45,080 nucleotides of DNA, taken from assembly GCA_035479435.1 (NCBI GenBank), contig DATIIR010000116.1, positions 1-45,080 on the forward strand, given 5' to 3'. Positions 1 through 45,080 of the stretch are shown piece after piece. The DNA is from Chlamydiales bacterium. GTDB taxonomy: Bacteria; Chlamydiota; Chlamydiia; Chlamydiales; SM23-39. A program made the position numbers and the translations under genes. The stretch's first letter is position 1; the number at the start of each line of letters is the position of its first letter. Under the pieces are notes generated by a model, which was not told the origin of the DNA, made no database searches, and was given only the letters and a program-made list of their open reading frames with translations.

Positions 1-501
1 TTTACGATATTGGTTTTCGGCGGTTCACAGGGCGCGGCGTTCATCAATCAGGCGTTTTGCGCTGCGGCAAAACGGCTGCATGAAAGGGGAGAGGCCTTGC
101 AGGTGATCCATTTGACAGGAAAAGAGGATCCCGATGTACAATACCCATTTCCTTCGGTTGTGAAGCCATTTGAAAAAGAGATGGCGATGGCTTATGCGGC
201 GGCAGATCTCGTTGTTTGCCGATGCGGAGCGGGGACAACGGCTGAACTGATTCGCTTCCAAAAGCCGGCGATCTTAATCCCCTACCCGTATGCGCATGAT
301 CACCAAAGAAAGAATGGCGAATTCCTCAAAAAGGGGGCGAAGGTGTTGTTGCAAAAAGGGGTGACTCCCGAGCTTCTCGCTGAGGAGATTTTGACGATGC
401 GAAAGGAATTGGCAATGAGGACCCTCGCTTTAAAGCAAGTGGCGTTACCACAAACGGTTGATTTTGGCGCACTCGTGCGCTCTGTAGGAGAGAGAAAATG
501 A
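1..501 (+). CDS. murG: MurG (undecaprenyl-PP-MurNAc-pentapeptide GlcNAc transferase), C-terminal part; 5' end lies outside the window
   Basis: The frame is open from base 1. The translation shows the C-terminal half of a GT28 enzyme (VFGGSQGA, CRCGAGTTAEL). The stop overlaps the murC start (ATGA), in a dcw-cluster context. Confidence 0.85.
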   Translation, partial: FTILVFGGSQGAAFINQAFCAAAKRLHERGEALQVIHLTGKEDPDVQYPFPSVVKPFEKEMAMAYAAADLVVCRCGAGTTAELIRFQKPAILIPYPYAHDHQRKNGEFLKKGAKVLLQKGVTPELLAEEILTMRKELAMRTLALKQVALPQTVDFGALVRSVGERK

Positions 502-2852
502 CCTATCACTTCATAGGACTCGGCGGAATTGGCATGAGCGCTTTGGCGCGGATCTTGATGCAGAAAGGGCACAAGGTACAGGGGAGCGATATCCGCTCGA
601 GCGCCCTCCTCGATGAACTCAAAAGGGAAGGGGCGATTGTCCAGATCGGCCACAGCGCCGAAGGATTGAACTCTGCTGCGACGGTGATTTATAGCAGCGA
701 TATCAAAGAGGACAACGTCGAATTTGCGAAGGCGAAAGAGAAAAAACTGCCCGTGCTCCACCGCGCCGATCTTCTGAATGAGTTGATGAAGGGGAAAAAG
801 AATTTACTCGTGACGGGAACGCATGGCAAAACGACGACGACGGCGCTTCTCGCTGCTGTTTTGATGGAGGCGGGGCTCGATCCTTCGTTTGTGATCGGCG
901 GCCTTTTGCAATCGATGCGGACGAATGGGAGAGCGGGGGCGGGGGAGTTCTTTGTCGCGGAAGCCGATGAGAGCGATGGCTCCTTTTTGAAGACGCCTTC
1001 ATTTGCCTCCATTGTGACTAATTTAGGAAATGACCATCTCGAATATTGGGGCTCGCAGAGGATGCTCGATTTGGCCTTTCAGCAATTCATGGCGCAGAGC
1101 GAAAATCCGTTCTGGTGTTGCGATGATCCCCGTTTATTTGCTTTGAAACCGAGGGGTGTTTCGTACGGGTTTTCTGAGCGCGCCGATCTGGTGATTTCCC
1201 GCTTTAGACAGACAGAGCGGGGCATCGTCTTCGATCTCAATGAACATGCCGATATTGAGCTTTCGCTTCTGGGCCGCCATAGCGCGCTCAATGGATCTGC
1301 GGTTTTTGGCCTTGCGCTTTTGTTGAAGGTCCCCGTCGATGCGATCCGGCGCGCCTTCAAAAAGTTTTCGGGCACGGCGCGGCGCCTTGAATTGAAAGGT
1401 GAGAAGCACAAAGTGGCTGTCTATGACGACTATGGACACCACCCTCGAGAGATCGCCGCAACGCTGAAAGCCCTGCGCGATCACGTGCGCGAACGGCGCC
1501 TTCTCGTCGTCTTCCAGCCCCACCGCTATACCCGCGTCCGCGACCTTTTTGAGGAATTCACGACCTGTTTTTCCGATGCGGATGAAGTGTTCATGACCGA
1601 TATTTACAGCGCAGGAGAGGCGCCTATTGAGGGAATTTCGAGTGCGAGTCTCTACACGAAGATGCGCGAAAAGTTGGGGGCTAGAGTCCATTTCTTCCCC
1701 CGGACTCATTTGGAATCGGGGGTGGCCGGCGCGTTGAGGCCGCTCGATGTCGTTTTGACCATTGGCGCAGGTGATGTGACGAAGGCGGGCGAGCCTATCT
1801 TGAATCAATACGCAGAGCGAGCGCCCAAATTGACAGTGGGCGTCCTCTTCGGCGGCACCTCTGCAGAGCATCCTGTCTCGATCATGTCGGCGCGCAATGT
1901 CGTGCGAGGGCTCGACACTTCCGTCTACAATGTGAAACTCTTCGGCATCACGACGGGGGGCGATTGGATTTTTGGGCCCGATGCCTTGGAGAAATTAGAA
2001 CAGAAGGGAGCTGGAGGGGAGATCCCGTTGCAAGAACTCCTCAAGTGTGACGTTTGCATTCCGATATTCCATGGCCCGCAAGGAGAAGATGGGATGATTG
2101 GGGGACTGCTCGACACGCTTGCGATCCCCTACGTGGGGTGCGATTACCGAGCCGGTGCCATCTGCATGCAGAAGGCGTGGACCAAATACGTCGCCCTCAA
2201 TCACAATGTTCCCACGGCCCCTTTTGTGGAGACCGATGCCCTAACGTATCGGAAAAACCCCGAAGCGTTTATGAAGCTCCTTGAAGAGAGACTCTCCTAT
2301 CCGGTTTTTGTGAAACCGGTCCATCTCGGCTCGAGTATTGGCGTGAGTAGGGCGACGAATCGAGAAGAGGCCCTCAAGGCGATCGAATTGGCCCTCTATT
2401 ACGACGACGCGCTCATCGTGGAGAGTGAGATTTTGGGACGGCAAATTGAATTTTCTGTTTTGGGCAATGACTATGTGCGGATTGCGCCGCCGGGCGAGTA
2501 CGTCAACAATGGCGCCTTTGTCGCTTACAAAGACAAATATGGTGCGACAGCAATGCAGTTTCGCTCTCCTGCACCCCTTTCTGATGTGGAATTGGCCGTC
2601 GGCCGTGAGCTGGCGGAGAAGATGTACCGCGCCTGCAGTTGCAGGGGACTTGCGCGGGTCGATTTCTTCCTCGATCGGAACGGCTATTTTTGGCTCAATG
2701 AGATCAACCCTTTCCCCGGTTGTACCGACACGAGCGCCTACCCCATTTCGTGGAGGGCCGGCGGTATGGAGATGGCGCAGCTGACCGACGAGTTTCTCGT
2801 CCTCGCGCTGCAGCGGAGTCGCCTTCTCGCTGAAATCAGAGGCAAACAATGA
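498..2852 (+). CDS. murC/ddl: Bifunctional UDP-MurNAc:L-Ala ligase / D-Ala-D-Ala ligase (MurC-Ddl fusion)
   Basis: 784-aa ORF. The N-terminal Mur ligase half has GLGGIGMSALA, the P-loop GTHGKTTTT and DESDGSF. The C-terminal ATP-grasp Ddl half starts near aa 445 (VGVLFGGTSAEHPVS ... NEINPFPG). This single-frame fusion is characteristic of Chlamydiae. Confidence 0.95.
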   Translation: MTYHFIGLGGIGMSALARILMQKGHKVQGSDIRSSALLDELKREGAIVQIGHSAEGLNSAATVIYSSDIKEDNVEFAKAKEKKLPVLHRADLLNELMKGKKNLLVTGTHGKTTTTALLAAVLMEAGLDPSFVIGGLLQSMRTNGRAGAGEFFVAEADESDGSFLKTPSFASIVTNLGNDHLEYWGSQRMLDLAFQQFMAQSENPFWCCDDPRLFALKPRGVSYGFSERADLVISRFRQTERGIVFDLNEHADIELSLLGRHSALNGSAVFGLALLLKVPVDAIRRAFKKFSGTARRLELKGEKHKVAVYDDYGHHPREIAATLKALRDHVRERRLLVVFQPHRYTRVRDLFEEFTTCFSDADEVFMTDIYSAGEAPIEGISSASLYTKMREKLGARVHFFPRTHLESGVAGALRPLDVVLTIGAGDVTKAGEPILNQYAERAPKLTVGVLFGGTSAEHPVSIMSARNVVRGLDTSVYNVKLFGITTGGDWIFGPDALEKLEQKGAGGEIPLQELLKCDVCIPIFHGPQGEDGMIGGLLDTLAIPYVGCDYRAGAICMQKAWTKYVALNHNVPTAPFVETDALTYRKNPEAFMKLLEERLSYPVFVKPVHLGSSIGVSRATNREEALKAIELALYYDDALIVESEILGRQIEFSVLGNDYVRIAPPGEYVNNGAFVAYKDKYGATAMQFRSPAPLSDVELAVGRELAEKMYRACSCRGLARVDFFLDRNGYFWLNEINPFPGCTDTSAYPISWRAGGMEMAQLTDEFLVLALQRSRLLAEIRGKQ

Positions 2853-3712
2853 AAACCTGGACGATGCGGCAAGCCCTTTTTTGCCTCATTGGTTCGACTA
2901 TTTTTACGCTGACCATGAGCCTAACCTGCTATTGGCTCTGGTCCCATTATCGGCACCAGCGGCTGATCGATGAGAAGTATCGGTGCGTCGCTATCGTCAC
3001 GACGGGCCCCGAGAAAGAGCCCCTCAAGACCGCCTATCTCGCCGAACTCCTCGGCCTCTCTGCCGACCACCCCACGCCCCTCTACGCCATCAACACCAAA
3101 AAAGCCGAAGCCAAACTCCTCTCGTCGCCCCTCATCGCCAACGCCAAGGTGAAGCGGATGCCTCCCGGCACTCTCTATATCGATTACGAAGTGCGCAAGC
3201 CCCTGGCCCGGCTAGCCGATTACAAGAACACGGCCCTAGACAAGGAGGGGTATCTCTTTCCTGCGGCCCCCTTTTTCTCTCCGAAACACCTGCCTGAAGT
3301 CTACCTGGGGCTTCCCCCCTTCACCACGTGGCAGATTTCCCCCAAAAATCCCTATCTGCAGCTCGCCCTCGAAATCCTCTCCTTTCTCGACACGGCGCCC
3401 TGGAAAGAGGGGATCCGCATCAAGCGGATCGACGTCTCCAACGCCTTTGCCCCCACCCTCGGAACGCGCGAGATCGTCCTCTTTACTGAAGAGGAGCTCG
3501 TCTTGCCGCAGGAGGTCGTGTGTGTATTTCCGAAAATTTTGCGCCTTGCGCCTAAAGACTATCCGCAGCAGCTCAACAATTTTTTTGCCCTACGCAGAAC
3601 GATGATGGACGACTACCGCCGCCAGCTCGCATCGCTTAAACAAGGGGGGCGCTTTGCCCCCCGGATCGTCGATCTCCGCATCCCCCAACTCGCCTTCGTC
3701 GAGAAGGGATGA
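2849..3712 (+). CDS. FtsQ-like cell-division protein (single N-terminal TM plus POTRA-like region)
   Basis: 287 aa with an N-terminal TM helix (LFCLIGSTIFTLTMSLTCYWLW). ATGA overlap with the murC/ddl stop. The call rests mainly on position after murC-ddl; I recognised no sharp motif. Confidence 0.5.
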   Translation: MKTWTMRQALFCLIGSTIFTLTMSLTCYWLWSHYRHQRLIDEKYRCVAIVTTGPEKEPLKTAYLAELLGLSADHPTPLYAINTKKAEAKLLSSPLIANAKVKRMPPGTLYIDYEVRKPLARLADYKNTALDKEGYLFPAAPFFSPKHLPEVYLGLPPFTTWQISPKNPYLQLALEILSFLDTAPWKEGIRIKRIDVSNAFAPTLGTREIVLFTEEELVLPQEVVCVFPKILRLAPKDYPQQLNNFFALRRTMMDDYRRQLASLKQGGRFAPRIVDLRIPQLAFVEKG

Positions 3713-3720
3713 GCCAGCTA

Positions 3721-4191
3721 CTAATTCAAAACTGCAATTCCTGCCGCCGCTCTTGCTTGACGGTGTAAATAAGCGCTGTACGCTTTGTGTACTTCTCGGA
3801 TGGATAAGATGGAGAGTTCTAAGCCATGGTCATTGACGTAGCGCTGAAAACCAGGTTTTCTGAGTTCTAAACCGGCATCCTGATAGTCTCTGTTTCTCAC
3901 TGCATCGTAGATCTTATCCAGGCACGTCCCTCCAACGGCAAATACGGCGATCCCAGCGAGAAATCCAGTGAAACCGGTTACTGCAAGGGCAACCCACACG
4001 CCCACAACAAGGGCCGCGAGAGTATTCAATCCCTTGACGACTCGTCCACCCTCAGCATCTTTAGTGTAACATTCCGACTCGAGATTGGCTATTTCTCGCC
4101 CATCGAGCCTGCCAACAAGAGCGGGTGCTGCTGCCTGTGGGGGAGCGGGTTGCGCGGCTGGGACTGGGGGAATTGCTACTGCTACTGCCAT
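3721..4191 (-). CDS. Small membrane protein with a bilobed hydrophobic domain (Inc-like candidate)
   Basis: The ATG at 4191 has an AGGAG 6 nt upstream; the ORF-track start at 4233 lacks one. Pro/Ala-rich N-terminus (PPVPAAQPAPPQAAAPA). A roughly 37-aa hydrophobic stretch (LNTLAALVVGVWVALAVTGFTGFLAGIAVFAVGGTCL) is split by a short TGFTG turn. Confidence 0.6.
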   Translation of the reverse strand: MAVAVAIPPVPAAQPAPPQAAAPALVGRLDGREIANLESECYTKDAEGGRVVKGLNTLAALVVGVWVALAVTGFTGFLAGIAVFAVGGTCLDKIYDAVRNRDYQDAGLELRKPGFQRYVNDHGLELSILSIREVHKAYSAYLHRQARAAAGIAVLN

Positions 4192-4320
4192 AAATACTCC
4201 TATGAAATTGTTTGTTTTGGAGACCCAGTACAATAAAGATTCGATAAAAAAAAGGGAAGATAAAAAAAATTGAATTCAATGATCCCTTTTTTTATGCTGC
4301 TTGGGATAGGAGTCATACAT

Positions 4321-4551
4321 ATGGAAGAATTTGTCGCTTACCTCGTAAAAAATATGGTGAATGCCCCCGAAAAAGTCGATATCCGCTCTATGGAGGGACA
4401 AAGTGGTCTTTTGATCGAGATCCGCGTGGCTCCAGAAGATGTGGGCAAAGTAGTGGGACGTAAAGGGAACGTGATCCGGTCTCTTCGCACATTGGCTATG
4501 ACCATCGGCGCAAGACTGGGACGCAGGATCCATTTAGAAATCGTACAATAA
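4321..4551 (+). CDS. KH-domain RNA-binding protein (YlqC/UPF0109 family)
   Basis: 76 aa counted from the ATG at 4321, which is preceded by AGGAG. KH GXXG loop in VGKVVGRKGNVIRSLR. Size and N-terminus fit the family better than the upstream TTG at 4270. Confidence 0.8.
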   Translation: MEEFVAYLVKNMVNAPEKVDIRSMEGQSGLLIEIRVAPEDVGKVVGRKGNVIRSLRTLAMTIGARLGRRIHLEIVQ

Positions 4552-4559
4552 GGAACACT

Positions 4560-4907
4560 ATGGGCGTCGGTTTGCATATCTCCCTAGAGGAGATCGAACA
4601 TCGGGTGATTCTTCGCATCGATGGGAGGCTCGACGCCGCGTCGGCGCCGATTTTAGAACGAAAAATCAGCAGTTTGATGGATGAGGGTCACCACCATCTG
4701 ATTCTCGATTTTTCCCGGATCGACTATTTGAGCAGCGCAGGGATGAGGGTTCTCCTATCTGCGACTAAAAAACTCAAGGCCAAGAAGGGGGCGCTAGTCC
4801 TTTTCTCGGTAGCAGACGATGTGGGGGAAATCATTAAGATGGCGGGTTTTGACAAGATCCTTCATATCTGCTCTTCAGAGAAGGAAGCCCTGCAATTTCA
4901 CAAGTGA
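4560..4907 (+). CDS. STAS-domain anti-sigma-factor antagonist (RsbV/SpoIIAA-like)
   Basis: 115 aa with the conserved phospho-serine context DYLSSAGMRVLL. The stop overlaps the miaA start. Confidence 0.8.
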   Translation: MGVGLHISLEEIEHRVILRIDGRLDAASAPILERKISSLMDEGHHHLILDFSRIDYLSSAGMRVLLSATKKLKAKKGALVLFSVADDVGEIIKMAGFDKILHICSSEKEALQFHK

Positions 4908-5902
4908 AAACTCTTCTAGCGCGTCAACCGATCCCTCTGAGGCAGAAGGTGTTTCCCGCGGGAAAGAAAAAGCGGGTGCTCGTGATCGCGGGTCCGACAG
5001 CGTCGGGAAAGACGCAGCTTTCCCTCTCTTTGGCTGCGGCGCTGGGGGGAGAGATCATCTCCGCCGACTCGATGCAGGTATACCGAGGGATGGACACGGG
5101 AACCGCCAAACCGCCTCCCGAGGAGAGGGCCGCGATTGCTCACCACCTCATCGATATCTGCGACATCGACCATACTTTCAATGTCGCTGAATTTTACAAA
5201 CAGACGCAAGAGGTGTTCCGCGAGGTCATCGCACGGGAGAATGTCCCCATCGTGGCAGGTGGATCGGGCTTCTACATCCACGCGCTCCTCTATGGCCCGC
5301 CGAGCGGCCCCCCCTCGCAGCCCGAAGTGCGCGAGCAACTCGACCGGCAGATGCACGATCTCGGCCCCGAGGTGCTCTACGAGAGGCTGCAGCTCTTCGA
5401 CCCCAATTACGCCGCGACCATTTCTGAATTTGACCGGCACAAGATCATCCGCGCCCTCGAAATCATGGCGCTGTCGGAAAAGCGGGTGAGCGATTTCCCC
5501 AAACCCGACAAGCTCCTGGAGCAAGAGTACGATTTCCGCTGCTGGTTTATCTACTATCCCCGCGAGCGCCTCTATTCGCGCATCGAGATGCGGTGCGACG
5601 AGATGATTGGGAAGGGGTTTCTCGACGAAGTGCGCGCCCTTGAAAAAAATGGCCTGAGGAAAAACCCCTCCGCGTCCCAGGCGATCGGCTATCGGCAAGC
5701 GCTCGAATTCCTCTCTTCGCCGCAGACGGCAGCCGATCACGAGACCTTCGTTGCCAATTTTAAAAAAGCCTCGCGCCACTATGCTAAAAGGCAATTCACC
5801 TGGTTCCGCAAAGAACCCCTCTTCCGCTGGCTCAATATCGACGAGCATCCTCCCGAACGCCTCAAAGAGCTCATCCTCCAGGATTTCGAGCAAGGCGATT
5901 AA
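4904..5902 (+). CDS. miaA: tRNA dimethylallyltransferase
   Basis: P-loop GPTASGKT and DSMQVYRGMDTGTAKP; length is typical for MiaA. Confidence 0.93.
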   Translation: MKTLLARQPIPLRQKVFPAGKKKRVLVIAGPTASGKTQLSLSLAAALGGEIISADSMQVYRGMDTGTAKPPPEERAAIAHHLIDICDIDHTFNVAEFYKQTQEVFREVIARENVPIVAGGSGFYIHALLYGPPSGPPSQPEVREQLDRQMHDLGPEVLYERLQLFDPNYAATISEFDRHKIIRALEIMALSEKRVSDFPKPDKLLEQEYDFRCWFIYYPRERLYSRIEMRCDEMIGKGFLDEVRALEKNGLRKNPSASQAIGYRQALEFLSSPQTAADHETFVANFKKASRHYAKRQFTWFRKEPLFRWLNIDEHPPERLKELILQDFEQGD

Positions 5903-5993
5903 ATCAAGTAATTGACAGTGTAGTTGTTTTTATTTGAGTTTTTTTGAATTGATTCGGTCTGTTACAATACCTGGAAAATGTTGGAGGATAAGA

Positions 5994-6395
5994 ATGATTG
6001 TCAAAGAAGATGTATTGGCTTTTAGAGAGATCGCCAAACAGAGGGAGTACACGCTGGGATGCGCGTTGAGCGATCTGACAGGTGTGGGGACTCTCTATTC
6101 ATTGGGGGCCGATTGGGCTAACTCAGGGCGTCTTACGGCAATGAATTCCACGACAAAAAAGGTTCCTCCATTCAACAAACTCGTAAAAGAATATTTGACC
6201 AGCACCAACTGCTCTTTGGCCAGCAAAGTCGGTTATCTATCCAGCTTGGCCGCCGCAGCGGCGGGTTTTACCGCCGGCGTCGTAGGTGTCGCATCGCTTG
6301 CCACTCTGTTTCTCATGAGAGCCGGCTATAATTCGGTCAGTCACGCCAGCATCGAACACCGTCTGGCCAAAGCAATCGGAGGGAAATATGAGTAG
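5994..6395 (+). CDS. Small hypothetical membrane protein (Inc-like candidate)
   Basis: The ATG at 5994 is preceded by GGAGGA. C-terminal hydrophobic block YLSSLAAAAAGFTAGVVGVASLATLFLM. 8-nt overlap with the next ORF. Confidence 0.55.
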   Translation: MIVKEDVLAFREIAKQREYTLGCALSDLTGVGTLYSLGADWANSGRLTAMNSTTKKVPPFNKLVKEYLTSTNCSLASKVGYLSSLAAAAAGFTAGVVGVASLATLFLMRAGYNSVSHASIEHRLAKAIGGKYE

Positions 6396-7041
6396 GGCAA
6401 ATATAATTCTCAACGAAGCCGAACAGTTTGCCCGCAGTTTTAGTGCGCAGCAGGAGGCTTTTGCCTCGGGAACATGGACTGAGTCTGCCACTGGCACGCG
6501 CGTTGTCCACCACTACCACTGGCCTTGGCAATCCTACTATTGGTACACCCCTTTTTGGTCCGATCACTGCCCACGTCCTCCCGTAGATACATGCCGAAAT
6601 ACAGGCAAAAAAGAGGAGAGCAAAAACGATAACCTTGTGATAGGGATCGTCGCTTCAGTCGTGGCTCTAACCGCCTCCTATTTTATCGGGAAGGATTTAG
6701 CAAAGATGGACGACTCCAGCCAGAAAATCGAGGATCTTGAAGGCGAAGAGAATCTCGGTCCCAAAGTTCAGGAAGTCGTGAACATCCAGAAAAAAATGCT
6801 GGAGAATGAGTATTCGTCTGGGAATACAGGGGCGATGCTGAAGGGCGCGCTGACAGTCTCGGCGGTTACAACGGGCGCAGGGGCGTTTTTCGCCTTACCC
6901 GCTGTGATCGTATACGGGCTTGTCGGTGCAGCGGCCTCCTCAGCGGCGCTGATCGTTCGTCAGGGATACACCGATGCAGACACCACCGCTAAAGAAGATG
7001 CGTCAAGGCTGCTCCGGGCGGTCGATGAAGCTCGGAGATAG
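6388..7041 (+). CDS. Hypothetical membrane protein with a C-terminal bilobed hydrophobic domain (Inc-like candidate)
   Basis: 217 aa. One TM helix (LVIGIVASVVALTASYFIG) plus a roughly 40-aa double hydrophobic lobe (LTVSAVTTGAGAFFALPAVIVYGLVGAAASSAALIV). Unusual W/Y/H-rich stretch HHYHWPWQSYYWYTPFW. Confidence 0.6.
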   Translation: MSRANIILNEAEQFARSFSAQQEAFASGTWTESATGTRVVHHYHWPWQSYYWYTPFWSDHCPRPPVDTCRNTGKKEESKNDNLVIGIVASVVALTASYFIGKDLAKMDDSSQKIEDLEGEENLGPKVQEVVNIQKKMLENEYSSGNTGAMLKGALTVSAVTTGAGAFFALPAVIVYGLVGAAASSAALIVRQGYTDADTTAKEDASRLLRAVDEARR

Positions 7042-7097
7042 AGAGTTCCAACACCCTAAAAATAAAAAGCTTTCAAGAAAAGTCCGTTTGGATTAAA

Positions 7098-8741
7098 TTG
7101 CTTGATGCATTTCGACATTTTTCAAGGCATACTATGATTTCTTCTCCTGGTTCTTTACCTTCTGATCTCGACCCTAATCCTGAATCCCTTTCCGCACCAA
7201 GAGAAGAGAGTCCTCTTTTCAAGGAATTTGCGGAGAAATTGGGTTCTCTTCCGACCCCGGAGGAGAAAATAGCCCACGGCTTGCAGTTCATGCGAAGTTC
7301 CATTTCGCAAGAGGGGAGCCCCCGCTTCCGCGAGTTTTGGGAAGCGCGCCGTCTCGTGCTCCCCTTTTTCAAGGAAAATCTTAACCCTGCCATCCGCTCC
7401 AAACTCTGGAACGAATATGTGGAGCTCACCGTCGAAGCGAGACGGCTGAAGGAGATCCTCGAAGAGCAGAGCGCCTTTGCCATGGAGCAAATCGACCTGG
7501 CGATCAAGGCCCTGGAGGGCGATGTCGCCAATTTTGGCGCACTCCTCGCCGGCTTAGTGGAAGTTCCTTTCTCCGATGCGTCCCAGACGATCCGTCAGAA
7601 GGCAAATGTCTACGGCCAGATCCAGCGAGAGCTCAATTTGCTCAACACATTGGCGAGCCGCCTCAATGGCCTCCGCAAGGAGATCATCAAGACCGACATG
7701 AGGATCCGCTTCAAGACGAAGTTCTTCAAGCGCCTCTCCGACCTGGGCGACCACATTTTCCCCAAGCGGAAAGAGCTCATTGAGACGATTAGCGCCGAGT
7801 TTGAAAAAGACGTCGAGCAGTTTATCGCCAACCACTTCAAGGGCGAAGAGATCGTCGGAGCGCCCTACTATGCGCTGCGCGAAGAGATCAAGGCCTTGCA
7901 GAGCATGGCGAAAGTCTTCACTCTGAATAGCGCCGTTTTCACCCGTACCCGCCTGCGCCTCAGCGAATGTTGGGACAAGGTGAAGGTGCTTGAGAAAGAG
8001 CACAAAAAAGAAGTTCTCGAGAGAAAGCAGGCCTCTTCCCAGCAGCGCCAGTCGATCCAAACGAAGATCGATGCGCTCAAAGAGAAAGCGACCGAGATGG
8101 CCATTGCCGACCTCAACACAGAGATCGACGCCATTTCCGACGAGATGCGCACCATTCAGCTGCACAGAGACGATGTCCGCGGCCTCCGCGAGGAGCTCTT
8201 CAAACTCAGAGAGCCCCATCTCGCTGCGCAGGAACAGAAAGCGCGCGATCTCGAACAAGCTGAAAAAGAGAAACTCCGCATCAAGAGAGAGAAACTGCTG
8301 GCTCTTAAAGAGACCATCGCCCAACTCACAAAAGAAGGGGAGCGGTTGGAACTCGAAGCGCTCCTCGCCTCATTCGGCGAGATCGAAGCGGGTCTTGAGC
8401 AGTTGGAGATTTCCAAGATGGAGAAGCAGCAAATCGAGCGCTCTCTCCGTCCTCTGAAAGACCTGATTGCCGAGAAGAAGGAGCATTCGCTTCTCAATCT
8501 CAGCGACGATGAGAAGAAGACGCTGGAGAACTTGCGCGTTGTGTTGCAGCAGAAGAAGCAGCGGCGCCAAGAGATCAAAGACCAGTTGGAGACCTACCGC
8601 AAGGCTCTGGGAGGATCTAGCCTCGACTTCGAAAAAGCGATGCAGTACCGAGAGCTTGTCGAACAAGAGAAAGAGCGGCTCGACAAAGCCAATGCCGGCA
8701 TCCAAGAGATCGAAGCCAAGATTTCCGAACTAGAGAGTTAA
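7098..8741 (+). CDS. Long coiled-coil protein, function unknown
   Basis: 547-aa ORF starting at TTG 7098, with an alternative ATG at 7134. E/K/L/Q-rich heptad-like sequence covers most of its length. Ser/Pro-rich, probably disordered N-terminus. Confidence 0.7.
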   Translation: MLDAFRHFSRHTMISSPGSLPSDLDPNPESLSAPREESPLFKEFAEKLGSLPTPEEKIAHGLQFMRSSISQEGSPRFREFWEARRLVLPFFKENLNPAIRSKLWNEYVELTVEARRLKEILEEQSAFAMEQIDLAIKALEGDVANFGALLAGLVEVPFSDASQTIRQKANVYGQIQRELNLLNTLASRLNGLRKEIIKTDMRIRFKTKFFKRLSDLGDHIFPKRKELIETISAEFEKDVEQFIANHFKGEEIVGAPYYALREEIKALQSMAKVFTLNSAVFTRTRLRLSECWDKVKVLEKEHKKEVLERKQASSQQRQSIQTKIDALKEKATEMAIADLNTEIDAISDEMRTIQLHRDDVRGLREELFKLREPHLAAQEQKARDLEQAEKEKLRIKREKLLALKETIAQLTKEGERLELEALLASFGEIEAGLEQLEISKMEKQQIERSLRPLKDLIAEKKEHSLLNLSDDEKKTLENLRVVLQQKKQRRQEIKDQLETYRKALGGSSLDFEKAMQYRELVEQEKERLDKANAGIQEIEAKISELES

Positions 8742-8869
8742 AAATTTCACCACAGAGATAGAAACCACAGAGGTGGGGAAGCCCCACACCCCAAGAAGAA
8801 TTTGATTCCCTCCGGGGAGCGCGAGGGCTTCCCTCGCCTCTGTGGTGGCTGTCTCTGTGGTTGATTTTT
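8742..8869. repeat. Long imperfect hairpin (about 40-bp stem) built from CCACAGAG / CTCTGTGG words; possible giant terminator
   Basis: The left arm (8742-8784) pairs with the right arm (8825-8869). Each arm carries the 8-nt word twice, 15 nt apart. A T-rich run (TTTTTCTTCTT) follows. The element starts directly after the stop codon at 8741. Confidence 0.7.
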
Positions 8870-8931
8870 CTTCTTCGTTGACAAAGTGCCCGCTCTTCTG
8901 ACAATATTTGTCCACCAAACGGGAGTGCAGT

Positions 8932-11022
8932 ATGAACGTGCGTTTGGAAACAGTTCGCAATATCGGCAAGAGGACAAGACATCTCCACGAACAGGTTAAA
9001 CACTCAGTTCAGTTTGCCGCGCGTGTGTTCCACCGCGGCCTCATCCAAGAATTGCCCAAAAACGCCGCCCTCAATTGGCTCGATGTCATCGATGGCAAAG
9101 CGAAATTCAACACCGAATACGCCGACTGTATCGCCGATGCGTTGAAAGATTGGGCCATCAAACATGGCGCCACACACTACACTCACTGGTTTCAGCCGCT
9201 CACTCACATCGCCGCTGAAAAACACGACGCCTTCTTAAGCCTAGGTCCCCACGGCACCGTTTTAGAAAAATTCCGCGGCAAAGAGCTCCTTCGCGGCGAG
9301 CCAGACGCCTCCTCGTTTCCCTCCGGAGGGTTGCGCTCCACCCACGAAGCGCGCGGCTACACCGCCTGGGATCCTACCGTCTACCCATTTTTGTGGGAAG
9401 GGGGCGACGGCGCCACGCTCTGCATTCCGTCTCTCTTTTTCTCTTGGAAAGGTTCTGCCCTCGATCACAAAATCCCCCTCCTCCGCTCTGAGGAAAAACT
9501 CAATGTTGTCGCGATGAAGCTGCTAAAACTGTGCGGCGTACAGGCCGATCGGGTCTATTCCACCCTCGGAGTGGAGCAGGAGTACTTTGCCATCGATCGG
9601 AGCCTCTATTTGCTCAGGCCAGATCTCTATCTCGCCGGTCGCACCGTCTTTGGCGCCAAACCTCCCAAAGGGCAAGAACTCGAAGACCACTACTTCGGCA
9701 CAGTCAAAGAGAGAATTTTGGCCTACATGCGCGATTTTGAAGATGCGGCGCTTCGCCTTGCGATCCCGGTCAAAACGCGCCACAACGAAGTGGCCCCCGC
9801 GCAGCATGAAGTGGCCCCCATTTTTGAAAGGGCGACCCTTGCAATCGACCACAACATCCAGCTCATGGAGCTGATGCGCCAAATCGCCCTCAAGCACGAC
9901 CTCGCCTGCCTCCTCCACGAGAAGCCCTTCATGGGAGTCAACGGCTCCGGCAAACACAACAACTGGTCGCTCGCCACCGATACGGGACTCAACCTCCTCG
10001 ACCCGCAGGAGAACAGCCTCGTCTTTATCGCGATGCTCACCGCCGTTTTGCGCGCCGTCCACGAGCACGCCGCCCTCTTGCGCGCGAGCATCGCCTCAGC
10101 GGGCAACGATCACCGCCTCGGCGGCTCAGAAGCGCCCCCCACGATCCTCTCCGTCTACCTCGGCGAAGCCCTCGAGAACTTTGTCGAAGGGCTCATCCAC
10201 GGCAAAAAGAACGCGATCCAGCTCAAGAGCATCGATCTCGGACTCATGGCCATCCCGCGCCATGAAGCCGATGCATCGGACCGGAACCGCACCTCATTTT
10301 TCGCCTTCACGGGCAATAAGTTTGAGTTTCGCGCCGTCGGCTCGTCGGCCCACTGCGCGCTCCCCATCTCCATCATCAATGCCATCGTCGCCGACAGCCT
10401 CCAACTCATTCTCGACGAGATCAACGACGTTCTCAAAGACCGGAAACTCACTGGCGACGCGCTCCTGAATGCAGCCATGCCCGTTCTCCGCAAACACCTC
10501 AAAGCTGCCGAGCCCGTCCTCTTCGGCGGCGATAACTACTCTGCCGCCTGGGAAGAGGAGGCAGCAAAACGGGGTCTCCCCAATATCCGCCGCAGCTTCC
10601 ACGCCTTTGCCGAGTTCCTCGATAAGAAAACAACCCGCCTTTTTCAGGGTATCCTCACCGAAGAGGAGCTCCACAGCCGCTATGAAATCATGGTCGAGCA
10701 GTATGCCAAGGCGATGAATATCGAAGTGAATCTCATGGTCGAACTCTTCCAAACGCAAATTCTCCCTGCCGCGCAGAAAGATATGCACCAGAGAGGTCTC
10801 AAAGAGCCCCTCATCGACCAATCGATCGCCCTCTGCGAGGAGCTGAAAAAACTCCAATCGCAAACCTTCGATCTCGGATGGGAAGCCAAAGCCAAAGTAT
10901 TCTGCGAGCTCATTGCCCCCAAAATGGCCGAGCTTAGGAAAAAGGTCGATCAACTCGAAATGGTCGTCGACAACGCGCTCTGGCCGCTGCCTAAATACAG
11001 GGAGCTCTTGTTCCTGATATGA
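8932..11022 (+). CDS. glnN: Glutamine synthetase, type III
   Basis: About 696 aa from the ATG at 8932 (GGGAG 6 nt upstream; the ORF-track TTG is at 8908). GS catalytic motifs HNEVAPAQHE and NGSGKHNNWS. Size and N-terminal domain are typical of GSIII. Confidence 0.9.
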   Translation: MNVRLETVRNIGKRTRHLHEQVKHSVQFAARVFHRGLIQELPKNAALNWLDVIDGKAKFNTEYADCIADALKDWAIKHGATHYTHWFQPLTHIAAEKHDAFLSLGPHGTVLEKFRGKELLRGEPDASSFPSGGLRSTHEARGYTAWDPTVYPFLWEGGDGATLCIPSLFFSWKGSALDHKIPLLRSEEKLNVVAMKLLKLCGVQADRVYSTLGVEQEYFAIDRSLYLLRPDLYLAGRTVFGAKPPKGQELEDHYFGTVKERILAYMRDFEDAALRLAIPVKTRHNEVAPAQHEVAPIFERATLAIDHNIQLMELMRQIALKHDLACLLHEKPFMGVNGSGKHNNWSLATDTGLNLLDPQENSLVFIAMLTAVLRAVHEHAALLRASIASAGNDHRLGGSEAPPTILSVYLGEALENFVEGLIHGKKNAIQLKSIDLGLMAIPRHEADASDRNRTSFFAFTGNKFEFRAVGSSAHCALPISIINAIVADSLQLILDEINDVLKDRKLTGDALLNAAMPVLRKHLKAAEPVLFGGDNYSAAWEEEAAKRGLPNIRRSFHAFAEFLDKKTTRLFQGILTEEELHSRYEIMVEQYAKAMNIEVNLMVELFQTQILPAAQKDMHQRGLKEPLIDQSIALCEELKKLQSQTFDLGWEAKAKVFCELIAPKMAELRKKVDQLEMVVDNALWPLPKYRELLFLI

Positions 11023-11516
11023 TTGGATTTTTTGGCGGCACATTTGATCCCATCCACTTTGGCCACATTGCGCTCGCGATCGATCTTCTCGAATTGCACA
11101 AGCTCAAGAAGGTCCTCTTTTGTCCCGCCCTCTATTCTCCCTTCAAGACCCAATCGCCGCCCATTGCCTCGCCCGCCCATCGCCTCGCCATGCTCAAACT
11201 CGCCCTCGACCACCCCCAGTTTGAGATCACCACCCTTGAGCTCGACCGGGCAGGCCCCTCCTACACCATCGACACCATCCGCGCCCTCAAGCTCCCCAAC
11301 CTCCGCCTCATCCTCTCCGAAGAGGCCGCCGCCCACCTCGACCGGTGGAAGGAGACGCAAGAGCTCATCCGCCTAGCGCCCCCCCTCATCGGCCCCCGCG
11401 ACAACGCCATCTCCTCCACCGCCATCCGCGAGCGCCTCAAAAAAAACCTTTACTGCAAACACCTCATCCCCGCCCCAGTCCTCAAATACATCCAAGACCA
11501 CAAACTCTATCAATAG
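11019..11516 (+). CDS. nadD: Nicotinate-nucleotide adenylyltransferase
   Basis: GGTFDPIHFGH (the (H/T)xGH motif) and a C-terminal ISSTAIRERL motif. Compact at 165 aa. ATGA overlap with glnN. Confidence 0.85.
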   Translation: MIGFFGGTFDPIHFGHIALAIDLLELHKLKKVLFCPALYSPFKTQSPPIASPAHRLAMLKLALDHPQFEITTLELDRAGPSYTIDTIRALKLPNLRLILSEEAAAHLDRWKETQELIRLAPPLIGPRDNAISSTAIRERLKKNLYCKHLIPAPVLKYIQDHKLYQ

Positions 11517-11549
11517 CCTCTATATACACAAACAACTTCAAGAACTAAA

Positions 11550-11577
11550 TTGACTTTAAATTCGGAAATTCTATATA
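11550..11577 (+). promoter_or_regulatory. Putative sigma70-type promoter (TTGACT-16 nt-TATATA)
   Basis: The hexamers were read directly, in an AT-rich spacer 37 nt upstream of the ATG at 11614. Confidence 0.4.
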
Positions 11578-11613
11578 GTGCTGCGTCGCTAACTACAATG
11601 TTATGGAGATAAT

Positions 11614-11928
11614 ATGGCAATACCACCCATTAACCACGGAGACGCATTGAGCAGAGCCTTGATGGAAAGCGCTCCACCAGCCGATACAGTCGATCCCTTG
11701 GAAGGACCTCAATCACCCGGTCCCGTGCAAAGCGCTTCACCAGCCGATACAGTCGATCCCTTGGAAAGACCTCAATCACCCGATTCCGTGCAAAGGGATC
11801 CACCAGCTGTTATATCGAGCAAACCAGCTCCAGAGTCAGAGCGAGTAAAGCAGACTATGGCAGATATAGGGCGGGTGCTGAAAATCTACAACTCCATGTT
11901 GGCGGAGAGAAAGGCCTCTAACAAATAA
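11614..11928 (+). CDS. Pro-rich, probably disordered small protein with an internal 21-aa tandem repeat
   Basis: 104 aa. GGAG lies upstream of the ATG. Contains the repeat S-A-(P/S)-P-A-D-T-V-D-P-L-E-(G/R)-P-Q-S-P-(G/D)-(P/S)-V-Q twice. Confidence 0.6.
   Translation: MAIPPINHGDALSRALMESAPPADTVDPLEGPQSPGPVQSASPADTVDPLERPQSPDSVQRDPPAVISSKPAPESERVKQTMADIGRVLKIYNSMLAERKASNK
11668..11793 (+). repeat. Two copies of a 63-nt in-frame tandem repeat
   Basis: 11668-11730 and 11731-11793 align base by base with a handful of substitutions. Confidence 0.9.
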
Positions 11929-11937
11929 TTTTTTTTG

Positions 11938-11982
11938 TTGCTAACAGGCTTATCGTGTGAAAGATCTGGACTCCTGATGGCG
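11938..11982 (+). repeat. 45-nt repeat, copy 1 (identical to 13651-13695)
   Basis: TTGCTAACAGGCTTATCGTGTGAAAGATCTGGACTCCTGATGGCG was read at both sites, 45/45 identical. Similarity extends back through the stop codons with small indels in a T-run. Confidence 0.9.
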
Positions 11983-12118
11983 TTGTTGCATAAATCGAAT
12001 TAACCACCGAGCACACCGAGAGCACCGAGGAGAAATTTAGGTCCTTTTTTCTCTTCTCGGTGATTTCGGTGATCTCGGTGGTTATTGAACCGTCTAACAG
12101 CGAAGAATTATGCAACAA
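11983..12118. mobile_element. TIR-bounded palindromic element A (MITE-like, non-coding)
   Basis: The ends TTGTTGCATAA (11983-11993) and TTATGCAACAA (12108-12118) are perfect inverted repeats. The interior hairpin (12002-12083) has CACCGAG three times at 9-nt spacing in one arm and CTCGGTG three times in the other. Confidence 0.6.
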
Positions 12119-12192
12119 GGCCTCGCAGAATCTTGCTTTTTTATCCCGGTATATAAACCGATGGTAACGGAGCTGTAATAGTATATAATATA

Positions 12193-12222
12193 TTGATATG
12201 TAGTTGCTGTTTGGTGTATAAT
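12193..12222 (+). promoter_or_regulatory. Putative sigma70-type promoter (TTGATA-18 nt-TATAAT)
   Basis: The hexamers were read directly in a very AT-rich spacer upstream of the ATG at 12271. Confidence 0.4.
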
Positions 12223-12270
12223 ACCTGTTTTAATTAACGTTTAAATTAACATAATTAATAACGGGATAAT

Positions 12271-13641
12271 ATGCATCCAGTCTCAGCCAGTTCCCCATTT
12301 AGACCTCAAGCGCAACCGCGGTGGATCAAAGCGGGCGCTATTGCCTGTGCCGCTCTCATTGCAAGCACTGGCCTCGGCGCCTCTGCGCAGCCAGTTGAGT
12401 ATCGGATGGGGGGCCCACGCGAGCTCATTCCGTTCAATCGCACGCGCGAAAGGCTCCAGTGTCCCATTGAAAATGCCGATGCATGCATGCGCTTTGGCAA
12501 TCTCGATCGAGTAGCAGAAGAGGAAATCCTAGATCAAACCCTAGATCAATTGAGGGAGCTGGATTCAGAAGACTTCTTATCATATATCGAAGAGAATAGT
12601 GACTATTTTAGTAATTCGTTAAAAATTAGAATTATTGAGCAGGTTTTGCTGAGGAAGCCTAATGTCGTGAGCGCCGTAATCAAAAGGTTGACACCCATAA
12701 TTATTGAAGATCGGTCTTCTACGTGGGCGCTTAGACATATGGCGAGAATTCACGGCATCAAGCTGATCAGAGAACTCGAGTTTAGCGATCAGGATTCAAT
12801 ACCTGGAGTGCGCGATTGTTTCCGTAAAGAATATACTCTCTCCGATCTAGACCATTTAGACCCTTCCTCCATGGTCGCGCAAAATGATTGTCGGACAGTT
12901 GTTCTCGAACCAGGCGGACGAGTACTTTCGATCCCTGGTATTGTGGCGGGGGATGCGTTTAGAAAAATAACAGGCAGAAGGCATTCTCATCCTTCTTTTA
13001 CCATTTATCTGGGGGATGAGCATGCGCATATCCATTTTGCGGACGGGCTGCATATGGGTTTTTATCCCTCCAGCTATCCGCCTTCATTCTTCGGTACTAC
13101 TTCTAAGTGCGTAGTGAGGAGCGATTTGAGTAGGAAGTTCAACGCGGACCTGAAGAATCATCTGCGGTTGAATGTCTATGCATCGGAGGAGCAGGTGAGA
13201 GCGATGAAGGAATACGTCCAAAAATCGGAAGCCGATTGTGATTCTGACTCTATGAAGTATGGTCTACTCCGGAGCAATTGCATCGATTGGGTCCAAAGTG
13301 TTATGGAAGCTTCAAAGACCAAGGCTGATTTTCGCAATGCTTTTCTCCGGAGACAGCTCCATAGTCGCGATGGAGCAGCACCCTTCTATTCAGTGTTGCG
13401 ATCGTCGGGTCCAGAGAGGAGTTTTTCCGATTGGACTGCGGACAGTTGGTCAGAAATGGGTGTGGAAGCGATCACTCCCAGGGTCATCGCTGGTGTTGCG
13501 GCATCGACCGTTATCGGGATGGTAGTAGCGACCTGGAAGACCTGTAAGCTGGGCTGTCGAGCCCTCCGGGCGGTGGGTCGGGGAGTCGGGCCTGCACTGG
13601 GCAGCATCCGTAGTCTTTGCGGCAAACGCCCAATCAAATAA
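12271..13641 (+). CDS. Hypothetical protein with an N-terminal signal-like segment, a candidate permuted-papain (PPPDE/DeSI- or LRAT-like) His...Cys domain and a C-terminal TM anchor
   Basis: 456 aa. The His cluster HAHIHFADGLHMGFYP (aa 251-266) is followed about 80 aa later by YGLLRSNCIDWV (Cys337). This resembles the H ... Y-x-L-x-x-x-N-C-x-x-F signature of permuted papain-fold enzymes. C-terminal TM VIAGVAASTVIGMVVATW. Confidence 0.6.
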   Translation: MHPVSASSPFRPQAQPRWIKAGAIACAALIASTGLGASAQPVEYRMGGPRELIPFNRTRERLQCPIENADACMRFGNLDRVAEEEILDQTLDQLRELDSEDFLSYIEENSDYFSNSLKIRIIEQVLLRKPNVVSAVIKRLTPIIIEDRSSTWALRHMARIHGIKLIRELEFSDQDSIPGVRDCFRKEYTLSDLDHLDPSSMVAQNDCRTVVLEPGGRVLSIPGIVAGDAFRKITGRRHSHPSFTIYLGDEHAHIHFADGLHMGFYPSSYPPSFFGTTSKCVVRSDLSRKFNADLKNHLRLNVYASEEQVRAMKEYVQKSEADCDSDSMKYGLLRSNCIDWVQSVMEASKTKADFRNAFLRRQLHSRDGAAPFYSVLRSSGPERSFSDWTADSWSEMGVEAITPRVIAGVAASTVIGMVVATWKTCKLGCRALRAVGRGVGPALGSIRSLCGKRPIK

Positions 13642-13650
13642 ATTTTTTGG

Positions 13651-13695
13651 TTGCTAACAGGCTTATCGTGTGAAAGATCTGGACTCCTGATGGCG
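13651..13695 (+). repeat. 45-nt repeat, copy 2 (identical to 11938-11982)
   Basis: Direct comparison gives 45/45 identity. It lies 10 nt downstream of the stop codon at 13641. Confidence 0.9.
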
Positions 13696-13762
13696 GTTGG
13701 ACTATACTCATGTTGAAAATTTCGCTTTTGAAAAATTTGCCCAAGTTTTTATTTTGCTGATT

Positions 13763-14137
13763 ATGAATAGAACCCCTTTAGAGACCCTTAACGCGATCGC
13801 CCAAGTCATCTATGACAAAAAGGGGTTCAACATCCTCGCACTCGATGTGCGCGGTCTTTCTAGCATCACAGATTTTCTTCTCATCGCTGAAGGGAATGTC
13901 GATCGACATGTCTCCTCCATCGGTCGAGCCATCGTCGATGTGCTCAAAGAGAGGGGAGATAATCCTGTCCACGTCGAAGGACTTGTGACAGGGGATTGGG
14001 CTGTTTTGGACTACTCCAATATCGTAGTTCATATCTTTAGCCCCGGCCTACGCGAGAGATATTCTTTAGAGCGTCTTTGGAACGAGAGCAAGATCGTTGA
14101 TCTTGAAATCGACGTCTCCAAACCCGCAATTGGGTAG
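13763..14137 (+). CDS. rsfS: Ribosome silencing factor RsfS (iojap-like)
   Basis: About 124 aa from the ATG at 13763. Family-typical KKGFNILALDV ... SSITDFLLIAEGNVDRHV ... WAVLDYSNIVVHIF. Confidence 0.88.
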   Translation: MNRTPLETLNAIAQVIYDKKGFNILALDVRGLSSITDFLLIAEGNVDRHVSSIGRAIVDVLKERGDNPVHVEGLVTGDWAVLDYSNIVVHIFSPGLRERYSLERLWNESKIVDLEIDVSKPAIG

Positions 14138-14164
14138 GCTAACCCCCAACAAATTGAGAAGAAA

Positions 14165-15352
14165 ATGACTTTTACACTTTTGCACGAAAAAATTCAGAAA
14201 GCAATTAACGATTTAGGGCACACAACGCCCACACCTATCCAGGAAAAAGCAATCCCCAAAGTGTTGGAAGGGTGCGATTTGCAAGCCTCCGCTCAAACAG
14301 GGACTGGCAAAACCGCCGCCTTCATTCTGCCAGCATTGAACATGCTGATGCAGCCGACCACGGGAAGGGGACCTAGAGTTTTGATCTTGGTGCCCACAAG
14401 AGAGTTGGCGATGCAGGTAGCCAATGAGGCCGCTAAGTACAGCAAGCATTTGCCCAACATCAAGACGGTATGTATCTATGGCGGAACGCCCTATCCTCTG
14501 CAGAACAGACAGCTCTCTAAACCATACGATATTCTGGTAGCTACGCCAGGTAGATTGATCGACCACCTGGAACGGGGCCGCATCCATCTTTCGCGCATCC
14601 AAATGCTCATCCTCGACGAGGCTGACCGGATGCTCGACATGGGATTCGTGGAGCCTGTAGAGCATATTGCCTCTCTGACAGCTAAGACGCGCCAGACGCT
14701 CCTGTTCTCAGCGACATTGAAGGGCAACGTTTTAAATCTATCCCGCCGCCTATTGAAAGATCCGCTGGAGATCCGCATTGAACCGAGCACGGAGCAGCAG
14801 GAAAACATCGAGCAGCAGATCCACACCGTCGACAACATCGACCACAAGTACCGTTTGCTTCACCATCTCCTCAACGATCAGAACTTAACTCAGGTTCTAG
14901 TCTTCACGGCGACCAAGCACCAAGCTGACCAGCTGGCCGATAAACTCTCGGTCGATGGCCATCCAGCGGGCGCATTGCACGGCGACATGAACCAGAGACA
15001 AAGGACCCGCACTGTAGCGCAACTGCGCAAAGGGGAGCTCAGAATTCTCGTCGCGACCGATGTGGCCGCCCGGGGGATCGATATCCCCACCATCAGCCAC
15101 GTAATCAACTTCGACCTCCCCATGAGCGAAGAGGACTATGTCCACCGGATTGGGCGAACAGGCAGGGCAGGGGCCACCGGTACGGCGATCTCTTTTGCGG
15201 CCCATCGGGACATCCGCCTCGTCCGGGAAATTGAAAAATTTACCGGTAAGAAGATGACTCCGACGGCCATTCCTGGAATGGAGCCGAAATTTAAGCCGCA
15301 AATTAAGCCCCATAAGAAAAGTTGGGGCCCTCCAAGGCGCAGATTTCGGTAG
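14165..15352 (+). CDS. DEAD-box ATP-dependent RNA helicase
   Basis: Q motif TPTPIQ, motif I AQTGTGKT, DEAD, SAT and HRIGRTGRAG are all present in order. Confidence 0.93.
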   Translation: MTFTLLHEKIQKAINDLGHTTPTPIQEKAIPKVLEGCDLQASAQTGTGKTAAFILPALNMLMQPTTGRGPRVLILVPTRELAMQVANEAAKYSKHLPNIKTVCIYGGTPYPLQNRQLSKPYDILVATPGRLIDHLERGRIHLSRIQMLILDEADRMLDMGFVEPVEHIASLTAKTRQTLLFSATLKGNVLNLSRRLLKDPLEIRIEPSTEQQENIEQQIHTVDNIDHKYRLLHHLLNDQNLTQVLVFTATKHQADQLADKLSVDGHPAGALHGDMNQRQRTRTVAQLRKGELRILVATDVAARGIDIPTISHVINFDLPMSEEDYVHRIGRTGRAGATGTAISFAAHRDIRLVREIEKFTGKKMTPTAIPGMEPKFKPQIKPHKKSWGPPRRRFR

Positions 15353-15410
15353 CCCAGCTCTCCCTTTTTTGGTATGATACCTGTACTGAAAAGAAAAATT
15401 TAGGTTTGGC

Positions 15411-16667
15411 ATGTCTAGAAAACGGATTGTTGTAACTGGGATGGGGATCGTCTCCTGTTTTGGAAACGATGTGGACCATTTCTATGAGGAGTTGCTTGCG
15501 GGGAAAAGCGGCATTGTTCCCATCGAGGGGTTCCCTTGCGCCGATTATCCGACCCGCTTTGCCGGTGCGGTCCGCGCGTTCGATGTAGGCAACTACATGG
15601 ACAAGAAGCAGACGCGGCGCGTCGACCCATTCATCCGCTACACCATGGTCGCTGGCAAGAAGGCCCTCGAGGGGGCCCGCCTCGACGCCGAGGCTCTCGC
15701 TAAACTCGACAAAAAGCGGTGCGGGATCATCATCGGCTCAGGGATGGGCGGCATGGGCATTTTCTACGACGGCGTCGAGACGATTCTCACCAAGAGCTTC
15801 AAGCGGCTCACCCCCTTTTTCGTCCCTTATATCCTCACCAATATGGCCGGAGGATTGCTCGCCATTGACCTGGGCTTCATGGGGCCTAACTTTTCGATCT
15901 CGACGGCGTGTGCGACCTCCAACTTTTGCATTCACGCGGCGGCCGAACAGATTCAGAGCGGCAGAGCCGACCTGATGCTCTGCGGCGGCGCCGAGGCGCC
16001 CATCACTCCGATCGGACTGGCCGGCTTCGTCGCTATGGGCGCCCTGTCGACCCAGAATGAAAACCCCGCCAAGGCATCGCGCCCTTGGGACCAGGGAAGA
16101 GATGGCTTCGTGATGGGGGAGGGGGCAGGCGTCCTCGTCCTCGAGTCGCTGGAGCATGCCCTTGCCCGCGGCGCACCCATCTATGCAGAATACTTAGGCG
16201 GTTCGGTCAACTGTGACGCCTACCACATGACCAATCCCCGCGAAGACGGGGAAGGGGTCGGCTCTTGCATAGAAGAGGCGATCGCCTCTTCAGGCATTGC
16301 CAAAGAGGACATTAACTACATCAATGCGCACGCCACCTCGACGCTCGCTGGAGACCTCTGTGAAATCGAGGCGATCCGGAAAGTCTTTGGCCCGCATGCG
16401 AAAAACATCAAGATCAACGCGACTAAATCGATGATTGGCCACTGTCTTGGCGCTGCCGGTGGGATCGAAGCCATTGTCACCATCAAGGCGATCCAGACTG
16501 GAATGATCCACCCCACCATCAACCTCGACAATCCAGAGCCAGCGCTCCAAGATCTCGATGTTCCCAATGTGGCCAAACCGCATCAGGTGCAAGTGGCTCT
16601 TTCGAATTCCTTTGGATTCGGGGGTCACAATTCGACGCTTGTCTTTGCCCCTTACAGGAGCCTGTGA
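15411..16667 (+). CDS. fabF: 3-oxoacyl-ACP synthase II
   Basis: Active-site Cys context STACATS, plus HATST, GHCLGAAG and NSFGFGGHN. 418 aa. TGgTATGAT extended -10 at 15370-15378. Confidence 0.95.
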   Translation: MSRKRIVVTGMGIVSCFGNDVDHFYEELLAGKSGIVPIEGFPCADYPTRFAGAVRAFDVGNYMDKKQTRRVDPFIRYTMVAGKKALEGARLDAEALAKLDKKRCGIIIGSGMGGMGIFYDGVETILTKSFKRLTPFFVPYILTNMAGGLLAIDLGFMGPNFSISTACATSNFCIHAAAEQIQSGRADLMLCGGAEAPITPIGLAGFVAMGALSTQNENPAKASRPWDQGRDGFVMGEGAGVLVLESLEHALARGAPIYAEYLGGSVNCDAYHMTNPREDGEGVGSCIEEAIASSGIAKEDINYINAHATSTLAGDLCEIEAIRKVFGPHAKNIKINATKSMIGHCLGAAGGIEAIVTIKAIQTGMIHPTINLDNPEPALQDLDVPNVAKPHQVQVALSNSFGFGGHNSTLVFAPYRSL

Positions 16668-17086
16668 AAAAGCGAGAAGAATCCTTTGGTGTTATTCCCC
16701 TTTCGAAGGCGAGCGGCCGTTGGGAGGTCTTTCTCATTCAGCACCATCGGGGAGGCTATTGGGGTTTTCCCAAAGGGCACGCCGAGCCGAATGAGACGCC
16801 TCAGCAAGCGGCCTTCCGTGAACTGAAAGAGGAGACCAATCTCGAGCCTATCCACTTGCTGCAGGAGGAGCCTTTTACGGAGCAGTACAACTTCATGCTC
16901 GAAGGGCGCCGCATCTACAAGACCGTCTGCTATTACATCGCCGAAGTCAGCGGAGAGATCGCCCTGCAAAAGAAAGAGATCCACGACGGCAAATGGGCCC
17001 CTTTTCCCGATGCCCTCAGCCAAGTCACTCATCAAGAGGGACGGGCTATTCTCGCTCAAGTTGAAAAAATGCTCCCTAAGCTTTAA
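16664..17086 (+). CDS. Nudix hydrolase
   Basis: Complete Nudix box GHAEPNETPQQAAFRELKEETNL. The GTG start overlaps the fabF stop. Confidence 0.85.
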   Translation: MKKREESFGVIPLSKASGRWEVFLIQHHRGGYWGFPKGHAEPNETPQQAAFRELKEETNLEPIHLLQEEPFTEQYNFMLEGRRIYKTVCYYIAEVSGEIALQKKEIHDGKWAPFPDALSQVTHQEGRAILAQVEKMLPKL

Positions 17087-17099
17087 CAAGGAGACCTCC

Positions 17100-17651
17100 A
17101 TGTCTTACGCTAGAACACTCACAGCCGAAAAAACCCTCGCGCGCGATTTTTTGCTCGTGATCATTACCAGTTTTGCCATTTGCCTCTCGGGGAAGATCGC
17201 CATTCCACTTTGGTTTACACCCGTTCCCATCGCCACGCAAAATTCGGTCATCCTCATCCTTGCGGCTCTTCTCGGTGCGCGCAGAGCCTTTGCCGCCACG
17301 CTCCTCTTTCTCGCTCAAGGAGCTCTCCTAGGCCTTCCCGTCTTCTCTAACGGGGGAGCTGGTCTCCACGTCCTCATTGGCCCCACAGGCGGCTACCTAA
17401 CCGGCTACCTGATCGCCTCCTACGTTGTGGGATATATTGCGGAGAGGAATCGAAGTCTGCTCAACGGCTTGTTAGCTATGAGCGTTGGGAATCTGATCAT
17501 CTATTTCTGTGGGGTTAGCTATCTGACCACCTTCCTCGGCCTGAGTAAAGCGCTGATGTTGGGAGTGGTGCCCTTTATTCTCGGCGACGTGCTCAAGATC
17601 GCCGCAGGCCTCAGCCTCCTAAAATGGACCCAACATATTTATAATAAATGA
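17100..17651 (+). CDS. bioY: Biotin transporter BioY
   Basis: The ATG at 17100 is preceded by AAGGAG. Polytopic membrane protein with the BioY-typical GPTGGYLTGYL. Confidence 0.88.
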   Translation: MSYARTLTAEKTLARDFLLVIITSFAICLSGKIAIPLWFTPVPIATQNSVILILAALLGARRAFAATLLFLAQGALLGLPVFSNGGAGLHVLIGPTGGYLTGYLIASYVVGYIAERNRSLLNGLLAMSVGNLIIYFCGVSYLTTFLGLSKALMLGVVPFILGDVLKIAAGLSLLKWTQHIYNK

Positions 17652-17733
17652 GTTATGAAAATGGAAGCGATTCTTCCAAATAATGCCAGAAAATGGAGTT
17701 GACGATTCCATAAAAAGATGTTACCATAAGGGT

Positions 17734-18888
17734 ATGTATAAACGTTTATTGACAGCGCCCAAGTTGCACAAGTCGAGTTTTTTCCTTTTTGGACCCAGGG
17801 GAACGGGCAAGACCTCCTGGGCCAAAGCGGAGTTCCCCGATGCTGTTGTCTTCGATCTATTATCCACGAGTGTCTATGTAGAATTTCTACAAAATCCATC
17901 GATTTTGGAGGATAAAATTCCCAAGGGATTTGACGATTGGATTGTCATCGATGAGATTCAGAAAATTCCCGATTTATTGAATGAAGTACATAGGTTGATT
18001 GAGTCTTATCGCTATCGATTCATATTAACTGGATCCAGCGCGCGATCTCTGCGTCGAAAAGGGGTCAATCTACTTGCGGGGAGAGCTCATTCTTATAAAA
18101 TGTTCCCTCTTACGGCTGCCGAGTTAGGTTCTGATTTTCATCTTCATGAATCTCTTCTCGTAGGTCATTTACCAGCGGTCTATGATAACAAAGGAGCTGC
18201 TGAGGAATATTTAAATTCCTATATTGGAACCTATCTGCGAGAAGAAGTTTTGCAGGAAGGTCTAACGCGCAATCTCGCTGCTTTTGCCCGATTTCTAGAG
18301 GTGGCCAGTTTTTCACAAGGGAGCCTCTTAAATATTTCTGAAGTAGCAAGAGAATGTAAAATAGAACGAAAAATAGTGGAAAATTACTTCGCTATATTGG
18401 AAGATCTGCTGATCGCCACCCGACTCCCTGTATTTACGAAAAAAGCGCAGCGCCAAACTGTAATGCATCCCAAGTTTTACTATTTTGATGTTGGCGTCTA
18501 TCGGTCGATTCGACCCAAGGGGCCATTGGATACGCCGGAATTGATTGGAGGAACAGCTCTAGAAACACTGGTTTTTCAAGAGCTATCTGCGGTGAACGAA
18601 TATGGACGAAGCGGTTTTGAACTCTATTTTTGGCGAACCGTCGATCAGCAAGAGGTTGATTTTATTTTATATGGAGAGAAGAGCTTAATCGCTATTGAAG
18701 TGAAAAGTTCGAAGACAATCCATCCGTCAGATCTTCGTAGTCTGCAAATATTTAAGGAAGAATACCCAATTGCGAAATTGTTTTTGTTCTATGGAGGGAA
18801 AGAACCTTTCCATCGGGGAGATATTGAAATTCTTCCGATAGCCGACGTTCTTCCTCGTCTCCCTCAGTTTCTCAAACAGTTTGTCTGA
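17734..18888 (+). CDS. AAA-family ATPase with a C-terminal DUF4143-type (nuclease-fold-like) domain
   Basis: Walker A GPRGTGKTS, Walker B WIVIDEIQKIP, and a C-terminal QEVDFILYGEKSLIAIEVKSS signature. Visibly more AT-rich than its flanks. Confidence 0.8.
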   Translation: MYKRLLTAPKLHKSSFFLFGPRGTGKTSWAKAEFPDAVVFDLLSTSVYVEFLQNPSILEDKIPKGFDDWIVIDEIQKIPDLLNEVHRLIESYRYRFILTGSSARSLRRKGVNLLAGRAHSYKMFPLTAAELGSDFHLHESLLVGHLPAVYDNKGAAEEYLNSYIGTYLREEVLQEGLTRNLAAFARFLEVASFSQGSLLNISEVARECKIERKIVENYFAILEDLLIATRLPVFTKKAQRQTVMHPKFYYFDVGVYRSIRPKGPLDTPELIGGTALETLVFQELSAVNEYGRSGFELYFWRTVDQQEVDFILYGEKSLIAIEVKSSKTIHPSDLRSLQIFKEEYPIAKLFLFYGGKEPFHRGDIEILPIADVLPRLPQFLKQFV

Positions 18889-18904
18889 TATTTCTCTTGC
18901 TTTC

Positions 18905-18937
18905 AACTCAGGTTTTGAGAAAATCAGAACCTGAGTT
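18905..18937 (+). terminator. Perfect 10-bp stem hairpin (AACTCAGGTT / AACCTGAGTT, 13-nt loop) abutting the next start codon
   Basis: Read directly. No T-tract follows, so terminator function is uncertain. It may instead occlude the translation start at 18938. Confidence 0.35.
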
Positions 18938-19825
18938 ATGAAACGATTGGTTCTCTTCCTTTTCCTGATCGGAGCTGTTTTCGCTGGGTCGTTTATCGCC
19001 GGAAGGTGGTTTGACAAAGTGACAGAGACCCGTCCTGAGTCTCCTCTCCCAACGGAAAACCGCCCCACCAACTTTACCTTGAAGAATCTCCCATTCACCA
19101 TCGTCATCGTCGGCGTCAATAATGGCGCCGCAGTGGAGAAAACCCTCACCTCCGTCTTCTCCCAAAATTATGAAAATTACCACGTCGTCTACATCGATGA
19201 TGCCTCCGACGACGGAAGCTACGATGTGGCTCGCGATCTGATTTACGATAGCGGCCATCTGGGTCAGGTGACCCTGGCGCGCAATGAAGAGCGGTTGGGC
19301 ATCTTGGCCAACCTCTTCAGGGCCGTGCAACTGCTCGATGAACGGGAGATCATTCTCGTGCTCCAAGGAGAAGACTGGCTCGCTCACGAATGGGTCTTGC
19401 AGCGGCTCAACGCCTACTACGCCGACCCCGATGTGTGGTTGACCTACGGGCAATATCGGGACTATCCCACCTACCAGCTCGGCACATGTCGCGAATTGAA
19501 AGAGGTGGCGTTGCGCAGTGGCCCCTTCGCGCCGTCCCATCTGAATACGTTTTACGCAGGCCTCTTTAAAAAAGTGCGCGAGTCGGACTTCATCGCGGGG
19601 GGCAAATTCTTATCTGCCTGCTCCGAGATGGCCTACATGGTTCCCATGCTCGAGATGGCCAAAAACCACGCCCAATTCATCTCTGAAATCCTCTACATCA
19701 ACAACCGACAAGCCAGTTACAAAGAGGATCGAGAGACACAAATGCGGTGCGAGAAATTCATCCGGGCGCTCGATGCCTATCCTCCACTTCTTAGTCTCAA
19801 TGAGGTCGAACCATGTGGCGCCTGA
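18938..19825 (+). CDS. Membrane-anchored family-2 glycosyltransferase (single GT-A module)
   Basis: N-terminal TM (LVLFLFLIGAVFAGSFIAG). GT2 signature FTIVIVGVNNG...VVYIDDASDDGS. Paralogous to the N-terminal half of the next ORF (DVWLTYGQYRDYP versus DVWLALGQGIDYP). Confidence 0.8.
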   Translation: MKRLVLFLFLIGAVFAGSFIAGRWFDKVTETRPESPLPTENRPTNFTLKNLPFTIVIVGVNNGAAVEKTLTSVFSQNYENYHVVYIDDASDDGSYDVARDLIYDSGHLGQVTLARNEERLGILANLFRAVQLLDEREIILVLQGEDWLAHEWVLQRLNAYYADPDVWLTYGQYRDYPTYQLGTCRELKEVALRSGPFAPSHLNTFYAGLFKKVRESDFIAGGKFLSACSEMAYMVPMLEMAKNHAQFISEILYINNRQASYKEDRETQMRCEKFIRALDAYPPLLSLNEVEPCGA

Positions 19826-21405
19826 TCCTTGTTTTCGTCTTAGCGCTTGGCGGTTTTTGGATGGGGAGGGGGCGTGAAGCGCCCAAAAAAACCGTGGCCG
19901 TCCATCCAGAGAAGGAATTCCCCGTTACGGAACACAAATCGTTTGCGGTCGTCGTTTATGCCCACAATCAAGCCCTCTGGTGTGAACGGGCTCTGAGATC
20001 GATCTTTGAGCAAGAGTATGATCACTACCGGATCCTCTTGGTCGATGATGGCTCCATCGATGGCACCAGTGAAAAAGTAAAGCAATTCATCGCCGACAAC
20101 AATCAAAAAGAGCGCTTCACTCTGATTCGCAGTGAAACGTGTCTAGGCAGAGTCGCCTCTCTCTACCGCGCCATCGACAGCTGTCTCGATCGGGAGATTG
20201 TCATTCCGCTCGATGCAAAGGACTGGTTGGCCCACCCGATGGCTTTGAGTAAAATCAACGGAGCCTATCAAAATCCCGATGTGTGGCTCGCCCTCGGGCA
20301 GGGAATCGACTACCCCTCCTATGAGATACGCGATCAGGTGCAAACTTCCTTTTACGCCGCCCTCTTCAAGCAAATCCGCCTTCAGGATCTCTTCAAAAAA
20401 GGGCACTTCACCACCGTCGCTCAGGCCTACTTGACTCCGCTCTCCGACATGTCGGGCGGTAGAGTACGGAAGCTGCAAGAGCCGGTCGTCTTTTCCAATA
20501 CCACTAGCTCCATGAGAGGAGTAGAGGCTCCCGCCGAAATCGTCCACTATCACCCACTGACGCAGTTCCCCACTGCGCGCGAACCCAAACTCGCCGACAT
20601 CCTCATCTTCTCTTTCGACCGGCCGCTGCAGCTCTACGCATGTCTCGAATCGGTCCAGCGCTACATCACCGGCTTTGAGAACATCACCGTCCTCTATCGC
20701 GCTAGCAGCGGAGAATTTGCGGCCGGGTACGACAAAGTGAAAAACGCCTTCCCCATCGTTCAGTTCGTCGCCCAATCGGAGAGCGATCCCAAACATGACT
20801 TCAAGCCCCATGTGATGAAAATCGTCTTCGATTCTCCGTCGCAATATATCCTCTTTGGGGTCGACGACATCATCGTCAAGGACTTTGTCGATCTCAAGCT
20901 CTGCATGGACCAGATGGAGAAAACGGACGCCTATGGCTTTTACCTCCGCTTTGGAAGGCACATCCACCACTGCTACCAGACCAATCAGCCCCAAGAGCTT
21001 CCCCCCAGCCTACCCCTTGCTAATGGGGTCTTTGCCTGGGACATTCGGGCAGCTGATTCGGACTGGGCCTTTGCCAATTCGCTCGACATGACGCTCTTTA
21101 AAAAGGATCTGCTCAAAGACGCCTTCGCGTATCTCAGGTTTAAGACGCCCAACAGCCTCGAATTCAACTGGGCCAACGACTATGCCCCAAAGGAGGCCAT
21201 TGGGCTCTACTTTGACCATTCGAAGCTGGTGAATGTGCCGATGAATTTAGTGGGTCGAACAGGAAATCCACATATGAACTACCTGTCGACGGAAGAGTTA
21301 TTGGTGAAGTTCAATCAAGGGTTGAAGATCGATATTGAGCCGCTCTACCGAGTCGAGAATGCGTCGCCCCATATCGACTACATTCCCGAATTCGTCTTGC
21401 GTTAG
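19813..21405 (+). CDS. Membrane-anchored glycosyltransferase with two GT-A-like modules
   Basis: N-terminal TM. Module 1 has FAVVVYAHNQ...ILLVDDGSIDGT. Module 2, from about aa 255, has ILIFSFDRPLQLYACLES ... ILFGVDDIIV (a DXD-like motif). 13-nt overlap with the upstream GT gene. Confidence 0.75.
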   Translation: MWRLILVFVLALGGFWMGRGREAPKKTVAVHPEKEFPVTEHKSFAVVVYAHNQALWCERALRSIFEQEYDHYRILLVDDGSIDGTSEKVKQFIADNNQKERFTLIRSETCLGRVASLYRAIDSCLDREIVIPLDAKDWLAHPMALSKINGAYQNPDVWLALGQGIDYPSYEIRDQVQTSFYAALFKQIRLQDLFKKGHFTTVAQAYLTPLSDMSGGRVRKLQEPVVFSNTTSSMRGVEAPAEIVHYHPLTQFPTAREPKLADILIFSFDRPLQLYACLESVQRYITGFENITVLYRASSGEFAAGYDKVKNAFPIVQFVAQSESDPKHDFKPHVMKIVFDSPSQYILFGVDDIIVKDFVDLKLCMDQMEKTDAYGFYLRFGRHIHHCYQTNQPQELPPSLPLANGVFAWDIRAADSDWAFANSLDMTLFKKDLLKDAFAYLRFKTPNSLEFNWANDYAPKEAIGLYFDHSKLVNVPMNLVGRTGNPHMNYLSTEELLVKFNQGLKIDIEPLYRVENASPHIDYIPEFVLR

Positions 21406-21782
21406 GCTCTTTTTGGTTTCTTGGCGGGCGGTAGCTCGTCGTGAGCAGCGGGCATGTGTTGCGCTTTTCTCTTCAAATTGGGGCTAGCGACGCGATCGGT
21501 CTTGGTGTTAGTTTTCGTGAGCTCGTCAGGTTTGTTCTTCCCTGGTTTGCGGATCTCGATATCTCTCTGTTCTGCCATGTCGTAGGTTTTTGACTCCTCA
21601 AAAGCCGTCTCCGCTTTCAGGATCTCCTCACTATTTAATTGAATGAAAGGTCTAAGCGAGGAATTGACGATCTCCGCTGTTTGGACCATTCGTCTCTGTC
21701 CAAAAGTGGCATTCGATTCTTTCGTCTCACCGATGATCCCAAAATTGGATATTTTGTCCGCAGGTCCTTCTATTCCATCCAT
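21402..21782 (-). CDS. Hypothetical, probably disordered basic protein
   Basis: 126 aa of low-complexity, K/E/T-rich sequence. C-terminal KRKAQHMPAAHDELPPAKKPKRA. Convergent 4-nt overlap with the GT gene. Weak coding evidence. Confidence 0.45.
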   Translation of the reverse strand: MDGIEGPADKISNFGIIGETKESNATFGQRRMVQTAEIVNSSLRPFIQLNSEEILKAETAFEESKTYDMAEQRDIEIRKPGKNKPDELTKTNTKTDRVASPNLKRKAQHMPAAHDELPPAKKPKRA

Positions 21783-21835
21783 GATCCCCTCCGGGGTTGT
21801 GTAAATTTATTTGTATACACTCATCTTTTTTAAGT

Positions 21836-21988
21836 CTAGACCGTTTGCAGTTTCGAAAAGATGTGGCTCGCCTTCTCAGAGCCAGGCAGATCCTCTCCGT
21901 CCAGTGTGATGAATTGCCCCTTCTTGGCAGCCAAAACCAGTTTGACGACCTCAAATGTTGCGTGTGTATTCTCAATTCTGTTGCACAT
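21836..21988 (-). CDS. Possible 50-aa small ORF (below the ORF-track cutoff)
   Basis: Hand translation gives MCNRIENTHATFEVVKLVLAAKKGQFITLDGEDLPGSEKASHIFSKLQTV. The composition looks protein-like, but there is no clear RBS. Confidence 0.25.
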   Translation of the reverse strand: MCNRIENTHATFEVVKLVLAAKKGQFITLDGEDLPGSEKASHIFSKLQTV

Positions 21989-22191
21989 TGTATTTACTTA
22001 CAGTTGTTGCCTACCGCAATTATAGATGAAATTTATTATAAAATCAATGTTTTTCGAAAGCGTTGTATTATAAGTCGTTGCAGTTCAGTGCGTTGCGGTT
22101 TGTATATTGTCTATCCTGTTAAATATAAGCAATTTAGGGATTGAAAGAAAAGAGTGGAAGAAAACCCTTTCTAACGGGTTAAATAGAGGGC

Positions 22192-24882
22192 ATGTCGACT
22201 GTTTTTTGGACCATTGTATCTTATGTAGCGCGAGCTCTTTTGTCTTTGCGGTATCGGATCGAGGTAAAAGGGCTGGAAACGCTAACGCCCGACCGGTTGA
22301 ACCGAAAAGGGGGGATCCTCTTTTTGCCCAACCACCCCGCTCACGTAGATCCGCTGATGCTCTTTGTTTGGCTCTGGCCCAAATTCCGGATGCGACCGCT
22401 GGTCGTCGAGTATGTCTTTAGGACCCCCTTCTTGAAGCTCGGTATCCGATTGGTGAGAGCTCTTCCCATCCCCAATTTTGAAAATGCCGTCAATGAACTG
22501 AAACTGAGGATGGCGGAAAAATCGGTTCGAGAAATCGCCGAGGGGCTGAAAGTGGGGGATAACTTTATCCTCTATCCGGCGGGGAGATTGAAAAATACCG
22601 GCAAAGAACTGCTCGGCGGCTCTTCTGCAACGCATGAGTTGATGAAAGAGTGTCCCGATGCGAATGTGATCTTGATCCGGACTACGGGCTTGTGGGGGAG
22701 TAGTTTCTCTCGCGCCCTGATCGGGAGATCGCCCGATTTAAAGGAGTCGGGGGGGCATGCGATCAAAGTCCTTTTGAAAAATCTCCTCTTCTTCGCTCCG
22801 AGAAGGAGAGTGCTCATCGAGATCGAGCCGAATCCGGTCGATTTTCCGCGGGGCGATTTCTCCCGGATCGATCTCAATCGCTACCTGGAAAACTGGTACA
22901 ATCGCTACCCCGATCAATCGGGGGCCATTCATGAGAGCGAACCGCTGAAACTGATTTCGTATAGTAGATGGAGAGAGGAACTCCCCGCGGTTTATCGACA
23001 GAAAAAGAAAACCAATAACAACAGCGGGATCCACGTATCCGATGAGACGCGTCGGAAGATTACCAACGAAATCAAAAAGATCTTGGACAGGCCCGATTTA
23101 GAGATAGAGCCGGAGCAAAATCTCGCGTTTGATCTCGGAATGGACTCCCTCAATATCGCCGAATTGATCACCTATTTGGCCAAGAATTACGATGTAGGCG
23201 AATTGCACCCCGAAGATATGGAGACAGTGGGCGGCCTTTTTGAACTCGCGGAAGGGGGCAAAGAGGAGAGACCTCCTAGCAAGGCGCCCTCCCAATTCAC
23301 CTGGCCCGAAGAAAAACATCGCCTCGCTCCCGCTCTTCCGATGGGACGCACGATCCCTGAAGCGTTCCTCAACTCGTGCCAGCGGATGGGATCCCTTTCG
23401 GCCTGCGGCGACGATCTCGTCGGCGTATTGACCTATTCCAAGATGAAAAGGGCCGTTTTGGTCCTGGCCCAGTATTTCAAAACGTGGGAAGAGGAGCGGG
23501 TCGCCGTGTTGCTGCCGGCATCCGTGGGCGCCTACATTGTGATTTTGGCCCTCCAAATGGCGGGTAAGACCCCCGTCATGCTCAATTGGACTCTGGGTTC
23601 TCGCTACCTCGAAGAGATGGTGAAGCTCAGCGGTGCTCGGGCGATCCTCAGCTCATGGCGCTTTCTAGATCGCTTGCCCAATGTGCAATTCGGCTCCTGC
23701 ATCGATAAGCTCGTGCTCCTGGAAGACGTGCGCAAATCGCTCACCTTCAAGATGAAACTCAGCGGAGCGCTCTTGGCCAAATGCTCCGTGAACCAAATTG
23801 TGCGCGCTATGGGCCTGGACAAGATCGATGAAAACAGCCCTTGCGTAGTTCTCTTTACCAGCGGCACGGAAGCTGTCCCAAAAGGGGTCCCGTTGTCGCA
23901 TAAAAATATCATCTCCAATCAGCGCTCTGCGATGATGTGCATCGACGTCGATGCGACCGATGTGCTCTATGGCATTTTGCCTCCCTTCCACTCGTTTGGC
24001 TTTTCGGTCGCGGGGCTCTTCCCCCTTCTCGGAGGCATTCGAGTCGCCTTTTATCCCGATCCAACCGATAGTTTCGCCCTCGCCGAAGGGATACAGAGAT
24101 GGAAAGTCTCCTTCTTTTGTAGCGCTCCAAGCTTCTTGAAAGGGCTCTTCGCAGCGGCCAAAAATGAGCAGCTCCGCACCATCCGCTATTTCGTCTCAGG
24201 CGCAGAGAAAGCGCCCAAAGAGCTCTTCGAACGGGTGGAGAAATTGAAGTCGAGAGCGCAGCTAGTCGAAGGCTATGGCATCACCGAGTGCTCTCCGATC
24301 CTCACGCTCAACCGCCCCAATTTGCCCCCGAAAGGAGTGGGGCGCGTAGCGCCAGGGATTGAGATGCGCACCATTCACCCCGAAACGCTCGAACCGATTC
24401 CTGAAGGCAAAGAAGGGGAGCTCTGCGTCCGCGGCGACAACGTCTTTAGCGGTTACCTCGGCAACCCCCGCACCCCCTTTGTCCAGATCGACGGGCAGCA
24501 GTGGTACCGTACCGGGGATTTGGGCTTTATCGACAAAGAGGGGAATGTGATCCTTTCGGGGCGACTGAAGCGCTTTACGAAAGTGGGCGGCGAGATGATC
24601 AGCCTCGGCGCTGTCGAAGAGATCATCACCGGCGCACTCCTCAAACAGAAGCGGATCTCTCCCGACGTCCCTTCTGTCGCCATCTGTTCCGACGAGAGCG
24701 GCGGCACCGCCAAGTTGGTCCTCTTTGTCACAGTCGATCTGGAGAAAGAAGAGGCCAATCAGATCCTCCATCAAGCGGGGTTTAGCAATCTCGTGAAGAT
24801 TTCGAGCGTGAAGAAAATCGAGGAAATTCCCCTCATGGGAGCCGGCAAGACCGATTACCGCTCACTGCAGGCGCTATGCTAA
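22192..24882 (+). CDS. aas: Aas-like tri-domain enzyme: lysophospholipid acyltransferase + carrier-protein domain + acyl-ACP synthetase (AMP-forming)
   Basis: PlsC HX4D box (NHPAHVD). Internal phosphopantetheine site FDLGMDSLNIAEL. Adenylation motifs LFTSGTEAVPKGV, GYGITE and YRTGDLG. 896 aa. Confidence 0.85.
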   Translation: MSTVFWTIVSYVARALLSLRYRIEVKGLETLTPDRLNRKGGILFLPNHPAHVDPLMLFVWLWPKFRMRPLVVEYVFRTPFLKLGIRLVRALPIPNFENAVNELKLRMAEKSVREIAEGLKVGDNFILYPAGRLKNTGKELLGGSSATHELMKECPDANVILIRTTGLWGSSFSRALIGRSPDLKESGGHAIKVLLKNLLFFAPRRRVLIEIEPNPVDFPRGDFSRIDLNRYLENWYNRYPDQSGAIHESEPLKLISYSRWREELPAVYRQKKKTNNNSGIHVSDETRRKITNEIKKILDRPDLEIEPEQNLAFDLGMDSLNIAELITYLAKNYDVGELHPEDMETVGGLFELAEGGKEERPPSKAPSQFTWPEEKHRLAPALPMGRTIPEAFLNSCQRMGSLSACGDDLVGVLTYSKMKRAVLVLAQYFKTWEEERVAVLLPASVGAYIVILALQMAGKTPVMLNWTLGSRYLEEMVKLSGARAILSSWRFLDRLPNVQFGSCIDKLVLLEDVRKSLTFKMKLSGALLAKCSVNQIVRAMGLDKIDENSPCVVLFTSGTEAVPKGVPLSHKNIISNQRSAMMCIDVDATDVLYGILPPFHSFGFSVAGLFPLLGGIRVAFYPDPTDSFALAEGIQRWKVSFFCSAPSFLKGLFAAAKNEQLRTIRYFVSGAEKAPKELFERVEKLKSRAQLVEGYGITECSPILTLNRPNLPPKGVGRVAPGIEMRTIHPETLEPIPEGKEGELCVRGDNVFSGYLGNPRTPFVQIDGQQWYRTGDLGFIDKEGNVILSGRLKRFTKVGGEMISLGAVEEIITGALLKQKRISPDVPSVAICSDESGGTAKLVLFVTVDLEKEEANQILHQAGFSNLVKISSVKKIEEIPLMGAGKTDYRSLQALC

Positions 24883-26273
24883 AGATTTTCAACACCGAAA
24901 GCCGTGAAAAAGAAGAGATCGTGTCCCATCACGGCCCCCTCAAAATGTACACCTGCGGCCCCACGATCTACGACTTTGCCCACATCGGCAATTTCCGCAC
25001 CTATGTGTTCGAAGATCTCTTGCGGCGCGCCATCCAGTTCTTTGGCTTTGGCATTGAACAGGCGATGAACATCACCGATATCGACGACAAAACCATCCGC
25101 GGCGCCATTCAGAAACAGATTCCTCTGAAAGAGTACACCGAGCCCTACAGGAGAGCCTTCTTTGACGATCTCCACACTCTCAATATTCAGAAGGTGGAAC
25201 ACTATCCAGCGGCCACCGACTACATCCCCGAAATGATCCAGATGATCGAGAAGCTCATCCAGAAGGGCTACGGCTACAAGAGCCAAAACGGCAGCATCTA
25301 TTTCTCCATCCGGAAATTTTCCTCCTATGGGCGCCTTTCCCACCTCAATTTAGCCGACCTCAAGGTGAACGCATCGGGAGAAAATGAAGCCGACGAGTAC
25401 GACAAAGACAATATCGCCGATTTTGTCCTCTGGAAAGCCTACGACCCTACCCGTGACGGGAAGATTTTTTGGGAGAGCCCCTTTGGCCCCGGCAGGCCCG
25501 GTTGGCACATCGAGTGCTCCGCCATGGCCACCAAACTCCTTGGGGCTACAATCGATATCCATTGCGGCGGCGTCGACAACATGTTCCCGCACCACGAGAA
25601 TGAAATTGCCCAATCGGAATGTTGCTCAGGCCACCGCTTTGCCCGCCTTTGGGTTCACGTTGAGCACCTTCTCGTCGATCACAAAAAGATGTCGAAGAGC
25701 CTCGGCAATTTCTACACCCTCCGCGACCTGCTCAAGAAAGGGTATACTGGCCCAGAAGTGCGCTATCTCCTCCTCTCGACCCACTACCGCACCCAACTCA
25801 ATTTCACTTTCGCCGGCCTGGACGCCGCCCGCTCTAGCCTGCAACGCGTTGAGGACCTCGTCCTTCGCCTTCGCGCCCTCCAAGGCCACCATCTCAGCTC
25901 CTCGTGTCTGGAGCGCGCCCGCACCCGGTTTAAAGCTGCCCTGGCCGACGATCTCAACATCTCCGCCGCCCTCGCCGCCCTTTTTGACCTCATTCGGGAA
26001 CTCAATGTTCTCTGCGACGAGAACAAGCTGGGGCAAGACGAGGCGCAAGACGCCCTCAAACTCCTCGCCGAGTGGGACCGAGTGTTGGGCGTCCTTCCTT
26101 TAGAGAAAAAAGAAGAAGAGGTCCCCGTCGACCTTCTTCGTCTCCTTGAGCTTCGAGAAACCGCGCGGCGCGACAAGAATTGGCGCGTGAGCGATGAGAT
26201 GCGCGATCAGATCCTATCTCGGGGATACGTCATTGAAGATACACCTAGCGGGGCGAGGCTGAAGAAGAAATGA
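24876..26273 (+). CDS. cysS: Cysteinyl-tRNA synthetase
   Basis: Class I HIGH-type AHIGNFR and KMSKS; 465 aa. Overlaps the aas stop. Confidence 0.95.
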   Translation: MLKIFNTESREKEEIVSHHGPLKMYTCGPTIYDFAHIGNFRTYVFEDLLRRAIQFFGFGIEQAMNITDIDDKTIRGAIQKQIPLKEYTEPYRRAFFDDLHTLNIQKVEHYPAATDYIPEMIQMIEKLIQKGYGYKSQNGSIYFSIRKFSSYGRLSHLNLADLKVNASGENEADEYDKDNIADFVLWKAYDPTRDGKIFWESPFGPGRPGWHIECSAMATKLLGATIDIHCGGVDNMFPHHENEIAQSECCSGHRFARLWVHVEHLLVDHKKMSKSLGNFYTLRDLLKKGYTGPEVRYLLLSTHYRTQLNFTFAGLDAARSSLQRVEDLVLRLRALQGHHLSSSCLERARTRFKAALADDLNISAALAALFDLIRELNVLCDENKLGQDEAQDALKLLAEWDRVLGVLPLEKKEEEVPVDLLRLLELRETARRDKNWRVSDEMRDQILSRGYVIEDTPSGARLKKK

Positions 26274-26524
26274 AACCGAAGAGCACACCAGACGAGCGTT
26301 TTCTCATTAAGCTTTATGAGACGGCAATGGAGAATGGCGATCCCCACATGGCGATTGACTTCCGCGGCATTGCCAAGGCCATTGGCCAAAAGGAGACGGC
26401 GATGAAGAACATCATCAAGCATCTGGCGCAAGCCAACTTTCTCAAGAAAGCGGACGACACCTCTGTCTATCTCACAGAGCGGGGCTGTGACTTCGCCCTG
26501 GAAAACTCCAAGCCCGGCTCATGA
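26270..26524 (+). CDS. Small hypothetical protein (possible helical/winged-helix fold)
   Basis: 84 aa with ATGA overlaps on both sides (cysS stop and next start). No motif recognised. Confidence 0.55.
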   Translation: MKPKSTPDERFLIKLYETAMENGDPHMAIDFRGIAKAIGQKETAMKNIIKHLAQANFLKKADDTSVYLTERGCDFALENSKPGS

Positions 26525-27030
26525 AACGATCGCTTTTCCACTGCCTGCTTCTCTTCGGCCCCCTTTACTCAGCTCAAGAAGCTCCCTCCTGCGCACCTAT
26601 TCTGCATTACATTCACGACCATTTATCTTGCTGTGGAACCTTAAAAAATTCCAGTGGATTTGTCTATGTAGATGTCGACGACGGATATATCCATGAGCTC
26701 ATCCCATTCATTCAAGAAGAAGGATTTGAGGAGCCCCCCTATTTTGGCCGTTCGGATCTAGTGGGAGCCCACATCACCGTAATCTATCCAGAGGAGATGA
26801 AGAAATACAACATTCAATCCATCAAAGAATGTGGAACATCTATCCAGTTCACTCCTCGAGCCTGTCAAGTTGTCCATCCTCCCCGTCAGAAGGAGACGGA
26901 CGGGGTCTATTTTATTGTAGTCGACGCACCTCAACTGGATGATCTTCGGAAACAATACGGTCTGCCGAAACGGGAATACGACTTTCACATTACCATCGGC
27001 GTAAAACCCAAAGCCATAAAATCCGCCTAG
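26521..27030 (+). CDS. Signal-peptide-bearing putative 2H phosphoesterase
   Basis: Sec-type N-terminus (MKRSLFHCLLLFGPLYSA|QE). Two H-x-T-x motifs in hydrophobic context, GAHITVIY and DFHITIGV, lie about 70 aa apart. This is the 2H superfamily hallmark. Confidence 0.55.
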   Translation: MKRSLFHCLLLFGPLYSAQEAPSCAPILHYIHDHLSCCGTLKNSSGFVYVDVDDGYIHELIPFIQEEGFEEPPYFGRSDLVGAHITVIYPEEMKKYNIQSIKECGTSIQFTPRACQVVHPPRQKETDGVYFIVVDAPQLDDLRKQYGLPKREYDFHITIGVKPKAIKSA

Positions 27031-27052
27031 TCTAAGATATCTGCACGCATAG

Positions 27053-27233
27053 CAAGATCAACGATGAGACCGTTGCATAAAAAGAAAAACAGGATATGCA
27101 TGATCTAAGTGGCATGATCAGCAAGATAAAAAAATATCATATCATGCAAATCATGCTGCGCCAGCAATCATGCCTATCCTGTCCTTCTATTCGGTCAAGA
27201 TATCTGAGGGTTATGCAACGGTTTCAACGATGG
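27053..27233. mobile_element. TIR-bounded palindromic element B (MITE-like, non-coding)
   Basis: The left end (27053-27080) is 28/28 identical to the reverse complement of 33797-33824. The right end carries the inverted core TTATGCAACGG (27211-27221). The interior hairpin (27090-27181) is made of GCATGAT / ATCATGC words. Confidence 0.65.
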
Positions 27234-27294
27234 AAACGATTATTCAGCGGGTTATAGGACCTATTTAAAAACCCCTCCGGAGAGGGGTTTCTGT

Positions 27295-28416
27295 TTAGTA
27301 GTCGAAGCGCATCATGGCAGTTAGGCCCTGGATATAGAGGTTGCCATTTGGATTTCTGCTGTATGATCCCGGTAGAAAGGTGTTGTAGTGGCGGAACATG
27401 TTTTGGTCGAAGAACGCCTGAAATCCATAACCAGCTGACAAATCGACATGCCATCTGTTGCAATGGAAATAAGACCCCCAACCGAGCCCGAGTTCGAAAT
27501 CCAAGTGGGTTCTTAGATAATCAATGTGGGATTGCGTGATATCCTGATTCCACAGTGGGGCAAAGGTATCATGTTCTCTTTCGCTCAGATTGTACCGTGT
27601 ATAGAGCATGTCCACGGCAGCATCGCCATAGACTCTAAAGCCAGATCTGAATAACCAATTTGCGCCAACCCCTGCGCGAGGACCAATTCCCCAAGAGACA
27701 GATTGATTGATAGTCGTCCACTCCCGGACCAATCCCACGTCGGGCGGCACGGTGGCGGGTGGCTCCGCGTAAACGGCAGTATGCTTTTGACGGATCCAAG
27801 CTCCTCTTAAGCCGAAATAGGGTCGGAGAGATAACTTTCTCCCGACATAATAGCTCCTTGCTAGTTCGGCATCGAGGAAATCGAACTTGAAGCGCCAAGT
27901 TCCTACAACAGAGGTGTACGATGCAGCTTCATTCAAAGGACTTCCCCACAAAGGGAGAATATTACCAAGTGCAGTTGTTGGTGCATGGGCATCCGTGCTA
28001 TTCTTCCCATGGAGCCAGGTATATTCGGCGTAGCCGTCCCAACCGTCGTAATCAAAATTCATTCCAACCCCCACTTTAAAACCGGGTTTATACTGGAAGT
28101 TCTCATTGATTAGATTTCCCTGGATCCCAGATACATCTGTGTCAGCTTGGGCTATTGTATCGGCAATTCCAAGCTCCATGTTTTCTTGCTTAGGTTGCCA
28201 ATAGATGAAACTGCCTTCCGCGTAGACGTCATAACATCTATCCACCTGGATGCGGGCAGGTGCATTATAAGCCGCTGGTAGCTGAGTACAGACCAGCTCG
28301 TGGCCCTGCTCGTAGAATGGACCAGATGGACAACACTGATTGTCTTCGCCGAATGCAGAACTGGCAGCAATGAGCGATACCACCACCCAAGGTGCTGTTT
28401 TAGGGAATAAGTTCAT
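27295..28416 (-). CDS. MOMP-like Cys-rich outer-membrane porin, paralog 1
   Basis: Signal peptide MNLFPKTAPWVVVSLIAASSAFG, Cys cluster (QCCPSG...VCTQ), alternating beta-strand pattern and a C-terminal MMRFDY aromatic terminus. Confidence 0.8.
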   Translation of the reverse strand: MNLFPKTAPWVVVSLIAASSAFGEDNQCCPSGPFYEQGHELVCTQLPAAYNAPARIQVDRCYDVYAEGSFIYWQPKQENMELGIADTIAQADTDVSGIQGNLINENFQYKPGFKVGVGMNFDYDGWDGYAEYTWLHGKNSTDAHAPTTALGNILPLWGSPLNEAASYTSVVGTWRFKFDFLDAELARSYYVGRKLSLRPYFGLRGAWIRQKHTAVYAEPPATVPPDVGLVREWTTINQSVSWGIGPRAGVGANWLFRSGFRVYGDAAVDMLYTRYNLSEREHDTFAPLWNQDITQSHIDYLRTHLDFELGLGWGSYFHCNRWHVDLSAGYGFQAFFDQNMFRHYNTFLPGSYSRNPNGNLYIQGLTAMMRFDY

Positions 28417-28473
28417 TTTTGCTCTCCAATTTGGATGATCGTATTTATTTTTCCGTCCTTGAATGCGGGACTA

Positions 28474-29598
28474 CTAGTAGTCTATGCGCATCATCGCTGT
28501 TAGTCCTTGGATATAGAGGTTGCCATTTGGGCTAAAACTGTATCCCACTTCGCCAGCATTAAAATGGCGGAACATGTTTTGGTTGAAAAATGCTTGGAAT
28601 CCATAACCTGCTGACAAATCGACATGCCACCTGTCGCAATGGAAATAAGACCCCCAGCCGATCCCAAGTTCGAGATCGAGGTGAGTTCTCAGATAACCGG
28701 TGTCGCTCTGTGTTATATTCTGAGCCCATGCCGTATCCAGCGTATCCGCTTCTCTCACTTTCACATCGTAATGTGTATAGAGAATATCTGCTGCGCTATC
28801 GCCGTAGATTCTAAATCCGCGTCCCAACATCCAATTTGCGCCAATCCCCGCGCGAGGACCAATCCCCCAAGAGACGGATTGATTTTTGATTGTCCAGTTG
28901 GAGACGCCATTTGCATTATCTGAGCTGTCAGTGTTGATGTAATGGGCAATGTGCTTTTGACGGATCCAAGCTCCTCTTAAACCAAAATAAGGGTAGAGGG
29001 ACAATCTTTTTCCGACATAATAGCTTCTCGATAACTCTCCATCGAGGAAATCGAACTTGAAGCGCCAAGTTCCTTCTGCGGAAGTGAACGTGTTCAAACC
29101 ATGCACAGGACTTCCCCACAGGGAGAGAATATTTCCCCCTGGGGTACCAGGTCCGTTTGAGCTTGTGGTATTCGTTCCATGGAGCCATGTATATTCGGTA
29201 TAAGCATCCCACTCATCGTACGCAAAATTCATTCCAATCCCAACTTTGAAGCCAGGTTTGTACTGGAAATTTTCGTCGATGAGATTCCCCCGAATCCCGT
29301 TGAATTCTATGTCTGGCAACAGTTGTGTATTGGAAACTCCAAGCGCCATGTCCTCCTGTTCTGGCTGCCAGTAGATAAAGCTGCAGTCTGCGTAAATATC
29401 CCAACATCTTTTCACGTCGATGCGGGCGGGGGCGTTATATCCAGCCTTCAGCGGTGGACAGTCCATCCCCTGGCTCTGATCGAGACCACAACACTTCTGT
29501 GCATCAGGTGAACAACATTGATTATCTTTGCCGAATGCAGAACTAGCAGCAATGAGCGATACCACCACCCAAGGCACTGTTTTAGGGAATAAATTCAT
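28474..29598 (-). CDS. MOMP-like Cys-rich outer-membrane porin, paralog 2
   Basis: Near-identical signal peptide and C-terminus (MMRIDY) to paralog 1. The Cys cluster differs (QCCSPDAQKCCGLDQSQGMDCPP). Confidence 0.8.
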   Translation of the reverse strand: MNLFPKTVPWVVVSLIAASSAFGKDNQCCSPDAQKCCGLDQSQGMDCPPLKAGYNAPARIDVKRCWDIYADCSFIYWQPEQEDMALGVSNTQLLPDIEFNGIRGNLIDENFQYKPGFKVGIGMNFAYDEWDAYTEYTWLHGTNTTSSNGPGTPGGNILSLWGSPVHGLNTFTSAEGTWRFKFDFLDGELSRSYYVGKRLSLYPYFGLRGAWIRQKHIAHYINTDSSDNANGVSNWTIKNQSVSWGIGPRAGIGANWMLGRGFRIYGDSAADILYTHYDVKVREADTLDTAWAQNITQSDTGYLRTHLDLELGIGWGSYFHCDRWHVDLSAGYGFQAFFNQNMFRHFNAGEVGYSFSPNGNLYIQGLTAMMRIDY

Positions 29599-29619
29599 TT
29601 TTGCTCTCCAATTTGGGTG

Positions 29620-30741
29620 TTAGTAGTCGATGCGCATCATTGCGGTTAGTCCCTGGATATAGAGATTGCCATTGGGACTGTAGCTGTACGCTTCAACTAA
29701 AGCATTAAAATGTCGGAACATATTTTGGTTGAAGAACGCCTGGAATCCATAACCTGCCGATAGATCGACATGCCAAGCGTTACAGTTATAATAGGAGCCC
29801 CATCCGATCCCGAGTTCGAGATCGAGGTGAGTTCTTAGATAACCGACATCGCGTTGTTCGATATTCGGATTCCATGTAAGAAAATCGGTATCGTTTTCCG
29901 TCGTACTCACGTTATAACGTGTATAGAGAATATCTGCAGCGCCATCCGCATAGATCCTAAAGCCGCGCCCAAACATCCAATTCGTCCCGATCCCTACTCG
30001 AGGCCCAACTCCCTGGGAGACGGATCGATCAGTGATGATCCAGTTAGATAGAGTGGCTCCCTCCACTGCCTCGGTATTGACATAATGGGCAAGATGTTTC
30101 TGGCGGATCCAAGCTCCCCTTAAGCCTAAGGAAGGGCGGAAAGACAATTTTTTTCCAACATAATAACTTCTTGCTAACTCGACATCGACGAAATCGAATT
30201 TAAAGCGCCAAGTTCCTTCAGCGCTAGTGAATGACTCTGCGCTATTTTCCCCGTGCTCAGGCATCCCCCACAGCGCAAGAATATTTCCATTGGAACTCGT
30301 GCTATCCGCTCCATGGAGCCACGTATATTCAGCATAGGCGTCCCACGCATCGTATTCGAAATTCATCCCAACCCCTATTTTGAAGCCAGGTTTGTACTGG
30401 AAATTTTCGCCAATGAAACTTCCCTGCAGTCCGTGCGAGGCTATCTCAGCCTCCAGTATCGTACTTGAAATTCCGAGTTCCATATTCTCTTGCTGGGGTT
30501 GCCAGTAGATAAAGCTGCCGTCCGCGTAGACATTCCAACATCTATTGACATCGATGCGGGAAGAGGCATTATATACAGCTGGCAGTTGAGTGCAGTCCAG
30601 ACCATGGCCCTGCTCATAGAATTGCCCCGGAACACACTTTTTTGCAGGCGCTGGACAGCCCTGATTGTCTTGGCCGAATGCAGAAGTAGCGGCGATGAGC
30701 GATACCACCAGCCAAGGCGCTTTATTAGGGAATAAATTCAT
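29620..30741 (-). CDS. MOMP-like Cys-rich outer-membrane porin, paralog 3
   Basis: The ATG at 30741 (MNLFPNKAPWLVVS...) matches the paralog starts and the shared upstream CAAATTGGAGAGCAAA. The ORF-track TTG at 30753 is less likely. Confidence 0.8.
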   Translation of the reverse strand: MNLFPNKAPWLVVSLIAATSAFGQDNQGCPAPAKKCVPGQFYEQGHGLDCTQLPAVYNASSRIDVNRCWNVYADGSFIYWQPQQENMELGISSTILEAEIASHGLQGSFIGENFQYKPGFKIGVGMNFEYDAWDAYAEYTWLHGADSTSSNGNILALWGMPEHGENSAESFTSAEGTWRFKFDFVDVELARSYYVGKKLSFRPSLGLRGAWIRQKHLAHYVNTEAVEGATLSNWIITDRSVSQGVGPRVGIGTNWMFGRGFRIYADGAADILYTRYNVSTTENDTDFLTWNPNIEQRDVGYLRTHLDLELGIGWGSYYNCNAWHVDLSAGYGFQAFFNQNMFRHFNALVEAYSYSPNGNLYIQGLTAMMRIDY

Positions 30742-30810
30742 TTTGCTCTCCAATTTGGGCGATCGTCGTATCTAGCTTGACCTAGAATTCTCGCACAGTA
30801 TTCTACTGTC

Positions 30811-30840
30811 AAAAGCAAGAGCTTCAGAACAGCTTTTGCT
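30811..30840 (-). terminator. Putative Rho-independent terminator of lysS
   Basis: On the minus strand, AGCAAAAGCT-GTTCTGA-AGCTCTTGCT is followed by TTTT, about 40 nt after the lysS stop. Confidence 0.45.
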
Positions 30841-30881
30841 CATTTTATATACCACTTTGGATTCAACAGGAAGGAAAATTT

Positions 30882-32459
30882 TTAATCTTCGGGGCGCATC
30901 AGGGGGAAAAATAGGACGTCGCGGATCGATTCGGCGTTGGCGAAGAGCATCACTAGACGGTCAATGCCAATTCCGACGCCGCCTGTGGGAGGCATCCCTT
31001 GGCAGATCGCCTCGACGAATTCCTCATCGAGCGGATTGGCCTCGACGTCTCCTTTTTCCTTCTTCTCCGCCTGCTGAACAAGCAGTTGCCTTTGCAGTTC
31101 GGGATCGTTGAGCTCGGTGTAGGAATTGCACATCTCGCGGCCGAGGATAAAGCTCTCAAAACGCTCTACGAAGCCCTCCTTGCGTAGGGCGGGGTCGCGG
31201 TGGGGCTTGCAGAGGGGAGTGGTCTCGATCGGGTGGTCGATGATGTGGTGCGGCTGGATCAGATGGGGCTCGGCAAATTCCTCAAAGAGCATGGAGATCA
31301 GCGCTCCGCGGGGAGCGTGGTGGACACCTTTGGGGTCGATGTGGCTCTCTTTGAGCAGGCGGGCGCGTATTTCCTGATCCGACATCTTGTCGACGTCCAG
31401 ATGGGCATAGGTTTTGATCGCCTCTTTCATGCTGAGCCGCTTCCAGGGCGCCTTGAGGTCGATGACTACCGCGGTGGCCTCCCCTTCGGGCGTCAGCCGC
31501 ACCTTCGTGTCGCCAAAGAGATTGAGCGCAACCGCCTCGAAGAGCCCTTCGGTAAAATCCATCATGTCGCGGTAGTCCCAGCCAGCGGCGTAGGCCTCTA
31601 GCATGGTGAACTCAGGATTGTGGGTCTTGTCGATCCCCTCATTCCGAAATACCTTGCCGATCTCATAGATCTTCTGCATCCCACCGACGATCAGTTCCTT
31701 GAGCGGGATCTCGAGCGAAATGCGCAAAAACATATTTTGATCGAGCGCGTTGAGGTGGGTCGTGAAGGGGCGGGCCTGGGCGCCGCCGTAGGTATTTTGC
31801 AAGACGGGTGTCTCCACCTCTTCGAATTCCCGCTCTTCCAGGTAGTTGCGGATCGTGAGCAAGATGCGCGAACGGCTGCGGAACCGCTCCAGCGATTCGG
31901 GGTGGGTAATCAGGTCAAGCCACCGCTTCCGGTACCGAACGCCCTTGTCGGCCAGGCCGCTGTGTTTATCGGGGAGGGGGAGGAGCGATTTGCACAACAG
32001 AGTCACCGTTTTGGCAAAAATCGTCAGCTCTCCCTTTTGGGTCTTGAAGAGGTGCCCCTCGACGCCGATGATGTCGCCCAGATCCAGTTTTTTCTCGATG
32101 AATTTAAGCGGGGTGAGCTCTTCTGAGGGCGTCAAACCGTGCACCTTGGTCAGATCTCGGTTGCACATGATCTGGATGCGTCCCGTCTCGTCCTGGATGT
32201 TGGCGAAGGCGTTCTTCCCCATCGCCCGAAACAGCACCAACCGGCCCGATACGAACACATGCTGTGTTGTACCCGAGGCGGCATCGTCGAAGTGGCCCAC
32301 CTCTTTCCCCTCGCACTCGAGGGCGATTTGGGCGGCCCTCTGGGTATGGACATATTTGGGGGGGTAGGGGTCGATCCCCAGAGACCTAATTTCTTCCAGT
32401 TTCCGGGAGCGGTTTTGGAATTCTTCGTGTTTGTGGTACTCGGGAACAGGAAACGGCAT
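30882..32459 (-). CDS. lysS: Lysyl-tRNA synthetase, class II
   Basis: 525 aa with an OB-fold anticodon-binding N-terminal domain and class II core motifs (FRNEGID, GGVGIGIDRLVM). Confidence 0.95.
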   Translation of the reverse strand: MPFPVPEYHKHEEFQNRSRKLEEIRSLGIDPYPPKYVHTQRAAQIALECEGKEVGHFDDAASGTTQHVFVSGRLVLFRAMGKNAFANIQDETGRIQIMCNRDLTKVHGLTPSEELTPLKFIEKKLDLGDIIGVEGHLFKTQKGELTIFAKTVTLLCKSLLPLPDKHSGLADKGVRYRKRWLDLITHPESLERFRSRSRILLTIRNYLEEREFEEVETPVLQNTYGGAQARPFTTHLNALDQNMFLRISLEIPLKELIVGGMQKIYEIGKVFRNEGIDKTHNPEFTMLEAYAAGWDYRDMMDFTEGLFEAVALNLFGDTKVRLTPEGEATAVVIDLKAPWKRLSMKEAIKTYAHLDVDKMSDQEIRARLLKESHIDPKGVHHAPRGALISMLFEEFAEPHLIQPHHIIDHPIETTPLCKPHRDPALRKEGFVERFESFILGREMCNSYTELNDPELQRQLLVQQAEKKEKGDVEANPLDEEFVEAICQGMPPTGGVGIGIDRLVMLFANAESIRDVLFFPLMRPED

Positions 32460-32518
32460 AAAATCTCTTAGGTTTTGCCTAATAAAGTTATCCCTTCAGC
32501 CCAGTTTTTGTCCAGGTG

Positions 32519-33382
32519 CTATATGTCTTGTTCGGTTTTGCCGCAGCCGATCGGCTCCAGGATGGGCTTTTTCCCCATCGCACGCAATTGGGCCGAGTGG
32601 ATGGAGATCTTCCCGTCGGGGGCGGGTGGGTCGATCCGCAGCAGCTCATCCGCAAATTCATCGATAAATTGCCGCTGCAGATCCTCGGGCAAATGATCGA
32701 CGAAATTAATGAGAGGCGTGAGCCACGCGATCAATGCGTCTCGATTGGGAAAATGCAGAGGGGCATCGATCTTCGATACGCTCTCCACTTCAAAACCGAC
32801 TTCATTGAGCAGCGCACGATACTCCTCGGGAGTGAAATAGACCCGCACCGGCCTGTAGTCGGGGAAATAGGGTCCCCATTTTTCTGTGCGGGCCATTTTC
32901 TGCGCTAACAGGCCGATATTGTTTTCACAGGGAGCCGGCATTTGAATGAAAACGGTGCCCCCTTTTTTTAGGCTGTCGAAGATCGATCGGAGAGCTTGTC
33001 TTTGTTCAACTACCCAGTGAAACGCATTGAAGGAGACCGCTTTGTCGAAGTGCTCTTTGAAAGCGATCTCAGTTGCGCTTGTCTGCACAAAGGTTAAACG
33101 ACTATCTTCGTGTCGAGAGCGGGCCAAGGCGATCATCTCCTCGGAAATATCGACGCCGACAACGGCTCTCACGCGGTCGCCGATCCATGCGGAGATCTTC
33201 CCATCGCCGCAACCCACATCTAACACCTCATCCTCACTCTCAAAGTGGATGCTGGCGAGCCCATCCATTGCTACATCCCACTGATACTGGGAGTTGGTGC
33301 GGTAGGCATCGGCTTCGGTAATGCCATCAGCAGCAAAGACCGAACCTATTAAGCACAGAGAGACAAACAATTTTGCTAACAT
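32519..33382 (-). CDS. Class I SAM-dependent methyltransferase with an N-terminal signal peptide
   Basis: SAM motif I VLDVGCGDGKIS. Cleavable-looking N-terminus MLAKLFVSLCLIGSVFA|ADG. 287 aa. Confidence 0.8.
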   Translation of the reverse strand: MLAKLFVSLCLIGSVFAADGITEADAYRTNSQYQWDVAMDGLASIHFESEDEVLDVGCGDGKISAWIGDRVRAVVGVDISEEMIALARSRHEDSRLTFVQTSATEIAFKEHFDKAVSFNAFHWVVEQRQALRSIFDSLKKGGTVFIQMPAPCENNIGLLAQKMARTEKWGPYFPDYRPVRVYFTPEEYRALLNEVGFEVESVSKIDAPLHFPNRDALIAWLTPLINFVDHLPEDLQRQFIDEFADELLRIDPPAPDGKISIHSAQLRAMGKKPILEPIGCGKTEQDI

Positions 33383-33486
33383 GGAAATCCGTCACAAGTT
33401 TTTCCGGGCGAGCATGCCAGATCACAATTAAAACCGGAAGGTCAAAAACCTAAGCGGCCCCGCCTTCTGAGGCATTGGACAGAAAA

Positions 33487-33557
33487 AACGATTGAATGAT
33501 GTAACGATTGAACGATAGGAATTTTTTATTTTTTTATCGTTAAATCGTTAAATCGTT
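33487..33557. repeat. Hairpin built from AACGAT(T) / ATCGTT words, abutting element C
   Basis: TAACGATTGAACGATA pairs with TATCGTTAAATCGTTA. A further AACGATT/AATCGTT pair lies beyond a bulge. Confidence 0.6.
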
Positions 33558-33824
33558 GAGACCGTTGCATAACCCCTAGTCCAGCTCCACGCGAAGCTTG
33601 TTTTTCCCTCTGCGTCTCTCTAGCCTCAGGGATCTGCTTTGCCTCTGCGATTGCTCTTTGCGAGAGTCTCGGGTCCAAAACGCCAATGAGAGGATATCGC
33701 AGAGGCAAGGCAAGAACCGAGACGCAGAGACGCAGAGGAAAAATTTTGGAAATATCCCTCAAAACCTCTGGTTTAAATCCTGCTGAGGCTCACGAGTTAT
33801 GCAACGGTCTCATCGTTGATCTTG
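33558..33824. mobile_element. TIR-bounded palindromic element C (MITE-like, non-coding)
   Basis: GAGACCGTTGCATAA (33558-33572) and TTATGCAACGGTCTC (33797-33811) are perfect 15-nt inverted repeats. The right end extends to a 28-mer shared with element B. The interior hairpin (33601-33743) is made of CTCTGCG / CGCAGAG words. Confidence 0.65.
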
Positions 33825-33908
33825 TTGAGGTTATCATGGACTCTCGCTGTACTAATTGTATGTTATCTTTTTCATTTATCATTGATAATAAGCGACTTAA
33901 GTTATATT

Positions 33909-33949
33909 TTGACATTTATTTTGTAATGGTGTAACATTACATGTATACA
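33909..33949 (+). promoter_or_regulatory. Putative trpR/trp-operon promoter (TTGACA-17 nt-TAACAT) with overlapping palindromes (candidate TrpR operator)
   Basis: -35 at 33909-33914 and -10 at 33932-33937. The near-palindrome TGTAACATTACA (33930-33941) and the perfect palindrome TGTATACA (33942-33949) cover the -10/+1 region. Confidence 0.4.
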
Positions 33950-33963
33950 AAGAAGGAAAAGGC

Positions 33964-34245
33964 ATGGAATCGGGAGAAGATGGTTGGTGGGGCTTTCTAG
34001 AGCTCTGCTCGGGGGTCAAGGGAGCTGAGGCGCTCAACGAGCTGCTTTGGTTGTTTTTGACCCACGAAGAGAGGGCCGATATCGCCACCCGCTTTTTGAT
34101 CGTCCGCGAACTGCTGAAGGGAGAAAAGACCCAACGGGAGATCGCCAAGGATCTGGGAGTGAGCATCGCCAAAATCACCCGCGGTTCCAATTACCTTAAA
34201 ACCATTAGCAAAAATCTCAGGAGGCTTTTAGAAAGCAGATCCTGA
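33964..34245 (+). CDS. trpR: Trp operon repressor
   Basis: 93 aa with the TrpR HTH signature REIAKDLGVSIAKITRGSNYLK and the upstream LTHEERADIATRFLIVRELL. Confidence 0.85.
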   Translation: MESGEDGWWGFLELCSGVKGAEALNELLWLFLTHEERADIATRFLIVRELLKGEKTQREIAKDLGVSIAKITRGSNYLKTISKNLRRLLESRS

Positions 34246-34260
34246 AAAACGGAGAAGTTG

Positions 34261-35475
34261 ATGAAAGCCCACTTTCGAGAAATCCCCTACGACCAATTCA
34301 CTCCCATTACAGTGTATTACGCCCTTGCTAAGAAGGGCGATTGTATCTTGGAATCATCCCCAAAAAAAGATCGCTACTCGTTCGTCGGCCTCGACCCCAT
34401 TGCAAAAGTGGAGGGGAAAGGGGACTACTGCAAAGCGGTTCGAGCGTTGCGGGTCCCTGTGATCGGTGACCACCCACTGGCTCTTTATACGGGGGGTGCG
34501 ATTGGCTACGTGACGTTTGACGGCGACTATTTCTTTCAGGTGTACCGCTCGGGCGTTGCTTTTGACCATCAGACGGGTCGCGCAGTTCTGTCCACCATCG
34601 GCGATGAGAGTGAGTTGGAGAGGCTCTTGGCTCTATTGCGCCAGCCGATTGTCTTGCCGCCATTCCATGTGAAAGTGGGTGAGGTTTCTGCGGATAAGTC
34701 CGATGAGGAGTTTGTAGCGATGGTCGAGAGGGCCAAAGATCATTTGCGGGCGGGCGATGTATACCAAATTGTTCTCTCGAGGACGTTTAGCGCAAAAGTC
34801 GACGCGACGCCTCTGCAATTGTATAGAGCTTTGAGGAAGACGAGCCCCGCGCCCTACCTCTTCTTCTTCGACTTCGGAGATCGGGCCATTGTCGGCGCTT
34901 CGCCGGAAAAGGTGATTTCGGTAGTGGGGAGAGTGGTCGAATCGATGCCGATCGCCGGTACGCGTCCGAAGGGACAGGAGGGCGATTTGATCGATGATCC
35001 AAAGGAGAATGCGGAACACGTGATGTTAGTTGACTTGGCGCGCAATGATGTGGGCGCCGTGTGTGTGCCGGGCAGTGTAAAAGTGGTCGATTTCAAAGTC
35101 ATTAGAGAATTTTCTCACGTGACCCACATCGTCTCGCGAGTGGTGGGGGAGCTCGATCGGAAATATGATGCGCTCGATGCGTTTAAAGCCTCGTTTCCGG
35201 CGGGGACTCTGAGCGGCGCTCCCAAAGTAAGGGCGATGCAGTTGATCCATGAGATAGAGGGATCCAAGCGGGGGCTGTACGGCGGCGCGATCGTTGTCGT
35301 GGATGCAAAGGGCGATTTGGCTAGCTGTATTGCCATTCGGACTGCGGAATTGAAAAATGGGGTGATGAGCGTACGGGCTGGGGCGGGTATTGTGCTCGAT
35401 TCCGATCCGATGAAAGAAGCGGCAGAGACGCGCTTTAAAGCCAATAGTGTACTGGAGGTGGCCAAATGCTCTTAA
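34261..35475 (+). CDS. trpE: Anthranilate synthase component I
   Basis: The ATG at 34261 has GGAG 6 nt upstream. ILES regulatory-site-like motif near the N-terminus, plus [14 protein letters not shown] and GLYGGAI. Compact at about 404 aa. Confidence 0.92.
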
Positions 35476-36029
35476 TCATCGATAACTACGACAGTTTTAC
35501 TTACAACCTCTACCAGGCTTTTGCCGAGATCGATCCCGATGTGCAAGTGGTGAAGAACGACCAGATCACAGTTGAGGAGATTCGGAGACTGGGGCCGAGC
35601 GGGATTGTTCTATCGCCTGGTCCTGGGAGGCCGGAGGATGCGGGGATTTGCATCGATGTGATCCGGGAATTTGCCGGGAAAGTGCCGATATTGGGTGTGT
35701 GTCTCGGCCATCAGGCAATTGGTGTGGCTTTTGGGGCTGAAGTGAAGCAGGCAGGAGAGATTATGCACGGGAAGGATAGCCTTATTTTTCACTCGCGCAA
35801 GGGGCTATTTAAGGGGATGCCTCTGCCGTTCAAGGCGGGGCGGTACCATTCGCTGTTGGTGGAAAAATTGCCTGCCGAATTGATTGTCGATGCGGAGACG
35901 CCCGATGGAGTTGTTATGGCTATGCACCATGTAAAATATCCGGTCTACGGAGTGCAGTTCCACCCCGAATCCATTCTCACGCCCGAGGGGAAGATTCTGA
36001 TGAAGAACTTTTTGGAGATGTGTAAATGA
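35466..36029 (+). CDS. trpG: Anthranilate synthase component II (glutamine amidotransferase)
   Basis: Catalytic triad context GVCLGHQ and VQFHPES. 187 aa. Overlaps the trpE stop. Confidence 0.93.
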
Positions 36030-37594
36030 AATGTAAAGCGGCTTTACATTCGTTAATCCAGGGAGAGTCTTTGAGCGCGGCGGAGTCGTGTGAGGCTGTT
36101 TCTGAGTATATCCACGACCCCGTTCAGATGGGGGCGTTTTTGGTGTTGTTAAAGGCCAAGGGGGAGACGGTGGAGGAAATCTTGGGACTGGTGAGGGCGA
36201 TGCGGGCGCAGATGAAGGCGCTCCACTTGGACCGCCCCGTATTGGATATTGTGGGAACGGGGGGAGATCAGGCGGGAACGGTGAATATTTCGACGGGATC
36301 GGCTTTGTTGGCGGCGCGATGCGGTATTCCGGTGGTGAAGCATGGCAACCGGGCGGTCTCTTCGCAGTGTGGTTCGGCCGATGTGTTGGAGGCGATGGGT
36401 TACGACATCCATGCAGATGCACAGGAGAGTTTGCGGAGGACGGGTTTTGCATTTTGTTTTGCTCCTGATTACCACCCGGCCATGAAACAGGTGAGACCGG
36501 TTCGCAATGCGCTGGGAATGGCGACCGCTTTTAATCTCATTGGACCGCTTCTCAACCCGGCCGGCACTGACTACATGCAAATCGGCGTCTACAAGCCTGA
36601 ATTGGTGCAAATTTTGGCAGAAGTGTTGTTTCAATTGGGGACAAAGCGCTCCCTCGTCTATTGCGGACAAGGAATGGATGAGTTGAGCTGTATCGGTCCG
36701 ACGGAGGCGATTCTGGTGACAGAGCAGGGATTGGAGCCGCTCTACATCGATCCTGAGCAATTGGGTCTGAAAAAATGTACACTGGAAGATTTGCAGGGAG
36801 GCGATGCGAAGAGGAATGCGGAGCTGTTGCGAAAGCCAACGACGGCCATTCGCGATACGCTGATTCTCAATGCAGGTGTTGCGCTTTTTCTCTATGGACC
36901 TGCGCGGAGTCTTGAAGAGGGCGTCCAGATTGCGAAGAGAAAGTGCCGACGGAGCCTTAAAGAGGCGATCCAGCAGAGACCGTGCGCGGTGATTGCAGAA
37001 GTTAAACGCGCTTCGCCGTCGAAGGGGAAGATCGGAGAGATTGCCGATGTGGGAGAGCGGGCCAAAATGTATGAGGCGGGCGGCGCGTGCGCGATCTCGG
37101 TGTTGACTTCGGAGCGATTTGAGGGGAATTTAGCCGATCTGAAGGGAGTTTCTGTTTCCATCCCTGTACTGAGAAAGGATTTTCTCACGACTAAAGAGCA
37201 GCTTGCCGAGACCGATGCCGATGTGGTGCTTCTCATCGTCGCCTATTTGGGCAAAAGGACGAAAGAGATGCTACAGGAGGCGAGGGCGTTGGGTTTCGAG
37301 GCGATTGTCGAAGTGCACAGTGAAGCAGAGCTGCAGATTGCGCTCCAGGCGGGCGCTGAGATCATCGGTGTCAACCAGAGAAATTTAAAGGATTTTTCCA
37401 TGCATCCGAGAATCCACGAAATCGTACGCCAAATCCCGAAGCATATCGTCAAAATCGCTGAGTCGGGTGTCGGCTCGATCTCCGATGCAGAGAGGCTCTT
37501 TGCCATGGGCTATGATGCGCTCTTGGTCGGAGAGGCATTGACCCGAAACCCCCAACTATGTGAGGCGTTATGCTCGTTAAAATTTGTGGGTTAA
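36026..37594 (+). CDS. trpD/trpC: Fusion protein: anthranilate phosphoribosyltransferase + indole-3-glycerol-phosphate synthase
   Basis: TrpD motifs DIVGTGGD and [19 protein letters not shown] in aa 1 to about 330. TrpC motif [13 protein letters not shown] and the barrel follow from about aa 335. Single frame. Confidence 0.9.
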
Positions 37595-39219
37595 TGGATC
37601 CTGAGACGGCTGGCTTTGCTGTTGCAAAAGGGGCCAACTTCATCGGCCTTCTCTTCTCTCGCGTATCTCTTCGTGCCATCAATTTAAAACGGGCACAAGA
37701 GATCGCCTTTGTGGTGCGCGCTGGAGGCGCAGAACCGGTGGCGGTATTCGCAGATGAGAGCTTGGAAGAGATGCGTGCGATCATCGAGGCGCTGCAATTG
37801 CAGTTCGTGCAGCTTCACGGCGATGTGCCGAGAAGTCATTGCGATGCGCTCACCGTACAGAAAATCTACGTCGCCGATGGAAAACCGCTTCCGAAATCGC
37901 TCGATCCGAAGAGAGATTTTCTCCTGTTTGAAAAACAGTTCCAAGATCCGCAAGGGTTTCGTTTTTTTGTCGCGGGAGATCTCAATGCGGACAATGTGCA
38001 AGAGGCAATTCGCCAACACAAACCCCATGGTGTCGATGTCTCTCGAGGCGCTAGAGATTGTACTGCGATTGGGAGATTCATCGAGATGGCTCGGCCGGGG
38101 AGATTTGGCGCTTTTGGTGGCACCTATGTTCCAGAATTGTTGATGCAGCCGCTGAAAGAACTGGAACACGCGTTTAGGACGATTCCGATTGAAGAGGAAC
38201 TCATCGAGCTCTTGCGCCACTATGCGGGCCGTCCTACGGCAATGACCGAGGTGTTCAACTTTGCCAGGGCGATCAACGGTCCGCGCATTTTTCTCAAGCG
38301 GGAGGATCTTCTCCATACAGGCGCTCACAAGATCAACAATGCAATTGGGCAGTGCCTCTTGGCCAAAAAGATGGGCAAAACGAGGATCATCGCCGAGACG
38401 GGTGCAGGTCAACACGGTGTTGCGACGGCGACGGCCTCTGCACTGCTCGGATTGGAATGCGTCATTTACATGGGGCAGACCGATATTGTGAGGCAGGCGC
38501 CCAATGTCCACAAGATGGAGCTTTTGGGCGCCAAGGTCATTGCCGTTACGCACGGTTCAGCGACTCTGAAAGATGCGGTCAATGAGGCGCTTAGAGATTG
38601 GGCGGCGAGTTATGAGACGACCCACTACTGCCTCGGCTCGGCTTTGGGACCTCACCCCTTTCCTTCCCTGGTTGCCCAGTTTCAGAAAGTGATCGGCGAA
38701 GAGTCTAAAAGACAAATGAGAGAGCGGATTGGGCGCGATCCCGATCTGTGCATCGCCTGTGTTGGCGGTGGATCGAATGCGATTGGTCTTTTTTCGGCCT
38801 ATTTGGATGAAGCGGTAGAGCTCATCGGTGTTGAGGCTGAGGGGGCGGCCCGCTTTCAAAATGGGAGTCCTGGCGTACTGCACGGGACCTATTCATTCCT
38901 GCTGCAAGATGCTCACGGGCAGGTGCAAGAGACCCACTCCATTTCGGCGGGACTCGACTATCCGGGTGTGGGACCCAAGCACGCCGAACTACACAGGGCC
39001 GGGCGAGTGGCTTATGAGGTGTGCAATGACGCAGAGGCGCTGGCTGGTTTTCGGCTGCTCGCTCGCACGGAGGGGATTATCCCTGCGCTTGAGTCGGCGC
39101 ACGCGTTGGGCTTTTTGATGCGCATTGCGCATACGTTGCCAAAAGAGATGGTTGTTTTAGTGAACCTATCAGGAAGAGGAGACAAAGATGTCGCGCATAT
39201 CCAAAGCCTTTGCAAATAG
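37570..39219 (+). CDS. trpF/trpB: Fusion protein: phosphoribosylanthranilate isomerase + tryptophan synthase beta chain
   Basis: TrpF N-terminus MLVKICG ... GVDVS. TrpB follows from about aa 175 ([16 protein letters not shown]-lysine [17 protein letters not shown]). Confidence 0.9.
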
Positions 39220-39892
39220 AGATGCTTTTGTGGGCTATTTGACCGCAGGAGACGCCGCGAAAGAGCAGTTTCTTAAGCTCGTCGCACTTGGTGCCAATGT
39301 ATTGGAGATCGGTATCCCGTTTTCTGATCCCGTTGCGGACGGCCCCGTCATCCAAAAGGCAATGGAGAGGGCGCTCAAGGCAGGAACGACGCCCGAAAAG
39401 GCTCTCCATTTGGTCTCAGAATTGCGAAAAGAGACTGAGGTGGCTCTTCTTCTATTTACTTACTTCAATCCAATTCAAAGGGATTTGAAGGGGTTTTTGA
39501 CGCAAGCGAAAAGGGCAGGCGCTGATGGCATCTTGGTCGTCGATTTGCCACTTGAAGAAGCAGATGCGTATCGCGTTTTTTGCAAAGAGCTGGCACTCGC
39601 GCCGATTTTTGTGATCGCCCCTTCGACGCCGCCCGAGCGGATCGCGCAAATAGCGCAGGCTGCGGAGGGATTTCTCTATTACGCGTGCCGTAAAGGGACT
39701 ACGGGAATACGATCTGGCATCCCCGTCGATTTGCCCGAGAAAATCGCCCAGATACGGGAGCGAAGTTCTCTGCCGATTGCCGTTGGATTCGGCATTGAGA
39801 GCCGAGAGACAGCCCATGAAATATTAAAAATCGCCGACGGCTTTGTCGTTGGCTCTTACTTTGTCCAAAATAAAGAGGCCCTATGCTTTTAG
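39188..39892 (+). CDS. trpA: Tryptophan synthase alpha chain
   Basis: [17 protein letters not shown] motif. 234 aa. Overlaps the trpF/B stop by 32 nt. Confidence 0.9.
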
Positions 39893-40875
39893 AACTGAAA
39901 CCCCATTCCGATGCATTTGCCCTGATCCGCCGTCTTGAGAAGATGGGGTTTCAGGTCGTAAGAGAGAGTCCGCAGCGCCTGAGCATTGTGAGAGGTGTCG
40001 ATAAACTCGTGAGATCCGATCTCTTTACGTCGCTGCCAGAGGTTGCTGCCGTACTGCCGCTCAAGGAAAAATGCAAACTTGTGAGTAGAGCTACAAGAGA
40101 AAAAACGGTGATTGAGATCAAGGGGAAAACCATTGGGGGCGATGAGCTCTTTGTCATTGCGGGGCCCTGTTCAATCGAATCGAGGGAGCAGATGGAGCTC
40201 TGTGCGCAAATGGCAGATGAGAATGGGGCACAATCGCTTCGGGGTGGCGCCTTTAAACCCCGTACTTCGCCCTATGAGTTTCAAGGTTTAGGCGAAGAGG
40301 GATTGAAAATTTTGCGCGATGTGGGCGCTCAATATAATCTCGTGACGATTTCTGAAGTGATGGATGCGAGTCAGATCGATCTTGTGGCTAGCTATGTCGA
40401 TATTTTGCAAATTGGCGCTCGCAACATGCACAACTTTTCGCTTCTCAAAGAACTCGGCCGCGTAAAAAATCCGATTTTGCTCAAACGGGGTTTTGCGGCG
40501 ACATACCAAGATTTTCTCTTGGCGGCGGAATATATTATGAGTGCGGGCAACCTGAACGTAATTCTCTGCGAAAGAGGGATCCGCACATTTGAGACACACA
40601 CGAGAAACACGCTCGACCTCAACGCGGTTCCCGCTCTCAAAGAATTGACCCACTTGCCGATCCTCGTCGACCCGAGTCATGGGACGGGGCACCGCTCCAT
40701 GGTGGCGCCGATGGCCCGTGCAGCCGTTGCCGCGGGAGCCGATGGGCTCATCGTCGAGATGCACCCCGATCCCGACAAGGCTCTGACCGATGCAGCTCAG
40801 ACAATTGGGCCCCAAGCATTTGCCAGAATGATGGAAGAGATTAGAATGGTGCGCCTATGCTTATCGCCTCCGTAA
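39883..40875 (+). CDS. aroG: 3-deoxy-7-phosphoheptulonate (DAHP) synthase, type I-beta with an N-terminal ferredoxin-like regulatory domain
   Basis: Core motifs IAGPCSIES, LRGGAFKPRTSPY and DPSHGTG. An extra domain of about 85 aa precedes the barrel. Confidence 0.88.
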   Translation: MLLELKPHSDAFALIRRLEKMGFQVVRESPQRLSIVRGVDKLVRSDLFTSLPEVAAVLPLKEKCKLVSRATREKTVIEIKGKTIGGDELFVIAGPCSIESREQMELCAQMADENGAQSLRGGAFKPRTSPYEFQGLGEEGLKILRDVGAQYNLVTISEVMDASQIDLVASYVDILQIGARNMHNFSLLKELGRVKNPILLKRGFAATYQDFLLAAEYIMSAGNLNVILCERGIRTFETHTRNTLDLNAVPALKELTHLPILVDPSHGTGHRSMVAPMARAAVAAGADGLIVEMHPDPDKALTDAAQTIGPQAFARMMEEIRMVRLCLSPP

Positions 40876-42209
40876 CGCATCTCGAAGATCTGGACAAAGT
40901 GGGCTCTCTCGCCGATGGGATTGAGCTGCGCCTCGATTCTTTCGACGACCTGACGCAAGTCAAGAAACCCCCTAGACCCACCATTTTTACATTTCGGAAA
41001 AAAGAGCAGGGTGGGGTGAGGGATATTGCCGAGGCGGAGAGATTGGCGCAGATTGAGAAGCTGCTCGAGTTGGGGCCCGAGTATTGCGATATCGAGGCCG
41101 ACACCGATCCGATGTTCATTGCGCGGATCGCTAAAAAGTATCCAGCAGTGAAGCTGATCGGCTCCTATCACAACTTCCAAGAGACGCCGCGCGATCTCCC
41201 CGCGCTCTTACAAAGCATGTACAACCCCCATTTCTCCGTTTACAAGATCGCTGTGACTGCGCAATCGACACCCGACATGTTGCGCCTGATGATTTTCGCC
41301 AAAGGCGCCCAGGTGCCCCTTTCCGCCATATCGATGGGGGAGTATGGGAAACCCTCCCGTGTTCTGGGGCCCATCGTGGGCAACGTCTTCGATTACGCCG
41401 GTTTGAAAGAGGATGAAGAGCTCCATCGCTACAGCCTAGAGACGCTGCATGAGTTGTTCCACTACCGACGGCTCAATCCTCAGACGACGATCTACGGGCT
41501 CATTGGAAATCCCGTTGCGCAAAGTCTTAGCGATCGCTTTCACAATCCCCGCTTCAAACACAATGCCGTCTACGTTAAAATGCGCCTTGCGCCTGGGGAG
41601 ATACCTGAGTTTTTCTCACTGCTCAGACAGCTCCCGTTTGGGGGATTGAGTGTGACGATGCCGCTGAAAGAGGTTGTCCTTAGCCAGATGGATGAGATCG
41701 AACAGGTTGCCCGCTCCATTGGGGCGGTGAATACGGTGATTGTGCGGGACGGCAAGTGCATCGGCGCGAATACCGATGGTGCTGGGGCGCTGAATGCGCT
41801 GGAGAAGAGGGCGACTGTGAGGGGCAAGCGGATCGCGCTTCTAGGGGCGGGCGGCTCCGCACGAGCGATCGCCTACATGGCGATGCAGCGAGGCGCGAAG
41901 GTCTCTATCTACAATCGGACTTTAGAGCGGGCCCAGAGGCTGGCGGCTGAGTTTCATTGCACGGGTCACAAACTCGATGCATTGGGGGACTACGACATCT
42001 TGATCAACACGATCCCCACTGCGGCTGGCCATTTGCCGAAGGTGGCGCCCCGGGCGGTTGTGATGGATATCGTCACCCGGCCGAGGGAGACGCCACTTTT
42101 AGCCGTTGCCAAAGCGATGGGCAGTCCGTGCGTCTACGGCGAAGAGATGTTTATTGAGCAAGGGCTCCTGCAACAAGCGGAGTGGTTCCACTCTATTAGG
42201 GCTTTGTGA
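40857..42209 (+). CDS. aroD/aroE: Bifunctional 3-dehydroquinate dehydratase (type I) / shikimate 5-dehydrogenase
   Basis: AroD part has SYHNFQETP and YKIAV (Schiff-base Lys context). AroE part has YGLIGNPVAQSLSDRFHN, GANTDGAG and LLGAGGSARA. Confidence 0.88.
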   Translation: MLIASVTHLEDLDKVGSLADGIELRLDSFDDLTQVKKPPRPTIFTFRKKEQGGVRDIAEAERLAQIEKLLELGPEYCDIEADTDPMFIARIAKKYPAVKLIGSYHNFQETPRDLPALLQSMYNPHFSVYKIAVTAQSTPDMLRLMIFAKGAQVPLSAISMGEYGKPSRVLGPIVGNVFDYAGLKEDEELHRYSLETLHELFHYRRLNPQTTIYGLIGNPVAQSLSDRFHNPRFKHNAVYVKMRLAPGEIPEFFSLLRQLPFGGLSVTMPLKEVVLSQMDEIEQVARSIGAVNTVIVRDGKCIGANTDGAGALNALEKRATVRGKRIALLGAGGSARAIAYMAMQRGAKVSIYNRTLERAQRLAAEFHCTGHKLDALGDYDILINTIPTAAGHLPKVAPRAVVMDIVTRPRETPLLAVAKAMGSPCVYGEEMFIEQGLLQQAEWFHSIRAL

Positions 42210-43308
42210 GGGCTTTCAAAAAAGCGTCGTTGACGTAGTAGATATCCCTGCCAATTTTAAGGCCACGGAGAACGCCGATCTGTTCTAGCTCTTTGAGATA
42301 GCCCGAAGCTGTTTGCCTTTTTGCAATCCCACTTTCCTCCAAGAACTTGATCTTGGAATAGGGGGATCGAAATATGACTTCAATCAAGTCTTTGGAGTAA
42401 ATACGCGGCAACTGGGAACGAACTTTTTCTGCTGTTTCTTGTATAAGACGGTGAATGGCCAAAATTCGTTCGCGTGTTGCAATTGCTGTTTGTTCAAGTC
42501 CCTGCAATATGTAGAGAATCCAGGGTTCCCATGCATCTGCTTCCGTGACTTGTTGTAATCCGTTATAATAGGCCGTTTTGTTCGAAATGATGTATCGAGA
42601 TAAGTAGAGCAGGGGGATGTCGAGGAGTTGCTTTTCAACCAAAAAGAGAATGTTGAGGATTCTTCCAGTACGCCCATTCCCGTCCGAAAAGGGGTGAATA
42701 GCCTCAAACTGATAATGCATAATGGCCATTTTAATCAGTGGATCCATGAAGTCATCAGCATGAATAAATTTTTCGAGATTGGATAGTTTTTTTCGAATGA
42801 TCTCTTCCCCTTCTGGAGGAGTATATTTTATTTCCCCCATCGGATTGACCAACTTGGTCCCTGGAAGATTACGGATACCTTGCGTCGAATTCCTGAGGAT
42901 TTGAGCCAATTCTACAAATAGAGGAGTTGTCAAAAGTCGCTTCTTTTGAGTCAGGGCATGGTATCCATGCCAGAGAGCATCCTTGTAAAAAAGCACCTCC
43001 TTCGTCTGAGGTTCAATATCGATGTTTCCATTAGCAAATGCCCGATATAATTCATCATTTGTTGTTACGATATTTTCAATTTCTGAGGATGATTTTGCTT
43101 CGGATAGGCCCAAAGTCTGAATTAACACAGCTTGATTTGGGATTAGCTGTCCCGAAATTCTTAGCTCTGCAATCGCCTTATTTGCCCGAATGGTCATTTT
43201 TAAAATCGCGACCGTCTCTGTTTCAGCCTTAGGTGGTAGGTCTGGTAAGTCGTTGTAGGGAATTTCACGATGGAAAGTCAATGCAATCTCCAAGAGGTTA
43301 TAGCCCAT
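42196..43308 (-). CDS. fic: Fic-family protein (class II, N-terminal inhibitory motif, C-terminal winged-helix-like tail)
   Basis: Canonical Fic motif HPFSDGNGRTGR. Upstream inhibitory motif S-x-x-x-E-N in SSEIEN. The ATG at 43308 is preferred over the TTG at 43320. More AT-rich than its flanks. 14-nt convergent overlap with aroD/E. Confidence 0.9.
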   Translation of the reverse strand: MGYNLLEIALTFHREIPYNDLPDLPPKAETETVAILKMTIRANKAIAELRISGQLIPNQAVLIQTLGLSEAKSSSEIENIVTTNDELYRAFANGNIDIEPQTKEVLFYKDALWHGYHALTQKKRLLTTPLFVELAQILRNSTQGIRNLPGTKLVNPMGEIKYTPPEGEEIIRKKLSNLEKFIHADDFMDPLIKMAIMHYQFEAIHPFSDGNGRTGRILNILFLVEKQLLDIPLLYLSRYIISNKTAYYNGLQQVTEADAWEPWILYILQGLEQTAIATRERILAIHRLIQETAEKVRSQLPRIYSKDLIEVIFRSPYSKIKFLEESGIAKRQTASGYLKELEQIGVLRGLKIGRDIYYVNDAFLKALTKP

Positions 43309-43368
43309 ATGTCGATCCAATCGACATATCCTGGAATTATGTCGAAATTTGGCCTAAATTTCGACATA
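43307..43368. promoter_or_regulatory. Two perfect palindromes sharing the half-site TATGTCGA (candidate operator pair at the fic start)
   Basis: ATATGTCGAT-CCA-ATCGACATAT spans 43307-43329 and covers the fic ATG. TATGTCGAAATTT-GGCCT-AAATTTCGACATA spans 43338-43368. Confidence 0.5.
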
Positions 43369-43451
43369 TCTTTATTTTTAATTTTTAACAAGCTGATTAT
43401 CAATTACTTGCAAAATCAATGGAGAGCCGCGGGGAGCGGCTCTGGTTTGCT

Positions 43452-43817
43452 CTAGGCGAGGGGACGGATGGCTCTTGGGTGGATGGATGGATACTCAAGA
43501 CGGGGAACCGTTAAATCATAAAGAATGCACGATAGGTTCACGAACGGGATGACTTCCACAACGGCCCTGCCAAAGTTCGCAACACCGTGCAACACGTAAG
43601 AAAGCGCCCTTGCAGCCTTTTCTCCATGGCCTGCAGAGAAGCAAGAAGCGATAAAATGAAACGCCGTCAATGCAAGCGCTACAATCACTTCTACTTTCGC
43701 ATAAACGGCTCTGACAGTGCCCGAGAGCATGGAAGCAATCGGAATGTAACCGATCGTGTTCAACGTTTTTTCGAACGGAGTTAAGGCTTGGTCAAGTTGG
43801 TCAAAATCGATACTCAT
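43452..43817 (-). CDS. Small hypothetical membrane protein
   Basis: 121 aa with hydrophobic segments IGYIPIASMLSGTV and VEVIVALALTAFHFIASCF. No motif recognised. Confidence 0.5.
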   Translation of the reverse strand: MSIDFDQLDQALTPFEKTLNTIGYIPIASMLSGTVRAVYAKVEVIVALALTAFHFIASCFSAGHGEKAARALSYVLHGVANFGRAVVEVIPFVNLSCILYDLTVPRLEYPSIHPRAIRPLA

Positions 43818-43886
43818 AGATTGTTCTCCTGTTTTTTAAAGAACTTGCCAAGTCTGCCGATTCCAAGAAAAAAAATAAATACTTTT

Positions 43887-44258
43887 CTAGTATAATTCGA
43901 TTTTTTGGATCTGTTCGTCGGCGTCGAAGGTGATTTTGACGGAGTAGAATTTCTGTTGATCGAGGGCGTGTTCAATGGGTGTGGCTGCAAATTCCCAGAG
44001 AAAGATAGTGCTGAGATCAAGTAGGCCGTGCATGACGGCGCGGGCAATGGACCCTCGCTCTTTCTGGATCTGGTAGATTTCGACGAGGTCGCCTGCTTCA
44101 TTATTCTCACTGGTGACGGCTCGGGCGCCGAGGGCGATGAGCTCTGTGCGGGTGAGGGCGCTTTGTAGCGATTCAATGGCGGTTCCGTCCCTGTGCGATG
44201 CCATGACGACAGAACAGGAAGAGAGAAGGTTTAACAAGAGAACGGATAGTTTTTTCAT
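43887..44258 (-). CDS. Putative lipoprotein, function unknown
   Basis: Signal peptide with a lipobox-like LLSSC (MKKLSVLLLNLLSSC). The start overlaps the upstream dehydrogenase stop by 4 nt. Confidence 0.55.
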   Translation of the reverse strand: MKKLSVLLLNLLSSCSVVMASHRDGTAIESLQSALTRTELIALGARAVTSENNEAGDLVEIYQIQKERGSIARAVMHGLLDLSTIFLWEFAATPIEHALDQQKFYSVKITFDADEQIQKIELY

Positions 44259-45080
44259 GTCTGAAGGACGATGCGGTAGCGGACGTTGTTTTGTTTGATG
44301 CGTTCGATCCCTTCATTGACTTTAGCCAAGGGCATGATTTCAATTTTGGGTTTGATGTGATGGCGGGCGGCAAAGGAGAGCATCTCGTTCATGATCGCCC
44401 GATTCGCTGTCGAGCTGCCGCAGATGTTCACTTCGGTTGAGATCAGACTGCCGAGGTCAATGAGGCCTTTGTTTGCGGGTCTGCCGACAAAGCAGAGGGT
44501 CCCTTTGGGTTTTAGGAGCGAGATGATGAGGTTCCAATCGAGGTCGGCGTGGACGGTAGAGAGGATGAAGTCGAACTGTGCAGGCGTCGGGGGATTGTGA
44601 AGAGTGAGAAAGCGATGGGCGCCGAACGACTTGGCTTCGGCCTCTTTGGCGGCAGAATGGGAAATGGCAGTCACTTCACAGCCGAATGCGGCGGCGAACT
44701 GGAGGGCGAGGTGGCCTAAGCCTCCAACGCCGATCACGGCCACAGAGGCATTGCCCTGGATGGCGTGAGTGCGCAGGGGAGCGTAGACAGTGGCTCCGGC
44801 GCAGAGGAGGGGAGCGGCGTGGGCAGAGTCCAGTTTTTCGGGAATGGGGAAGGCAAACCTGCTGTCGGCGACCATGTGGTCGGCAAATCCGCCAAAGTGG
44901 CCATTGCAGGTCGTTGTTTTCGTGGGGCAGATGTTGGTGTCGCCCTGTAAACAGGTGGGACAGCTCAGGCAGGCGGAGTGGTTCCAGCCGATGCCGACGC
45001 GGGTCCCTACTTTGAGGGTGACGGCGTCCCCTTTTTGAGTGATGGTGCCGACGATCTCGTGGCCAGGGACGAGGGGATAC
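44255..45080 (-). CDS. Zn-dependent alcohol dehydrogenase (cinnamyl-alcohol-dehydrogenase-like), N-terminus outside the window
   Basis: The frame stays open to the window edge. Hand translation of 44876-45079 gives YPLVPGHEIVG ... CLSCPTCLQGDTNIC (catalytic and structural Zn motifs). GVGGLGH dinucleotide-binding motif lies downstream. Confidence 0.88.
   Translation of the reverse strand, partial: YPLVPGHEIVGTITQKGDAVTLKVGTRVGIGWNHSACLSCPTCLQGDTNICPTKTTTCNGHFGGFADHMVADSRFAFPIPEKLDSAHAAPLLCAGATVYAPLRTHAIQGNASVAVIGVGGLGHLALQFAAAFGCEVTAISHSAAKEAEAKSFGAHRFLTLHNPPTPAQFDFILSTVHADLDWNLIISLLKPKGTLCFVGRPANKGLIDLGSLISTEVNICGSSTANRAIMNEMLSFAARHHIKPKIEIMPLAKVNEGIERIKQNNVRYRIVLQT

Follow-up and report, generated by a model that had tools for sequence, protein, structure and literature searches.

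Introduction

The IS5 family of insertion sequences includes IS5 of E. coli and also IS903; IS5 itself is 1195 bp long, is bounded by 16-bp repeats and duplicates 4 bp of target. MITEs usually originate by internal deletion, and MITE subfamilies that have only their ends in common with the parent are normal; bacterial examples are Correia/NEMIS in Neisseria, RUP in Streptococcus pneumoniae and ERIC. The insertion sequences IS1397 and ISKpn1 target REP/BIME palindromes, and insertion sequences with palindromic repeats as their targets were reportedly surveyed by Tobes and Pareja in 2006. Read 5′ to 3′, attC sites begin with RYYYAAC and end in GTTRRRY, and REP and IS200/IS605 elements have no terminal inverted repeats and no target duplication.

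Here, we analysed a stretch of 45,080 nucleotides from a Chlamydiales bacterium (contig DATIIR010000116.1 of assembly GCA_035479435.1), referred to below as the window, in which a sequence-only reading had picked out three elements with conserved ends and unrelated hairpin interiors. The phylum is described as IS-poor in passages of one published account (PMC3196728). Our analysis indicates that 27065-27226, named E2, is very probably a 162-bp MITE derived from an IS5-family insertion sequence, accompanied in the window by a second MITE (E3) and a MITE-like element (E1).

Terminal repeats and target duplication of E2

E2 comprises 162 bp with no coding capacity, and the boundaries of its terminal repeats were taken as TGAGACC...GGTCTCA. 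Its features, in forward-strand coordinates, are the following.

27053-27060: flank CAAGATCA outside E2, a target sequence that is also present at the E3 locus
27061-27064: left copy of the target-site duplication ACGA, read from the sequence
27065-27080: left terminal inverted repeat TGAGACCGTTGCATAA, 16 bp, read from the sequence and located by motif search
27089-27182: interior hairpin, 'type B', with the base ACAGGAT...ATCCTGT and the words GCATGAT/ATCATGC
27211-27226: right terminal inverted repeat TTATGCAACGGTTTCA, complementary to the left repeat at 15 of 16 positions
27227-27230: right copy of the target-site duplication ACGA, read from the sequence

The identity on which the sequence-only reading was built, in which 27053-27080 (CAAGATCAACGATGAGACCGTTGCATAA) agrees with the reverse complement of 33797-33824 at 28 of 28 positions, was reproduced, and the hairpin of GCATGAT/ATCATGC words that it had placed at 27090-27181 was recovered at 27089-27182. 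The element span of 27053-27233 and the view of the 28 nt as a terminus had to be given up: the terminal repeats together with the ACGA flanks place the element proper at 27065-27226, and of the 28 nt, 16 are terminal repeat, 4 are duplicated target and 8 belong to the shared target. We also considered a terminal repeat extended to 28 nt and rejected it, since the outer 12 nt stand in direct rather than inverted orientation at the ends of each element, and the copies in L087 differ in the outer 12 nt beyond AACGAT.

E2 has a G+C content of 39.5%, compared with 52.3% in the window, and the window contains seven GCATGAT sites, of which five fall inside 27098-27173, two on the plus strand and three on the minus strand. 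With up to three mismatches allowed, GAGACCGTTGCATAA occurs in the window at four sites (27066+, 27211−, 33558+ and 33797−) that form two inverted pairs, compared with 0.85 expected, and four sites were reached in none of 100 shuffles. The 9-mer GTTGCATAA occurs exactly six times (0.28 expected) as three inverted pairs at 11985/12108, 27072/27211 and 33564/33797. A sigma-54 promoter was tried as an explanation of this 9-mer and dismissed, there being no TGGCAC at −24 as judged by eye.

The probable parent insertion sequence

In L098, a locus from a Chlamydiales MAG, the end motif is followed 50 nt later by a DUF772 transposase ORF that runs off the contig, and through homologues of this ORF we reached L119 and L120, two complete elements that have the motif at either end and encode a DDE_Tnp_1 domain further downstream. 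When metagenome contigs were scanned with the protein as guide, 39 loci encoding transposase relatives at 57-76% identity were obtained. The left repeat TGAGACCGTTGCATAA, with at most four mismatches, lies ~65 nt upstream of the ATG in 33 of these 39 loci, and in 23 it is exact, as is the left end of E2, which matches the repeat at 16 of 16 positions. Both ends are found in 29 of the 39, the right end being TTA[ACT]GCAACGGTCTCA ~130 nt past the stop codon, and full copies are 1160-1217 bp long. The encoded transposase is a single protein of ~320 aa with the Pfam domains DUF772 and DDE_Tnp_1, and a reconstructed 330-aa version scored 296 bits against the NCBIfam model NF033581 'IS5 family transposase', the cut-off of which is 140. 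Judged by these sequence matches, the ends of E2 are the terminal inverted repeats of an IS5-family insertion sequence that encodes a DDE transposase. More distant relatives, at ~40% identity, have end variants such as TGAGATCGTTGAATAA and GGGCCTGTTGCGTAA, and a 362-kb Chlamydiales contig contains a degraded related insertion sequence of the TGAGATCGTTGAATAA type.

An exact 3-bp duplication flanks 6 of 28 full insertion sequence copies (0.44 expected). The other 22 of the 28 lack a duplication, probably because they are chimeric metagenome assemblies over a multi-copy repeat, as we assume; copies L131 and L132 have their left flank in common but not their right one. No full-length insertion sequence with these ends was found in the host sequence covered, which comprises the window and one 16.5-kb contig of GCA_964460525.1. 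Within the window, tblastn found no transposase of the parental IS5 type (best E-value 0.19), in agreement with the earlier statement that the window holds no transposase, and no gene lies in E2.

Origin of the E2 interior

The interior of E2 aligned with the 3′ untranslated region (UTR) of insertion sequence copy L137 with a local score of 69 over ~97 nt, whereas shuffled sequences gave a mean of 16, a standard deviation of 2.4 and a maximum of 28. E2 corresponds to the left terminal repeat plus the last ~145 bp of an L137-like insertion sequence, an arrangement that implies an internal deletion, and by this alignment E2 looks like an internal-deletion derivative of such an element. It has kept the two 16-bp terminal repeats (TGAGACCGTTGCATAA) of the parent and ~130 bp of the parental 3′UTR with its long hairpin, and the transposase gene has been lost.

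E3 and insertion into AACGAT-word arrays

The second probable MITE is embedded in a hairpin of another type.

33485-33556, with the rest at 33813-33825: 'type C' hairpin of AACGAT/ATCGTT words, its right arm split by E3
33553-33556 and 33813-33816: the two copies of the E3 target-site duplication TCGT
33557-33812: E3, 256 bp, with TGAGACCGTTGCATAA at 33557-33572 and its exact complement at 33797-33812

The ends of E3 match the repeat at 16 of 16 positions on both sides, and its TCGT flanks equal the ACGA of E2 in the opposite orientation. The words of its interior hairpin are CTCTGCG/CGCAGAG, in tandem in one arm according to TRF, and the E3 interior has no homologue among the insertion sequence or MITE copies compared. 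The type C hairpin around it consists of tandem words with a period of 8 in 3.8 and 2.8 copies (TRF) and matched none of the insertion sequence copies compared.

An array like that of type C also adjoins the insertion sequence of L098, a locus from another Chlamydiales MAG, and the MITE of L087, pointing to a possible hotspot of insertion. When the empty sites of E2 and E3 are reconstructed, both contain ATCGTTGATCTTG, with further ATCGTT words before it. Within the 1.1 Mb examined, tandem ATCGTT/AACGAT words are confined to three places, namely the E2 locus, the E3 locus and L098, and in each of them they adjoin the terminal repeat; the E2-like copies at both ends of the L087 contig are flanked by AACGA-T...A-ACGA. 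This pattern indicates a target preference rather than a longer element end. The sub-lineage appears, from the recurrence of the pattern, to insert by preference into AACGAT/ATCGTT words standing in tandem in hairpin arms, and because of this preference the 12 outer bases are identical at the E2 and E3 loci.

An ORF of 82 aa (33686-33934) runs across the right half of E3 and is annotated as a gene in a public assembly (L204); no Pfam hit is recorded for it, and the call is probably spurious. Some 85 nt separate E3 from a sigma-70-like promoter match (TTGACA-17-TAACAT) downstream of it, which precedes trpR and then an anthranilate synthase gene (33909-34245 region), and E3 could affect the regulation of the trp operon.

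E1 and a stand-alone hairpin

Two further features carry a hairpin of 'type A'.

8741-8869: stand-alone type A hairpin of CCACAGAG words, with A and T runs at its flanks
11979-12122: E1, MITE-like, with the ends GGCGTTGTTGCATAA and GGCCTTGTTGCATAA and a type A hairpin of CACCGAG words

The proposal that all three elements have common ends stood for E2 and E3, which have the same ends, but not for E1, whose terminal repeat GGC[G/C]TTGTTGCATAA differs from theirs outside the TTGCATAA core. The E1 ends resemble the GGGCCTGTTGCGTAA of more distant IS5 relatives and are those of a related IS5 lineage, so that by its ends E1 does not belong to the same family as E2 and E3; no clear target-site duplication was seen in its flanks. 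The arms of E1 are tandem words with a period of 9 in 2.8 and 2.9 copies (TRF), and the 3′UTRs of insertion sequence copies L126 and L142 contain hairpins of ATCAC[AG]GAG words with which the CACCGAG-word hairpin of E1 can be aligned.

The hairpin at 8741-8869 lies without terminal repeats between an unannotated ORF and a type III glutamine synthetase gene. It belongs to the same hairpin family as the interior of E1 and the 3′UTR hairpins of L126 and L142 (score against L142 of 33, shuffle maximum 24), and it could be a decayed MITE. Compensatory changes affect 3 of 28 pairs in the alignment of type A hairpins, which fits maintenance of the hairpin, a comparison in which selection at the DNA level and at the RNA level are not separable.

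The surroundings of E1 contain repeats of their own. A 61-nt repeat, 96.7% identical between 11922-11982 and 13635-13695, starts in each copy at the stop codon of an ORF (11614..11928 and 12271..13641), and its first copy ends exactly where the left end of E1 begins. The second copy, 13635-13695, was tried as an empty site for E1 and rejected, as the 61-nt repeat stops at the left edge of E1 and the right flanks are unrelated. Inside ORF 11614..11928, a tandem repeat with a 63-nt period extends over 11666-11807 (2.3 copies, 91% matches).

Tandem words in the hairpins

All five window hairpins (E1, E2, E3, 8741-8869 and the AACGAT-word hairpin) contain a 7-mer that occurs at least twice on each strand, and the same holds for the hairpins inside the insertion sequences L142, L119 and L075; the non-chlamydial L038 and L039 show the full word pattern or a weaker form, with two to three occurrences on one strand and one on the other. 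The pattern is missing in six chlamydial MITE copies (L001, L012, L030, L106, L114a and L114b). The single word grammar that the sequence-only reading had described thus holds in that tandem words recur in several hairpin types, and does not extend to these six copies. Types A and B are carried by some insertion sequence lineages and their MITEs, and the grammar is not family-defining. The accompanying remark that ordinary MITE copies do not diverge this way is mistaken: it is usual for subfamilies to keep only the parental ends, and homologous interiors are found in the Rhabdochlamydiaceae copies L001, L012 and L030.

The tandem-word hairpins could be seen as an independent portable module, for example a bidirectional terminator cassette or a protein-bound array, which is moved or exchanged by itself and for which the elements with terminal inverted repeats are one carrier among others. 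Type A is indeed found in three contexts, namely inside E1, in the 3′UTRs of L126 and L142, and alone at 8741-8869, where a simple deletion of an insertion sequence does not explain it, and type B is found in E2, in the 3′UTR of L137 and, as a related CAGGATGG-word hairpin, in the 5′UTR of L119. Moreover, L126 and L137 have nearly identical 5′ ends (77.9% identity overall), yet different hairpin types at the same 3′ position, and the majority of insertion sequence copies have no such long hairpin. However, no boundaries, duplications or ends of its own were found for such a module, and the insertion sequence copies compared are only 70-80% identical, so that divergence and indels in a fast-evolving UTR can explain the hairpin differences. 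Only one hairpin stands alone, for which a decayed MITE is possible, and the words differ among hairpins, so that no single binding protein fits. We therefore consider an independent module distinctly unlikely, and of the hairpin cassettes recognised by a protein, as proposed earlier, there remains only a minority addition to the derivation from an IS5-family parent. In one such addition, the word hairpins (A, CAC-N-GAG; B, GCATGAT/CAGGAT; C, AACGAT) would be a distinct class of portable modules that serve this IS5 clade as its favoured landing pads and are captured time and again into its UTRs, with insertion sequence, MITE and hairpin spreading jointly, which we regard as unlikely. As for the words, our guess is slippage followed by palindrome symmetrisation, and the arrays might have been built in this way or might be insertion and excision footprints at AACGAT.

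Dispersal and polymorphism

A scan for GARACCGTTGCATAA, using one genome per species, returned at least 118 loci; the query is a 15-mer with one two-fold degenerate position, for which ~2,000 chance sites are expected in 596 Gb, so that most of its matches are due to chance. Among the matches listed, at least nine loci lie in Chlamydiota MAGs. Inverted motif pairs ~150 bp apart were found at unrelated loci (L001, L012, L030, L106 and, twice, L114) of Chlamydiota MAGs including Rhabdochlamydiaceae. Exact 3-bp duplications (GAG, ATA, TAT and ATT) flank four of five other chlamydial MITE copies. The length of the duplication is thus inconsistent, with 4 bp at E2 and E3 as opposed to 3 bp in the majority of their relatives.

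MITE-like elements with the variant ends GGAGACCGTTGCATAAC...GTTATGCAAAGGTCTCC are present in Chloroflexota, Nitrospinota and Syntrophaceae MAGs (L013, L019, L037, L038, L039, L043 and L099). Several elements with GGAGACCGTTGCATAAC ends have inserted into REP-like hairpins (TTCCCGC...GCGGGAA), at the GCAAG loop, and insertion into hairpin-forming repeats may be general for this IS5-family clade.

The contig CAYWQU010000031.1 of MAG GCA_964460525.1 matches the window and carries an identical E2. In same-species assemblies, E2 is present in L123 and E3 in L205, L206 and L208, and E3 was also recovered from the Logan assemblies SRR9179560 and SRR9179562, which are interrupted within its hairpin; likewise, the L087 contig breaks within E2-like copies at both ends. 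The Logan contig L122 (SRR9179560), which approaches E2 from the left, ends at window position 27066; exactly up to this base the E2-filled allele agrees with the predicted empty allele (...GCATAGCAAGATCAACGATGGAAACGATTATTCAGC...), and this stopping point may reflect presence/absence heterogeneity in the sample. Exact-protein matches to the neighbours of E2 and E3 were obtained only from same-species assemblies that contain the elements, and no orthologous empty site was available because the next-nearest relatives of the porin beside E2 are at most 64% identical. The idea of a dispersed family gains from the paired ends at unrelated loci in Chlamydiota MAGs, while no unambiguous empty site was found.

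Hairpin function and genomic neighbourhood

E2 has a 2H phosphoesterase gene on one side and a porin gene on the other, and the neighbours of the window elements are housekeeping genes. The porin gene beside E2 has a canonical terminator of its own at 27269-27290. The minus strand of 27295-30753 is occupied by a tandem array of three porin paralogues of the Legionella_OMP / Lpg1974 type with 64-66% mutual identity. The named porin relatives among the matches listed are all from Chlamydiales, Chlamydiota or Chlamydiia, which makes a chlamydial origin likely in spite of the G+C content of 52%.

On the minus strand, the E2 hairpin is directly followed by TTTTTCTTTTT, and the hairpin at 8741-8869 lies just past a stop codon and is followed by TGATTTTTCTTCTTC on the plus strand. 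These trailing sequences suggest terminator or insulator activity, and the hairpins are probably transcription terminators or insulators, or mere passengers. A simple terminator scan limited to loops of 3-8 nt called none of the long hairpins, which fall outside its model.

The predicted folds are very stable: the region 27040-27300 reaches −93.1 kcal/mol, and the regions of E2, E3 and E1 have z-scores of −7.5, −8.5 and −6.8, respectively, far beyond those of shuffled controls. Together with the compensatory changes among type A hairpins, these values could point to structured non-coding RNA genes with conserved closing stems and variable hairpins. Such fold scores are, however, unspecific, in that any inverted repeat folds well, and no promoter-like site was found at E2. 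Rfam 15 gave no match in the window at the gathering score, and at E2 only generic miRNA-precursor families appeared, at 18-24 bits compared with the 60-130 required, so that the structured-RNA family put forward earlier found no match near threshold. In addition, the conserved ends are exactly those of transposase-carrying insertion sequences and are accompanied by target duplications. Taken together, RNA genes are a highly improbable account of the elements, and we retain derivation from an IS5-family insertion sequence.

Discussion

The IS5 ends, the target duplications and the homology of the E2 interior to the 3′ end of an insertion sequence speak for the first of the explanations offered in the sequence-only reading, that of non-autonomous elements mobilised in trans, the mobilisation itself being deduced from what is known of the IS5 family. 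By that analogy, E2 would be mobilised by a DDE transposase encoded in full-length copies of ~1.2 kb that share its ends; the enzyme would bind the terminal repeats and insert the element at a staggered cut. The cut would be duplicated upon insertion, giving rise to ACGA at E2, TCGT at E3 and mostly 3 bp elsewhere.

The elements show that transposons have been active, and possibly still are, in a lineage of environmental chlamydiae, and they reveal no new mechanism. Their practical consequences are that MITE copies break short-read assemblies (L087, L205 and L208), give rise to false gene predictions, of which the 82-aa ORF across E3 is a probable example, and put long hairpins beside genes. 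The repeat TGAGACCGTTGCATAA offers a simple annotation signature for this clade of insertion sequences and MITEs across Chlamydiota and several other phyla. An IS5-type MITE is ordinary bacterial mobile DNA, for which we found no earlier description in environmental chlamydiae: our literature searches on MITEs and IS5 elements of Chlamydiae gave none, in line with the sequence-only reading, which knew of no described family with such an architecture in Chlamydiae, and what was retrieved on IS5-family MITEs in general was mostly eukaryotic work, largely concerned with plants.

A deeper kinship with hairpin-dependent systems, that is, with recombination sites such as attC, with REP/REPIN sequences and their RAYT, or with elements of the IS200/IS605 type, has a vanishingly small probability. 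The likeness, which consists of short inverted ends around variable hairpin interiors in an intergenic position, is superficial. Unlike attC, the window elements have the opposite core order (GTTGCAT...ATGCAAC on both strands), target duplications and DDE-transposon ends, and there is neither a cassette array nor an integrase. Unlike REP and IS200/IS605 elements, they possess terminal repeats and target duplications, and the parent encodes a DDE rather than a tyrosine (Y1) transposase, so that the hairpin-recognising TnpA of the IS200/IS605 type that had been suggested is not needed.

Among known systems, the IS5 family is the one to which the parent conforms, with its DUF772 and DDE_Tnp_1 transposase, a length of ~1.17-1.22 kb, 16-bp repeats and short duplications. 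E2 differs in being a non-autonomous derivative that lacks the transposase, and the repeat TGAGACCGTTGCATAA is specific to the present clade, where most relatives show a 3-bp duplication and E2 and E3 one of 4 bp. The terminal repeat of IS903, GGCTTTGTTGAATAAATCG, has the inner TTG-N-ATAA motif in common with the repeats described here, and the E1 end resembles it. With Correia/NEMIS, RUP and ERIC, the window elements have in common a size of ~100-260 bp, terminal repeats, a target duplication, a non-coding and intergenic character, the potential of the whole element to form a hairpin and possible effects on adjacent transcripts through termination or RNase III processing. They differ in that an IS5 parent has been identified, that the interior of E2 is traceable to a 3′UTR, that the hairpin arms of several interiors consist of tandem 7-9-nt words and that they are inserted in AACGAT arrays. 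The choice of target is reminiscent of IS1397 and ISKpn1, since E3 and the L098 insertion sequence each split one arm of an AACGAT-word hairpin and the Chloroflexota MITE copies lie in the GCAAG loop of REP-like hairpins; whereas the classic cases involve the IS3 and IS110 families and the REPs of enterobacteria and pseudomonads, the present one involves an IS5 clade and a word array.
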